In this document: in pieces, positions 1-64,000 of the stretch
Numbering within the stretch: position 1 is the first letter of the stretch
Layout: each line of letters opens with the position of its first letter
Assembly: GCA_041740355.1 (NCBI GenBank)
Contig: JBGSMD010000039.1
Span: forward strand, 53,411-117,410
Direction: 5' to 3'
DNA length: 64,000 nucleotides
Source: Bdellovibrionota bacterium
GTDB taxonomy: Bacteria; Bdellovibrionota_C; UBA2361; CALJRW01
Position numbers and translations under genes: made by a program
The notes under the pieces: generated by a model
Database searches by the model: none
Told to the model about the DNA's origin: nothing
The model's input: the letters and a program-made list of their open reading frames with translations, nothing else

Positions 1-545
1 TGTTGGCTCATAATAAATTCATCCCGAATCCAAAACAAATCTTCATCTCGCTGTGAAGTTAAATCTCGCAGTGGATTTAATCCAGCATGCGCCACGATAA
101 ATTTATCGTAACAAACAATCTTTCTTAAATTTTGAAAGAACTCAATGTGATTTGGGGGAAACTTGGCAAAGATTTCATTAACATCATCTTTTTGATCAAA
201 TCCATAACTAATTAATGTTTGGGCTCCCCCATTTCTAATAAAATTAGCTCCGAATGTCCCGCCTAGTCCCATGAAATCTAAAAACATATCTTCATGATTT
301 CCCTTTAGAAACTTAGTATTTGGAAAATCTTTGGCAAAATCGATTAAAAAATTTACCAGTGAGCAAGATTCATAGCCACGATCAATATAATCCCCAACAA
401 AGACAACTTGATCTGACTGATTTAAAGTTTGTTTTTTCTGAAGATGATCTAATAAGCTAGCTGTCTCTGATAATGTGCCATGAAGATCTCCAACAACAAA
501 AAGTCTTCCTTCATATGTTTCAATTTTACTTACTTGATCATTCAC
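1..545 (-). CDS. Ser/Thr protein phosphatase-like metallophosphoesterase (partial, runs off window start)
   Basis: Manual translation from GTG at 545 (GAAAGG RBS upstream) shows GDLHG, VFVGDYIDRG, LRGNHE and THAG motifs. Confidence 0.85.
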   Translation of the reverse strand, partial: MNDQVSKIETYEGRLFVVGDLHGTLSETASLLDHLQKKQTLNQSDQVVFVGDYIDRGYESCSLVNFLIDFAKDFPNTKFLKGNHEDMFLDFMGLGGTFGANFIRNGGAQTLISYGFDQKDDVNEIFAKFPPNHIEFFQNLRKIVCYDKFIVAHAGLNPLRDLTSQRDEDLFWIRDEFIMSQ

Positions 546-609
546 AATAATTACCTTTCATCTGGACAGAGCTAGGGCAGATTAATACACTACTTTAAAT
601 TAATCTAGA

Positions 610-2415
610 CTATTCCTCATTCAACCTTAAAACAGCTAGAAATGCCTCCTGCGGAATCTCCACTTTACCGACACTCTTCATCCGTTTTTTACCTTTTTTC
701 TGCTTGTCCAACAATTTACGCTTTCGACTAATGTCACCGCCATAGCACTTTGCTGTTACATTTTTACGTAATGCTTTAACCGTACTTCGAGCAATAATCT
801 TAGCTCCGATGGCAGCTTGGATTGCAACATCAAACATCTGTCGATCAATAATTTCTTCCAATTTTTCAGTAAGAATTTTTCCTCGGTGAAATGCTTGATC
901 CCGGTGAATAATAATTGATAAGGCATCAACATTTTCCCCATTAAGCTTAATATCAAGCTTAACAAGATTATCTTGGCGATAGCTCTTAACTTCATAATCA
1001 AATGAAGCATAACCACGAGTTCGACTCTTAACACGATCATGAAAATCTAAGATTACTTCACTAAGTGGTAATTCATAAACTAAAACAGCACGAGTCTCAC
1101 CAAAAAAATCCATACTAATTTGAATTCCACGCTTTTCTTCGCAGAGTTTAATTAGATTACCTAAATATTCCTTAGGCGAGTGAATTGTAACATGAGCAAT
1201 AGGTTCTTCAATAAAATCAATATCTCCTGGATCGGGCATCTTAATCGGAGTATCGACATTAATGACTGTTCCGTCATTATGTCTTACTCGGTAAACAACA
1301 CTTGGCGCCGTTGTAATTAGATCTAATAAAAATTCACGCTCTAATCGCTCTTGAATAATTTCCATGTGCAAGAGTCCGAGATATCCACAACGAAAACCAA
1401 ATCCTAAAGCAACAGAACTCTCTGGTTCAAAAGTAAAAGAGGCATCATTTAAACTAAGTTTTTCAAGCGCCGTTCTTAAGCTTTCATAATCAGCAGCATC
1501 AATCGGAAAAAGTCCACCAAAAACCATTGGCTTAACTTCTTTATATCCAGGTAATGCTTCCACTTCAGCTTTTGCAAATGTAACGGTGTCTCCAATCTTT
1601 ACATCATGTAGATCTTTGATTGAGGCTGATAAGTAACCAACTTCGCCGGAAGATAGACTAGCAACTTCTTTAGCATGCGGAGTGAACATCCCAAGTTTAT
1701 AAACTTCGTATTCCGCACCGGTTTGAATAAATTTAATTTTATCACCCTTTTTGATTGCCCCATCAAAAACTCGTACTTGAATTAAGACACCAAGATAGGA
1801 ATCAAACCATGAATCATAAACTAGAGCTCTTAGTGGTGCATTAACATCCCCTCGAGTTGGAGGTGGGACTCTTTTAACAATAGCTTCCAACATTTCTTCA
1901 ATCCCGATTCCAGTTTTACCACTTACATGTAGGGCTTCACTGGCATCGATTCCGATCACATTCTCAATTTCTTCAGCAACACGATCAGGATCCGCACTAT
2001 TTAAATCAATTTTGTTAAGTGCTGGAATAATTTCTAAATTATTATCAATTGCTAAGTAAACATTGGCCAAAGTTTGCGCTTCTACACCTTGAGTAGCATC
2101 AACAACTAACAATGCTCCCTCACAGGCAGAGAGACTTCGGGAAACTTCATAACTAAAATCAACGTGCCCAGGAGTATCAATTAAGTTCAAACGGTAAGTA
2201 ATTCCATCTTTCGCTGGATAATTAATACAAACTGTTTGAGCTTTAATAGTAATCCCACGCTCTCTCTCAATATCCATTTTATCTAAAAATTGAGATTGCA
2301 TTTCCCTAGAAGTTAGCGCTTTGGTAAATTCCAAAATTCGATCAGCGAGTGTCGACTTACCATGGTCGATGTGGGCTATGATACTGAAGTTACGTATTAG
2401 TGATTTATTGTACAT
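610..2415 (-). CDS. lepA: Elongation factor 4 (translational GTPase)
   Basis: [31 protein letters not shown] and the LepA C-terminal [19 protein letters not shown]. Confidence 0.98.
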
Positions 2416-2521
2416 ACTACTAGGAAAAAAATGCTGTTTGCTCGTTTAAGCGTTTGAAATTTTTACAAAAAATTTCATCGGCAATGATACTGAAGTTACG
2501 AATGAGACTCTTATTATACAT
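2378..2521 (-). mobile_element. Integration scar or micro-element at the lepA 5' end (att-like 17-bp direct repeat plus duplicated first 14 codons)
   Basis: ATGATACTGAAGTTACG occurs at 2378-2394 and 2484-2500. The upstream copy encodes [14 protein letters not shown] with only synonymous differences, as part of a 33-aa uORF at 2521-2420. Confidence 0.7.
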
Positions 2522-2602
2522 ATGGGTACAAAACTATATTCTTGGCATTTAAAGCATTTCAAGTTAACGAGTGCGAAATGATATCACAACTAGTAATTTA
2601 GT

Positions 2603-2726
2603 GTAAGCTTTCAAGTTTATTCGAGTTCTAGGAAGAAGGTTCTTCTCAAGCGCAGCTGTACTTGGAGTACAGCGAGCATTGAGAGGGTTCTTCTGACGTC
2701 GAAATCGGATAAAATTGAAAGCTTAC
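2603..2726. repeat. 124-bp imperfect palindromic repeat (RPE/REP-like) overlapping the galE-like stop codon
   Basis: Ends GTAAGCTTTCAAGTTTATTCGA and TCGGATAAAATTGAAAGCTTAC are near-complementary; central stem GCTGTAC-ttgga-GTACAGC. Confidence 0.7.
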
Positions 2727-3643
2727 TGATGACTGGCAAACCACTGATAAGTGTCTTGAAGTCCGGAGGCTAAATCTAATTTTGGAGACCAGCCCAGTAA
2801 TTCTTTAGCTCTTGTGGAGGTAATTACACTGCGTTCCTGATCCCCTGCTCTTTGAGGCCCATAACTGGCTGGAATATTAAAGTTACCAGCTTTTATAATT
2901 TGCTGGTAAAGTTCATTTACTGAAGTTTCAATTCCAGTGCCAATATTGAAAGTATTAGTTATCCGTTGCTCTATAACAGATTCAATTGCCGAAACAACAT
3001 CTAAGACATTCACATAATCTCTAGTAAATTTACCTGTGCCATTTATTGTTGGAATTTCACCACTAAGTAACTTCTTCAAAAATATTGCTACAACTCCAGC
3101 TTCACCATGAGGATTTTGTCGAGGTCCATAAACATTAGCTAAGCGCAAAACTGCATACTTGAGTCCATAAACTCTCTGCCAAAGTGCTAAGTATTGCTCC
3201 ACCACTGCTTTTGACTGACCATAAACACTTGTTGGTCGTAAAGCATGATCTTCTGGTGCAGGAAAAACATCTTGTTCTCCATATAGAGCACCACCAGTGG
3301 AAATAAAAACAAAGAAAGGAAAATTATGTTTATCTAAGGCATTCAGTAAGTTTACAGTACCTTGCACATTGACTTTCACATCATGCAAAGGATCTTTCAT
3401 GCTATCACTTACGGACATCTGAGCAGCTGTGTGAATAATAATATCTGGCTTAAAATACTTTATGGTATGAGCCGCTTCGGCATCGCAAATATCTTGTTGG
3501 AAAAACTGTGCCCGATCAGACAAATTATCAAGTGACCCGCTAGACAGATCGTCAATCACTGCAACTTCAAAGTTTTTTGCAACTAAACGATCCACTACAT
3601 GCGAACCAATAAACCCTGCTCCTCCAGTAACTAATGCTCTCAT
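2723..3643 (-). CDS. NAD-dependent epimerase, UDP-glucose 4-epimerase family
   Basis: [28 protein letters not shown]. Confidence 0.9.
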   Translation of the reverse strand: MRALVTGGAGFIGSHVVDRLVAKNFEVAVIDDLSSGSLDNLSDRAQFFQQDICDAEAAHTIKYFKPDIIIHTAAQMSVSDSMKDPLHDVKVNVQGTVNLLNALDKHNFPFFVFISTGGALYGEQDVFPAPEDHALRPTSVYGQSKAVVEQYLALWQRVYGLKYAVLRLANVYGPRQNPHGEAGVVAIFLKKLLSGEIPTINGTGKFTRDYVNVLDVVSAIESVIEQRITNTFNIGTGIETSVNELYQQIIKAGNFNIPASYGPQRAGDQERSVITSTRAKELLGWSPKLDLASGLQDTYQWFASHQ

Positions 3644-4572
3644 TACATTCTTGCTTTAAAATCACTAATTGTTTTGCCTAATCCGGTTTCTAAATTAATA
3701 ACTGGCTCCCAAGCAAGTTCACTCTTAGCTAAACTAATATCAGGCTTACGACGCATTGGGTCATTCACTCGAAAATCTTGATAAACAAGTTCGGACTTGC
3801 TTTCGGTCATAGCAATTACTTGCTGAGCTAATTCTAAAATAGTCATCTCCTTAGGATTTCCTAAATTCACAGGTCCACTAAAACCATCTTTATTCATCGT
3901 CGCAATAATTCCATTTACTAAATCACTACAGTAACAAAAAGACCTAGTCTGCGATCCATCACCATGAATTTCAATTTTTTCATTATTAAGCGCTTTCACA
4001 ATAAAATTAGAAACTACTCGACCATCATCAAATAACATCCGTGGACCATAAGTATTAAAAATACGAATAATTTTGGCATCTACACCATTATGAATTCGGT
4101 AATCATTAGTTAATGTTTCCGCCACACGCTTCCCTTCATCATAACAACTTCTTGGACCAACTGTATTTACATTTCCATAATATGATTCACGTTGAGGGTG
4201 CTCTAGCGGATCGCCATAAACTTCAGAGGTCGAAGCCATTAAAAATTTTGCGCCAACGCGCTTGGCAAGTCCCAACATATTGATCGTCCCAATTACACTA
4301 GTTTTAATAGTCTTAATTGGGTTGTATTGATAATGAACAGGTGATGCTGGACAGGCCATGTGATAAATCTCATCAACTTCTAGCAAAATTGGCAATGTTA
4401 CATCATGACGAATAAATTCAAATTTAGAGCTTTTTTCAGCATCAACTAAATTTATTTTTCTTCCCGTAAATAGGTTATCCAAAGCTAGTACTTCATGACC
4501 TTGCGATAAAAGCTGATCACATAAGTGTGAACCAATAAAACCGGCTCCACCGGTAACTAGTATTCTTGACAT
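3643..4572 (-). CDS. UDP-glucuronate decarboxylase (UDP-xylose synthase)
   Basis: [43 protein letters not shown]. Confidence 0.92.
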
Positions 4573-4576
4573 TGAA

Positions 4577-5902
4577 TTAAACTCCTAAAACTGTTGCGCG
4601 ACCGATAGAATGATATGTTAAACCAAAATTGGCAACCATCTCGGGATCAAATAAATTTCTGCCGTCAAACATCACTTTGTCTTTAACCTTACTTGCTATT
4701 ATCTTAAAATCCGGATTACGAAATTCGTTCCATTCAGTACATACAATTAAGGCATCAACATTTTCTAATGCTTGATAACTTTGCTCAAAATAGCTGATGG
4801 CATCGTTTTGCCCAAAGTATTCAGGGAATGTTTTTAGTGCTTCCGGATCGTATGCTTGAATCTTAGCTCCACGACCAATAAGTTCACGACAAATTGTTTG
4901 GGCAGGAGCTTCTCGCACATCATCTGTCTGTGGTTTGAAAGCTAAGCCCCAAACAGCGAATGTCTTGCCACAGATTTTTTCATTACCATAGTGACTTAAG
5001 ATTTTTTTAATAATCAACTGCTTTTGTAAATAATTCACATCCTCCACCGCCGTAGCAATTTTAAGATCCACTCCATTATCCTTAGCAGTTCTAACTAAAG
5101 CCTGAACATCTTTTGGAAAACAAGAGCCCCCGTAACCAATACCTGGAAAAAGAAAGCTCATCCCAATTCGAGCATCTGTTCCCATGCCAAGTCTAACTTT
5201 AGTAACATCAGCGCCAACTTTTTCGCAAAGCAGAGAAATCTCATTCATAAATGAGATTCGCGTTGCTAACATGGCATTGGCGGCATACTTAGTCATTTCA
5301 GCGGAAGCAACATCCATGAAAATTATTGGATTGTTAGTTCTAACAAAAGGAGCATAAAGCTCTTTCATGATTTTAGTAGCTCGCTCACTTTCCACGCCGA
5401 CTACAACTCGGTCAGGCTTTAAAAAATCATCAAGTGCAGCTCCTTCCTTAAGAAACTCAGGATTAGAGACAACATCAAATTCTTGATCACTGTATTCCGC
5501 AATTACAGCTTTAACTTTGGCCGCAGTTCCAACTGGTACCGTTGATTTATCAACAATAACTTTATATCCATTAAGATTCTTCCCAATTCCTTCCGCAACT
5601 TTTAGAACATGTTGTAAATCAGCCGCACCATCTTCATCTTGTGGCGTACCAACAGCGACAAATATTACGGTAGAATCTTCAACGCCTTTTTTTAGATTAC
5701 TTGTAAAAGTTAAACGCTTTTTACCAATATTCCTAGCTAATAAATCACTTAGTCCTGGCTCATAAATTGGACATTCGCCATTATTCAATTTGGCAATTTT
5801 ATCTTCATTGATATCAACACCGATAACCTGATTACCATGCTCCGCAAAACAAGCAGCAGCGACTAAACCAACATATCCACTTCCGATAACACAAATATTC
5901 AC
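4577..5902 (-). CDS. ugd: UDP-glucose 6-dehydrogenase (probable GTG start at 5902)
   Basis: [34 protein letters not shown]. Confidence 0.95.
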
Positions 5903-6184
5903 GGGCCCCCCAAAGTAGTTCGAATAAATCAGCAAAATCAATCGCTTACTGATTTTTTCTAAACCGTAATAAATCTTTGTTAATTTATTACACTTTTTTA
6001 CAGATAGTGGCTAGTAGTCTGCTTTTTTGTCTTTGACTGCTAATTATTGGTTTTTCTAGCATATCTCAATTTAGTTTATTCCCCATTTTTTAAATTTTAA
6101 GAACAACTAAAAGCCACTATTTTCGATTCACAAGTGCAAATTAAGTAACTCCATTATTGAATAATAGATACGGAATAAACTATA

Positions 6185-6538
6185 ATGAAATTTAAAGAGA
6201 TGATAAAGCTAATTGAAGCAGATGGTTGGATTTTAGTAAGAACAAAAGGTAGTCATCAGCAATTTAAACATCCAGTTAAAAATGGAATTGTGACTGTTGC
6301 TGGTAAAGGTATTTCCGAGATTGCACCAGGAACATTATAGTGAGTCCAAAAAATAAATTACTTTAAAAGACTATCGACTTTGCTTGGACTCACTATTTAT
6401 GTTGTTTTTAGCTATGCAAACTTGGATAAAACCAAGATTTGCATTAGCCGTAATGACTCTGTTCAATTTACTAACGTAAATTGTCTTGTCTTTACTATAA
6501 ACAGCATACTTAAACAAGCAGGACTGAAAAATGATTAA
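6185..6538 (+). pseudogene. hicA: HicA mRNA interferase toxin interrupted by a MITE
   Basis: MKFKEMIKLIEADGWILVRTKGSHQQFKHP...APGTL, then the insertion, then NSILKQAGLKND*; directly upstream of and overlapping hicB. Confidence 0.9.
6338..6497 (+). mobile_element. 160-bp MITE with TA target duplication (copy 1)
   Basis: TA at 6336-37 and 6498-99; ends TAGTGAGTCC...GTCTTTACTA; close copies at 36417 and 63866; removing it restores the hicA ORF. Confidence 0.9.
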
Positions 6539-6752
6539 AAAATATTTAGTAATTATTGAAGAAACAAACACCGGATATTCCGCTTATTGCCCTGATTTAC
6601 CAGGATGCATTGCCACTGGAAAGACTAATCGAGAAGTTGAAAAAAACATGACCGAAGCAATTGAATTTCATTTAAAAGGTTTAATAAACAATGGTTTCAG
6701 AATTCCTATACCTAAGAGTTACTCAACCTATCATGAAGTTAAAGCAGCCTAA
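6531..6752 (+). CDS. hicB: HicB family antitoxin
   Basis: YSAYCPDLPGCIATGKT...EAIEFHL. Confidence 0.9.
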   Translation: MIKKYLVIIEETNTGYSAYCPDLPGCIATGKTNREVEKNMTEAIEFHLKGLINNGFRIPIPKSYSTYHEVKAA

Positions 6753-6770
6753 AATCAAATGACCTAATCA

Positions 6771-8174
6771 CTAATAAGCATTTTTATTGATTAGACCCTT
6801 AAAAAAGGTCATGAGTAAAATCTTAATATCAAAAAATAGCGACCAATTGGTAATGTAGTAGAGATCAAATTCTATCCGCTTATCAATGGAAGTGTTGCCT
6901 CTCCAACCATTAACTTGTGCCCATCCAGTGATTCCCGCAGGAACTTTATGACGAAGCATATAATTAGGAATCTTATGGCGAAAATCCGAGATATAAACTG
7001 GACGTTCCGGCCTTGGCCCAACTAAGGACATGTCCCCTCGAAAAACGTTAAACAACTGAGGAAATTCATCCAAACTAGTAGAACGTAAAATTTTACCGAT
7101 CCAAGTTACTCGACAATCGTTTTTTGTTGTCCAGCCAGGACCTTCCTGTTCGGCATCAAACGTCATGGTCCTAAATTTATAAATATTGAAGGTCTTGCCA
7201 TCAAGACTAGCTCGCTCTTGCTTGTAAAATACGGGACCACGAGAAGAATATTTAACTATAATAGCAATAAGCAAAAATAGCGGAGAAAGTATAAGTAAAC
7301 CAATAAATGAAGAAACTAGATCAAAGAATCTTTTTGCTTGAAGATTAATCCCATTTAAAGGTGAATCTTGAATGTTAATAACAGGCAAACCTTCAAACTC
7401 TTCAATTGACCCACCGACGCTAACAAAGCGATAAATGTCCGGAATAATTTTAATATCCACTAAAGAATCACCAGTTCGTTCTAATATCTCAGTAAGCAAA
7501 TAATGATCTTCTAGTGGTAGTGCTATCACGATTTGATCAATTGCTTTCTCTTCCAAGAGGCGATCTAAATCATAGTAAGAACCTAAAACAGGCATCCCCC
7601 ACGGTCCCTTTTCCTCAGTCCCAGTTTTAGATATACATCCAATTAATTGAATTCCTAGCTCACGGTGCAACCTAACTCGACTAGCAATATCAGCTGCTAC
7701 CTGACCAGCACCTACAATTAACATGTAACGTAAGTTGTAGCCTTTACGGCGAACTTCTCGCAGGAAAAACCTTAAGAATAATCTTTCTGCAATTGAAAAA
7801 ATTGTTGCTGCGACCCCAAAGTAAATAAAAACTAACCTAGAAAAGGCAATTTCCTTTTCTTTTAATAAAAATGTTAGTGCTATTAAAATCAATACTGCAA
7901 CTAAATTGGCATTAATCAACAACAGTATTTCTTTTGTGCGACGAACACCCCGCATCGGCTTATACAGTCCGGTTCGTTTATATACCGTTGCCCAAATTAC
8001 CCAAATATATACCATCATGAATAAATATTCAGTGAAGGATGGTAATCCATAATATACTGGGACCCAGCCACTATGGAAGCGGAGCCAAAAAGCAAAAATC
8101 CACGCGATGCTAATGACGATCAAATCGGCAATTACATAAAGGATCTCAAAAAATTGTCTTTTTTGCTTAAGCAT
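6771..8174 (-). CDS. Undecaprenyl-phosphate glucose phosphotransferase (WcaJ-like)
   Basis: N-terminal TM helices, KRFFD, YKFRTM, DEFPQLFNV, MSLVGPRPE, GITGWAQ. Confidence 0.93.
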   Translation of the reverse strand: MLKQKRQFFEILYVIADLIVISIAWIFAFWLRFHSGWVPVYYGLPSFTEYLFMMVYIWVIWATVYKRTGLYKPMRGVRRTKEILLLINANLVAVLILIALTFLLKEKEIAFSRLVFIYFGVAATIFSIAERLFLRFFLREVRRKGYNLRYMLIVGAGQVAADIASRVRLHRELGIQLIGCISKTGTEEKGPWGMPVLGSYYDLDRLLEEKAIDQIVIALPLEDHYLLTEILERTGDSLVDIKIIPDIYRFVSVGGSIEEFEGLPVINIQDSPLNGINLQAKRFFDLVSSFIGLLILSPLFLLIAIIVKYSSRGPVFYKQERASLDGKTFNIYKFRTMTFDAEQEGPGWTTKNDCRVTWIGKILRSTSLDEFPQLFNVFRGDMSLVGPRPERPVYISDFRHKIPNYMLRHKVPAGITGWAQVNGWRGNTSIDKRIEFDLYYITNWSLFFDIKILLMTFFKGLINKNAY

Positions 8175-8185
8175 TAATAGTGATT

Positions 8186-9340
8186 TTATCGTTTTGTGCT
8201 GAGATGTCCAGACTCAATTAAAGTTTTAATTAGAGCATACCAACTAGTTCTAAAATGTTCTAAGTCAAACTTTTTGGCTTGTAAGCGACAATCTTCTGCT
8301 AGAAATGATTCTTCCTGGCTAATAAAACATTTAACACCTTCGTTTATTTCATAAACTAGATTTTCATATTTATAACGAAAGAAAACACCTGTGCGCTGTC
8401 CACATTGGTCTGAGATATCTTCCCAATATTTAAGATTTTCTAAACTTTCTCTTAAGGCGCCAGTGTAAGGGGCAATAACTGGTAAACCACAAGCTAAACT
8501 TTCCACAGGTATTAAACCAAAATCTTCTTTAGCAGCAAAGATTAAAGCTCGTGATTGCTGATAGAGTTCCGCCAATTGCTTGTCACTTACTTTTCCCAGA
8601 AATTTGATATTAGCTTTGCTGATACTTTGCAATTTTTCCCTCTGAGGACCAGTACCAGCAATTACCAAAGGAAGACCGTTCAAATTAAATGCTTCCACAA
8701 TTTGAGTCACATTTTTGTATGGGACCAAAGCACCCGCGTATAAAAAAGATTGATTCCGACGATTCTCATTGCTAAGTTCTGGCTCTAACCAAAAATCTTT
8801 AATAGGTGGATAAATTACAACCGAGGTTCTCTTATAAAAACATCGAATGCGTGCGGCTACAAACCTACTAATTCCAACAAACTGAGTTACTCCTTTGACA
8901 CAATAGCGATCCCAAAAACGAAGTGTTAAAAGAATTGGCGCAAAAAAATAGCTAAGCCAGCCAAAGTAATTTAACATTTGATCCCAGGCATAACGCATCG
9001 GCGTAAAACAATAGCAGACATGACAAGCTGGAGCTTTAACTAAAACATTTTTTGCCACGGCATGGTTTAGTGAAATGACTAAATCATATCCCTCAACTTT
9101 TAGATTACGAACAGCAAAAGGAAATAATGGTAATAGCCACCGATAAATCAGGGCGATGTACGGAATTTTATTTAAAAATGAAACTTGCTTAACCCGAGCA
9201 TCAATTTGAGAATTTGTAGTCCCAGGAATATGAATTAGAGTAAAAATATCAGCTTCAGGGTAGAGATTAAGAAATTCCTCTAAGCAACGCTCCCCACCTC
9301 GCATCCCTGTTAACCAATCATGTACTAATGCTACTTTCAT
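8186..9340 (-). CDS. Glycosyltransferase family 4
   Basis: VHDWLTGMRGGE, EDFGLIPVES. Confidence 0.9.
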   Translation of the reverse strand: MKVALVHDWLTGMRGGERCLEEFLNLYPEADIFTLIHIPGTTNSQIDARVKQVSFLNKIPYIALIYRWLLPLFPFAVRNLKVEGYDLVISLNHAVAKNVLVKAPACHVCYCFTPMRYAWDQMLNYFGWLSYFFAPILLTLRFWDRYCVKGVTQFVGISRFVAARIRCFYKRTSVVIYPPIKDFWLEPELSNENRRNQSFLYAGALVPYKNVTQIVEAFNLNGLPLVIAGTGPQREKLQSISKANIKFLGKVSDKQLAELYQQSRALIFAAKEDFGLIPVESLACGLPVIAPYTGALRESLENLKYWEDISDQCGQRTGVFFRYKYENLVYEINEGVKCFISQEESFLAEDCRLQAKKFDLEHFRTSWYALIKTLIESGHLSTKR

Positions 9341-10442
9341 TACTTAGGATTTTTCTATAATAATCTAGTAATTTATCAGATAAACTTAAAAGATCATAAT
9401 TACTTAATTCATAACTATACTTCTTCCTACTATCCTGCTCATAGAATTTAAGAATTGCCTTTGCTAATGATTCCTGGCTAAAATCCACCGCAACGACATC
9501 TCCATTACCAATTAATTCTTGAATCGCTGGAATTGGACGAACAATCACTGGTGTGCCTTGGCTATGTGCTTGAAGAACTGGCAAAGAAAACCCTTCCACT
9601 AACGAAGGGACTACTAAAGCTTCGGCTTGTGCCATTGTGCTTACTAATTCCGCATCAGATAAAGCACCTAAATTAATAATTTGCGGGTAATCCCGTAATA
9701 TTTTTTGGACATGAGGATTTGTAACTTTTTCTAGCTCCTTACCCACTAGTACCAAATAAAAATCCTTAGGGATTTGCTGCTTGAGAATTAACTGACTAAA
9801 TACTTTTAATAAATCAAGACAACCTTTATGAGGTTTTAAATTAGAGAAAAGTGCCATGATAAATTTCTTGGCTTCGATTCGTGGATTTTTAATCGTCGAA
9901 ACTTCTTTACTGGACTCCCTGAAATTTTGACTAATTACATTTGGAATAATAGTTAGCTTATTGGCTACAAATTGATGGAAATATTTTTTAATGATTCCGG
10001 CAGATGACTTACTAACAGTTAAAACTCCAGTAGCCTGCTTAATTGAATTTCCAATAATTAGTTTGGCTATAAGTGGATAATAAAACTTTTCAGGATGAGT
10101 GATTTGAATTAGATCGTGGATTGTAATCACGCTGGGGATCGGCAAATTACGCGGTATTGTTATGAATGGCGTATGATAAAGATCAAATTCTGTAAAATCT
10201 ATTCTTTTGGTAAGATTAAAATACTCGTCTAAGGAAAGTACTTTTGCCAAATCTTCTTTCCAGTCCACCAAATTTAACCAAGAAAAATTTTCAGCTAAGA
10301 TTTTATTTTTTTGATGAGGATTAATTAACAAGCAAAGTTTAAATTCAGTGCTTCGCGCAAGTGCTTCGATTAAATTTCGGGTATAAACTCCAATACCACC
10401 ATCAAATATCTTACGAGCATCAAGTATTAGTCGGATCGTCAC
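9318..10442 (-). CDS. Glycosyltransferase family 4
   Basis: GGIGVY, TIHDL, PSLVEGFSLP. Confidence 0.87.
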   Translation of the reverse strand: MTIRLILDARKIFDGGIGVYTRNLIEALARSTEFKLCLLINPHQKNKILAENFSWLNLVDWKEDLAKVLSLDEYFNLTKRIDFTEFDLYHTPFITIPRNLPIPSVITIHDLIQITHPEKFYYPLIAKLIIGNSIKQATGVLTVSKSSAGIIKKYFHQFVANKLTIIPNVISQNFRESSKEVSTIKNPRIEAKKFIMALFSNLKPHKGCLDLLKVFSQLILKQQIPKDFYLVLVGKELEKVTNPHVQKILRDYPQIINLGALSDAELVSTMAQAEALVVPSLVEGFSLPVLQAHSQGTPVIVRPIPAIQELIGNGDVVAVDFSQESLAKAILKFYEQDSRKKYSYELSNYDLLSLSDKLLDYYRKILSNESSIST

Positions 10443-10445
10443 TCG

Positions 10446-11456
10446 TTATTTGATTGCAGCCTGTCTTGACCAAGTTGATTCAGCAGTCTGGCTAAGAACA
10501 CTTTTCTTGCCAGGCTCAATAAATCTTCGAACTGAATAAATACTTTTATTCTGAGACTCATAATATGTTCGAGCTAATACTTCGGCTAAAAGCCCAAAAA
10601 CTAGAAATTGCAGACCAATCAGCACGCACATTACACCTAGTGAGAATAACGGCCGGCCACCCATTGGCACATCAAAAACAAATCTCTGAAAAATTGTCCA
10701 AGTGATTGCTAACGCACCCAAAAATCCTGCTCCGAGTCCGAGACTACCGAAAAGGTGAATTGGTCGTTTAGCAAAACCTAAGAAAAATTTCACTGTGATT
10801 AAATCTAGAATCACACGAAGCGTTCTGGAGATTCCATACTTAGAAGTGCCAAATTGTCGAGCACGATGATTTACTGGAACTTCGGCAATCCTTGCTCCCA
10901 TCTCTACGGCTAAGGCTGGTATGAAACGATGCATTTCCCCATAAAGCTTAATGCCTTTAGCAATTTCTGAAGTCATTGCTTTAAGACTACAACCATAATC
11001 ATGCAACTGCACATTTGTTAATTTTGATATTATGTAATTAGCAATCTTACTTGGCAACTTGCGGCTAAGCCATTTATCTTGACGGTGCTTTCTCCAACCA
11101 GCAACTAAGTCATAACCACCTTCTAATAATTTGTTTACTACAATTGGAATTCCAGAAGGATCGTTTTGAAGATCACCATCCATTGTTACAACAACATCAT
11201 ACTGAGAATGTTCTAAACCAGCTGCCATCGCCGCTGTTTGTCCAAAATTACGACGAAATTCAATAATTCTAACATTGGCATCCGCTCCCACAGCTTTTAG
11301 AAGATTTTTAATTGTTTGATCTCGAGATCCATCATCAACAAAAATTAGCTCATAATCACAATCCATTGAGCTCATAACCTGACTTAGCTCTTGATAAAGG
11401 GGCTGAACATTTAATTCTTCGTTATATAGTGGAACGACGACTGAAACTCCTCGCAT
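10446..11456 (-). CDS. Glycosyltransferase family 2 (ArnC/GtrB-like)
   Basis: VVPLYNEE, DDGS, RRNFGQ, DGDLQND, two C-terminal TM helices. Confidence 0.9.
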   Translation of the reverse strand: MRGVSVVVPLYNEELNVQPLYQELSQVMSSMDCDYELIFVDDGSRDQTIKNLLKAVGADANVRIIEFRRNFGQTAAMAAGLEHSQYDVVVTMDGDLQNDPSGIPIVVNKLLEGGYDLVAGWRKHRQDKWLSRKLPSKIANYIISKLTNVQLHDYGCSLKAMTSEIAKGIKLYGEMHRFIPALAVEMGARIAEVPVNHRARQFGTSKYGISRTLRVILDLITVKFFLGFAKRPIHLFGSLGLGAGFLGALAITWTIFQRFVFDVPMGGRPLFSLGVMCVLIGLQFLVFGLLAEVLARTYYESQNKSIYSVRRFIEPGKKSVLSQTAESTWSRQAAIK

Positions 11457-11595
11457 CGGTTATTCTCCGTAAATGGTAGTAAAATCAATAGTGATTATTA
11501 TAATTTCAGTAAGAATGTATCATAAAAAGTCACTTAAACCAAATATAGTAAGTAGTTCTAGCTATCTAAACCCTAAGATACATAGAATACCATGA

Positions 11596-11910
11596 TTATT
11601 TAAAGAGCTCCGCCAATTGCTGGAGTGCTGTGTTTAATGTTTGAATTTTACCATCATCCGATGCCAAATCTTCAAGATCTTTCTTCCACGCCTCCCCCGC
11701 TGCCTTAATTAGTGAGACCTGTGCTTTTGAAATCCGAGCTTCCTCTGATGAATTAGGACCACATAAATCTAATAGTGGTAAAAACTCCCCCACCGGTTTT
11801 GATTCCCGACTTAATTCTCCCATCTGAAAACGAACCGAATGATAAAGGGCACTCTTTGACCTTGGATCAACTTTAAAATATCGTGTATCTTGTAATGTTG
11901 GTTCTGCCAT
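11596..11910 (-). CDS. Hypothetical protein
   Basis: 104-aa ATG ORF between co-oriented GT genes; no motif recognised. Confidence 0.55.
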   Translation of the reverse strand: MAEPTLQDTRYFKVDPRSKSALYHSVRFQMGELSRESKPVGEFLPLLDLCGPNSSEEARISKAQVSLIKAAGEAWKKDLEDLASDDGKIQTLNTALQQLAELFK

Positions 11911-11943
11911 AAAATTACTGCTAAATAAAAACTTATTATAATC

Positions 11944-13071
11944 CTAGTAAAGTCGAGTATTCACAATCTGACTAAACAATTCCTGATACTGGTTAGCAAT
12001 TACTTCCCAAGAAAAGTTCTGTTCCGCAAGTGATTTTGCTTTTTTACTTAAATCACTGCGTTTATCAGGAGAATCCAAGAGCTCCTGCATTTTGTAACTT
12101 AAATCCTGGAAGTCATTAAAAGCATAATAAATACCGACATCTTCTAATACTTCTCGGTGCTCCGGAACATCATTAGCGATCACAGCGTTGCCGTAGGCCA
12201 TTGACTCAACTAGTGCGGGATGAGTTCCTCCAACTTCTGTTGCCTGGATGTAGATCAGACAATTAGTGCGTAGTTCACGGTAGGCTTCTCTAAACTGAAA
12301 ACCTGTAAATATCACTTTAGAATTAGCAACAGCTTTTAAATTTTCAATGTACTCTTTGGAGTAAGGAGCATCGCCCACAATTACTAAGGGGATTTCTGTT
12401 TCTAATTTGTTATAGGCTTGAATCACCCCAAGGGCGTTATTTTCCGGCTCTAATCGACTAACATAAAGAATATATTTCTTTTCTTCTAAACAAAAATCTT
12501 GCAAAACTTTGCCGGAGTTAATTGGCTCTGGCTTACAACCATAACGAATTATATCAGTACGCAAATGATAATTATCTTCGTAATATTTAGCGATGATCTC
12601 CGCATCCGAGATTATTCGATCGGCAAACCACACGGACGTTTTTTCTCCCAGCAAATACCACAATTTACCTAGGGCATTCCACTTTGCTCGACGTCGCTCA
12701 ATCCCATCAACATTAATGGCAATTGGATAATTATTTAGTTTTAAAATCCAAGAGAATGGACTGTTAGCGGCGTTACAAATTAAGACTACATCAAAATCTC
12801 GCTTTAAGGCATCAAGATAAGCGGTGATCGAACTAAGCGGCGTTTCTAGATATTTTTGATAAATAGTGCTTGTTGCAATTCGTTTGATACCTTGATAATC
12901 AGAATTATCAGGCTTTTCCCCAAATTTTTTGCGACCATAAACCGTAACTTCATGCCCCAACTTTAAGAATTGTTTGGAAATTTCTTCGGCGAAGGTCTCA
13001 AATCCACCATAATTAGCGGGGAGTCCCCTCGTACCTAAAATAGCAATTTTTAAAATTGGATAATTTACCAT
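11944..13071 (-). CDS. Glycosyltransferase family 4 (DUF1972/WchF-like)
   Basis: GTRGLPANYGGFETF, NVDGIE, RLEPENN, EVGGTHPALVESM. Confidence 0.9.
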   Translation of the reverse strand: MVNYPILKIAILGTRGLPANYGGFETFAEEISKQFLKLGHEVTVYGRKKFGEKPDNSDYQGIKRIATSTIYQKYLETPLSSITAYLDALKRDFDVVLICNAANSPFSWILKLNNYPIAINVDGIERRRAKWNALGKLWYLLGEKTSVWFADRIISDAEIIAKYYEDNYHLRTDIIRYGCKPEPINSGKVLQDFCLEEKKYILYVSRLEPENNALGVIQAYNKLETEIPLVIVGDAPYSKEYIENLKAVANSKVIFTGFQFREAYRELRTNCLIYIQATEVGGTHPALVESMAYGNAVIANDVPEHREVLEDVGIYYAFNDFQDLSYKMQELLDSPDKRSDLSKKAKSLAEQNFSWEVIANQYQELFSQIVNTRLY

Positions 13072-13289
13072 TATGCTTAGATGTAATATACTTGCTTAGC
13101 CATTGTAAGTTAGACACTTTAACTTACTAATAAATGGTAGTAAATTCAGAAGCTTAACCAAATAAACTGACTAATACGGGGTTCCCAAATTAACAATAAT
13201 ATATTGTAACCTATGTTTAGTTTAGATCATCTTAATTTTAAAGCCAAAATGCCACTAAGCAAGTTTTTATCTAGTTATCAACAAAGTTA

Positions 13290-15662
13290 ATGATACATTA
13301 TTTTGAAATTTTATTTTTAGAATTTTGTAGCGGGTATTTTAGCACAAGCTTTATTCTTGGACTTCCAATCCTCTTGTTGGCTTGCGGATTTATTATTCTG
13401 CAATTTTTCAAACAAGAAAAGGCTATCTTTCCCGGCATCATCGCCTTAGTTTTATTCGCCTTCGAATTCTTTCATATCTTTCGATCAGAAGAAACTGTCA
13501 CACAAATTGCTAATTATATTAATGAGCTTAATACCCCTGCAGCATACGTTCAACCTTTTCCTGTCGCAATTAACTGGCTTTTCGAACCGATTTTTTCGCT
13601 CCTTGTTGCTCCCTACGAGCTTCGTCGTTTTCACCAAGAGCTAATTTTTGTCTTTTTTGGAACATATCTTGCCAGCTTGGCTATCATTAGCTTCAAAGAA
13701 TATAAAAGGACTGGTGTAGTCTGGGGTGATATGTCGTTTGCAGCATTAGCCCAGTTTAAGGACAGCGATCGTCCTGTAAGATCGGACTTTAATGAATTAG
13801 GTTCTGGTGATTTGGCTCGTGCTGAAGAAATTAATCGGTGGATGAAACCATCTGGTAAACCTAATGATACAGTCTTACATGTTACTGACATTCGTGGTTC
13901 TACCGGGGTCATCCATAAAGAGGCAAAACTTTATATTCCCGGTGGCGAGCGAAATCGTCACATGTTAGCAATTGCTAAAACTGGGGGTGGTAAAACTACC
14001 AAACTGATTCTTCCAATTCTATTCAATGATTGCATGGATAACTCACGCAGTACAATCGTGATCGACTCCAAACCCGAGATGTGGGGTAAACTTGCTAACT
14101 TAGTTAAGAAAAATAATCCTCATAAAAAAATAATTTTATTTAATCCCCTAGATCGTGCCAGAAGTCTAAGTTGGAATATCTTAGCAAAAATTGAGACTGA
14201 TACTGATGCCAAACTAATTGCTAACACGGTTATCATGGCGACTGATAATCCCCAATCTAAATCTGATAGCCCATTCTTTAGAAATAATGCTCTTTCACTT
14301 TTAAACTCAATTTTTGTTGGATTACTAAACGACGATAATGACATTTTATCCATGCCCCGAGTTCACCAACTAGTTCAATCTGGAATGAGAGGACTTTGTG
14401 ATTGGTTAGAAGCACATCCTGAATCAATTCGTACTGCTCGTTCTTTTGTCGATCTTGCTCGTTCCGGTTCTCAGAATGCTGATACAATTATGTCAGAACT
14501 TTCCATGAGAATTAATGCTTGGGATTTATCAGACATTCGTGCCACTACAGCTTTTAATGAAATTGATCTTCGTTGTTTAATTGAAGAACCAACTTTATTT
14601 ATTGTGGAACTACGTGAGTCTGAGTTAGAGATGTTACGACCACTAGCTAACGTTATTGTAATTGAGTTACTTCGATATTTAACAAAATGTGCCGAGTCCT
14701 TTCCAGGAAACAGACTTCCAATTCCAGTTGGATTTGTAATCGATGAGTTTGCTTCCGCACTGGGCCGATTGCCAGACATTCACGTCAAACTTAATACACT
14801 CCGCTCTCGTAACGTAAGTATCGTAGCTGCGATTCAATCGATTACTCAGGTTAAAGCTAATTATGGTGATGATTCGGATTCCGTTTTAGCTGGTTTCAGT
14901 ACTAAGATTTGCATGCCCAACTTGGACATCCAAGATGCCGAATGGGCCTCTAAGGAAAGCGGACAGATGACTATTCGTTTCCAAACAGTATCTACAGGTA
15001 GCAACCGAAAGATCGTAGAAATGTTTGCCAGCAAAAACACCGGCTCTCAAGAACAAGTACAACAACGTGCAGTTTTAACTCCTGACGAAATTGGGCGACC
15101 ACTTGATGGAAGAAACACTTTCTTCTTACCAGATACTCAACCATTCCAAGGTTTCCTTGTTCCTTTTTATAAAATCCCCCATATGCTTCGGGAGATTGAG
15201 TTGTCTGAAAAAGGACCAAAATGGCAACTGCGAGAATCTCCAATAGAATATTCTGAAAATGACGTTAAGAAAGAAATTACCGGCGGAGCTTCCGGAGGTG
15301 GAGGATCAACTCCTGCTGCAACAGCGGCATATAATGGCTTACCACCTGGAATTACCGATACTCGGGGCATGTCAGATGCGGATGTACTTGCTAAAATCGA
15401 TGGTTGCCGTAAAGGTCTGGACTGGGAAAATACTACTGGAAGCGCCAGAAAATGGTGGCAAACTTTTGAGGATGAAAACAAACATCGCCCAGCTCTTGTC
15501 CTACGACTTGCTGAAGAACTTGTAACTAGAAACGCTACAATAAGTGAATTCTTCTTATCCTATGTTTACAGTAACACTGATAACATTCAAGCCAATCTTC
15601 ATTACCTAGATTACAGCCGGCTAAAGAAAGAAGAAGAGAAGAAAAAACAAGAAGCAGCTTAA
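13290..15662 (+). CDS. VirD4/TraG-like type IV coupling ATPase with an extra C-terminal domain
   Basis: N-terminal TM helices, Walker A AKTGGGKT, IDSKPE, FNP..S..WN, Walker B IDEF, AIQSITQ, RAVLTPDEI. Confidence 0.8.
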   Translation: MIHYFEILFLEFCSGYFSTSFILGLPILLLACGFIILQFFKQEKAIFPGIIALVLFAFEFFHIFRSEETVTQIANYINELNTPAAYVQPFPVAINWLFEPIFSLLVAPYELRRFHQELIFVFFGTYLASLAIISFKEYKRTGVVWGDMSFAALAQFKDSDRPVRSDFNELGSGDLARAEEINRWMKPSGKPNDTVLHVTDIRGSTGVIHKEAKLYIPGGERNRHMLAIAKTGGGKTTKLILPILFNDCMDNSRSTIVIDSKPEMWGKLANLVKKNNPHKKIILFNPLDRARSLSWNILAKIETDTDAKLIANTVIMATDNPQSKSDSPFFRNNALSLLNSIFVGLLNDDNDILSMPRVHQLVQSGMRGLCDWLEAHPESIRTARSFVDLARSGSQNADTIMSELSMRINAWDLSDIRATTAFNEIDLRCLIEEPTLFIVELRESELEMLRPLANVIVIELLRYLTKCAESFPGNRLPIPVGFVIDEFASALGRLPDIHVKLNTLRSRNVSIVAAIQSITQVKANYGDDSDSVLAGFSTKICMPNLDIQDAEWASKESGQMTIRFQTVSTGSNRKIVEMFASKNTGSQEQVQQRAVLTPDEIGRPLDGRNTFFLPDTQPFQGFLVPFYKIPHMLREIELSEKGPKWQLRESPIEYSENDVKKEITGGASGGGGSTPAATAAYNGLPPGITDTRGMSDADVLAKIDGCRKGLDWENTTGSARKWWQTFEDENKHRPALVLRLAEELVTRNATISEFFLSYVYSNTDNIQANLHYLDYSRLKKEEEKKKQEAA

Positions 15663-15786
15663 TTTCCAGCTCATAAATCAAGAATCAAATTAGCACCAAT
15701 ATTAATGTTTTTCTAAGCAAAAAAAGTATTAAGTTATTCTACTAACAACACGAAATAACTATAATTATATCTGTTCCACGAACTCT

Positions 15787-16677
15787 ATGCATCCTGATCC
15801 TCAATATCTTCAAACTTTAAGCAAATCAGAAGTGATTAGTCTGGCAAACAGATGTGGACAAGAGACTACACAACTGGAAATCTTCCTTGAAAAAAGAGTT
15901 AATCGTCATAGTATTATAGATTTGAGTTTTAATGTGGCAAACATTTTACTCAGAACTTTAATCATTGGCCTTGATAAAGAAATTCTACCGATTGCCCATG
16001 TACCACAAATTACAAATCAAATTTTTGAAGCTATTAGTAGTGAAAATTTATCATTAACCTTTTGGAATGATTTATCAAAAAAACAACAAGATGATTTTCA
16101 TGCCCTACAAAAAGAAGCGCTGGAGAAAATTAACAAACATAATGATGGAAGTGTCAGCGCAACTGAATTAAAAAAAATAGAAGATACAACTGCATATAAT
16201 TTACGCTACTTTAAATTACGGTACATAGATCTTTCGTCAGAAGAAATATTAGGACTTTTTACCCTAGCGAATCGGCCTGCTCAGGAAAGAAATTCTGTTC
16301 ATTCACTTTTAATATTAAAAGACAATCCAGAAGAAGCAATAATTTCTCCACGAGAGTTGGGCATTGCCGCACATACTCTACTTTTTCGTGCTGATCGGCG
16401 ACTCAATTCTCATCGACATGATTCGATCTCTTGCCATCAAGCATTACAGTTAATTGAATTAGCCTTAAATGCATTTGCTTTTTTGGGGAAAGAATCAAAT
16501 TTGAAGAATGTGGATTTTGGAAATCCCGAGACCGCTTTAGCAATTAAAACTTGGGCAATAAAACAAGGAATCTTGGATCCAATTGAATCCGTTGGAAAAA
16601 AATTAACCACAACTCAAGATAAATCTGACTTTGCTTCACTACGAAGCTTTTATCAAAAAATTTTTAGCGCTTTATAA
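15787..16677 (+). CDS. Hypothetical helical protein
   Basis: 296-aa ORF; no recognised motif. Confidence 0.6.
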   Translation: MHPDPQYLQTLSKSEVISLANRCGQETTQLEIFLEKRVNRHSIIDLSFNVANILLRTLIIGLDKEILPIAHVPQITNQIFEAISSENLSLTFWNDLSKKQQDDFHALQKEALEKINKHNDGSVSATELKKIEDTTAYNLRYFKLRYIDLSSEEILGLFTLANRPAQERNSVHSLLILKDNPEEAIISPRELGIAAHTLLFRADRRLNSHRHDSISCHQALQLIELALNAFAFLGKESNLKNVDFGNPETALAIKTWAIKQGILDPIESVGKKLTTTQDKSDFASLRSFYQKIFSAL

Positions 16678-16689
16678 AGACGGATAAAA

Positions 16690-17532
16690 TTAGAATTTAT
16701 AATCGATCTGATTACTAGCAACTGTCACACCAGTTTCATTTCTGGGCGTAAAGGATTTCAGCTCGGTATTAACACTACCAACAAATACTTCACTGGAAAT
16801 TCTTAAAATTTCACGTTTAGCATCAGCAGTCACATAAATGTTTGCTTGTCTAAGTTTTTTAGATTCCTCATTTGAACTAATTTTCTTAACTTTTGGCTGA
16901 ATAACCCATACATCTTTTTGAACACCATTAACTCTCATCTTCACCATTTCTTTACTTGTAAAAGAAATTAGATAACGACTTTTACCATTAAAAGTATCAA
17001 AGTATCTTGTAGTTCCAGGCGACCAATCAAGACTTCTAGCAAAAAATGCCGCCGAAAACGGTTCCAACATCATATTGTTAGGGTCAAAATCATAATCAAT
17101 ATCAGCCCTATTAGTGTCAGTATAATTTGATACTACTCGATCAGGGCTCTCAAAGCTGATATTTGCTACCTTATGTCTGGAATTCTCATAAGAATCGATT
17201 GTTGTTTGAATTGGACGATAATCAACTCCGGAGAGTAATCCATAAGCATGATACTTTAATTTGTAAAAAATACTGATCGCTGAATTAGTTTTAACATTAG
17301 TGGAAAGCTTGTAATTAACTCCTTCCTTATCAACATCAACTAAGACTGTAGCTGCTGGGATCCCTGCCCAACTGACCGAAAATTCATAAGTTCCAAGCTC
17401 TGGCTTAAATTCAGTGAACTCCGGCTGATAACTTGGAGTAGATACAATCAGTTTATCGAGCTCAACGACTTCTGCCTGAACACCAAGCGATAAACCAAAT
17501 GATAAGAATGTTGTGAGAAGTAGTTTTTTCAT
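16690..17532 (-). CDS. DUF3108-like exported beta-rich protein
   Basis: Signal peptide MKKLLL...VQA, FSVSWAGIPAA, PFSAAFFAR, FVGSV. Confidence 0.65.
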   Translation of the reverse strand: MKKLLLTTFLSFGLSLGVQAEVVELDKLIVSTPSYQPEFTEFKPELGTYEFSVSWAGIPAATVLVDVDKEGVNYKLSTNVKTNSAISIFYKLKYHAYGLLSGVDYRPIQTTIDSYENSRHKVANISFESPDRVVSNYTDTNRADIDYDFDPNNMMLEPFSAAFFARSLDWSPGTTRYFDTFNGKSRYLISFTSKEMVKMRVNGVQKDVWVIQPKVKKISSNEESKKLRQANIYVTADAKREILRISSEVFVGSVNTELKSFTPRNETGVTVASNQIDYKF

Positions 17533-17591
17533 ATTTAAGTTTTGATTTGTCATAATACTATTACACAGCACCCCTTTTAACCAGAGTAGAC

Positions 17592-18152
17592 TTGCCAAAG
17601 AACCGCAGCTATTCTACCATTTTACAGTTACTAAACAACAACTGCCCATCTAAGCATCTAAATTTACTAAGGATTATGATTACTGGCTCACTGCAAACCG
17701 ACTCTCCTAGTCTTTATTCTAAACTAAAACGCTTGTTCACTATTTCGGAAATAAGTGAATTTGAAGCGAGTTACCAAGTAATCTCTAAAGAACCAAAGAT
17801 TCGCTCCGAAAATGGATGGCGGGAAAAGGGCGTAAATTTCAATCCAAAACCAGCTAGGATTTTAGAAATTTTACTGGAATGTGGAATTACATCCAAAGGG
17901 ACACTGCTTACTGCTCTCGAAACTCTCAGCGATCATGAGACACAAGCATCCCCCGAGCCAAATATCAGACTAGCATTAATCCTCGATGCGATTAGACACC
18001 TAAGCTATCAGCAGACTCCACAAGAAAATTACCAACATCTAAAATCTGAATTTATCGCCTTGCAAGAAACATTTTCTAATAGTCCCAACTTGAATCGCAA
18101 ATTATTAGACAAAGTTCACAGTGCTTTTAGACTTTATCAAAAGTTTTCTTAA
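17592..18152 (+). CDS. Hypothetical protein (start uncertain)
   Basis: ORF only. Confidence 0.45.
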   Translation: MPKNRSYSTILQLLNNNCPSKHLNLLRIMITGSLQTDSPSLYSKLKRLFTISEISEFEASYQVISKEPKIRSENGWREKGVNFNPKPARILEILLECGITSKGTLLTALETLSDHETQASPEPNIRLALILDAIRHLSYQQTPQENYQHLKSEFIALQETFSNSPNLNRKLLDKVHSAFRLYQKFS

Positions 18153-18211
18153 TTCTAAGCTAAAAATTTGTCTTTTTATATTTTTCAGTTATATTAGCTG
18201 TTCAGATTAGT

Positions 18212-18293
18212 GCCGGGGTGGCGGAATTGGTAGACGCGCCGGATTCAAAATCCGGTATCCTTGGATGTGCGAGTTCGATTCTCGCCTCCGGTA
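18212..18293 (+). tRNA. tRNA-Leu(CAA), CCA not encoded
   Basis: GCCGGGG/CTCCGGT acceptor stem, GGAATTGGTAGAC D-loop, CCGGA-TTCAAAA-TCCGG anticodon arm, long variable arm, GTTCGA T-loop. Confidence 0.95.
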
Positions 18294-18306
18294 TGATTTG
18301 CCCACT

Positions 18307-18480
18307 GGCAAATCATCCGCCGAAACTTTTGAAGCGAAGGTGGACTGTTCGCATAAATCTAATTAATTCTCCTAATTAATCTTAAACAGGAAAGAATCGA
18401 GCTCTACTGGTTATAAAATATCTTCATGTATAAAACAGCCAACGGGCAAATCATCCATTGAAGCTTTAGCGAAGTAATGA
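18307..18480. repeat. Two degenerate REP-like units downstream of tRNA-Leu
   Basis: GGCAAATCATCC at 18307 and 18445, each followed by a variant of TCCGCCGTAGCTTTAGCGAAGG (reverse complement of the 20188-20219 unit). Confidence 0.5.
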
Positions 18481-18635
18481 GTTACCTGTATAAAATCAAA
18501 CCATTTGTTCAATTTATCAAAATGAAGGAAATCAAAAACTCTGAATAGAGAATTTTGACTGTAAATCTTCTCAACAGAATCAAAAAAATTTCAGTCAAAA
18601 TCTCTGAAAAATTAATTAATTAAGAACTTAAGCAT

Positions 18636-19130
18636 CTATTGAGCATCGATACAGATTGCATGAGCAGTCATCTCAGGTGAAACTTCGTAATCAGCAATAT
18701 TTACGTACAGACAATTAACTTGCAAACTACCCGTAGTAGGAGAATTACTAATAGAAAAGCTTGTCATTACATCAGCATAAGCCGCTACACCAAAATCACA
18801 TACCCCAGAAGTGGGTTTTTGCCCTAATGGACATTCTACACTTAGTGTATGAGAAGTACGTGGTTGAATTAAGACTGATTCGGTATCGCTGATATATCTA
18901 CTATAATTTGTTACTCCATTAGGACCCTGAGGACCCTGAGGACCAACCGCTCCAATCTCAGCAAGTGTTTCTAAGTTAACAGTAATTTCATTTTTACTTT
19001 TGCATTTAGGACGAACAAGAAAAGAATTGCTTTTACTGCTGTAGCACAATTTTAAGGGAGGGGTTTGCGCAATAGCAAAATTAGAAGAAAAAAAGACGAA
19101 AACCAAAAGTAGTAAAAAACTTTTATTCAT
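18636..19130 (-). CDS. Exported protein with a short collagen-like segment
   Basis: Signal peptide, Cys pair, GAVGPQGPQGPNG, Cys-containing C-terminal domain. Confidence 0.7.
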   Translation of the reverse strand: MNKSFLLLLVFVFFSSNFAIAQTPPLKLCYSSKSNSFLVRPKCKSKNEITVNLETLAEIGAVGPQGPQGPNGVTNYSRYISDTESVLIQPRTSHTLSVECPLGQKPTSGVCDFGVAAYADVMTSFSISNSPTTGSLQVNCLYVNIADYEVSPEMTAHAICIDAQ

Positions 19131-19298
19131 AAAATCCTTAAAAAATAAACCTATTAAAAATCACATACATTAACATAAATATGTAAACTTTTTAGTATAT
19201 TATATTATCCCGTCGTAACCTTCAATAGATCAAATTTTTAAGACGATTCTCAATAAACGCTTCTCCAGGTTGAAATAAGAAAGATTTCCTTACTTAAT

Positions 19299-20033
19299 TT
19301 AACCCAGATCATTAAAATGCTCTTGGAATTCAATGTTATGATAAACTTTTACAATATCCTCCCCTGCTTCTAACATATCAATTAGCTTCATGTTGGCTAA
19401 GTATGATTCATCATCTATGGTCTTGTAGCTAACAGGAATCTGCGCCAAACTTGCTTCTTCTGGAATGATACCAAGGCTTTCTAACTTTTTAGAAATAGCA
19501 CCAAAGTTTTCCTTAGCAGCATAAACAGAAAAATATCCATCTTCATTTTCAATGTCGTCTGCTCCGGCATCAATCATTTCTAAAGTGAAATCATCTTCGT
19601 TAAGTCCAGCATTTGGAACTTCAAAAACAGCTTGGCGATTAAAAATAAATTGTAATGATCCTTGGGTTTCTAGCGAACCGCCACATTTATTAAAGCAAAG
19701 TCGAACAAAGGCAATTGTTCTAGTAACATTATTAGTAGATGCTTCAACAAAGATTCCTACACCTTTTGGACCATAGCCTTCATAAGAAACTTCATGTTCC
19801 TCATCAACTCCATCGCCTAATCCCCGTTTGATAGCTTTATCAATGTTATCTTTAGGAACGTTATTTTTCTTACATTTCTCAAAAGCAACTTTTAAGAGAA
19901 AATTAGTATTTGGATCTTGCCCGCCTTTTTTAACAGCCGCCGTAACTTCAAATAAAATTTTAGTATAAACCAAACTACGCTGTTGATCCGCAGCACCTTT
20001 CTTATTTACAATGTTGGCCCATTTTCTGCCCAT
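19299..20033 (-). CDS. yebC: YebC/PmpR family protein
   Basis: MGRKWANI, NVPKDNIDKAIKR, YEGYGPKGVG. Confidence 0.95.
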   Translation of the reverse strand: MGRKWANIVNKKGAADQQRSLVYTKILFEVTAAVKKGGQDPNTNFLLKVAFEKCKKNNVPKDNIDKAIKRGLGDGVDEEHEVSYEGYGPKGVGIFVEASTNNVTRTIAFVRLCFNKCGGSLETQGSLQFIFNRQAVFEVPNAGLNEDDFTLEMIDAGADDIENEDGYFSVYAAKENFGAISKKLESLGIIPEEASLAQIPVSYKTIDDESYLANMKLIDMLEAGEDIVKVYHNIEFQEHFNDLG

Positions 20034-20054
20034 AGGATTCTTTTTAAATAATAA

Positions 20055-20280
20055 ACCCTCCGCAAATAAAATTTGTGGAGGGCGAGCGTAATCTTGGTTT
20101 TAGTCAAGTTACGCCGTAGAAGACAAAACTAATACTCACCGCCTATCTGCGTTGGGTTTAGTTGTTATTTTCTACGGCAAAACCTGCCTTCCACCTTCGC
20201 TAAAGCTACGGCGGACAAGGCGACAGGATTTTGCTCGCTCACCTATCTTTTCATTTTTCTCAAAAATGAAAAGCGGTGAG
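20055..20280. repeat. Multi-branched palindromic element with a nested REP-like unit (20188-20219)
   Basis: GGCGAGCGTAATCTTG pairs with CAGGATTTTGCTCGCT; GCCGTAGAAGACAAAACTAA pairs with TTAGTTGTTATTTTCTACGGC; CTTCCACCTTCGCTAAAGCTACGGCGGACAAG lies inside a CCTG..CAGG stem. Confidence 0.6.
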
Positions 20281-20502
20281 TATAAATAGTTACGAACTTA
20301 ACTTATAACAGGTTTGATTTTGGATCAAAACTTTGAGAATTAGCTTTTATCACCCATCAGATACACAAGGCAAAATTTATATGATAAACATATTAAATTA
20401 TTAATCTTCTTATAAACAAATTACCCAATCGACTTGTAGAAAGACTGCAATCATTTTTATTTTATGGTATAAAAAATTTAACATTGAATTAGGTCATATA
20501 TC

Positions 20503-21606
20503 ATGAAACTTTTAATTACACTGGTTCTCCTCATATTACCTTCCCAGATTTATGCGGAAGCACCAAAGGTCAAGATACCTGTCCTAATCCCCCTAACTGG
20601 AAATGCCAGTGAACAAGCTATTTGGATTAAGCAGGGATTAGAACTAGCAACCCATCAAATAAATCAAAGCTCAGATTTTCAAATTGAATTACTGTATCAA
20701 GACACACAACTCGATCCGAAAACTGCTATTTCGGCCTATCGCCATTTAAAAAGCTTTGACTCATTTCCAGCAATTATTACCATGGGTTCGGGAGTTGCAA
20801 TGGCACTCTCACCAATAGTTAATCAGGATCAGGTAATTCAAATGGGAGTTGCCACAGAAACTGTTGATTATACTTCTCCTGATGACTACAACTTTCGGAC
20901 ATCTCCAACTGCTGAACAAGTTGCCGGTTTTGCTGAAAACTTCATAACTAATCAGCTTAAAGCAAATAAAATTGCGATCATTAAAATCAATAATGATTAT
21001 GGAATTAGCTCTGCTAATGAATTAAAGAAAAAATTTCTGCGTGACGGAAATTTAATTGTCGCCGAAGAAGTCGTTCAGCCAGGTGATAGTAATTTTCGAT
21101 CTCAACTTCTTAAAGTCAAAACAAGTGCTCCCGATTTAATTTACTTAATATCGTATCCAAATGAAGGCGCATTAATCCTAAAACAAGCTAAACAATTAGG
21201 TTTAAATACTAAGATTCTGGCAACCACAGCAATTAATGGTAATGAAAACTTTTTAGAATTAGCCGCTGGTGGAGCCGAAGGAATTTCGGTAATCTCCATG
21301 ACTCCCGTAATTCCGAATAGCCCCAATCCGCTTACTGTAAAATTTATTAAAGACTTTGAAGGTTTCTTTAAGTTTCCACCTTCGCTTCAAGCCTTCTTGG
21401 CACTCAAATCTTATGATGCGCTAATGATTCTAGCCAATCAAATTAAAACTTGTGGACCCAAGGACACAGCCTGTATTAAAGAAAAACTGTTTCAAGTAAA
21501 ATCTTACCAAGGTTCCAGTGGCAAAATTGCCTTTGACCATAATGGCGATGTAACTTCAGATTTGTATATTTTGACTGTCAAGGATGGCGCGTTTATTCTT
21601 TCTTAA
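20503..21606 (+). CDS. Branched-chain amino acid type ABC substrate-binding protein (LivK-like), no permease nearby
   Basis: PLTG..A, NNDYG, FRSQLLKVK...PD, YDA, G..GKIAFD.NGD. Confidence 0.85.
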   Translation: MKLLITLVLLILPSQIYAEAPKVKIPVLIPLTGNASEQAIWIKQGLELATHQINQSSDFQIELLYQDTQLDPKTAISAYRHLKSFDSFPAIITMGSGVAMALSPIVNQDQVIQMGVATETVDYTSPDDYNFRTSPTAEQVAGFAENFITNQLKANKIAIIKINNDYGISSANELKKKFLRDGNLIVAEEVVQPGDSNFRSQLLKVKTSAPDLIYLISYPNEGALILKQAKQLGLNTKILATTAINGNENFLELAAGGAEGISVISMTPVIPNSPNPLTVKFIKDFEGFFKFPPSLQAFLALKSYDALMILANQIKTCGPKDTACIKEKLFQVKSYQGSSGKIAFDHNGDVTSDLYILTVKDGAFILS

Positions 21607-21696
21607 CTGCGAAAGAAGAGTTTATTTTAATTGATTTTCTTCTAACATCAGTTCGACTTAAGATTCGTCACGAGACAAGCAAAGTGACTGAAATAT

Positions 21697-21753
21697 TAGT
21701 TATGACATCTTTAAAGATTCTCAAAACCATTTATTAATTTATTGTCATAACTA
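21697..21753. repeat. Short inverted-repeat element related to the MITE ends
   Basis: TAGTTATGACA...TGTCATAACTA, the same ends as 33778-33841; TA duplication not perfect. Confidence 0.55.
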
Positions 21754-21788
21754 AACTATTAACTCCCTCTGGGGGTTTTAATAATTGT

Positions 21789-21874
21789 AATTTGACTAGA
21801 AAAAATAAAAAATTCACGCGGAGGCGTAATAGTATTACGGCGAGCATGAATTATTTTCTTTTTTCAGGCAAATT
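21789..21874. repeat. Palindromic repeat sharing its core motif with 2603-2726, overlapping the abiEii stop codon
   Basis: Core GCGGAGGCGTAATagtATTACGGCGAGCAT versus GCGCAGCTGTACttggaGTACAGCGAGCAT; long A-rich and T-rich flanking stem. Confidence 0.55.
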
Positions 21875-22667
21875 CTGTTAATTTGTTTGTCGTAGTAGAA
21901 TCCTTATGTCGAATTGAGGTTTCTAAATATTCACAAATACTATTTAATGCTATAGTTATTTTTAATTCAATCCCCAATAGTTCTTGTTTAGTAAAATAGT
22001 CCCCTAGCTCATTCTTTAATTTTTGAGGATTAAGATTAATAACCTCTTTTCTAAGCAACTCTATGAATTCTACTAAGCTCAGGGAGGTTTTGGCGTTCTT
22101 GAGATTTCTAGCAAATTCAATTTTTTTTAGACGCTTATTTAGTATCTGTAGATCTGGCCTAACGTTTAAAAAAGTATAAAGATAATAAATATCATATAAA
22201 TCTTTAGCTAATCGTCTTTCTAACCAAGCCGCAATCTTATTCGATAAGGACCATTCTAAATCTGCTATCCTAACTATGAATGATGGCATTTTTATCTCAG
22301 GCAAAGCTTCTGTGCTAATTGCCATAGATTTTAAATGACTATACGTCTTAATCTCTAATTGACTTTTAAATCCCTGATAATCCAAACTTACCCGTAGACA
22401 CTGGGAGTTTAATTCATATTGATATTTTAAATTTTCAATACTATCCAATAACTCCAAGAGTGGCTTTAAAATATCCTTTTTGGATTTAAAGGGAACAAAG
22501 GCATAATCTAGATCGTTAGTGTACCTTTTAGAATTGAGCAAATACAAAGCCATTCCGCCTCGAATGATTGCCTGCGAACGAAATTTTTCGCTAATAGCTT
22601 TCATCATAAATACCATCAAATCAATTTCTGATTTAATATTCATAATCATCCAAAAGTTTCTGAACAA
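21864..22667 (-). CDS. AbiEii family nucleotidyltransferase toxin (type IV TA)
   Basis: IRGGMAL, RYTNDLD, NKIAA, KDLYDIY. Confidence 0.85.
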   Translation of the reverse strand: MFRNFWMIMNIKSEIDLMVFMMKAISEKFRSQAIIRGGMALYLLNSKRYTNDLDYAFVPFKSKKDILKPLLELLDSIENLKYQYELNSQCLRVSLDYQGFKSQLEIKTYSHLKSMAISTEALPEIKMPSFIVRIADLEWSLSNKIAAWLERRLAKDLYDIYYLYTFLNVRPDLQILNKRLKKIEFARNLKNAKTSLSLVEFIELLRKEVINLNPQKLKNELGDYFTKQELLGIELKITIALNSICEYLETSIRHKDSTTTNKLTEFA

Positions 22668-23235
22668 AAGATCTAAATTTTACGTTGTTATAATTGGTTA
22701 AGAGACTATCAACCTTAGAACGTTTTAATAGCGACAGGTTTAAATCTGAATAAATGTTAAATGAAGGCACAAAGCCTTTCTGGTAATAATATAACAAATC
22801 TAAAAATGCTTTCTCTTTAGAGGCATATTTAATTCCATTTTTAAATTCAAAATCTAAAAACAAGTCTTTAGAAATACTGAAATAAATTATTCTAATTCCA
22901 CAATTATTAAACTCCTTATTTCTACCTAATTTAACAGCATAAATAGTCATTTGCGGAACAGAGCCAATAATTAAATTCTTAGCTAAAATTGTTCCCAAAC
23001 TAAGATATGATTCTGGGTAAATTTTTTGGCATAATAATTCTGGATCAAAGTTATCGGAGAGATAAAAACCGTTAATAAAGCGTTTAATGATCTTACATTC
23101 GATGCACTTCTTCAGAGCAGAATTAATCTTTTGGGAATCAGACAATCCAACAAGATTCGCGAAGTCAGCAATACTAACTACTCCCCCCAGTTTGTTAATT
23201 TCTTGCTGATATAATGATAATTCACCAAATTTCAT
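22633..23235 (-). CDS. AbiEi family antitoxin
   Basis: N-terminal wHTH, PESYLSL, ASKEKAFLDLLY; overlaps the toxin gene. Confidence 0.8.
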   Translation of the reverse strand: MKFGELSLYQQEINKLGGVVSIADFANLVGLSDSQKINSALKKCIECKIIKRFINGFYLSDNFDPELLCQKIYPESYLSLGTILAKNLIIGSVPQMTIYAVKLGRNKEFNNCGIRIIYFSISKDLFLDFEFKNGIKYASKEKAFLDLLYYYQKGFVPSFNIYSDLNLSLLKRSKVDSLLTNYNNVKFRSFVQKLLDDYEY

Positions 23236-23579
23236 AATGATACTTTTATATCATAAAATGATATTTCTGTCATTATGTTTATATTACCCAGCTGTAGTGA
23301 TTTATCGTTTGGAGCACTGCCAAAGTTGCAGTAAATAATATTTTAAATGGAAAACTTGCCAGTGTTTTGGTAGATTATAGAAAGTATTATTGCCCTGACT
23401 AATCGCTCAAAAAAAGTTGGAGTAAGTTCCGCACCCCTCTACTTGCTAAAAATCAAATTTATTATAGTTTTTTCAGTAAGTTACTCTAGTTTGAAACAGC
23501 TAGTTTTTTCACAAATATATACTAGTTTTTGTGAAAAATTATCTGTGTAACTTAGATACCAAATAGGTCCAAAATGACA

Positions 23580-26500
23580 TTAATTAGGCCGATTCTTCTT
23601 AAAATTCTCAGCCTGCTCAAAGATCTCCACGTAAACCTCATCCTTATCCACTGGTGGATAACCAAATTGATCAAGCAGAATAATTAGTCCAACCTTTAAG
23701 GCAGCTTTAATATCATCGCGCTTATTCCAGTCGGGGAATTTAGATTGACCCTCCACTAAATCCTTAACAGCTATTGCTAATTCAATTAATTTATCTTCTG
23801 GATAGCGAAAGTCATACTTTACACAAAGTTCTTTTAGAATGTCGTAAAAAGCTTTCTCTTCAAAATCAATTCCTAAGGCATCACCTGCGGAAAACTCTTT
23901 ATGAACTTCCCAAATAAGCTCAGTCAGCTGATCCGCCATATCTTCATAAACTTCACTGCGTAGCACATCACTTTCGTCACGTTCGTTGTAACGCTCCACC
24001 AAGGCTTGCATCTTTTTAGAGAAATCTATGCCCTTTACTCGATTCACCTTTTTAATTTCACCAATTACTTTAGCAAGCAACTGTTGCAACAATTTGATTT
24101 TAGTATTTGGTAATTTAATTTTATCAATTTTTGCTAGGTAATCTTCATCAAAAATATCCTGCGTGTTATCCTCTGAATCTCCTAGCTTGAAGATCTCCTG
24201 CACGCCATCACTTTCTAGCGCTTGCTTAATCATTTCCCTAACTCGGGCATTCATTTGCGCTGTGTCAGGGGCATTTCCCTTGGTTAATTTAAAGACAATT
24301 GAACGAACTGCTAAGTAAAAATGAGTAAAGTCTTTTTCATTTTGCGTTAGTTTCTCACTTCCAGAGCAAATGTCATAAGCCGCCTTTAAGCGCTTAACCA
24401 TTTCCATAAAACGAGTTTCAAAGTCTTTCGTTTGTTGAGCAAACTCAGCCGCTAGCTTTAGGCAACTTAATTGCTCTAGTGAGGAACCATGGAAATATTT
24501 AGTACTATCAAATTTATGAAAAAGTTTGGCTAGCAAATCTAAATGATTTCTAACAACGACTAAAGACTCGGCAACATCTTCAAAATTATCTTTGTCGCCT
24601 TTATTGTACTTAGCTAAAGCTAAATTCATTTGCTTTTTAATACCGATGTAATCGACAACTAAGCCCTTATTCTTGTCCTTAAACTTACGATTAACCCGAG
24701 AGATGGTTTGGATTAAGTTGTGTTGTTTAATTGGTTTATCAATGTAAATACTATCAAGGAATGGCACGTCAAACCCAGTGAGCCACATGTCAACAACTAT
24801 CGCAATTTTGAAATTGGATTTTTCATTCTTAAACTCAACATCTAAAGTTTTTCTGTACTCACTTGTTCCTAATAAATCATAAAGTGCTTTCTCGTCATCC
24901 TTACTCCGAGTCATCACTAAATTAATTTGTTGGATTGGTTTAATCTTCTTCTGTTCTTCTTCCGAAAGTTCAATATTATCTGCGGAAACTTTTATTTCTT
25001 TCCATTCGGGACGAATATCCGTCACATACTTATAAAGATCATAAGCAATCTCCCTACTACTACAAACAAACATCGCTTTGCCTTTAACAGTAGCACCTTC
25101 TGATATTCTTTTGTCGTAATGTTCTACGAAATCCTTTGCGACAGCTTTTAATCGTTTCGGGTCTCCCAGAATCGCATTCATTTTGGCAGATTCTTCTTTG
25201 CTCTGTTCAATCTGGTATTCATTAGCCCCCTCTAGTGCAACTTCTTCGTAATACTTTTCAATTTTCTCAAGTTCACTATTATTAAGTGCCACCTTAGCAG
25301 CGCGTCCTTCATAAACAATTCGAACTGTAATTTCATCGCGCACAGATTCGGTCATGGTGTAGGAATCCACGACTTTCCCAAAGACATCCAGCGTGGCGTC
25401 AATTGGCGTTCCCGTAAAACCTACAAAGGTAGCATTAGGCAGTGAATCATGCAGATACTTGGCAAAACCATAAGTTTTCTTTACTCCCGTTTCTGTTACC
25501 TTCACCTTCTGGTCTAAATTCACCTGACTGCGATGTGCTTCATCGGAAATACAAATCACATTGTTTCTTTCGGTGAGTAATTGAGTATCTTCAGTGAACT
25601 TGTGGATCGTGGTCAGAAATACCCCACCGCTTTGCCTTCCTTGAATTAACTCTCGGAGCTGTGCCCTGCTCTCCACACTAATAATCTGATTATCCCCAAT
25701 AAAGTGCTTGGCATTAGTAAATTGCCGGGACAACTGATCATCTAAATCAGTTCTGTCGGTAATCATAATTATTGTAGGGCTAGCAAAGTACTCACTTTTC
25801 ATTAGTAACCTAGCTAAGTAGAGCATAGTAAAGCTCTTGCCACAGCCAGTCGCTCCAAAGTAAGTACCCCCTTTTCCATCTCCCTTAGGTTTTTGTGCTA
25901 ATTTAATATTTTCAAATAAACACTTAGCCGCGTAATATTGTGGATAACGGCACACTATCTTTTCATCAATTTTGGATGTGTCGGGAATGTATATAAAGTT
26001 CCGAATAATATCCCGCAGTCTATTTTGATTAAACATGCCCTGCACCAAGGTGAACATGCTATCAATCCCATCCACATCCTTTGCTAACCCTGCAACTCTT
26101 CGCCAAGCATAGAAAAATTCATACGGTGCAAAAAAGGAACCTGCTTTATTATTCACCCCGTCACTAATCACACAGAAAGTGTTGTACTTAAAAAGCTCGG
26201 GGATATCCCTTTTGTAACGAATAGTTAATTGAGTAAAAGCGTCATGGATAGTTGCTTCTTCCCTAACAGCACTCTTAAATTCAAAAACTACTATGGGCAA
26301 ACCATTGATGTAAACAATTCCATCAGGAATTCGCTTTTCCGATCCAACAATTTCTAATTGATTTACAAATTTATAGATATTCTGATCTGTTGGGTAAGCT
26401 AATTTCTTATCAGCAACAATCGTATCTAAATCATTACTAGCTAGTTGTACTTCAAGCCCTGCATAATCAATTAACTCAATGTGAATGTCTTTCTGATTGC

Positions 26501-26789
26501 GATCTTCCCGCTTTAAAATGAACCCATCACTTAACCACCTTAAGATGGTTTTATTACTTTCATATAAATCACTAGCTGGTAAACTTTTAAGTTGCAGTAC
26601 AATTGATTTAGCTTCAGTATTAGTTAGGTTTTGCTTTTGATACTTAGTAAGTAAATATTTAAGCAGATCTTCTTCGATTAAAACTTCATCCACTGACCTA
26701 GTGATGGTGTTGCCCAAATGATGTGGGAAACCTTCTTGCTCTAGTAATTCGATAAAGGCATTTTCTAGTTTAGCTTCGGTGAATTTCAT
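23580..26789 (-). CDS. hsdR: Type I restriction endonuclease subunit R
   Basis: PDGIVYINGLPIVVFEFK nuclease, ATGCGKS, DEAH, GFTGTP, MWLTGFD, QTISRVNR. Confidence 0.96.
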   Translation of the reverse strand: MKFTEAKLENAFIELLEQEGFPHHLGNTITRSVDEVLIEEDLLKYLLTKYQKQNLTNTEAKSIVLQLKSLPASDLYESNKTILRWLSDGFILKREDRNQKDIHIELIDYAGLEVQLASNDLDTIVADKKLAYPTDQNIYKFVNQLEIVGSEKRIPDGIVYINGLPIVVFEFKSAVREEATIHDAFTQLTIRYKRDIPELFKYNTFCVISDGVNNKAGSFFAPYEFFYAWRRVAGLAKDVDGIDSMFTLVQGMFNQNRLRDIIRNFIYIPDTSKIDEKIVCRYPQYYAAKCLFENIKLAQKPKGDGKGGTYFGATGCGKSFTMLYLARLLMKSEYFASPTIIMITDRTDLDDQLSRQFTNAKHFIGDNQIISVESRAQLRELIQGRQSGGVFLTTIHKFTEDTQLLTERNNVICISDEAHRSQVNLDQKVKVTETGVKKTYGFAKYLHDSLPNATFVGFTGTPIDATLDVFGKVVDSYTMTESVRDEITVRIVYEGRAAKVALNNSELEKIEKYYEEVALEGANEYQIEQSKEESAKMNAILGDPKRLKAVAKDFVEHYDKRISEGATVKGKAMFVCSSREIAYDLYKYVTDIRPEWKEIKVSADNIELSEEEQKKIKPIQQINLVMTRSKDDEKALYDLLGTSEYRKTLDVEFKNEKSNFKIAIVVDMWLTGFDVPFLDSIYIDKPIKQHNLIQTISRVNRKFKDKNKGLVVDYIGIKKQMNLALAKYNKGDKDNFEDVAESLVVVRNHLDLLAKLFHKFDSTKYFHGSSLEQLSCLKLAAEFAQQTKDFETRFMEMVKRLKAAYDICSGSEKLTQNEKDFTHFYLAVRSIVFKLTKGNAPDTAQMNARVREMIKQALESDGVQEIFKLGDSEDNTQDIFDEDYLAKIDKIKLPNTKIKLLQQLLAKVIGEIKKVNRVKGIDFSKKMQALVERYNERDESDVLRSEVYEDMADQLTELIWEVHKEFSAGDALGIDFEEKAFYDILKELCVKYDFRYPEDKLIELAIAVKDLVEGQSKFPDWNKRDDIKAALKVGLIILLDQFGYPPVDKDEVYVEIFEQAENFKKNRPN

Positions 26790-26793
26790 TGGG

Positions 26794-28053
26794 TTAATTT
26801 TCTATGGTTGCTAGTTTGGAAAGAATCAAGTCATTCAATTTTTTAGCCTTACTACACTCATTAATTTTATTGAGAATTGTTTCGATCATAGGCTTACATA
26901 TGTTATTAAAACATTTGATAATGGTTTCTGTCGGTAAAACCATCTTTATCTCTTCAATCTGTTTGTAACTAATATTTGCCTGGGCGCTATCTCCGCCGAC
27001 ATTTGCAATCTCATTTCTTACAAAATCGGTTAATAAATTAAAATATAGAAATGCTGCTTTCTTAATTGGTTTCTCACCTAGATCAAAGACTCCAACACGC
27101 TGATTTACAAAAATTGTTGTATTTATTTCTGGAACTAATCCTATCTTTCCAATTGTTGCACCAGTCATTGCAATTACAATATCACCTTTTTGTACTTGAT
27201 AGCTTTCTGCCTTTTTTGCCTTATTTTCATTAATATAACCTAATGAATTAAAATCAATTGTATTATTAGCAATACTTCCAATTTTAATTACGGGAAGACC
27301 ATTTGTATTCCACCATTCGCTCTTAAAAGCATACCCAGATTTTACCTTTGAATATTGACCAATACTAGAAACTTCCCACCCTTTTGGAATCTCTCTGTCT
27401 AATTCTTCATTATAAATCATTTCACCACCGCTACTTTTATAAGGCTTACCATTTTTATCAGGCTTGCCCTGAGCGAAGTCGAAGGGAAATTCAAAATCAA
27501 CAAACCACTGCTTATAAATTGCTTGCGCTGTTTCTTCTAACTTTTGAATCAGTTGGTGATTAAGTTCAATCCGATCTTGGATAACTTTATATTCTTTAAC
27601 AACCTGTTTTTGCTTTGCAATGGAGGGGACTGGCAATTTCATTTCACAAAAATCCTCCCATTCTAAGCTTCCCCTAACTCCACCAACTGCATTAAAACAT
27701 GCTTCCCGATCAAACTCAGAACGAATAAACCACATCATTAGATATTCAGGAATAAGTTCTTCAAGATTTTTTATTTCAAAAACAGAATAAGCTTGTGAAA
27801 TAATGGCCTCTTCTAACTCTTCCAATAAGGCAACAGGCATCTTTTTGTCGCGTCTTACTTGCATGGTACTACATGCAAATTGGTTTTTTCGGATAATTTT
27901 ATAGTTTTCCATATCTGTGCCAATTATATTAGCAACAGATGGAATAAATTGTTTCGAGATACTCAATCCTAAAAGTTGTTTAACCTTAAGACCTTTATTT
28001 CGTTCATCTACTAGCTGGATATGTTGACCAATGCTTTTATAACTTGATTTCAT
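26794..28053 (-). CDS. hsdS: Type I RM specificity subunit S (probable start MKSSYK at 28053)
   Basis: Two TRDs with conserved spacer LEETAQAIYKQWFVDFEFP and GKPYKSSGGEM...EIPKGW. Confidence 0.93.
   Translation of the reverse strand: MKSSYKSIGQHIQLVDERNKGLKVKQLLGLSISKQFIPSVANIIGTDMENYKIIRKNQFACSTMQVRRDKKMPVALLEELEEAIISQAYSVFEIKNLEELIPEYLMMWFIRSEFDREACFNAVGGVRGSLEWEDFCEMKLPVPSIAKQKQVVKEYKVIQDRIELNHQLIQKLEETAQAIYKQWFVDFEFPFDFAQGKPDKNGKPYKSSGGEMIYNEELDREIPKGWEVSSIGQYSKVKSGYAFKSEWWNTNGLPVIKIGSIANNTIDFNSLGYINENKAKKAESYQVQKGDIVIAMTGATIGKIGLVPEINTTIFVNQRVGVFDLGEKPIKKAAFLYFNLLTDFVRNEIANVGGDSAQANISYKQIEEIKMVLPTETIIKCFNNICKPMIETILNKINECSKAKKLNDLILSKLATIEN
27461..27486 (-). repeat. 24-bp REP-like palindrome inserted in frame in hsdS (peptide PFDFAQGK)
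   Basis: CCCTTCGACTTCGCTCAGGGCAAG is GC-rich in an AT-rich gene and interrupts the usual DFEFP-DxNGKPYKSSGG segment. Confidence 0.7.
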
Positions 28054-29599
28054 AACCCAGTTCTTTAAAAACATTCAGTAAATCATCCTTAGAACTAGAT
28101 TCGGCTTTTAATAATCCAGTAAATTCATCTTGCAAAGATTTCATCTTTTCATCAAAGTCAATATTTTCATCACGATTAATGAATTTGATATATTTACTTG
28201 GGACCAAGGAGAAATCTTTTTTGATAACTTCTTCAATTGAAGCGGAATAACAGAACTCAGCGATATCTTGATAGGAATTATTTTCTTGTTGCCAGTTGTG
28301 ATAAGTTGCTCCAATATTTTTAATCTGCTCATCGCTAAATTGGATAAATTTCTTTTCAAAAGGTACTCCAATCTGCCTTAAATCCAGAAATAAAATTTCT
28401 TTTTCACGGTCGCGATAATTTCGTTGCTCGTCACCAATACTTCGACTATGTGCTTTCTTATTCTTGTTTAGAATCCAAATCGTTACGCTAATATTTGTGG
28501 TGTAAAACATGTCTTGAGGCAAAACCATAATTGCTTCTACAATATTATTTTCAATTAACTTTCTTCTAATCTTATACTCTTCCCCACCACCACTAAGTGC
28601 ACCATTAGCCAGAATAAACCCAGCTACTCCATTTTCAGAAAGCTTAGAAACCATATTTAAAATCCAAGCATAATTGGCATTACTCTTAGGTGGAGTTTCG
28701 TATCCTTTCCAACGGGGGTCATCTGTTAATTCACTTTGCGCGCGCCAGTCTTTTTGATTAAACGGCGGATTTGCCATAATAAAATCAGCTTTTAAATCCT
28801 TGTGCTGATCGTCGGCAAATGTGTCAGCCGCTTTCTCCCCTAAGTTTCCAGCAATTCCCCTGATCGCTAAGTTCATCTTAGCAAGTTTGTAGGTGGTGTT
28901 AGTATATTCTTGTCCGTAAATAGAAATTTCTTTTTTGTTACCGTGATGGTTTTCAATAAATTTAATCGACTGTACAAACATACCGCCAGATCCACATGCT
29001 GGGTCATAAATAATTCCTTTGTAAGGCTCAATCATTTCAGCAATTAAGTTTACAATGCTTTTAGGTGTATAGAACTCTCCCTTTCCCTTGCCTTCAGCTA
29101 AAGCAAATTTTGACAAGAAATATTCATAAACTCGCCCAACAATGTCTTGGGATTTATCTTTTAAGGTATCAATATCATTAATGGTATCCAGCAGTGAGGC
29201 TAATTTTGTAATGTCTAGTCCTAATCGGGAGAAGTAATTATCGGGCAAAGCTCCTTTTAAGGCTTTGTTGTTTTTCTCGATGTTGTGAAGGGCAGTGTCA
29301 ATTTTAAGAGCAATGTCGTTCTGCTTGGAATTTTTCATGATAAAACTCCAACGGGAGATTTCATCTAAGAAAAACACATTGCTTTGATTATAGAACTCAG
29401 CCATTTCCATGTACTTTTCTTGCCCCTTCGCAATTAAAGTTTGGCGATGTTCTTCAAATTTATCACTAGCAAACTTTAGGAAGATCAGACTTAATACTAC
29501 GTGTTTGTATTCTGCTGGCTCGACACTTCCCCTTAGCTTATTAGCTGAATCCCAAAGTGTTTCTTCGATTGATTTTTGTTTTACTTCTTTTTTCGCCAT
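28037..29599 (-). CDS. hsdM: Type I RM methyltransferase subunit M
   Basis: GEFYTP, DPACGSGG, NPPF. Confidence 0.96.
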   Translation of the reverse strand: MAKKEVKQKSIEETLWDSANKLRGSVEPAEYKHVVLSLIFLKFASDKFEEHRQTLIAKGQEKYMEMAEFYNQSNVFFLDEISRWSFIMKNSKQNDIALKIDTALHNIEKNNKALKGALPDNYFSRLGLDITKLASLLDTINDIDTLKDKSQDIVGRVYEYFLSKFALAEGKGKGEFYTPKSIVNLIAEMIEPYKGIIYDPACGSGGMFVQSIKFIENHHGNKKEISIYGQEYTNTTYKLAKMNLAIRGIAGNLGEKAADTFADDQHKDLKADFIMANPPFNQKDWRAQSELTDDPRWKGYETPPKSNANYAWILNMVSKLSENGVAGFILANGALSGGGEEYKIRRKLIENNIVEAIMVLPQDMFYTTNISVTIWILNKNKKAHSRSIGDEQRNYRDREKEILFLDLRQIGVPFEKKFIQFSDEQIKNIGATYHNWQQENNSYQDIAEFCYSASIEEVIKKDFSLVPSKYIKFINRDENIDFDEKMKSLQDEFTGLLKAESSSKDDLLNVFKELGYEIKL

Positions 29600-29758
29600 G
29601 ATCTACTTTAATGCTACTTTCTTCCTGGCTATAACTTAAGACGATGTCTTAGCTTCTGTTTAGAAACGCCATTCTGAATAGAAAATTTAGGCTAAAAGGA
29701 CTGGTCTGGCAATTGTTAAAGCGCCTTTAGACTCGAATTTGGGCTGATCTAGCATTCC

Positions 29759-30955
29759 CTATCTTCGCAAAAACCGATCGGTAAAAGTTTCCTCTTTGAA
29801 TTCAAAGTTTTTAGGTTCTAGTTCCATTAAGAATTGGTTAGGATCATCTAAGCCAATTTCAATTTGACTCAGGTAATTTTCTATAAATCTGTTTCTCATC
29901 AGTTCCAAGTCTTGGGGTACCCGAACATCAATTACTTGGCTAACCGGAAAATGATTTAAGGAGGCGCTGAGATGTTCTAAAGATACCCAATAAATTCCAT
30001 TAGACGAATCAATGATTTGTAGATCCATCTTGCCATCTTCCACTTTATATCCAGAAATGACAACTGCATGGCTATCTATTTTGTTGCTTTGATTACCGGA
30101 CATTAAATAGCTAGCAGAAACTGAGACATAAATCGGGTCACCGCAATCTAGTAAGTCTTTAATTACAGCAGCATTATGTTTTACTGCGATATCTTCTTTA
30201 GTTGCAGATAAATCCTGTTCAAATTTTAATTTAAGGAGGGAAGTTATTATATCTTCATTACCTGATAATTTACCCAAGGCTTCAGCAAATAAATTATTTT
30301 TAAAAATTGTTGGATCAAAATAAGCAGCGAGTCCCAGCTCCACCTGCTTGTCTCTAGTTGAAATCAAATGAGCTTTTGTCGGTGTTAATTCTAAATTACT
30401 AGATGGAACTAACTCGATTGCTAATTCAATTGTTGGAATATTTAAACCATTTCGATCAACTGCGGCGTTTAATAAACTAGTTAAAAGAGTTGGATCTATC
30501 TGATGCCCCCGACAAAGTAGTCCATGAGTCATGGCCCAGGCGGCGCAAGTTCCATGCATTGATTGATAATGCCACCCACCTTGGTATTCCCTATTGCCAT
30601 TTGGAAGTTCCGTATTAAATCGCGCACTAGCTTCTATTGTTGATTGTAGAAACTTCCCCGTATCAGGCATTAGCAGATTTACATTATGATCAATTGGACT
30701 TGCTAATAATCTTCGGACACTTTGCTGAGAGTAAGAATCTACCGGTTCATCGCTTCGGCATTTATTAAAATTTTGAATTGCTTCGAATAATCGAACTAAT
30801 ACTACCTTATCTTCTGATACGCATGGAATGGAATTATATAATTTTAGGTCTTTGATAATATTATCAAACAACTCGAGTGGTCCCACGGGCAAGACTGGCT
30901 CTCCTTTCTTTATATGATTACTACTTTGTGGGTCGTTACTTGGTTGCATATTCAC
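29759..30955 (-). CDS. Papain-fold cysteine peptidase (C39-like)
   Basis: Q-x5-C (QSMHGTCAAWA), HAVVISGY, IIDSS. Confidence 0.6.
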   Translation of the reverse strand: MNMQPSNDPQSSNHIKKGEPVLPVGPLELFDNIIKDLKLYNSIPCVSEDKVVLVRLFEAIQNFNKCRSDEPVDSYSQQSVRRLLASPIDHNVNLLMPDTGKFLQSTIEASARFNTELPNGNREYQGGWHYQSMHGTCAAWAMTHGLLCRGHQIDPTLLTSLLNAAVDRNGLNIPTIELAIELVPSSNLELTPTKAHLISTRDKQVELGLAAYFDPTIFKNNLFAEALGKLSGNEDIITSLLKLKFEQDLSATKEDIAVKHNAAVIKDLLDCGDPIYVSVSASYLMSGNQSNKIDSHAVVISGYKVEDGKMDLQIIDSSNGIYWVSLEHLSASLNHFPVSQVIDVRVPQDLELMRNRFIENYLSQIEIGLDDPNQFLMELEPKNFEFKEETFTDRFLRR

Positions 30956-31103
30956 AAAAACATCTGCAGAATTTCCTTTCTTGGTTATAACTAAATCACT
31001 GAGTAGTGTTGCATAAAATCCACTTATTTTGCTTCCCCGAGGTCCCTGACACCTTAATAATGAAATAAATCCACTTAAATTTCTAATTAGACCAAAAAAT
31101 ACT

Positions 31104-31132
31104 TGTTTATAGTTTATAGTAAACTATAAACA
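31104..31132. promoter_or_regulatory. Perfect 13-bp inverted repeat, probable operator
   Basis: TGTTTATAGTTTA-tag-TAAACTATAAACA abutting the ATG of the wHTH remnant. Confidence 0.6.
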
Positions 31133-31332
31133 TGAAATTAGAGACAAAAAATAGAATCTTGGAATTGTTGTCTTCTAACTCAGCACAAAGACCAGAGGTT
31201 CTGGCAACTCAACTGAAGATTTTACCACAAGCATTACCTCGCCATCTAAAGATCCTTACTGAGAATAAGTAGCTCATTAGATTGGGACTGCACCTCAAGT
31301 CTTGTATGAATTACCACCCAAACTCCGCTTTA
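31132..31332 (+). pseudogene. Decayed winged-HTH regulator (ArsR-like)
   Basis: MKLETKNRILELLSS...ALPRHLKILTENK*LIR, then a frameshift to GTAPQVLYEL. Confidence 0.55.
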
Positions 31333-32313
31333 AAATTCTAAGACAGCCATAACCTCCTGCAAGCTTGTGGTCCGTTTAATTCTATCAAAAAACTCTCTTC
31401 CAACTAAATCATTCTTAGAAAACCAAATCGAAAACTCCTTATAAACTCCAATAAATTTCTTTTTAGAAACTTGCTCCTTGGCTAGGTATGCCTGTAAGAG
31501 TCTTTTAGCAAAATCAAGGAGCATCTCTTTGGTAACAACAAACTCCTCCTGCTTTTGAAAATAAGATTTCAATTCATTAAATAAAAATGGATTGGTAATA
31601 GCAGGACGCCCACACATAATCCCCGAAACGCCAGTTTCTAAAACACGCTTAGCGATTTCCACACTACTAATATCGCCATTGCCAATTACTGGGTACGGCA
31701 AAATCCTAACGGCATCATTAAAAAAATCATAATTAACTTTCTCTTCGTATTTCCCAGCCTGACTACGAGCATGAACTGTCAGGAAATCTAAGGGGCAATC
31801 TTTTAGAACTTCCAAGATTTCAGTAAAGTTTTCACTACTTTGAAAACCCAGTCTGGTTTTAATTGATAAAGTCCCAGAATGAACTCCGCGCATCGCCTGA
31901 ATAATTGCAACTAGTTTTTTAGGATCTAATAGCAAGGCTGAGCCTGCGCCACTACAGGTAACTCTTTTGGAGGGGCAACCCACATTTAAATCTATCCAGT
32001 CAGAATCTTGCAGTGTACTTCTTATTTTTAAAAATTTCATGCAATTGCTAATTACTTGCGGTGTCGTTCCCATGACCTGCACTTGAAGTGGGACTTGATA
32101 GCGATTAAATTCAGGAATCTTTTGGCGTTCGCCTGTAATTCTAATAAATTCAGTGGCAACAACATCCACTCCTCCCAGATCCACAATTTCTTTTCGAAAA
32201 ATAGAATTAGTAATGCCCTCCATTGGAGCAAGGAATAAGACTGGTTTGTTTTCTTTTTTAAAAATCTCTGGGGACATCTGGAAAAGATAGCAAGAGATTC
32301 TGTTTTTTACCAA
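31330..32313 (-). CDS. tRNA-dihydrouridine synthase
   Basis: LAPMEG, DLNVGCP, GSALL, KTRLG, HAR, GNGDI, MCGR. Confidence 0.93.
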   Translation of the reverse strand: MVKNRISCYLFQMSPEIFKKENKPVLFLAPMEGITNSIFRKEIVDLGGVDVVATEFIRITGERQKIPEFNRYQVPLQVQVMGTTPQVISNCMKFLKIRSTLQDSDWIDLNVGCPSKRVTCSGAGSALLLDPKKLVAIIQAMRGVHSGTLSIKTRLGFQSSENFTEILEVLKDCPLDFLTVHARSQAGKYEEKVNYDFFNDAVRILPYPVIGNGDISSVEIAKRVLETGVSGIMCGRPAITNPFLFNELKSYFQKQEEFVVTKEMLLDFAKRLLQAYLAKEQVSKKKFIGVYKEFSIWFSKNDLVGREFFDRIKRTTSLQEVMAVLEF

Positions 32314-32379
32314 TTAGCAATTGATTTTTCAGAAGAGAATCAATTAGGAAAAGGATTTAGGAGAAAATTGGAGTGGAAG

Positions 32380-32406
32380 AATCCCCCCTATTAACTAGGG
32401 AGGATT
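32380..32406 (-). terminator. Hairpin, probable terminator of the Cys-rich lipoprotein gene
   Basis: AATCCCCCCTA-ttaac-TAGGGAGGATT; weak U tract. Confidence 0.45.
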
Positions 32407-32420
32407 AGATTAAGACGAAC

Positions 32421-32699
32421 TTAATTACAAGATTTTTGTCCAGCGGAAGCCCCACATTTAGCAGCACCACAAGATTTTGCATCTTTAGCTTCACCAGATT
32501 TTCCTGCGCCACAAGAAGATTTATCCATTTCACTTTTCATCTCTTTTGCTTTATCACAGGAAGCTGTGCAACCAGATTCACACATACCTTTGGCTTTCAT
32601 GTATGGACATGTCCCTCGATATGGACAATTACCTCGAGTGGTACATGACACCAAAAATACGAGAGAAAGAACTAATAGAATTTGAATAATTTTTTTCAT
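32421..32699 (-). CDS. Small Cys-rich lipoprotein
   Basis: MKKIIQ...LVSC lipobox; 10 Cys; SCG/KCG repeats. Confidence 0.7.
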   Translation of the reverse strand: MKKIIQILLVLSLVFLVSCTTRGNCPYRGTCPYMKAKGMCESGCTASCDKAKEMKSEMDKSSCGAGKSGEAKDAKSCGAAKCGASAGQKSCN

Positions 32700-32879
32700 G
32701 GAATTAACTTTAATAATTAAAATATACCCACCGGCAATCATTTATTTTCTAAAATAATACGCGGGAGGTTAAATAATTAGTACGAAAGATTTAGTAGCTT
32801 ACATTTCGTTACTAACCATCTACAATAATGCAACATTTTAATACTTATATCTTTGAGCCACAAGGGTATCAAATGAGTA

Positions 32880-33545
32880 TTATTCTATTGGAAAAATATA
32901 AACTAAACCAAACATTAAACTGGCACTGTCATAAGCCACGTTATAGGTACTTGTTGAGTTAGAAACATCGGGACTAGATGCCGAGAAAATCCTAGCTTCT
33001 GTGAAAAAACGAAATTCACGGTTAATTGGCACTTCTAATCCCAGTAATCCTTGAAGCGCAAAAGCCTGGCCATCACTGGAATGTGTAGAACCAAAATTAG
33101 CAATTTCGATTTCTTGTTCCAAATCTGTCTGCATTCCAAGTCCAAATCCTACATAGGGATTTACATATTCAAAGGCCGTAATGTAATAAATGGCATTCAC
33201 CATGATTGCACTTGATTTCATGTCACCAGAGCTAAGTAAATCACCATTTATGACGGAGACAGTATCGATTCCATGAGTTCTGTGCGCATATTCTAATTCT
33301 AGAGCAAAACTTTCATTAAAACGGTAACCACCTGCTAGTACTGCAATATTTCCGATATCAAAATCAGCAGTGGCATCAATATAATCATTATTATTATTCC
33401 CACTTTTAAAATCATACCCATCTAGGTAATCGACCCCTAAGGCGATTTTTGCGTATGGTCCAGTTACTTCTTGCGCCTGTGAGCTAAGAGCGGAAAGTAA
33501 AATAAAGGCAAAAGTAGCAAAAGATTGAAGCAGAGGGTTTTTCAT
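32880..33545 (-). CDS. Outer-membrane beta-barrel (OmpA/opacity-like)
   Basis: Signal peptide, GGYRF, LELEY, MVNAIY, PYVGFGLG, FALQGLLG, GLVYIF. Confidence 0.85.
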   Translation of the reverse strand: MKNPLLQSFATFAFILLSALSSQAQEVTGPYAKIALGVDYLDGYDFKSGNNNNDYIDATADFDIGNIAVLAGGYRFNESFALELEYAHRTHGIDTVSVINGDLLSSGDMKSSAIMVNAIYYITAFEYVNPYVGFGLGMQTDLEQEIEIANFGSTHSSDGQAFALQGLLGLEVPINREFRFFTEARIFSASSPDVSNSTSTYNVAYDSASLMFGLVYIFPIE

Positions 33546-33699
33546 ATTGGGAACAAAATAAAAGTACTATTTCAGTTGTAGCTTTGATTAAATATTTCAG
33601 CAAGTTACAGACTGAGGCAGATATCTCCTTAGCGAATTGGATATCCCAGCAATCTTAATGACTTTTAGAAAGTAAATTTATAGTTACTGTCATTAATTA

Positions 33700-33751
33700 C
33701 AGTAAGTCCAGAAAGTAATTTCCAATAGGAATTACTTTCTGGGGCTTACTA
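33700..33751. repeat. Head-to-head pair of MITE-like terminal repeats
   Basis: AGTAAGTCCAGAAAGTAATTTCC...GGAATTACTTTCTGGGGCTTACTA resembles the MITE left end TAGTGAGTCCAAAAAATAAATTAC. Confidence 0.5.
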
Positions 33752-33777
33752 ACCCCCGCAAGCGTTATAAAATCATA

Positions 33778-33841
33778 TAGTTATGACAAAAATCACAAAA
33801 CTAACTTTTGAATATTCGGAAATTAGTTTTTGTCATAACTA
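33778..33841. mobile_element. 64-bp mini-MITE with TA duplication
   Basis: TA-[TAGTTATGACAAAAA...TTTTTGTCATAACTA]-TA; ends resemble the right end of the 160-bp MITE. Confidence 0.7.
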
Positions 33842-33929
33842 TAATACTTCTAAATTTGTCAAAATTATCTTGCATTCGCTTATTGTTTTACTTGATTAGA
33901 TAGAGTAAAATGATTGGTATAGTAAATTT

Positions 33930-34175
33930 TTGCTTGATATACCGATGACACTTCCATTAACTGACCTTCCTCGAAATGCTACTGCGATAATCAGTCAAAT
34001 CGAGGCAATTCCTGAAATTGATCGCTTGAAGTCCGTTGGCTTTGTCGCTGGAACTAAAATTCAGGTGATGAAAACGGGCCGAACATTACTAGTAAAGCTT
34101 CCAGGGACAACTTTCGGACTTAGCGCCAATTTGGCTAAGTCAATCATGGTATCCGCTGAATTTTGTAATAATTAA
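33930..34175 (+). CDS. feoA: Ferrous iron transport protein A
   Basis: LTDL...RLKSVGFVAGTKI SH3-like pattern; upstream of feoB. Confidence 0.85.
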   Translation: MLDIPMTLPLTDLPRNATAIISQIEAIPEIDRLKSVGFVAGTKIQVMKTGRTLLVKLPGTTFGLSANLAKSIMVSAEFCNN

Positions 34176-34363
34176 ATTCAGATTCTCCAGATCTTTAACT
34201 TATCAATAATTGCTGATTAGCTTAGGAAAGTGTTTCACATCTTATTAAAACTTTCGCGAACAAGAAACAGATTGTTTTCATGTTGGGGTTTTAGTGTGTT
34301 TGTTTTTCCCCGTAATTAAACTTATATATTAGGCGATTAAATTTTTAAATTTAGTAATTTCAA

Positions 34364-36196
34364 ATGTCGCCCAGTATAGAAAATCAAAAATTTCAGCAGA
34401 TAATTCTGGTTGGAAATCCAAATACTGGGAAATCATTATTCTTTAGTAAGTTAACTAAACAAAAAGCAGCTTCCGCTAATTATTCTGGCACAACCCAAAC
34501 CTTAAAATCTTGTTCACTCAAAATCAATGAAAAGAATTATCAGATTATTGATTTGCCAGGAATTTACGACCTAGATACAACGCTACCTGAAGAAATTATT
34601 ACTGTTAATTACCTAAATTCTTTTTGTAAATCATCAGGTGCACTGATTTTATTTTTTCTAGATGCCACGCGTTTAGAGCAAGGTATCTACTTACTTAGTC
34701 AAATCCTGGAAGATAACAAATCGTTGGTTGTTCTGCTAACTCAATATGACATCGCTACTAAAAAGAATTTAGAAATTGATTACCAAAAGCTTGCTGAAAA
34801 ACTTGCTGTTAAAATCATCCCAACTTCCAACTTACATGATTCTAGTCTGAAAATTTTAAATCAGGCTTTAGCGGATTTCACTCCCAAAACGACTCCCGAA
34901 GCAAGTGATTCCTGTACTAGATGTACATCTTGTAATTTCCAAGAACGTCACCAAATCGCACGGCAAATAAAAAATGAAATTAGTAGCCGAGAAGTTTCCA
35001 GTATATGGTCTGATCGCTTAGACCAAATTTTACTAGATCCACTCTACGGCACTCTTTCCTTTCTACTAATAACATTTACTTTTTTTTGGTTAATATTTTT
35101 CATGGCAAGCTGGCCAATGGATTTAATTGATCAAGCCTTTGCCTTCCTAAGCAGCAAATTAACTTTAATATTACCGTCAGGATTATTAACTGATTTACTA
35201 CTAAATGGTATTATACCGGGACTGAATGGCGTAATTATTTTCCTTCCGCAAATATTTATTCTCTTCTTCTTAATTAATTTACTCGATAACTCAGGGTATC
35301 TGGCCCGAATGGTTTGTATTATGGACCGCTACCTGCGAAAATTTGGTCTATCCGGAACTGCATTTTTACCAATACTATCTGCTCATGCCTGCGCAATTCC
35401 AGCAATCTTAGGAACAAAAGTTATTAAAAATAAACATGAGAGATTTTTAACTATCTTTATTATTCCATTTTTTTCTTGTTCGGCAAGATTGCCAGTTTAT
35501 GTGATGCTGACCGCCTTGATGTTTCCAAAGTCACCACTACTGGCTGCGGCTGTCTTTGTTGCCTGCTACTTAAGTGGCGCAATAATTGCTTTTCTAACAG
35601 CATTAATTATTAAAAAAGTATTTATTTCTACTCCGACAACACATCTGCTACTTGAGCTTCCAGCCTATCGTATTCCACCTTTAAAACTTGCTTGGCAAGA
35701 GGCTGGCTGGCAATCATTTGGTTTCATCAAAAAAGCAGGCACATTTATCTTGGGCTTTTCGGTTGTGATTTGGGCACTATCCACATTTCCTAATCCTGAA
35801 ATTGAAAAATCATACTTAGCTATTATTGGAAATTTTGTTCAGCCAATTTTTGAACCTCTGGGCTTTGACTGGCGGATCACTGTTGGCATTCTGACTTCTT
35901 TTGCCGCACGTGAAGTGATTGTTTCCACTTTGGCAATCATTTTTGCAGGTGGTTCGGATTCTGTCGAATTAACTACCAGACTGCAACAAGCAACTTTACC
36001 TAATGGTGATTTATTGTTTAATTTAGGAACAATCGCCAGTTTGCTTGTATTTTTTATCTTTGCCTTGCAGTGTTTTCCAACTTCAGTAGCGGCATGGAAA
36101 GAAACGGGTTCTAAAACATTTGCAATTACTCAACTACTGTATGCTTCCGCCATAGCCTATTTATTAGCTTGGGTTGTAGGAAGAATTCTTTCGTAA
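34364..36196 (+). CDS. feoB: Ferrous iron transport protein B
   Basis: GNPNTGKS, DLPGIY, SGYLAR, CAIPA, CSARLPVY, ELPAYR, AAREV. Confidence 0.95.
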   Translation: MSPSIENQKFQQIILVGNPNTGKSLFFSKLTKQKAASANYSGTTQTLKSCSLKINEKNYQIIDLPGIYDLDTTLPEEIITVNYLNSFCKSSGALILFFLDATRLEQGIYLLSQILEDNKSLVVLLTQYDIATKKNLEIDYQKLAEKLAVKIIPTSNLHDSSLKILNQALADFTPKTTPEASDSCTRCTSCNFQERHQIARQIKNEISSREVSSIWSDRLDQILLDPLYGTLSFLLITFTFFWLIFFMASWPMDLIDQAFAFLSSKLTLILPSGLLTDLLLNGIIPGLNGVIIFLPQIFILFFLINLLDNSGYLARMVCIMDRYLRKFGLSGTAFLPILSAHACAIPAILGTKVIKNKHERFLTIFIIPFFSCSARLPVYVMLTALMFPKSPLLAAAVFVACYLSGAIIAFLTALIIKKVFISTPTTHLLLELPAYRIPPLKLAWQEAGWQSFGFIKKAGTFILGFSVVIWALSTFPNPEIEKSYLAIIGNFVQPIFEPLGFDWRITVGILTSFAAREVIVSTLAIIFAGGSDSVELTTRLQQATLPNGDLLFNLGTIASLLVFFIFALQCFPTSVAAWKETGSKTFAITQLLYASAIAYLLAWVVGRILS

Positions 36197-36416
36197 AGTA
36201 GAGGCGGGACAAACTCTGCGATCCTCACATTTTATATCATCTCAACTAAGCGTTTAAAATTCAGCAGAGGTCGCATTTAAAAATTGTTAAACGCAGTTAC
36301 CTTTTGTGTCGCAAGAGATTATCTTAACAAACAGTCAATTAGACTGGAGATGGAAAACAGGAGAATTTAGTACCACAAGTATTAAGAATATTTTTCATTG
36401 ATAGATAAGCTAAATA

Positions 36417-36577
36417 TAGTGAGTCAATAAATAAATTACTTTAAATGATTAACGATTTTGCTTGAGCTCACTATTAATGTTGTTTTTAGCTATGCAAACT
36501 TGGATAAAACCAAGATTTGCATTAGCCGTAATGACTCTATTCAATTTACTAACGTAAATTATTTTTTGTCATTACTA
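36417..36577 (+). mobile_element. 161-bp MITE with TA duplication (copy 2)
   Basis: TA at 36415-16 and 36578-79; highly similar to 6338-6497. Confidence 0.9.
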
Positions 36578-36586
36578 TATATGCTT

Positions 36587-38923
36587 TTAAATAATACCGC
36601 TTAATAGCACCCGACCAAACTTAGCATAAACTTCATCTTGATTTAGATTACGCCCATCAATGATGTCGGCTTCATAATAGTCGGGGTGGAAACGCATCAT
36701 GTGTTCAAGTACGGCACGGTCATGATCGGATTTAGAAATAATTGCCCAAATATTCTTGCCAATTTCAGAGTGATTTTTAATTCCCCACTCCATCATTTTA
36801 TTAATATAATTTGCCACTGTCTTTAATTCTTCAGGAGCTGGTGGACGATCAAACCCATAAGACCCCCCACTGTTTCTCATCCGATCTACTACAGAAATTA
36901 AATTATCTACTAGCTGTTTACTACAGCTTTCCGATAGGATTTTTCTTTCCAATTCAGAATTCAGATAAGTCATTTTAATTGGGTGAACACGACGTAATAA
37001 TGCATCGTTTAAATCACGTTCATAGTTTTTAGTTAGAACGATTAATAAATTATCTAACTTTGCGTCAATCGGCGGTCGGCTTTCCAAGAAAATTGTAGCA
37101 TCCTGGAGTGGCCCTAAAAAGAAAGTATCAATGGCAACATCAACTTTATCAATCTCATCGACAAGTAATACAACTGGCTGATTCTGGGATTTTAAAAATG
37201 CTCGGGCAATAATCCCCAAGTTCATTAAATCTGATTTAGAATTCACATCTTTTCCAGCCATTGCTTGAGCCATAGCAACTTCTGATGGTGCTTCAATTAA
37301 ATGTTGCAAATTCATTCCGCTGTAACAGCTTAAGCACATGAAATCGGCACCACAAATCTTAGACATTGCTTTTGCCAAATATGACTTACCACAACCCGGA
37401 GGTCCTTCTAAGAGTAAAGTTCTAACTTTCTCGGTTGGAGTGTTAAGTAGTAAACAAACTTGAGTGGCTAAGAATGGTAAACATTCGTATTTAACTTCTT
37501 CTAACTTTCCAATTAACTCTTCCGGAGTTCCCACGTTAACAAGTCCGACTTGTTTGGCTTTATAAGTATTTTTACGTTTAGAATCTTCCGGGTCAGGAAC
37601 AATCCCTTTTAAGACTTCACGACCTAACTTGGCATGAACCTGATCAATGTGTAATTGGCGGCCATTTGGATAAAGCGTATCATGAAAATTTGGATGATAA
37701 CGCATCATTAATTCAAGAATCTGCCGGTCATTTTCCGACTTAGCAATCATCTGCCAAATGTTTCTACCAACGAAACTAAAATCAACGATATCCCAATTTA
37801 ATAACTGAGTTACATACTTACCGATCTTTAATAATTCTTCCGGAGCTGGTGGACGATCAAATTGATATGCTCCATCACTGTAACGCATGACGTCAGCAAT
37901 CTTTACTAAGTTATTAATTAATTCTGGAATACAATAATTAGAAAGAATTGCTCTTTCTTGCTCCATATCCAAAAACTTGAGTGTAATTGGTTGAACACGA
38001 CGAAGTAAGGCATCATTCAGCGAGCGATCAAAGTTCTTAGTAAAACAAATTAATAAATTTTCATTACGAGCTTCTATTACTTCACCTGATTCTAAGAAAA
38101 TCTTAGCATCTTGGAGAGGCCCTAAGAAGAAAGTATCAATTCCAATACTTACCTTATCTAACTCATCCACTAGTAAAATTACTGGCTTTTCCTGGGAAAC
38201 TTTAAAAGCACGTGAGATAATACCAAGGGTCATCATTTCAATGTCTTCGCCATCTTTGGCGTTCATCGACTTCACGGCATTAGCTAAAGCCATACTTGAT
38301 GGTGCTTCGATTAATTGCTGTAAATCCATACCTGGATAACAACTTAAGCACATAAATTCGGCACCAGTAATCCGAGCTAATGATTTGGCGAGGTAAGACT
38401 TACCGCAACCAGGAGGACCTTCTAATAAGATCGATCTAATCATGCTAGATTTTGTATTCATTGCCAAAGCAACCTGCGCTGCTAGGTATGGAGCACAATG
38501 ATATCCAACACTGTCTAATTTGAAAACTAAATCTTCCGGACTACCAACATCACTTAAACTGGCCTGAACGTTAATTTCTTTAATGGCGTATTCTGGCTCG
38601 ATGTCTGAGAATTGATTCTTAGATTCTTTTAGTAATTCTTTATAATCTAAAAACTCTTGAGATTCTTCTTCTTCAATTTTTAGCATTTCAGCTAAATGAT
38701 CAGTTTCAACCTGATGCTGATAATCTTCGGAAAGCAATAAATCTAATTCTGAAGCATAAGATTTGGAATGAGAATTATTATTTGCTTCGTTGGAATTGGA
38801 AGATGAACTTGTACCTTCATCTTTGGCTGAAGGAATAAGTGGCACAACCGGCTTCATCCTGGTTGGACCGGTGTCCTCATCTATGGAGATATCTAATCTA
38901 AAAAAATCCTTTTCTTCGCCCAT
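36587..38923 (-). CDS. Tandem double MoxR-like AAA+ ATPase
   Basis: Two repeats, each with LLEGPPGCGKS, LLVDE(L/I)DK, LNDALLRR and FDRPPAPEEL; acidic N-terminal extension. Confidence 0.8.
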   Translation of the reverse strand: MGEEKDFFRLDISIDEDTGPTRMKPVVPLIPSAKDEGTSSSSNSNEANNNSHSKSYASELDLLLSEDYQHQVETDHLAEMLKIEEEESQEFLDYKELLKESKNQFSDIEPEYAIKEINVQASLSDVGSPEDLVFKLDSVGYHCAPYLAAQVALAMNTKSSMIRSILLEGPPGCGKSYLAKSLARITGAEFMCLSCYPGMDLQQLIEAPSSMALANAVKSMNAKDGEDIEMMTLGIISRAFKVSQEKPVILLVDELDKVSIGIDTFFLGPLQDAKIFLESGEVIEARNENLLICFTKNFDRSLNDALLRRVQPITLKFLDMEQERAILSNYCIPELINNLVKIADVMRYSDGAYQFDRPPAPEELLKIGKYVTQLLNWDIVDFSFVGRNIWQMIAKSENDRQILELMMRYHPNFHDTLYPNGRQLHIDQVHAKLGREVLKGIVPDPEDSKRKNTYKAKQVGLVNVGTPEELIGKLEEVKYECLPFLATQVCLLLNTPTEKVRTLLLEGPPGCGKSYLAKAMSKICGADFMCLSCYSGMNLQHLIEAPSEVAMAQAMAGKDVNSKSDLMNLGIIARAFLKSQNQPVVLLVDEIDKVDVAIDTFFLGPLQDATIFLESRPPIDAKLDNLLIVLTKNYERDLNDALLRRVHPIKMTYLNSELERKILSESCSKQLVDNLISVVDRMRNSGGSYGFDRPPAPEELKTVANYINKMMEWGIKNHSEIGKNIWAIISKSDHDRAVLEHMMRFHPDYYEADIIDGRNLNQDEVYAKFGRVLLSGII

Positions 38924-39159
38924 TTTTACCTTATAAATCTATGAGGAATTGCTAAATTAACTATTTTTTTGAGTAGCTAATTTTAAGTTTTACGATAATA
39001 ACGCAGAACTTGCCCCTTGATTTTCGACAACCTAAGTATAAATCATTAGTATTTTCTATTTTGACTCTAAAAAAGTGAATTTTAGCGCGTAGTTATAAAA
39101 CGTTAGTATAAAAAAATAAGATTTGGCTAGGATTTCAACGAAACTTAACATTTAAGCCG

Positions 39160-39531
39160 TTAAAAGGGCGTTTTAGCCTCCAGAAGCGAATTTATCCAAG
39201 AATCATATTCATCTTGCTCCTTTTGCTGCAGCTTAAGATATCGTTCGGGAGATTTTTCTTTTAATCCCCACTTTTTAGAAGTGTAAGGATATTCAGCAAT
39301 ACAAAGTAAGTCCCTAAAATCATAATTAGCAATTTCGATTAACGATTTAATCTTTGCTATATTTCCATTAGAAGCCTTCAATATACCAAGGCGAACTCTA
39401 TCACCTTCCAAATGTTTATATTCAGCTAATAATTTTTGTATTTCAAGTTTTTGAGCATGCTCAGGAAATAATTTATCAATTATAATTGGTAGTAATAAAT
39501 TATAATCACGAACCGAAGAAAGATCGCTCAT
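39160..39531 (-). CDS. Hypothetical protein
   Basis: 123-aa ORF; RVRLGILKAS...DFRDLLCIAEY pattern suggests a conserved small family. Confidence 0.6.
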   Translation of the reverse strand: MSDLSSVRDYNLLLPIIIDKLFPEHAQKLEIQKLLAEYKHLEGDRVRLGILKASNGNIAKIKSLIEIANYDFRDLLCIAEYPYTSKKWGLKEKSPERYLKLQQKEQDEYDSWINSLLEAKTPF

Positions 39532-39561
39532 TAATTATTTATTCTCAAAACTTTATTACAG

Positions 39562-40641
39562 CTAATTGTAAGATTTATATTTAAGATAAAAATCTAGAAC
39601 CACAATCGCCGACATAGCATCAACTATCGGAACAGCTCTTGGCAATACGCAAGGGTCATGCCGCCCTGTAGCTTCCAATTTAACTTCTTGATTAGCTTGG
39701 TTTACGGTATCTTGAGATTTACTAATCGTAGCCACTGGCTTGAACGCAACTCTAAATTCGACTGGAGCCCCGGTTGTAATTCCACCAAGTGTTCCACCAG
39801 CTTGATTTTTCTCAATTACTACCTGTGCATCCTTAATTCGAAAAGGGTCATTATGATCGGAGCCTTTATAGTTTACACAATCAAATCCACTACCGAAGTC
39901 AAAACCTTTAACCGCGTTAATACTAAGCATTGCTTTCCCCAGCTCGGCTGAAAAGCGATCAAAGACAGGTTCTCCCAATCCAATAGGCAAGTTTTTAATC
40001 ACTCCTCTTATAATCCCACCAACAGAATCTCCTTCATCCCGAATTCCCTCCACAAAAGAAATCATCTCTTCTGCGACTTTGGCATCGGGACATCTAACAA
40101 TATTCGCTTCGATTGCTTCCATCGTTACTTCCGACGGTATGATCGAAGTTTTAAGATGATGAATCTGTTCGACATAACTTAAGATTTCAATTTGTAATTT
40201 TTCTTTTAAAAACTTCTTGGCAATTGCACCTGCGGCCACTCGAGCTAGTGTTTCCCGAGCTGAGGCTCTTCCACTTCCACGGTAATCGCGAACTCCGTAC
40301 TTTTTTTCATATGTAAAATCAGCATGTGAAGGACGATAAAGCTTAGAAAGTTCCGAATAATCTTGCGGACGCATGTCTTTATTAAAAGCCATGATCATAA
40401 TTGGAGTTCCCGTAGTTTTGCCTTCAAAGACTCCAGAGTAGATTTTAATCTCATCTTCTTCTTTCCTTGGTGTTGTAATTTTACTTTGTCCTGGCTTACG
40501 ACGATCAAGCTCTGGCTGAATATCAGCTTCTGTTAACAAAAGACCTGCCGGGCAACCATCAATTACTACGCCAACAGCTCCACCATGAGATTCGCCAAAT
40601 GTTGTAATCTTAAATAAATCACCGAATGAACTACCTGGCAT
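39562..40641 (-). CDS. aroC: Chorismate synthase
   Basis: GESHG, RPSHAD, RASARET, GRHDPCV. Confidence 0.97.
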   Translation of the reverse strand: MPGSSFGDLFKITTFGESHGGAVGVVIDGCPAGLLLTEADIQPELDRRKPGQSKITTPRKEEDEIKIYSGVFEGKTTGTPIMIMAFNKDMRPQDYSELSKLYRPSHADFTYEKKYGVRDYRGSGRASARETLARVAAGAIAKKFLKEKLQIEILSYVEQIHHLKTSIIPSEVTMEAIEANIVRCPDAKVAEEMISFVEGIRDEGDSVGGIIRGVIKNLPIGLGEPVFDRFSAELGKAMLSINAVKGFDFGSGFDCVNYKGSDHNDPFRIKDAQVVIEKNQAGGTLGGITTGAPVEFRVAFKPVATISKSQDTVNQANQEVKLEATGRHDPCVLPRAVPIVDAMSAIVVLDFYLKYKSYN

Positions 40642-41308
40642 TTAACATCTCCTGAAATAAATTGTATTGTTGTAAACTTAACTGTCCATTAATCACTGCT
40701 TTGTTTAAGGTTCGTGGCGCATAAATAATTGCTTGCTGATCTAGAAAGCAAGCAAACCTAGAAAGTAATCCTTCTTTACCAGCACCAAGAATAATTAATT
40801 GATTAGCACTTGTTGAGTATAAATCTTTTATTTTTAGTAAGTTTAGTAAATCATTACGGCAATTACAGAAACAAGCTATTTTATAAAACTCTGCTGTAAC
40901 CTTTAACATCGCAACAAGAATCTCTTCTAATCCAGAATAATCAGGGGTTATTTGATAATTATGATAAGAAAGAATTAGTTTAGATTTGGCATTAAGATTA
41001 TTCCAAAATTCTAATTCTTCTTTTTGAACTAAAAAATCTAAATCTACATAAACTCCAGCTTGGCTTACCAGTTCCAAAACAGCTTGCCTTTCTAGTGATG
41101 TTAAATTAAGCAGTTCCTGATCATTTCGACGAGTCAGTATCAGTAGTTGACTGGAATACTTTTCCGCAACTTCCTTAACAAATGCTAAATCCCAATCCGT
41201 AATATAATCTAACCAAAGCTCAACTAAGTCATATCCTTCTAAGGCATTGTCAGCGAGCTTAAGAAATTCAGCTTTAGTTGTAACTATTTCCCCTAAACAA
41301 AACTTCAT
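40631..41308 (-). CDS. aroD: Type I 3-dehydroquinate dehydratase
   Basis: VELWLD, SYHN, YKIA, SR, GQL; ATGA overlap with aroE. Confidence 0.82.
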   Translation of the reverse strand: MKFCLGEIVTTKAEFLKLADNALEGYDLVELWLDYITDWDLAFVKEVAEKYSSQLLILTRRNDQELLNLTSLERQAVLELVSQAGVYVDLDFLVQKEELEFWNNLNAKSKLILSYHNYQITPDYSGLEEILVAMLKVTAEFYKIACFCNCRNDLLNLLKIKDLYSTSANQLIILGAGKEGLLSRFACFLDQQAIIYAPRTLNKAVINGQLSLQQYNLFQEMLNAR

Positions 41309-42141
41309 ACTAACTTCCATTTAAAATGCGAGTACAAGACTTTACGGAAGATTTCACTGTCAATTTCCTTTCCAGTATATAAAAGGAATTGCTCTTTAGC
41401 TTGCTGGGTAAACATCTCCACACCATGAATTGTTTTTGCACCTTGAGATTTAGCATCACGAAGGAGTGCGGTAGACTCTTGATTATAGATACAATCAAAA
41501 ATGATCTGCTCTTTCTTGATTAACTTTTTCAAAACTGGTGAAGCATCATTAGGATCAAGTCCAATGGAAGTGCAATTAATAATGATATCGAATTCAGCTA
41601 ATTCTGATAAAGTTTCCCACGAACCATGTTCTACCGAGAATTCCTCGGCTAAGTCTTCGGCTTTACTAGCTGTTCGATTAAAAATCTTAACATTCGCCTC
41701 GGCGGAACTCATCGCATAAATTGCTGCTCGGGCAGCTCCGCTGGCGCCAAGAATTGCAACTGATTTGCCTGTCAAATGAGTTATCTCTTCCAGTGGCCTA
41801 AGAATTCCTAAATAGTCGGTGTTCTCTGCGTGCCAAGTGGAATTCTTACGTATTAATGTATTAGCAGCACCAATCTTATCTACTGCCCAAGAAGATGTAC
41901 CAGCAAAAGGTAAACAATTAATCTTATGAGGTAGAGTAACGCTAACTCCCACTGCACCAAGTTGTGCTAGGGTTTCTAGACCGGAATCAAGATCTTCGGG
42001 TTTAATTGGAAAGGCTCGAAAACTATACTCATTCTGAATACCGAGTGCTTCGTAACCAGCATTATGAATTAATGGGGAAAGACTATGTTCAATTGGATAA
42101 CCAATTACACAACATAATTTAGGTGTTTTAGTTACTGGCAT
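41305..42141 (-). CDS. aroE: Shikimate dehydrogenase
   Basis: HSLSP, VTLPHK, GAANT, NTDY, GASGAA, NRT. Confidence 0.95.
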   Translation of the reverse strand: MPVTKTPKLCCVIGYPIEHSLSPLIHNAGYEALGIQNEYSFRAFPIKPEDLDSGLETLAQLGAVGVSVTLPHKINCLPFAGTSSWAVDKIGAANTLIRKNSTWHAENTDYLGILRPLEEITHLTGKSVAILGASGAARAAIYAMSSAEANVKIFNRTASKAEDLAEEFSVEHGSWETLSELAEFDIIINCTSIGLDPNDASPVLKKLIKKEQIIFDCIYNQESTALLRDAKSQGAKTIHGVEMFTQQAKEQFLLYTGKEIDSEIFRKVLYSHFKWKLV

Positions 42142-42635
42142 AAAATTAATTTAATTTCTTGGGCAACTTGTTGAATGCTAAAGATATCAGTATCAATCGT
42201 GTAGTCGGCGACTTCTTGATATCTGTCTTGTCTTTCTTGATATAAACTCTGTGCACGATTTAAATCTAAAAATAGTGGCCGGGATTTATCATCTGCAAGA
42301 CGAATTTTAATATTATTAAAACTTGTCTTTAAGTAAAAAACGCTAAGGTCGGATTCTTTTAGCAACAACAAATTATAATTATTTGCTAAAATACCACCAC
42401 CAGTTGAGAGAACAAAATCATCATCTTCATCCAAAGTTTTCTCTAATAACTCTGATTCAATTTTTCGGAAAGCTTGCTCGCCTTCAGCTTTAAATAATTC
42501 AGCCACACTGGCATATTCAGTTTTAGTTAAAATCTCCCGATCTAATTCAATTAACTTCAAACTTAAATCATTTGCGACAATCTCAGCAACGGACGTTTTG
42601 CCTGAACCCATAAATCCAACTAAAACTATTTTCAT
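42132..42635 (-). CDS. aroK: Shikimate kinase
   Basis: GFMGSGKT, FRKIE, STGGG, RPL; ATGA overlap with the aroB-aroA stop. Confidence 0.93.
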   Translation of the reverse strand: MKIVLVGFMGSGKTSVAEIVANDLSLKLIELDREILTKTEYASVAELFKAEGEQAFRKIESELLEKTLDEDDDFVLSTGGGILANNYNLLLLKESDLSVFYLKTSFNNIKIRLADDKSRPLFLDLNRAQSLYQERQDRYQEVADYTIDTDIFSIQQVAQEIKLILCQ

Positions 42636-45019
42636 ACGATACTTAACCCACAAACTTCAATTTGCTGCCAAAAATCAGGAAAAGATTTACTTACCACCTG
42701 AGGATCAGCAATTTTTATTTCAGGATAAATCGAAGCTAAAATTGCAAAGGACATTGCCATCCGATGATCATCATAAGTTTCAATTACCACTCCAGTCGTT
42801 GGGATCTGAATTGTCCCGCCAAAGATTTCAATAAAATCATCTCCAACAACTGTCTTAATATTTAACTTTTTTAACTCTTGAGATAAAGCCCTTAAACGAT
42901 CAGTTTCCTTATTTTTTAGGGTGCTAAGGCCAGTCAAGCGACTTGTTCCAGGAATTAGGCTAGCTAAAACTGCCAAGGTTTGAGCAGAATCGGGTAATTG
43001 CTCCAAATCAGCATGAATTGCTTGAAGATTACTTTGTCCCTTAACGGCGATACTTCGCTCTCCCCTTTCAATCTGACAACCAATTTTTTCCAAAATGGGT
43101 ATTAAATCTAAGTCCCCTTGCTTTGACTCTGGTGAAATATTATTCACTGTAATCGTCTGCCCCGTTGCCGCAGCCAAACACCAAAAGTATCCCGCACCGG
43201 TAGCATCACCATCAATTTGATAGGCTTCCGCCTTAGGTAAAGAATCAAATATTAAAAAATAATTTCCTTCTTGTTCAATAACATTAACCCCAAAGTCATT
43301 CATCACTTGTAAAGTTAAATCGATGTAAGACTTTGATATTAAATCACCAATAATATTAATCTCCACGCTGGTTGCAAGTGAAGGCGCAGAAAGCATTAGT
43401 GAGGAAAGAAACTGACTACTAATATCTGCTTTAATATCAACATTAAACTTATCTTGCTTTTCACGACCAATAATTTGAAGTGGTGGACAGTTTAGATTTC
43501 CTAGATAATTAATCTCAACTCCTTGGCTAACTAAGGCATCTACTAAATGATTAATTGGGCGCTGATGCATCCGTTCGCTCCCGCGTAATTCCACAATCGA
43601 ACCTGGCACAGTTGACACAAACGAAGTTAAAAATCTCATCGCTGTTCCAGCTGGACCGACATCGATTATCCCTTGATAGGCTGTTAATTTGTCAGGACGA
43701 TCTATTAGTAATGTATCTTCCGACCATTCAATTTTAATTCCAAATTTACGAAGTGCCTCGATTACGACCTGCGCGTCATCACAAATTGCTGGGTTATAAA
43801 GAATTGATTTCCCAACAGCCTGGCCTGCTAAAATTAAGGCTCTATTAGTTAAACTCTTGGACCCATTTAAATTAACGCTGGCATCTTTTACTTTCCCCTT
43901 AAGTCCTAAATGAACTTCTTCTTTAGTCTGATGAGAAGTAACTAAATATTTTTCTACAGCTGCTGCTAAATTTTCAGCACTGGCAGATTGATCAATTACT
44001 GCCTCTCCCATTCTCTTTAACAAGACCCATTTAATATCTTGGTTAGAATTTTTCTTATCTGTTAAAAGCTTAGCTTTAAATTCCAACGGATTAATTCTTG
44101 CTTCAACTTTATTAGGAAGATTAAACTTTAAAATTAACTTCTCGATTCTTTTTAAATCATCCTCCGTAATTAATCCTTCTAATACTGCTAACTCACCCTC
44201 AATCAACATTCCCAATCCAACTGCTTCCCCATGAGCTAAGGGATTAGCAGAGTTTAAACAAATGCTTTCTAAAGCGTGTCCTGCCGTATGTCCAAAGTTA
44301 AGAATTTTTCTAAGTCCAGCTTCTTTTGGATCGGAACGGACAACTCCGGCTTTAATCGCAACAGACTTGGCAATTAAATCTGAAAAATTTGCGAAGTCTT
44401 TAACTGGCCACTGAAAATTTTCTAGGTAATCGATAAAACTACTATCGGCAATTAAAGCATGCTTAATATTTTCAGCCATTCCAGAGGATAACTCTCTCGC
44501 TGGCAAGGACTTTAAAGTTTCGGGATTAATCAGAACTGCTTTGGGTTGTTGAAAGGCGCCGAGCAGATTCTTAACATGATTAAAATTGATTCCAGTTTTG
44601 CCTCCAACTGAGGCATCCACTTGAGAAAGCAATGTTGTCGGAGCTTGAATAAAATCGATCCCGCGCATGTAAACACTAGCGGCAAATCCACCTAAGTCAC
44701 CAACTACTCCACCACCAAAATTAATAAGTAGTGAACGGCGGTCTGCTCCATTAAAACTTAATTCATGTAAAACATTTTCCAAAGTTACTAAAGTCTTATG
44801 CTCTTCTCCACTTTGAATTTGAATTAATTTAAAATTCTCTGGTAAGTAATTTGCGATTAACTCCTGACAGTTTTTCCAAACCTCAGAAGTTGTTAATAAA
44901 AATACCTTAGAGTAATTATTATTTGCAGTTAGATTAACTAACTCAGTGTAAGCCCCTGCTCCAATGATTAATTGATAACTTGCGGACTCTGCTGGAAGAT
45001 CAATACCCAAGCGAAACAT
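42632..45019 (-). CDS. Fused 3-dehydroquinate synthase / EPSP synthase (AroB-AroA)
   Basis: N-half GGGVVGDLGGF, DASVGGK, LNFGHT, HGEAV; C-half SKSLTNRAL, AGTAMRF, SSQFLS, KETDR, DDHRMAM. Confidence 0.93.
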   Translation of the reverse strand: MFRLGIDLPAESASYQLIIGAGAYTELVNLTANNNYSKVFLLTTSEVWKNCQELIANYLPENFKLIQIQSGEEHKTLVTLENVLHELSFNGADRRSLLINFGGGVVGDLGGFAASVYMRGIDFIQAPTTLLSQVDASVGGKTGINFNHVKNLLGAFQQPKAVLINPETLKSLPARELSSGMAENIKHALIADSSFIDYLENFQWPVKDFANFSDLIAKSVAIKAGVVRSDPKEAGLRKILNFGHTAGHALESICLNSANPLAHGEAVGLGMLIEGELAVLEGLITEDDLKRIEKLILKFNLPNKVEARINPLEFKAKLLTDKKNSNQDIKWVLLKRMGEAVIDQSASAENLAAAVEKYLVTSHQTKEEVHLGLKGKVKDASVNLNGSKSLTNRALILAGQAVGKSILYNPAICDDAQVVIEALRKFGIKIEWSEDTLLIDRPDKLTAYQGIIDVGPAGTAMRFLTSFVSTVPGSIVELRGSERMHQRPINHLVDALVSQGVEINYLGNLNCPPLQIIGREKQDKFNVDIKADISSQFLSSLMLSAPSLATSVEINIIGDLISKSYIDLTLQVMNDFGVNVIEQEGNYFLIFDSLPKAEAYQIDGDATGAGYFWCLAAATGQTITVNNISPESKQGDLDLIPILEKIGCQIERGERSIAVKGQSNLQAIHADLEQLPDSAQTLAVLASLIPGTSRLTGLSTLKNKETDRLRALSQELKKLNIKTVVGDDFIEIFGGTIQIPTTGVVIETYDDHRMAMSFAILASIYPEIKIADPQVVSKSFPDFWQQIEVCGLSIV

Positions 45020-47046
45020 TAGTAATCTCCCCAAGGGGTATTAGCTAAATCCCTCATCAATTTTTCCATTTGATGAAAACGTAATGCTTGTGGCCCGTCA
45101 CTTAAAGCTTTCTCTGGCTCAGGATGAAATTCAACTATAATTCCATGCGCCCCAATAGCTTTAGCGGCAATCGCCATTGCTGGCACCAAGTCCCGAACTC
45201 CTGCCGCATGCGATGGGTCAATAATAATTGGTAAATGACTACGACGCTTAATTAATGGAACAGCACTTAAATCCAAAGTAAATCTAGTTGCTGTCTCGAA
45301 AGTTCTAATTCCTCTTTCACAAAACATAACTTGCAAGTTACCTTGAGCTAAGATGTACTCTGCAGCATCAAGCATGTCATTAATTGTCGAACTCATTCCA
45401 CGTTTTAATAAAACTGGTTTTTGAGTTTTTCCAATCTCGGCCAACAAAGTAAAGTTCTGCATATTCCTTGCACCAACTTGAATGATATCAGTCTTGGCAG
45501 CAACTTTATGAACATCTTCTGTCGACATTACTTCCGTAATAATCGGCATGTGATATTTATTGCCCGCTTCAACTAACATATCAAGTCCTTCATATCCTAA
45601 ACCTTGGAAACTATAAGGCGAGGTTCTGGGCTTGAAACAACCTCCACGTAAAATTTGGCAACCAGTGCTACTAGCAAGTTCAGCACAATCCATAATCTGC
45701 TGGTAGGACTCCACTGAACATGGTCCAGACATTACAGTAAAAGACTTCCCACCAATCTTAACTCCCTTAACTTCAATTATGGTGTCTTCTTGTTTATAAT
45801 CACGACTACTAATTAAAGATGAAGATTTTTTTGCAGCTACAGGTGTTTTATCTGTTGGTGCAGGTTCAACTTTCTTTTCATCAACTTGCGATGGCAACTT
45901 AACTTGAACAGCTTCAACATCCGGAATTGGATAACAACCAAGAACTCGAATAAACTTACTTTGCTTGCCAACTTCTTCTAAGGCTAGTCTTACTCTTTCA
46001 TCCTGCAGATTTCCTTGAAGATCAACGTAAAACATCTCTTCCCAATTATTTCCGGCAACAGGTCGAGACTCTAACTTAGTTAAGTTGATCTCATAATTTT
46101 TGAATATGCTTAGCGCATCAGCAAGTGCACCTGGAACTTGTTGTGTAGAGAAAACAATTGAAGTTTTAGCAGGTACTCTCAAATCAACTTTCACTGGTTT
46201 TCTAGCAATCACAATAAAGCGAAAGAAAACTTCCTTTTGGTTACTAATATTTTCAGCAATAACGTTTAATCCCACAATGTCTTCAATCAATTTTCCAGTA
46301 AGTCCTGCGATACCCGCTTGGTTTAGCTCCCGAATCTTATCCACTGCATTTTCATAGTCTGCAAGGTAGCGAATCTTTAAACCATTCTCAGCTAAGAAAT
46401 TACGACAAAGCATCACATCCCTTGGATGGCAGTAAACTTCCTTAATTGATTTAATTGTTTCCCCGACTAAAGCTACTAAACAAGTTTCAATTTGAACTTT
46501 TACTTCACCAACAATCTGATTTTGTGCATTTAACAAGAAATCATAAACTTCGTTATTTGCCCCAGCTATCGTGTTCTCAATTGGTACTATTCCATAATCT
46601 GTCTTCCCGAGTTGCACTTCTTCAAAAACGTCTTTAATTGTTTCACACAGATTGTAATTAAGACTTGTGTTAGTAAAATGTTTCTTGGCAGCTTCGGTGT
46701 TGTACTTAACATAAGCCTGCTGACAGGAAATTTTTAGGGAATCAACCGAAGATTCAGAGTTAATCTTACCTTGTAAGTATTTTCTTTGGATTCGATTGGA
46801 ATCAGCTAAGATTTCTTTAAAAATTGAGTTTACGTAATGATTATCTAAGCCAAGTTCTTTGCTTTTTTTGAAAGCATTTAGCAATACCTCTTGCTCCCGA
46901 GATTCATCTCGAAGGCTATGGTTAGTTTTTTCCTTCTCGCTGACAACTTCAAGAGCTGCTTCCTTCCGTTGTGCTAAAATATCTAATAGCTTAGCATCAA
47001 GATCGCTGATTTTAGTTCTTAAATTATTTAATGTATCTGAAGACAT
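45019..47046 (-). CDS. Fused chorismate mutase / prephenate dehydratase-ACT / DAHP synthase (type I-beta)
   Basis: AroQ (LRTKISDLD, RDESRE), PDT (PIENT) with ACT (GAL, LTKLESRP), DAHPS (GPCSVES, KPRTSPY, GARNMQN, DPSH). Confidence 0.9.
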   Translation of the reverse strand: MSSDTLNNLRTKISDLDAKLLDILAQRKEAALEVVSEKEKTNHSLRDESREQEVLLNAFKKSKELGLDNHYVNSIFKEILADSNRIQRKYLQGKINSESSVDSLKISCQQAYVKYNTEAAKKHFTNTSLNYNLCETIKDVFEEVQLGKTDYGIVPIENTIAGANNEVYDFLLNAQNQIVGEVKVQIETCLVALVGETIKSIKEVYCHPRDVMLCRNFLAENGLKIRYLADYENAVDKIRELNQAGIAGLTGKLIEDIVGLNVIAENISNQKEVFFRFIVIARKPVKVDLRVPAKTSIVFSTQQVPGALADALSIFKNYEINLTKLESRPVAGNNWEEMFYVDLQGNLQDERVRLALEEVGKQSKFIRVLGCYPIPDVEAVQVKLPSQVDEKKVEPAPTDKTPVAAKKSSSLISSRDYKQEDTIIEVKGVKIGGKSFTVMSGPCSVESYQQIMDCAELASSTGCQILRGGCFKPRTSPYSFQGLGYEGLDMLVEAGNKYHMPIITEVMSTEDVHKVAAKTDIIQVGARNMQNFTLLAEIGKTQKPVLLKRGMSSTINDMLDAAEYILAQGNLQVMFCERGIRTFETATRFTLDLSAVPLIKRRSHLPIIIDPSHAAGVRDLVPAMAIAAKAIGAHGIIVEFHPEPEKALSDGPQALRFHQMEKLMRDLANTPWGDY

Positions 47047-47205
47047 AGTATCTGAATATAAAATTTAAATGACTGGCGAATTGTGTAGGCTTGGTGATAT
47101 TTGGTGCTTAGGCACCAAAATATAGAACGAAGGGAAAAGAATGCATAAACTTAGAATTCATAACGACAAAATAGGATATTATAGTCAACAAATCAAGTAG
47201 AAAAA

Positions 47206-47874
47206 ATGCGTGAAATAAAAGATTTTGGTCCAATTTATGCCGAAACAAATCTGGACTTATTTATAGTTGAGCCCTTTAATACCTTCTCCAATCTAATCTT
47301 TTTAGTAATCATTATTTACTGGTCTAGAAAAACAAAATTCCGCTTTAAAGATTATCCCCTAATTGTTTTTTGCTTACCAATTTTATTTATTGGATTTGTA
47401 GGTGGCTCCATTTTTCATGCTACCAGAAGTCATAGCATCTGGTTGATATTGGATTTCGTCCCGATCATGATTTTAACAATTACCGCAGCAGTTCGCTTTT
47501 GGCAGATGATTACTAACAGTAAGATTTGGGGAACGTTATGCCCCCTAGCAATCATTTTTCTTACCAGAACTTTTGCCCAAGTAATTGACTTACCTCGTAA
47601 CGTTCGAATTAGTTTTGGCTACTTGGGGCTGAGCATTGCTATTCTCCTTCCCGCTTTCCTATATTCTTACAGGAATGATTTCATTGGCTTAAAACAACTA
47701 CTTTTTTCAATCACTTTCATTATTATTGCTTTAATCTTTAGAGCAAGCGATCAATATTTCGGTCAATTTATACCAATGGGAACGCATTTTCTGTGGCATA
47801 TTTTCGGTGCTTTGAGCGTTCATTTTTTAATTAGTTTTATATTTTTGACTAAGACCAAGATACCAGTATCATAA
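47206..47874 (+). CDS. CREST superfamily (ceramidase-like) membrane hydrolase
   Basis: EPFNTFSN, SIFHAT, LDFVP, THFLWH; about 7 TM helices. Confidence 0.75.
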   Translation: MREIKDFGPIYAETNLDLFIVEPFNTFSNLIFLVIIIYWSRKTKFRFKDYPLIVFCLPILFIGFVGGSIFHATRSHSIWLILDFVPIMILTITAAVRFWQMITNSKIWGTLCPLAIIFLTRTFAQVIDLPRNVRISFGYLGLSIAILLPAFLYSYRNDFIGLKQLLFSITFIIIALIFRASDQYFGQFIPMGTHFLWHIFGALSVHFLISFIFLTKTKIPVS

Positions 47875-47881
47875 CCAAACT

Positions 47882-48775
47882 ATGAATTTTAAACTTGGAC
47901 AAGCATCGCTTACGGCCTTGGCATTGGCTTTTTTACCAGCATGCGAGAAGAAAAATAGTACTAGCCCAACACCAAACACTAAAACCTCCATTTCTTCGAC
48001 GAGCCTTCCCCCTTCAGGTTTTAACTTTACTAGAGATCCCAATTACATTGCTTGGAGAAAACTCCAAATTAGTCCCACTTCTCCTGATTTTAATGCAAGA
48101 ATTTCCAAGGTAAAATCTGCAATCATAAACTTTGTTCCAACTGTTGCAGCTGAACAAACTTTACAAGACAAACTCACACCGGAACGAGCGGCAGCCTGGA
48201 TTCTCACTGTTTCTGCTCATCAAAATAACACCTCGAAAGCATTAAATAGTATTGCTAGTACAATTGATCCAAAGCTTCTAACTCCAAAATGTTCTCTGGA
48301 TGATCCCAATCGAAATACTATCTTCTTTAGACATGCATATGAACTTGGAAAGACATTTTTAAGTGAGCCCAATTATTCAAAGATCATTCTCCAGCATTTT
48401 GGTCAAGATGAACTGGACTGCTTAGAAATCAATTCCAGCATGTTAATAGCTCAACAAATGTTGGTAAATCCCTACCTCAAGGTTGGTGAAAAGATAACTC
48501 TGGCTCCAACCTTTGGAATGATAGTTGATGATCGTTTATTTAAAAATGGTGGGCAGCACATCTCAATCGGTGCGAGTTTTACCCCTAATATTGAACAATA
48601 TTATGATGCCTCAATGCTAAATCTACCTAATCAAGTGAATCAAATAAGTGCGCAAGATCCAAGATGGATTGCAATTGCTGGGTATTACTTAGTGATGACT
48701 AAAAAGGAAGATCGGATTAAAATTGACAGGTCCGAACCGCAGCTTTTTTGTATTCCAGAATATTCGAGTAGCTAA
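47882..48775 (+). CDS. Hypothetical lipoprotein
   Basis: LPAC lipobox followed by a Ser/Thr/Pro linker. Confidence 0.6.
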   Translation: MNFKLGQASLTALALAFLPACEKKNSTSPTPNTKTSISSTSLPPSGFNFTRDPNYIAWRKLQISPTSPDFNARISKVKSAIINFVPTVAAEQTLQDKLTPERAAAWILTVSAHQNNTSKALNSIASTIDPKLLTPKCSLDDPNRNTIFFRHAYELGKTFLSEPNYSKIILQHFGQDELDCLEINSSMLIAQQMLVNPYLKVGEKITLAPTFGMIVDDRLFKNGGQHISIGASFTPNIEQYYDASMLNLPNQVNQISAQDPRWIAIAGYYLVMTKKEDRIKIDRSEPQLFCIPEYSSS

Positions 48776-48840
48776 TATCTTAAGATTGCTAAGATTTGAT
48801 ATATTTTTTAAAAATGTATATTATCTAATTCTATTCAAAT

Positions 48841-48916
48841 GCCGACTTAGCTCAATTGGTAGAGCAACTGATTTGTAATCAGTAGGTTTTGGGTTCAAGT
48901 CCCTAAGTCGGCTCCA
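48841..48916 (+). tRNA. tRNA-Thr(TGT)
   Basis: GCCGACT/AGTCGGC stem, ACTGA-TTTGTAA-TCAGT anticodon arm, GTTCAAG, CCA end. Confidence 0.97.
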
Positions 48917-49079
48917 GTTTCCCTTTTATTCCTTAATAGTTATCTCTCCCAATGACTTTTATGCTTACTCAAATATAATTGAGATTGTCTGCTTTAAGGT
49001 TTTCTCGGATAGCTAAATATAACTTCTTGCAGCTAATTACTGCTTAGGTATATTCTACAACTAATCTTTTAATCAATAA

Positions 49080-50060
<981 letters not shown>

Positions 50061-50701
50061 TCAAGAATTTAATTATACTCCGAGTCACAAAACAATTTGT
50101 CACTCGGATTTTTCACCTTGAACCAAACATACAACTTTCTAAACAATTTCTAGATTATTATTCTACTTTTACCCACTTATTTCGGTGGGGATCCTTATTC
50201 TATAACTGTTTTCCAGTTCTGATCTAAATAGAAACGTCTTAGTCTTCCGCATTTGATTTTAAATTCAGGTTCTGCAGGAAATTCAGTATTATTAGTTGAT
50301 TCCATTTATCGAAATTTTAATCGGTTGATTACTTGTTCGATAAAAGAAACACTTAGTTGTGTAATATTTTAGGTTGGCTCAAAAAAAATAATATGCTCTG
50401 AGTTCACTGCAAGGGCGATTTCTGTTGGAGTATAGGCATCAAGAATTATTTGCAGTTCTTCTTCACTATATGAGGTCTTACAAAAATATTGGAAAGCTGA
50501 AAGTCGCTTAGAGTGATAATAATGTTGGGTGGCACAAGAATGAATGATGAGAATGATGAAGAATGACTCGAGATAATGGATATCTGATTTATTTCTTATT
50601 TCTTTTTGATATCTATCGACTAGCTAACTGAATTCTATTATATTAGCCACCTTTTTATATACTAATTTAAGAATGAATTAGTAAAATCATAATTTGTTAC
50701 C

Positions 50702-51031
50702 ATGACCCTTGCTGTACATACCCAATTTTCCATTGATACTATTCTTACCGATTTACAGTCGCTGAAACCTCAGGAACTATCCAACGCTTCATTGTCTCCA
50801 ATTGTTGATCAATTAATGTCCCTAGAAAATAAAAACCTTACCACAGAGAATGTTCGAACTCTGCATCAGATAGGACAATCTTTAATGGAAGCCTGCTCAG
50901 GCACCAGCTCTCCAGAGGAGAGATTTGCAAATCTTGCCTCTTATATTTTAACACACAGACGTTTGCCTGATAAACGAGGTCTCTTGGGTTTGCAATTAAT
51001 GAGGGGCGGCTCTTTTTTTGGAAATGTGTAA
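50702..51031 (+). CDS. Hypothetical protein
   Basis: ORF only. Confidence 0.5.
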   Translation: MTLAVHTQFSIDTILTDLQSLKPQELSNASLSPIVDQLMSLENKNLTTENVRTLHQIGQSLMEACSGTSSPEERFANLASYILTHRRLPDKRGLLGLQLMRGGSFFGNV

Positions 51032-51305
51032 AAAACTTTCATAAAACTTAGTAGAAAATGGCTCATTTTCACTAGGTGTTAGAGCTGCGCTCTTCATATT
51101 CACCTTTCACCTTGAGTTGCTGTGTAGAGATCGTAAACAAAGAAAAAATAGGAATTGAATCGTATTTTCCATGAATTACCTCCACTTAGTGCTTCTAGTT
51201 CAAATAATTCCAGCTACTGTGAGGCAAAATCTCCCCCATTTATATAATAGACAAAGATATCATCACTCATTAAAATGAAAGCGATTTTTAATTTTTAATT
51301 TCAAT

Positions 51306-51767
51306 ATGCTTTCAAAATATTTATCATTATTATTTTTATTACTTTTAAGTAGTGTGATTTCTTGCACTGATTCAGATGAAAACAATGAAAGTTCATCAGA
51401 TGAAGTAATAGAACTTGAAGATACCTTAATTGAGAAGACCGAGCTATTTACGGATGGGCCTAATGGTAATTTATGGAAACCTGTATCTGAGAATAATGGA
51501 AATGTTGTGGTTCTTTTTAATCCATCTTACAGAAAAGTCTTTGACGGAGGTTGTACTTTAGAATTAAATGATGGGACATTTTCTCCAATGTATTGTGGAT
51601 TTGGTGGTTTAGATTGTTTTACGAATCCTAATCGTTTGACAATGAGAAGCAACGTAAAATGTTCAAATGTAAAAGAAGTAAAAGTTGTTTGTCAAGATTT
51701 AGATCAAATTGTAACCTTTACTGTAACACCTGATAAATTGAACCAAATATGCACTAGACATGACTAA
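51306..51767 (+). CDS. Hypothetical Cys-containing lipoprotein
   Basis: VISC lipobox, acidic linker, DGPNGNLWKPVSE motif, six further Cys. Confidence 0.7.
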   Translation: MLSKYLSLLFLLLLSSVISCTDSDENNESSSDEVIELEDTLIEKTELFTDGPNGNLWKPVSENNGNVVVLFNPSYRKVFDGGCTLELNDGTFSPMYCGFGGLDCFTNPNRLTMRSNVKCSNVKEVKVVCQDLDQIVTFTVTPDKLNQICTRHD

Positions 51768-52467
51768 TTTCTTCAAGAGAATCTATAACTTCTTCTTGGT
51801 AAATTAATAGGACATGCTGTTCAATAAGTTGTTCTAAAGCAACTAGAATTCGCAACTCTGCCTTAATATATTTAGTGTCAGGCAAAAAATCCCGACATAC
51901 TAAGTTTAAAAGCATTCCATAAATTTTAGTAGCTCTTTGAGATTGTCTATTATTACAATTATGTGAGCATAAATTAAATTTGCAATTTGATGACTAATTT
52001 TCGAGGGGTGTTGTTTATAGGAGCAAATTATTGTTGCTTTTGTTAAAAATATTACTAAAGAATTTCTAGTCAAACATACTTCCCTACGCCTCGCTTATGT
52101 TTACAAAGTGAATTACATTATTTCGAATCAACTTTCTGAGGTGTGGAATAAAGACATATTTTTAGTGAATGCCTATATCCACTTAAGTAATAAAAGTTGC
52201 TTAGAGTCAAAATAAAGTTTGTTGGCACTAATCCCAAGCAGCTTATACAAAATTACAGTGGGATTGAGATTAAAGCCCTTAATAAGAAGAAAACACCTTA
52301 ATTTGAGCAAATTAGTCCCTAGCAAATGCTTTCTCTCAAGAAAAGTGTAAATAAATTGAGCACTTAGCACCTAAACTAGTTTGAATGGTTTGCTGACACG
52401 CTGGAATCAAAACAAGCAAGAGATTTGATAAGTACCTTAGAATAATCTGTTTTTATTAAAAATATAC

Positions 52468-55400
52468 ATGGGTTTGGGTAAGACAACTATTAAAGATGAG
52501 CCTAGAGTCATCCCAACTAAACTAGTCTCTAGTTCAATTCTAGATTTATCCCATGAAAACTTAAGCACTACTAAAAATGATCAAATACCTATTAGTCGAG
52601 ATCACGATCAGGGATTAGCATCTAATCCAACTGCGGCGATAGCAACACTGACTTATCGGCTAGATCGAATTCACGCTTATTTGCACGGAGAAGATATCGA
52701 TCTACTAAAAGCCATCAAGCAAGTTCCAAAAGACGTTAGTTCTGCAAGCGAGGTAGATCAAGAAAAACTGTTAAAAACTTTTGAAATAACTCGAATTCAA
52801 TTAAATAGTTCAAGGTGTCAGCAATTAAGAAAATCTCCAGAATTTAGAGAGTCCTTAATAAATTTTGCAGGATTGATCACTAGCTATAAGGAAGATATTT
52901 CAGCAACAACTTCTAGTCGAGTTTCAACTGACTTATTAAGAGCAAGTCTACTTTCAACAGTTAACGATTTGGTAAATGCCATTGGTAAGCAGGAAATTTT
53001 TGCAGAGCCAAAAGCAGTAAGTATCAGTACAGCGAACATTAGAATACTAAATCAACTACCAATAAATACGCCTGACATCAAAGTCTCAGCAAAGCCGATT
53101 GAAATTAGCCCAGAAGAAGAAAAATTGATTTCAGCAATAACTACGGAATTACAGGTTGATCAAAGTGAACAAAGGCGTGTAACAATGTCTAATTCCGATC
53201 CCGTAGTAACAGGTTATGTAACAAAGGAGATTGGAGATAATTTATCAAGATATTTGCCTGCTCTCGAAGGTCAAGTGCCAGTTGATACTGCGGGAAACTT
53301 AGTAACTTTAACAGGATTTACCAAGGCTATAGACCGTCATAGTAATAATCGAGTACTTCAAACTGAAAATACTAAGGAGGAAACTTTACCGGTAAAGTTT
53401 CCTCAAAGTGGTGGACATGAAATCAACGTGGCAGTGCAATCAGATGGTCGCTTTATCGTTCCACAAAAACACCGAGTTCTGGCATTACATCCCGTAGGTG
53501 GTGCACCTGAGGGAATTGATACTTACCTAGTTCAACAAGATCTGGCTGGTACTTATCGTTTGGTCACAAGTGGCAATACCGCCCTGCCCTCAAGAATTAA
53601 CTGCGAGATAGCTAGACTCTACAATGATGGACGAACTCCCTTAACTGAAGAAACCGAACAAAAAATAACTGCTCTTAAATCAGTTTTTAAGAAAGGATTT
53701 TCCGTTGAGACGCAAGATATCATTGAAAGAGCATTATTAATTGAAGATAGAAAAGAGCGAGCGACATATGTTGTTTCCAGATTGAAATCATCCGAGTGGA
53801 TTTATACTAAAGATGTAGAATTTAAAAATATTACGGAACAAGCTGGTGATAAATTATTAACACTGCTAGGTGGAATGAAAGCTGGACACTGTCAGTATTT
53901 ATCATATTTTGTGAGTACAGTTTTAACTGCAGCTGAAGTGCCCTGTATTTATATTTCAGGGGATGTTGCTACCCGCAATAATGATCAAGTTGAGTTTCAA
54001 CAACCGGGACATGCCCAGATTAGAGTTCTTTTAGCGGAGGGCTCGGCTATTATTGATCCAACTTGTTGGGCACAAGATAAAAAATTTGATTTAGAAAATT
54101 TAAGTTCAGAATCTGCAAGCTTATTAGCTAAAATTAATACACTTGATAATGAGTCAATCAATAAGCTTGGAGAAGCAATTTCTAGGGAGTGTTTTACCGC
54201 AAATCCAGGGGGATCTTCCGCCGGACATAATATCGATGAGGATATAGTTGGATCTGGTCAGGCAATTGAGATAACGTCTTTAGATCGACTTGCAATTCGT
54301 AAGCGCTTAAATACAGTTGTTAAGGACTATCAGGACTCAGGAACAGTTTCAGGATTAATAAATTATATAGATAACAAATTCAATCATAGCCTCTTAGAAC
54401 GATTGATCCAAACAAATCAAGATGTGGATGGTAAAACACTAACGGCAGAAGGTCTTTTACTGATTGATTGTTTGGAGGCTGGTATTCAAGATGAGAAAGT
54501 TGAATATACGGATCGCTTAAAACTTTTGCGGATTGTTCAGCATCTGAGTCATACTAAGTTTAGTGATACTATTAATGCTGAATTTGAGACTAGGTTGGTT
54601 CAGGTTGCAAATCATGGTGAAATCACTCTAAAACCACATTTAATTGAAGAATCAACATTAATTAGGAATTCAAGTTTACATAATTTAAAAGAGTACAATG
54701 AGTTTCGACACATTACTCAAGATCGACGATTTAGTTTCTCAACCAGCGACAATTATGATCGAAATTCAACTTTTGCTAAGCACCTACAAGTAGCTATAAA
54801 TAATCCTGAACTGTTAGCCGTAGTCAAAGCGGCTCAATTAGCAGTATTAACTGGCAAAATTACAAGCAAGAATAATCCAGAAAAGTTGGAAGACAAGATA
54901 TACGAAGTACTATCCTCCACAAATGAGCTTTATGGAATTCTAGAAAACGGGATACATAGTAATAAAATGGATACTCGGATAGCAATTCGTTATCAAAATG
55001 AATTACTCGATGCGGTTGAAAATTTCTTTTCTGAAAATCACTTACCTCCTTACCAACTATTTATAAATGTTGGAGATCATCGATCACCATTTGGAAGAAT
55101 TGATTACACTAATCATCTTCGCAGCGGATTATCTCAAAGGACATATTTTAAAGAAGTTCTGGCTAATGATGGCACTATTAAGATCACTTCAGAGGTAAAA
55201 ACACTGCTTGAAAAAGAGGCCCTGAGCCTAATGCAGAAAAAGATGGCTGGAGGATTAGCATACTGCTTAGAGATCAAAAAAACTTATCTAGAATTTAATT
55301 TAAATGATATTAAGGATCAAGTTAGCGAACTGCTATTGGAAAGTTTTGTTGCTCGCGGAGCCCCATTAGTTAATTTTCCTAGACCAGAAAATTATCTAAG

Positions 55401-57042
55401 TAATTTTTTAGTTTGTCACGACAAGTCGATTAAGAAAGAAATTACAGCATGTATCTCTGAGTTTATTGATAATGGTTTGTTCGATAGTAGCTTAGATAAA
55501 TTTGAGGGAGTATGGTTAAAACTAAATGAAGGACAAGCAGTACCAGAGAGTCAGTTACAGGAAAAATTATTTCGAAACGGGACAATTGTCCGCGGGACTG
55601 ATTATCACAGATTGATAATCGATAATTCAATCGATGGGAAAGATAAAAGTTTACTTTCCATTTCAAATTTTGCTGGAGTGATGATGCACTATTACCCAGA
55701 AGAATTTTCAAAGATGTTAGCTCCTGATCAGGCTCTATATTTTGATTATTTTAAAGATTTGGATTTCCATAATAACGCCACTGAAGAGCTAGAAAATTGG
55801 AGGAGCAGAGACCTAGAATCATTCCAAGCATTTGGTAAAGAACTGGCAAATTTTGTTTCTGGTAATAATGAAGCTGCAAAATTATCATTTGCTTCTCTAC
55901 GAAACCAAACTGAACAAATTCTTAGGGAAGAGATAATAAACTTTGATCTTAAAGCAATGGATGCTGAACGTGCTTTAAGTACCCTATTTCTAAAATTAAA
56001 TCAGGATGACTTTGAAAAATGTTTGGCAAGTATCGCTACAGGAAATCAAGATAGTACGCAGCAGGTTATAGATGCTAATTTTGATGCCACTTTGAGTAAT
56101 TCTGTTGATTGCCGAGTTTTACAATATATAGCTATTAGGCAAGCAACTGGACATATCTTAGAGACTCCCTGTCAGCGAATTAGAACGAATAAAGCGAAGC
56201 TTACTCCTCAGCAATTAGTAGAACTTGCAACTCTTCCCGACAATCAAAAGGCAAGTTATGCAATTTTCTCAATACCTAATCCTGCTGCCGTTAACGATAC
56301 TCCACTTGCAAATAGCGATCGTCAGTCGTCAAGTTCTGGAGGACTCCCAAATACTATGAGTAATTCCAAACAAATTAATTCCGTATTAAAAGTTGACACC
56401 ATCAGCCCGACTAGGAGTAGTATGGGAGGCAGTGAGATTGTTGGATCAAGAGAATATCAACCAGGTGATAATGTAAGAGATTTAAATTATAAGTTGATGG
56501 CCAGAAATCCTGATAAGGCTTGGGTTAAAGCTTATGGCAATGATAGTTCGCCTGAGAATTATAGATCTTCTAAGGTACATTTAGATCTAGAGTTTTTAGT
56601 TAATGACCCTAAAGCTAAAGGCGATTTAGTAATTGCAACTTTGGTAAGAGAAGTTCGAAAAAAGGAATCCGTTGATTTTAAAATGTTTTACCGAGGCTAT
56701 GAATTGCCAACATCATATGAAAGTTTAAGTTTACAAAGAATGTTTAAGGATCCGAGGGACCCTTCTTCTTTCCAATCGGGAGTTGCTAAAATTAGACATG
56801 AATTTGCTGAGGCAATTATTCTGATTAAGGAAATCGATCGCGAAGAAAGCAAACGTTCAGTTGAGCGCCAGAATGCTTTTCAAGCTTCAAATATTACCGA
56901 AGAATTTTCTAGTCGAACTTCTGATCCCAGAAAGACAAAAGTTATTGCTTTTTGTGCGGCTAAAAATAGAACCAAGTCTCATCAAATATACCAAGAATGG
57001 GCCAAAAGCACTGGCTGTATTATCGATCTGAATAGTGTTTAA
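52468..57042 (+). CDS. Large transglutaminase-like protein with a C-terminal DUF58-like domain
   Basis: Triad GHCQYLS / PGHAQI / IIDPT; C-terminal GSEIVGSREYQPGDNVRDLNYKLMAR. Confidence 0.75.
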   Translation: MGLGKTTIKDEPRVIPTKLVSSSILDLSHENLSTTKNDQIPISRDHDQGLASNPTAAIATLTYRLDRIHAYLHGEDIDLLKAIKQVPKDVSSASEVDQEKLLKTFEITRIQLNSSRCQQLRKSPEFRESLINFAGLITSYKEDISATTSSRVSTDLLRASLLSTVNDLVNAIGKQEIFAEPKAVSISTANIRILNQLPINTPDIKVSAKPIEISPEEEKLISAITTELQVDQSEQRRVTMSNSDPVVTGYVTKEIGDNLSRYLPALEGQVPVDTAGNLVTLTGFTKAIDRHSNNRVLQTENTKEETLPVKFPQSGGHEINVAVQSDGRFIVPQKHRVLALHPVGGAPEGIDTYLVQQDLAGTYRLVTSGNTALPSRINCEIARLYNDGRTPLTEETEQKITALKSVFKKGFSVETQDIIERALLIEDRKERATYVVSRLKSSEWIYTKDVEFKNITEQAGDKLLTLLGGMKAGHCQYLSYFVSTVLTAAEVPCIYISGDVATRNNDQVEFQQPGHAQIRVLLAEGSAIIDPTCWAQDKKFDLENLSSESASLLAKINTLDNESINKLGEAISRECFTANPGGSSAGHNIDEDIVGSGQAIEITSLDRLAIRKRLNTVVKDYQDSGTVSGLINYIDNKFNHSLLERLIQTNQDVDGKTLTAEGLLLIDCLEAGIQDEKVEYTDRLKLLRIVQHLSHTKFSDTINAEFETRLVQVANHGEITLKPHLIEESTLIRNSSLHNLKEYNEFRHITQDRRFSFSTSDNYDRNSTFAKHLQVAINNPELLAVVKAAQLAVLTGKITSKNNPEKLEDKIYEVLSSTNELYGILENGIHSNKMDTRIAIRYQNELLDAVENFFSENHLPPYQLFINVGDHRSPFGRIDYTNHLRSGLSQRTYFKEVLANDGTIKITSEVKTLLEKEALSLMQKKMAGGLAYCLEIKKTYLEFNLNDIKDQVSELLLESFVARGAPLVNFPRPENYLSNFLVCHDKSIKKEITACISEFIDNGLFDSSLDKFEGVWLKLNEGQAVPESQLQEKLFRNGTIVRGTDYHRLIIDNSIDGKDKSLLSISNFAGVMMHYYPEEFSKMLAPDQALYFDYFKDLDFHNNATEELENWRSRDLESFQAFGKELANFVSGNNEAAKLSFASLRNQTEQILREEIINFDLKAMDAERALSTLFLKLNQDDFEKCLASIATGNQDSTQQVIDANFDATLSNSVDCRVLQYIAIRQATGHILETPCQRIRTNKAKLTPQQLVELATLPDNQKASYAIFSIPNPAAVNDTPLANSDRQSSSSGGLPNTMSNSKQINSVLKVDTISPTRSSMGGSEIVGSREYQPGDNVRDLNYKLMARNPDKAWVKAYGNDSSPENYRSSKVHLDLEFLVNDPKAKGDLVIATLVREVRKKESVDFKMFYRGYELPTSYESLSLQRMFKDPRDPSSFQSGVAKIRHEFAEAIILIKEIDREESKRSVERQNAFQASNITEEFSSRTSDPRKTKVIAFCAAKNRTKSHQIYQEWAKSTGCIIDLNSV

Positions 57043-57064
57043 TGCAAAGTGGACTTCACTTTGA

Positions 57065-57096
57065 CTTCTTCTTTCGCTAAAAATATTTAGGACAAG
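57065..57096 (+). repeat. Degenerate copy of the 20188-20219 REP-like unit
   Basis: CTTCTTCTTTCGCTAAAAATATTTAGGACAAG versus CTTCCACCTTCGCTAAAGCTACGGCGGACAAG. Confidence 0.45.
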
Positions 57097-57359
57097 TCGG
57101 CGGAAAAGAAATGCAAATAGTTTTTAAGTGGTTTAGTATCTTTATTTTCAGCAGTAATTAACCATATTTCATAACTTTATTACTCTAGCGACCCCTAGGA
57201 ATCTATTCCAACAGATTGTGTTTGCTATAATATGAAACTAAATTTAAAACGGTAATTTTAAATGTTGCCAACTATATTTAATCTACATACAGTTTAGCAA
57301 TATTAACTATGAGCATCTCGTGATACTACTATTGGATAGTTTTAGTTAAGAAGTTAATA

Positions 57360-58472
57360 TTGATGACAAAAAATGATATCTCGCAAGAATCAAATAGTTT
57401 TAATTCTTATTTAGTATTTATTGTTGCATTACTTTTTGCTTTTAGCTTTCTATACTTATTTGTTGATCAATATGCCAATGGTAATTGGACAACATTGTTA
57501 ACAACTTCTCCAGGATCAGGACCAATGGCTGACTGGATTGAACAAGATCTGGGTCAAACTCCATACCCAACTAATCCCCATGATGGGCAGTTTTCATATA
57601 TCATTGCAAGGAATGGATTAAATTGTGGCATAATTTGCCAATACTTTGATGATCCAGCTTATCGAATAAAAAGAATTCTTTATCCACTAATATCGGGGGG
57701 GGGTGGCTATTTTTCTAGCAAAATTACTTTCCTGCTACTGATATCCTATCAATTAATTTTCTTTGCTTTAGCTGCTACTTATTTCAATAGGATTTTAAAA
57801 TTAAAGCAATACTCAAAATACTTACTTATATTCTGGTTTCTAAGTCCTGGACTTTTGCTCTCAATGCGAATTTTAAATTGCGAGATTCTAGCTGTAGCAC
57901 TAAGCTTCATGGCAATTTATTATTTTCTAGTTGGTGATTATAAAGTCACTTTACTTTTGTTAACATTAACGATTCTAAGTAAGGAAGTTTATTTTTCAAC
58001 GGCCTGCAGTTTGGCCTGTTATGAGCTTTTTGTTAATCGAAGTTGGAAGAAAAGTTTAAGTTTTTTATTTATACCGTTAGTTTTACCAATGATTTGGTAT
58101 TCATATTTAAGTTTTATTTATGGAATGTCAAATCCATTAAGAAGTAATTTTACTTGGCCATTTGTTGGAATTTTTGAGAGCTCTAAGATTTGGAGTTTGG
58201 GTATCGAAGAACTAGAATTAGTTTTCTTCTCACTATTAGTTTTGATTCTAGGATTACTGCTTACTTGTTTCAGTAAGCTCACTCTTTGGAGCTACCTAAT
58301 TATACCTTGGATTTTAATAGCTATTTGCGCATCTAGCTGGATTTGGATTTTTGGAAATAATTCAGTTCGTTCGTTTACAATTATTTTCTATTTTTTCTTA
58401 TTACTCATTGGCGAATGCCTAAAAAATAGAAAATTAATTTTAGATATCTCATCTAATTCAAAGCAGACTTAG
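57360..58472 (+). CDS. Polytopic membrane protein, GT-C-like (AZOBR_p60025-like glycopolymer formation protein)
   Basis: HDGQFSYIIA, DDPAYRIKRILYP, SKE, many TM helices. Confidence 0.65.
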   Translation: MMTKNDISQESNSFNSYLVFIVALLFAFSFLYLFVDQYANGNWTTLLTTSPGSGPMADWIEQDLGQTPYPTNPHDGQFSYIIARNGLNCGIICQYFDDPAYRIKRILYPLISGGGGYFSSKITFLLLISYQLIFFALAATYFNRILKLKQYSKYLLIFWFLSPGLLLSMRILNCEILAVALSFMAIYYFLVGDYKVTLLLLTLTILSKEVYFSTACSLACYELFVNRSWKKSLSFLFIPLVLPMIWYSYLSFIYGMSNPLRSNFTWPFVGIFESSKIWSLGIEELELVFFSLLVLILGLLLTCFSKLTLWSYLIIPWILIAICASSWIWIFGNNSVRSFTIIFYFFLLLIGECLKNRKLILDISSNSKQT

Positions 58473-58627
58473 ATTCATTTTCTGTAAGGCAAGTGAGTCC
58501 TAAAATAAAAAAAGAATATTAATTTACTCAAAAAACAAGTTATTTTTAAGTTTAATTAAGGATCTATATTAAACTTAAATTATCCTTAGAACTGTGTTCT
58601 TGCTCTAGAGGCGAGATTAGCCTGATA

Positions 58628-58661
58628 CAAAAGTAGGACTTAGAGTTGCCCCTAAGTCCTA
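58628..58661 (-). terminator. Rho-independent terminator of the collagen gene
   Basis: Minus strand TAGGACTTAG-gggcaact-CTAAGTCCTA followed by CTTTT. Confidence 0.6.
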
Positions 58662-58697
58662 ACTGTCTTGGAAGATGCCAAGATTTGAATAGTTCAA

Positions 58698-59916
<1,219 letters not shown>

Positions 59917-60071
59917 TAGATTGTATTTTAAGGCATTTTAATCAGGCAAAAATATAATAACAGTTAGAAAGATGTCTATTTTATAAATAATGAAAGTACT
60001 ATTATAATCACTTGACCAAAGACAAACTTTCAAATCAACTTAAATGTAAAAATTTATTTTTTAAATTTACT

Positions 60072-61259
60072 TTATCTATACTCTTTTAATAATTTACATT
60101 TCACTTCAGAAGATTCGTAAGTATTAACTGAATCAGAAATCACAGCTTTGATAAACTTAGTTTTGGTCCCCCTACGAACACTAAATTTTCTTGATTGTTC
60201 GTCCACAATTATGTTTTTTAAAATACTAACTTTATTTTTAATTCGAGAGTAAAATTCTACGGTGTTTTCTGGAGAAAAATCTACTAACTCGGCAGTAAAT
60301 TTACAGCTATTAGATTTCAACTTATTCTTCAGGACGACACTTGGCAAAATCTCAATAACAGATTCCCCGCGATAACTGGCAACAAAGTTTTGACTTTGTT
60401 TTAATGTTTTAACATTATCAGTATTTTCAGTACCAATATTTAAGCCCTGATAAGTTAACAGCGGCGATGAGAAATATGGAATCAATCCTCCAGGAACAAA
60501 AGCCATTACGGTTCTGAGTTCTACTCCTTGATTAAGAAAACGATAGCCATATGAATAATTAAAAAGTCCCGGATTGGGCGCGTTTACCAAATCATGGTTG
60601 GCACCAAGATTATGCCCTAGCTCATGTGCAAAAACCCAATCTTCACAAATTGGATTTAATGAAACGATTTGGTATCCATAAAATTCGGAATACTCATTAA
60701 ATGCTTCCAGTTGGAATGCCATTCCACAATGTTTATTATCGGAAGTATGACTGACTAGTAAGGAAACAAGATCCGCCTGATGTTCATCTCGTAGCTCTTG
60801 TAAAGCAAAATTATTAACGGCTTGATGTAATTCTGCCTCAGCATCATTAATTTCATTCACAGGACTGGGCAATAGCGCCACACTCTTCACACGAAGTCTC
60901 AATTTGGAATTTATAAATATCTGATTTGCTTTCGCAACAATCTGATCTACTTCTTGTTGTAGGATATCAAGATTTAAATATTGCTGAAGTATTTCAGGAG
61001 AATAAACAAACAAAACTTCAATTAAATTATATTGAGTTCCAACTAGCTCAGAATAAGGAACTAGATCTTGTTTCTCACGAGCAAATTCCGGAACTCGTAC
61101 AGACTGCCGATCGATAGTTAAATCTTCGGAGAAAGAAATTGAATATGAAGATAATATAAAACAGATAAAAATAATAAATCTGAAATAAATAGGCATGATT
61201 TTTTCTTCAAATAACTTAGACTTTATATTCGATGACAACTTTAGTCTCACCTCTTCCAA
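60072..61259 (-). CDS. Reprolysin-like (M12B) zinc metallopeptidase, exported
   Basis: ADLVSLL, CGMA, HELGHNLGANHD, Met-turn TVMA. Confidence 0.88.
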   Translation of the reverse strand: MEEVRLKLSSNIKSKLFEEKIMPIYFRFIIFICFILSSYSISFSEDLTIDRQSVRVPEFAREKQDLVPYSELVGTQYNLIEVLFVYSPEILQQYLNLDILQQEVDQIVAKANQIFINSKLRLRVKSVALLPSPVNEINDAEAELHQAVNNFALQELRDEHQADLVSLLVSHTSDNKHCGMAFQLEAFNEYSEFYGYQIVSLNPICEDWVFAHELGHNLGANHDLVNAPNPGLFNYSYGYRFLNQGVELRTVMAFVPGGLIPYFSSPLLTYQGLNIGTENTDNVKTLKQSQNFVASYRGESVIEILPSVVLKNKLKSNSCKFTAELVDFSPENTVEFYSRIKNKVSILKNIIVDEQSRKFSVRRGTKTKFIKAVISDSVNTYESSEVKCKLLKEYR

Positions 61260-61947
61260 AATTTAATCAGAATTACTTACTATGTTCTTATTAATAGTCG
61301 AATAATAAATCTGCTTTAATCTCAAAAGATAAAAAAACAAGTATGCTGAAAAAGCAGTATTTATCTACCAACTAGTAAGCAATATCTTCGGCAAAGTTGG
61401 CAGCTTTGTTGCATAAATTTTAGGATTATACATTAAAGGTTTTTTATATATCCTAATAAGGATATTTTAATGCTTAATTCTTAATTAATAAATACCCTAC
61501 CTTGATCGAGTTTAATATTTTTCATTAAACCACCCTCAGGATTAATAAAATCCATAAAGTATGAACTAAGGCTAATCTCTTTGTTGCTAAGGTTTACTAT
61601 TGCTATAATTGCATTTATAGCAACAATTTATAACACTGCCTTTAATGAACAGAAAGTTATGTCTTCCTAATTTTTTGCTCATTTTAAAGTTTGAAGATTT
61701 GTATAATACGGAATACACCTAATAGCAGAATATTAACTAATCGAGGAATGGAAATTTAATGCTTTAATTATACTGAATTAACTAGCTTCTAATCATAAAT
61801 AATTTCAGATCACTTCTATACTCTTATTAAATCAACATTAAAGGATTTGACTCTTTTGGCAATAAAAATCACTTGTATGTTCGTTGTCATATCGAATCTC
61901 AACTAATAAATCTAAATTACCATCACTTTTAAAATGGAGAATTTACG

Positions 61948-63531
61948 ATGAATAATTTATTAAACTTTCAACATGCTCTCTTTGGGCTCGGAGTGCTAAC
62001 AAGTTTAGCAATCAGCCCACTCAGAAGTCATGCCGAACCAATCGTTGCAGTAACAAATACTAATCAATTAATTAGTTTTGATAGTGCAACTCCTGGAACA
62101 CTCGATAGCAGCGTTAGCATTAGTGGCTTAGCTTTGGGAGAAGTAATCTTAGGCTTAGATTATCGCCCAGCAACTGGTGATTTATTAGCTTTGGCAAATT
62201 CTAACAGATTATACAACCTAGATGCGACAACAGGTGTTGCAACTCAAGTTGGACCTGATGGAGTATTTAGTTTAAGCGGCGTAAACTTTGGTTTTGATTT
62301 TAATCCCTTAGTCGATCGGACAAGAGTGGTTAGTGATACTGAACAAAATCTTAGACTTAATCCTAATGATGGAAGTTTAACTGCGACTGATACTAATTTG
62401 GCATACGCTGTTGGTGATGTAAACACTGCGGCAAACCCAAATATTGTTGGTTCTGCTTACAGTAATAACTTTGCTGGGACAACGTCTACCGTGCTTTTTG
62501 GAATTGATTCTAATTTGGATATCTTAGTAGATCAAACTCCTGCAAATAGTGGGATTTTAAATACTATTGGTAGCTTAGGTGTAGATACTTCAAACCTTGT
62601 TGGTTTTGATATCTCTACTGCAAATCCAGTTTCCCCAACAAATGCTGCTTATGCAGTAATGAATGTTGGTGCAAACTACAATTTGTATGGAATAAATCTA
62701 ACTACTGGCGCAGCTAGCTTAATTGGAGCAGTTGGAAATGGAACTACTTCAATTCAGTCTTTGGCAGTTATTACCTGTAATTCTAATGTATCTATTAATG
62801 ATGTAATTATCTACGAAGGTGACTTAGGCACTCAAGATGTATTGTTTACAGCAAGCTTAGCACGTGATTGTGGAAGAACTGTTACTGTTGATTATAATAC
62901 AAATAGTGGAACGGCGACAGCAGAAGAAGACTTCTTATCTGAAGTAGGAACTTTAGTCTTTGACCCAAATGAAATGTATCAAACCGTTTTTGTTACAGTA
63001 GCTGGAGATACTACATCTGAAGCCGATGAAACATTTAGTGTGAATCTAAGTAATGCAGTACAGGCTAAGATTGAAGATAATATTGGTGTTGGTACAATTC
63101 TAAATGATGATTTACCTGTTGTAATTTCAACAGATATTAGCATTGATAAAAATGCTAATCGTCGTGTCAAAGTAGGTAGTAAATTAATCTACAGCTTTAC
63201 TGCTAGTAACTTAGGAACAATAAACGCGACTAATGTGATGTTAAGAGATGAAATGCCAAGAGGTACGCGTTTCTTAAGATTAAGATCTAGCCAAGGTAAT
63301 TGTATAACCCCATCAAGAAATAGAAATGGTACGATCGAATGTAATCTTGGAACACTTGCTCCAGGGGCATCTGCAACTTTAATTTTAAAAGTTAAAGTTA
63401 ACGGAAGACCAAAAAGAAACTTAGAGAATACTGCAATAGTTGAATCGACTACTGCAGATAGTGATTTAAGTAATAACTCTGATACTGTGATCACAAGAGT
63501 GAAAACAGGTGATGATGATAGAAATGATTAA
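61948..63531 (+). CDS. Exported DUF4394 + Calx-beta + DUF11 protein
   Basis: GLDYRPATG, GFDFNPLVDR, AYSNN; EGD...GTATAEEDF...EADETF...GTILNDD; N.G...ATNV...D..P...DSDLSNN. Confidence 0.85.
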   Translation: MNNLLNFQHALFGLGVLTSLAISPLRSHAEPIVAVTNTNQLISFDSATPGTLDSSVSISGLALGEVILGLDYRPATGDLLALANSNRLYNLDATTGVATQVGPDGVFSLSGVNFGFDFNPLVDRTRVVSDTEQNLRLNPNDGSLTATDTNLAYAVGDVNTAANPNIVGSAYSNNFAGTTSTVLFGIDSNLDILVDQTPANSGILNTIGSLGVDTSNLVGFDISTANPVSPTNAAYAVMNVGANYNLYGINLTTGAASLIGAVGNGTTSIQSLAVITCNSNVSINDVIIYEGDLGTQDVLFTASLARDCGRTVTVDYNTNSGTATAEEDFLSEVGTLVFDPNEMYQTVFVTVAGDTTSEADETFSVNLSNAVQAKIEDNIGVGTILNDDLPVVISTDISIDKNANRRVKVGSKLIYSFTASNLGTINATNVMLRDEMPRGTRFLRLRSSQGNCITPSRNRNGTIECNLGTLAPGASATLILKVKVNGRPKRNLENTAIVESTTADSDLSNNSDTVITRVKTGDDDRND

Positions 63532-63689
63532 TTAACTTGCTAATAATTACTTACTATCGGAGTAGCAACTGCTGCTCCGGTAGTTTTCAGTTTTGACAAC
63601 GTAGTGTCACTCTTAAACTTCAGATAACCATCCGTTAATAAAAAATTATAAATATAAAATGTAACCTTAAAACCGAAATCTCCATCCCC

Positions 63690-63822
63690 CTCAATAACAC
63701 TAAACCATTGCTTTCTTAGACCCCTTATCAATACCCGCTCCTCATAACTTAAGTGCTTGTATTCTCTTTTCATAACACCTCATGATCATTTTAATAAAGT
63801 GTTGCAACTTAAACTTGAATCC
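63690..63822 (-). mobile_element. IS30-family remnant (left inverted repeat and truncated transposase N-terminus)
   Basis: MKREYKHLSYEERVLI HTH start at 63773, preceded by GGATTCAAGTTTAAGTTGCAACACT, which resembles IS30 ends; similarity is lost after about 28 codons. Confidence 0.6.
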
Positions 63823-63865
63823 TGCTACCGAAAATATTTTCGGAAATCCGGTTAGGGTTAGTATA

Positions 63866-64000
63866 TAGTAATGACAAAAAATAATTTACGTTAGTAAATT
63901 GAATAGAGTCATTACGGCTAATGCAAATCTTGGTTTTATCCAAGTTTGCATAGCTAAAAACAACATTAATAGTGAGTTCAAGCAAAATCGTTAATCATTT
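63866..64000 (-). mobile_element. MITE copy 3 (inverted, truncated by window end)
   Basis: TA at 63864-65, then TAGTAATGACAAAAAATAATTTACG..., the reverse complement of copy 2. Confidence 0.9.

Follow-up and report, generated by a model that had tools for sequence, protein, structure and literature searches.

The systems closest to the locus described here are elements that integrate at, or near, the end of a conserved gene. Gifsy-1 integrates within lepA with the function of the gene kept (PMC4632033), excising from a site in the first 123 bp of the gene (PMC13090387), and in S. enterica lepA is a hotspot for integration (PMC3603311). These sources support the statement in an earlier sequence-only reading of this DNA that the 5' end of lepA is an integrase target. 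The islands at dusA follow a related plan: they replace the 5' end of a housekeeping target gene with carried sequence and leave the remnant 5' end behind, upstream of the gene (PMC4482086). They differ from the present case in target gene and integrase family, and those described in that paper are phage remnants or full-size islands rather than a unit of 106 bp. CIMEs, in turn, are defined as elements that have kept attL and attR while integration and transfer genes were lost by decay (PMC5704250). If the two repeats described below are att sites, the locus would formally be in the same state. Familiar examples of CIMEs span kilobases, sit in Firmicutes at the 3' end of a tRNA or protein gene and have been shown to move with a helper, whereas here there is no cargo and no evidence of mobility, and the target is a 5' end. 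A literature search, with subscription journals outside its coverage, brought up no description of a minimal att scar in lepA and nothing on lepA-targeting elements in Bdellovibrio-like bacteria.

The anatomy of lepA-targeting proviruses was established from IMG/VR with two pattern scans, one for each arginine codon family, which gave 63 and 66 loci. Among the 63 loci of the first scan, 29 continue as lepA, 23 are truncated starts, two are cut by a contig end and nine are chance matches; the second scan contributed 37 full starts, five truncated starts and 24 others, for a total of 28 truncated lepA starts in viral contigs. The truncated copies of the first scan stop within a few codons after a conserved 10-aa stretch. 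All 22 of them that have downstream DNA are followed by an integrase ORF of 357-450 aa on the same strand, starting 124-392 nt after the Ile codon. A Phage_integrase match was found in each of these 22 ORFs, accompanied in 21 by Arm-DNA-bind_3 and Phage_int_M, a combination that we take to be P4-type, and in one by Phage_int_M only. In five viral contigs (52-83 kb), the truncated copy and the real lepA lie near opposite ends, with the same polarity as at our locus. The members of these five pairs have 5, 5, 3, 2 and 6 differences in the 30 nt that code for the 10-aa stretch, and none of the differences is non-synonymous. The survey therefore identifies a silently recoded, truncated lepA start as the standard mark of lepA-targeting elements. 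All 28 truncated copies continue through the AHI codons, which are also included in the longest identical runs of the three provirus pairs, out of five, that were examined. In the enterobacterial mimic, the match to E. coli already begins 21 nt upstream of the ATG. One IMG/VR locus that stops after IIA, like the truncated copy in our genome, lies inside a 489-aa phage ORF and was rejected as a chance match. A tblastn search of the LepA N-terminus against phage records was uninformative, returning mostly host DNA in the records, and E. coli offered no relics for comparison, with one match place in each of 5426 genomes (5426/5426).

The window, a stretch of 64,000 nucleotides from a Bdellovibrionota genome, carries an intact lepA that is preceded by a second, truncated lepA start. 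We refer to the start of the real gene as copy R and to the upstream one as copy U; the coordinates of all features are collected in Table 1. The sequence-only reading had described a synonymous duplicate of the first 14 codons 106 bp upstream of lepA, and it is present exactly as described. It forms a direct repeat of 43 nt (2374-2416 and 2480-2522) with 81% identity and a spacing of 106 nt, in which similarity runs from one base before the ATG to codon 14 (Ala14, after IIA). Both copies code for the same 14-aa peptide, whose opening MYNKSL is genus-specific, and they differ at eight bases in six codons, including Ser5 (TCA versus AGT), with no non-synonymous difference. A block of 17 nt is identical between them, and a search of the 3.27-Mb, 74-contig assembly for this proposed core returned these two occurrences only. 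The duplicated start is single-copy in the genome and outside any repeat family, no further copy of the 64-nt interior was found elsewhere in the genome, and a search of window positions 1-8000 against Rfam at E up to 1 gave no match. The other landmarks of the earlier reading were also recovered: a uORF of 33 codons that begins with copy U and ends, 4 nt short of the lepA ATG, with a TAG at 2420-2422 that follows a T7 run at 2425-2431, as well as the hairpin and the TTGAAA-N18-TATAGT candidate.

Table 1. Features around the start of lepA (positions in the window).
Feature	Position	Strand	Basis
lepA (EF4), intact, 601 aa	610..2415	minus	ORF list; lepA match in 37/41 related genomes
Copy R, codons 1-14 of the real lepA; attR if the pair is a deletion scar, with the first 21 nt then from the element	2374..2415	minus	sequence comparison
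17-nt identical block in copy R, candidate crossover region	2378..2394	minus	repeat search
64-nt interior between copies U and R; sole remainder of the element if the pair is a deletion scar	2416..2479	minus	absent from congener
33-codon uORF, truncated lepA start plus 19 unrelated codons	2420..2521	minus	ORF list
A+T-only hairpin, 10-bp stem with fully complementary arms (2455-2464 / 2468-2477) and 3-nt loop, 3 nt past copy U	2455..2477	minus	repeat search; not scored as terminator
Copy U, truncated and synonymously different lepA codons 1-14; attL and native start if the pair is a deletion scar	2480..2521	minus	sequence comparison
17-nt identical block in copy U	2484..2500	minus	repeat search
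Sigma-70-like promoter candidate TTGAAA-N18-TATAGT, -10 box ending 11 nt before the copy-U ATG	2533..2562	minus	10/12 consensus positions
124-nt imperfect palindrome overlapping the epimerase stop codon; part of the ~300 bp absent in congener	2603..2726		repeat search and fold
NAD-dependent epimerase/dehydratase gene, ancestral upstream operon partner of lepA	2723..3643	minus	Pfam PF01370, E = 2.6e-54

The duplicate lepA start is genuine and well above chance. When eight substitutions were placed at random, the peptide remained unchanged in ~5e-6 of 200,000 trials, and of the 117 single changes that codons 2-14 allow, only 25 are synonymous. The two copies differ in 6 of 13 codons, compared with 41% of the 451 codons that specify the same residue in lepA of this genome and in that of its congener. 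Because the differences are synonymous only and stand at the between-species level, the copies are better read as two functional alleles than as a gene start and its decaying duplicate, and they look as if two species of one genus had each contributed a working lepA start. The 17-nt block, which the sequence-only reading had treated as a core, is indeed identical in both copies and unique to them, but its length is not beyond chance: given that six of 13 codons have changed, a run of five unchanged codons has P = 196/1716 = 0.11. We also compared the copies with the congener lepA start, from which they are 9 and 10 differences away, a distance that does not separate them, and with the codon usage of the genome, of which copy U is more typical (summed ln ratio -2.23, R against U). 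Codon usage thus weakly fits copy U as the native start, and both of these measures are too weak for deciding which copy is native.

The structure does not depend on a single assembly. Contigs from a second sample of the same study match the window without differences over 2258-2408 and over 2394-2642. The latter, a contig of 249 nt, equals the window exactly and spans copy U, the interior and 21 copy-R-specific bases. As this contig reproduces the structure, the arrangement is not an assembly artefact; an assembly chimera, the danger pointed out in the earlier reading, was checked for on contigs and is disfavoured by the joining of both copies in the second sample. In run X1, the possible source run, no piece among those listed lies between 2394 and 2964, and such a hole proves nothing.

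The best explanation of the locus is an extreme remnant, left at a known kind of target by a known kind of element, and not a new kind of system. We give a probability of roughly 0.6 to the reading that the copies are the attL/attR pair of an integrative element at the lepA 5' end, with 64 nt left between them. For the pair we infer an integrase origin, a native copy and a later deletion, and for its present use a promoter and a possible translational coupling, which are taken up below. A phage or island with a tyrosine integrase, carrying its own surrogate lepA start, would have recombined with the 5' end of lepA. Integration would have left copy U, the start that the host had originally, cut off upstream as a truncated ORF and fused the surrogate start, represented by the first 21 nt of copy R, to the remaining lepA; the bases preceding copy R would likewise be element-derived. 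A later deletion would then have taken nearly the entire element, leaving 64 nt. Under this reading, each start evolved in its own lineage of the genus while serving as a functional lepA start, which would be why the differences are all synonymous.

We compared the pair with Gifsy-1-type and other proviruses at the lepA 5' end. The same conserved stretch of lepA is involved, and a direct repeat of the target's 5' end has its truncated copy upstream and the full gene downstream, as in the five proviruses. In both settings the truncated copy is a short ORF that soon stops. All eight differences are synonymous here (8/8), and the reference pairs, with two to six differences each, show synonymous changes only (5/5 pairs). 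The limits of similarity, one base before the ATG and at codon 14, are as expected for a coding mimic. The two settings also differ. The copies are separated by 50-80 kb in the proviruses and by 64 nt here. An integrase gene follows the truncated copy after 124-392 nt in 22/22 references, whereas none lies beside it here. Finally, similarity continues through AHI in the references and ends after IIA at our locus, three codons before the AHI block with which all reference copies end; for an earlier end of this kind, a different site specificity would have to be postulated. The attL/attR reading proposed from the sequence alone is therefore upheld in its anatomy, which real proviruses share, and is weakened because a search of relatives found no integrase, full element or empty site, and by the end of similarity at Ala14.

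To place the locus among its relatives, 91 genomes of the order and 124 of the phylum were scanned with a back-translated RNFSIIA pattern. The pattern found lepA in 88 of the 91 order genomes and 118 of the 124 phylum genomes, once in nearly all. Four genomes gave a second match; the second matches in the three others were rejected, as they are not lepA starts, and among the 124 phylum genomes this genome is the only one with both matches on one contig. It is the only such case among the 124 phylum genomes examined. The earlier reading had proposed looking among relatives for empty sites or for integrase-bearing elements, and neither a full element with integrase nor a clean empty site at lepA was found in the 124 phylum genomes. 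Searches of metagenome contigs gave no match for the back-translated pattern of the 14-aa start and none for a 28-nt piece of the palindrome; with the same peptide pattern, the congener was the sole relative found in the genome collection. Within this genome, six tyrosine-recombinase matches were observed, none adjoining lepA, and one of the reference integrases, used as a query, had no match.

The region upstream of copy U adds a second layer to the history of the locus. In the congener, which has a single lepA start, the epimerase stop lies 8 nt before the lepA ATG, and relative to this sole congener our genome has ~300 bp extra between the epimerase gene and lepA. Of 39 loci examined across the order, 18 have an ORF of 310-342 aa that ends at most 30 nt from the lepA start. 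As the compact junction is this widespread, we take the compact operon to be the old state and the present arrangement to be derived. Toward lepA, the insert consists of the 124-nt palindrome, ~80 nt with the promoter-like site, copy U and the 64-nt interior. The palindrome supplies the stop codon of the epimerase gene; its terminal 26-nt arms are 88% complementary, and its fold energy is -49.7 kcal/mol (z = -8.07). Its centre (~33 nt) recurs on eight contigs of the assembly, and this centre is all that is repeated, with no second full-length copy found in the genome. It is likely a hairpin repeat element or an insulator. Because the congener lacks the whole ~300 bp and not just the 106-bp unit, the deletion-scar reading needs a separate insertion for the palindrome and promoter, which would have preceded the scar event.

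The insert is also where the most serious alternative begins. This would be a patch acquired by recombination with no integrase involved: DNA from a congener species would have entered by homologous recombination in the epimerase gene and been joined illegitimately before lepA, by the mechanism known as homology-facilitated illegitimate recombination. The patch would contain the foreign 3' end of the epimerase gene, the palindrome, the promoter and the first 14 lepA codons; copy U would then be foreign, and copy R and the 64-nt interior native. Such an event would deliver the entire ~300-bp insert at once, accounts equally for the purely synonymous, species-level divergence, gives the 17-nt block no special meaning and needs no integrase, none having been found. 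It also fits the bases immediately before copy R (TAG TAGT), which resemble the congener junction (TAG TAATCAAA). This context suggests either that copy R is native or that a mimic was copied from a host with a compact junction; by analogy with the enterobacterial mimic, which holds upstream context, it could be reconciled with a deletion scar only if the mimic here held such context as well. On the other hand, the foreign end would have to fall by chance, within a gene of 1.8 kb, into the conserved stretch that integrases of lepA proviruses use. Copy U, foreign under this account, matches the codon usage of the genome better than copy R does, and no relative is known with a 64-nt spacer after the epimerase gene, the congener having 8 nt. 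We consider such a patch unlikely, and it is the alternative that we take most seriously.

We next consider how lepA may be expressed from its altered leader. Under the deletion-scar reading, the promoter-like site upstream of copy U probably drives lepA transcription. The resulting mRNA would have almost no leader and the 33-codon relic as its first ORF, and ribosomes may reach lepA by termination and reinitiation, as they would have done after the epimerase gene in the ancestral operon. The promoter candidate is weak when taken alone, as the 500 nt scanned contain three promoter-like sites against 1.4 expected in shuffles. No terminator was detected in a scan of 2300-2800, and the fold of the leader (2380-2535) was not better than that of shuffled sequences (z = +0.68). 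The uORF product matched no Pfam family, and the uORF is absent from the 123 other phylum genomes. The sequence-only reading had stressed that the lepA ATG has no visible SD; this is true, but it is the norm in this genome, where SD-like motifs precede 14.9% of 1824 long ORFs, compared with 10.3% in an in-gene control, and hence is no argument for reinitiation. Since most genes here start without an SD, lepA needs no helper.

Another alternative, whatever the origin of the relic, is that it now serves as a working leader, in which the uORF is translated, EF4 synthesis depends on reinitiation, and selection keeps the uORF open. In its favour, 11 nt separate the end of the -10 box from the uORF ATG, the frame runs through 33 codons to a stop 4 nt ahead of lepA, copy U has no non-synonymous change, and in the ancestral state, too, a stop lay a few nt before lepA (18/39 loci). 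Against this, no result obtained here calls for such coupling; there is no significant fold, terminator-like site or Rfam match; SD-less starts are normal, so that lepA does not need the help of a uORF; and the intact frame is explicable by a recent event alone. We regard a selected leader as quite unlikely. Rated lower still, as an improbable outcome, is the idea that the stranded start feeds ribosomes to EF4 as a uORF, such that a dead att site replaces the lost coupling to the epimerase gene and makes EF4 synthesis depend on ongoing translation. A ribosome hop from Ala14 of copy U to Ala14 of copy R, for which bypassing of the gene 60 kind was considered as a precedent, was rejected by reasoning: no stop follows the take-off codon, and a normal ATG is available.

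A different possibility is that the 106 bp are a still-active, miniature, non-autonomous unit akin to CIMEs, mobilised in trans by a related integrase. Both repeats are intact and direct. However, the unit is present as a single copy in the genome and in 0 of the 123 other phylum genomes, a cognate integrase was not found in the genome, and 64 nt would offer little space to arm-type binding sites. No joint bypassing the 106-bp unit was seen among the contigs listed for four runs; this search for an excised form rested on assembled contigs, which drop rare forms. We judge an active unit to be very unlikely, and among the three options put forward from the sequence alone, namely a scar, a minimal unit and a domesticated leader, the deletion scar fits best. 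Least credible of all is a local tandem duplication with neutral decay, or an assembly artefact: the repeats are indeed short and lie close to each other, but eight of eight synonymous differences have P about 5e-6 under neutral decay, the TCA/AGT switch takes several steps, the non-synonymous decay that the earlier reading had associated with a neutral duplication was not seen (0 non-synonymous differences), and the contig from an independent sample carries copy U, the interior and the copy-R-specific arm exactly.

If the deletion-scar reading is right, the locus illustrates the footprint that a departed 5'-targeting element would leave: a truncated gene start whose differences from the live one are all silent. 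As lepA-targeting proviruses carry this signature as a rule, it offers a way of recognising past integrations for which no integrase survives, and it extends such detection to lineages like the present one, which have no known temperate elements at lepA. Scars of this type may also rewire the leader of a gene for a conserved translation factor.

Finally, we observed pieces of the same region in two other studies, one matching 2530-2680 with three differences and the other, a 213-nt contig of run X4, matching 2600-2803 with eight differences. Close relatives are thereby glimpsed in runs X3 and X4, with pieces 96-98% identical. These two matches indicate that close relatives elsewhere carry at least the palindrome and promoter part of the insert.

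Proviruses that target lepA were found to be common in IMG/VR, where the loci recovered by our first and second scans for the lepA-start pattern (L065-L127 and L134-L199, respectively) included 28 truncated lepA-start mimics. In every first-scan copy that could be checked (22/22), an integrase gene follows the attL-side lepA copy on the same strand. In several of these proviruses, the N-terminal LepA residues that the phage brings in are not the ones found in the host.

We also matched the mimic of an enterobacterial phage against 5426 complete E. coli genomes. Each of the 5426 had a single match place, its own lepA start, with a 62-nt match at 87% identity in most of the rows listed. Therefore, an element of this type appears, from these matches, to be integrated at lepA in none of the 5426 genomes.

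In the source genome of the window, the contig that carries lepA also holds a tyrosine recombinase gene and, close to that gene, a fragment, neither of which adjoins lepA. Upstream of lepA, the stop codon of the NAD-dependent epimerase/dehydratase gene is supplied by an overlapping imperfect palindrome. The ~33-nt central hairpin of this palindrome recurs on at least 8 other contigs, embedded in longer hairpins that are unrelated outside that centre, and the palindrome looks like a member of a REP- or MITE-like hairpin family.

Coordinates of the palindrome and the recombinase locus
Feature	Location	Position relative to other features
Imperfect palindrome, 124 nt	window 2603-2726	overlaps epimerase gene end
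Tyrosine recombinase gene and nearby fragment	contig C39 (holds lepA) of source genome G000, 28983-31169	~25 kb before window start

Codon 11 of lepA encodes the invariant serine of IRNFSIIA across the 124 genomes of the phylum compared. Within the order, most genomes use AGY at this position, in contrast to TCN in the class's other orders; at least 6 of the listed genomes of the order have cysteine (TGY) at this codon. Judged from the codons, this looks like a switch between serine codon families caught with a cysteine intermediate.

Across the whole source genome, SD-like motifs precede 14.9% of 1824 long ORFs, compared to 10.3% inside genes, and translation start in this lineage seems to proceed largely without an SD.
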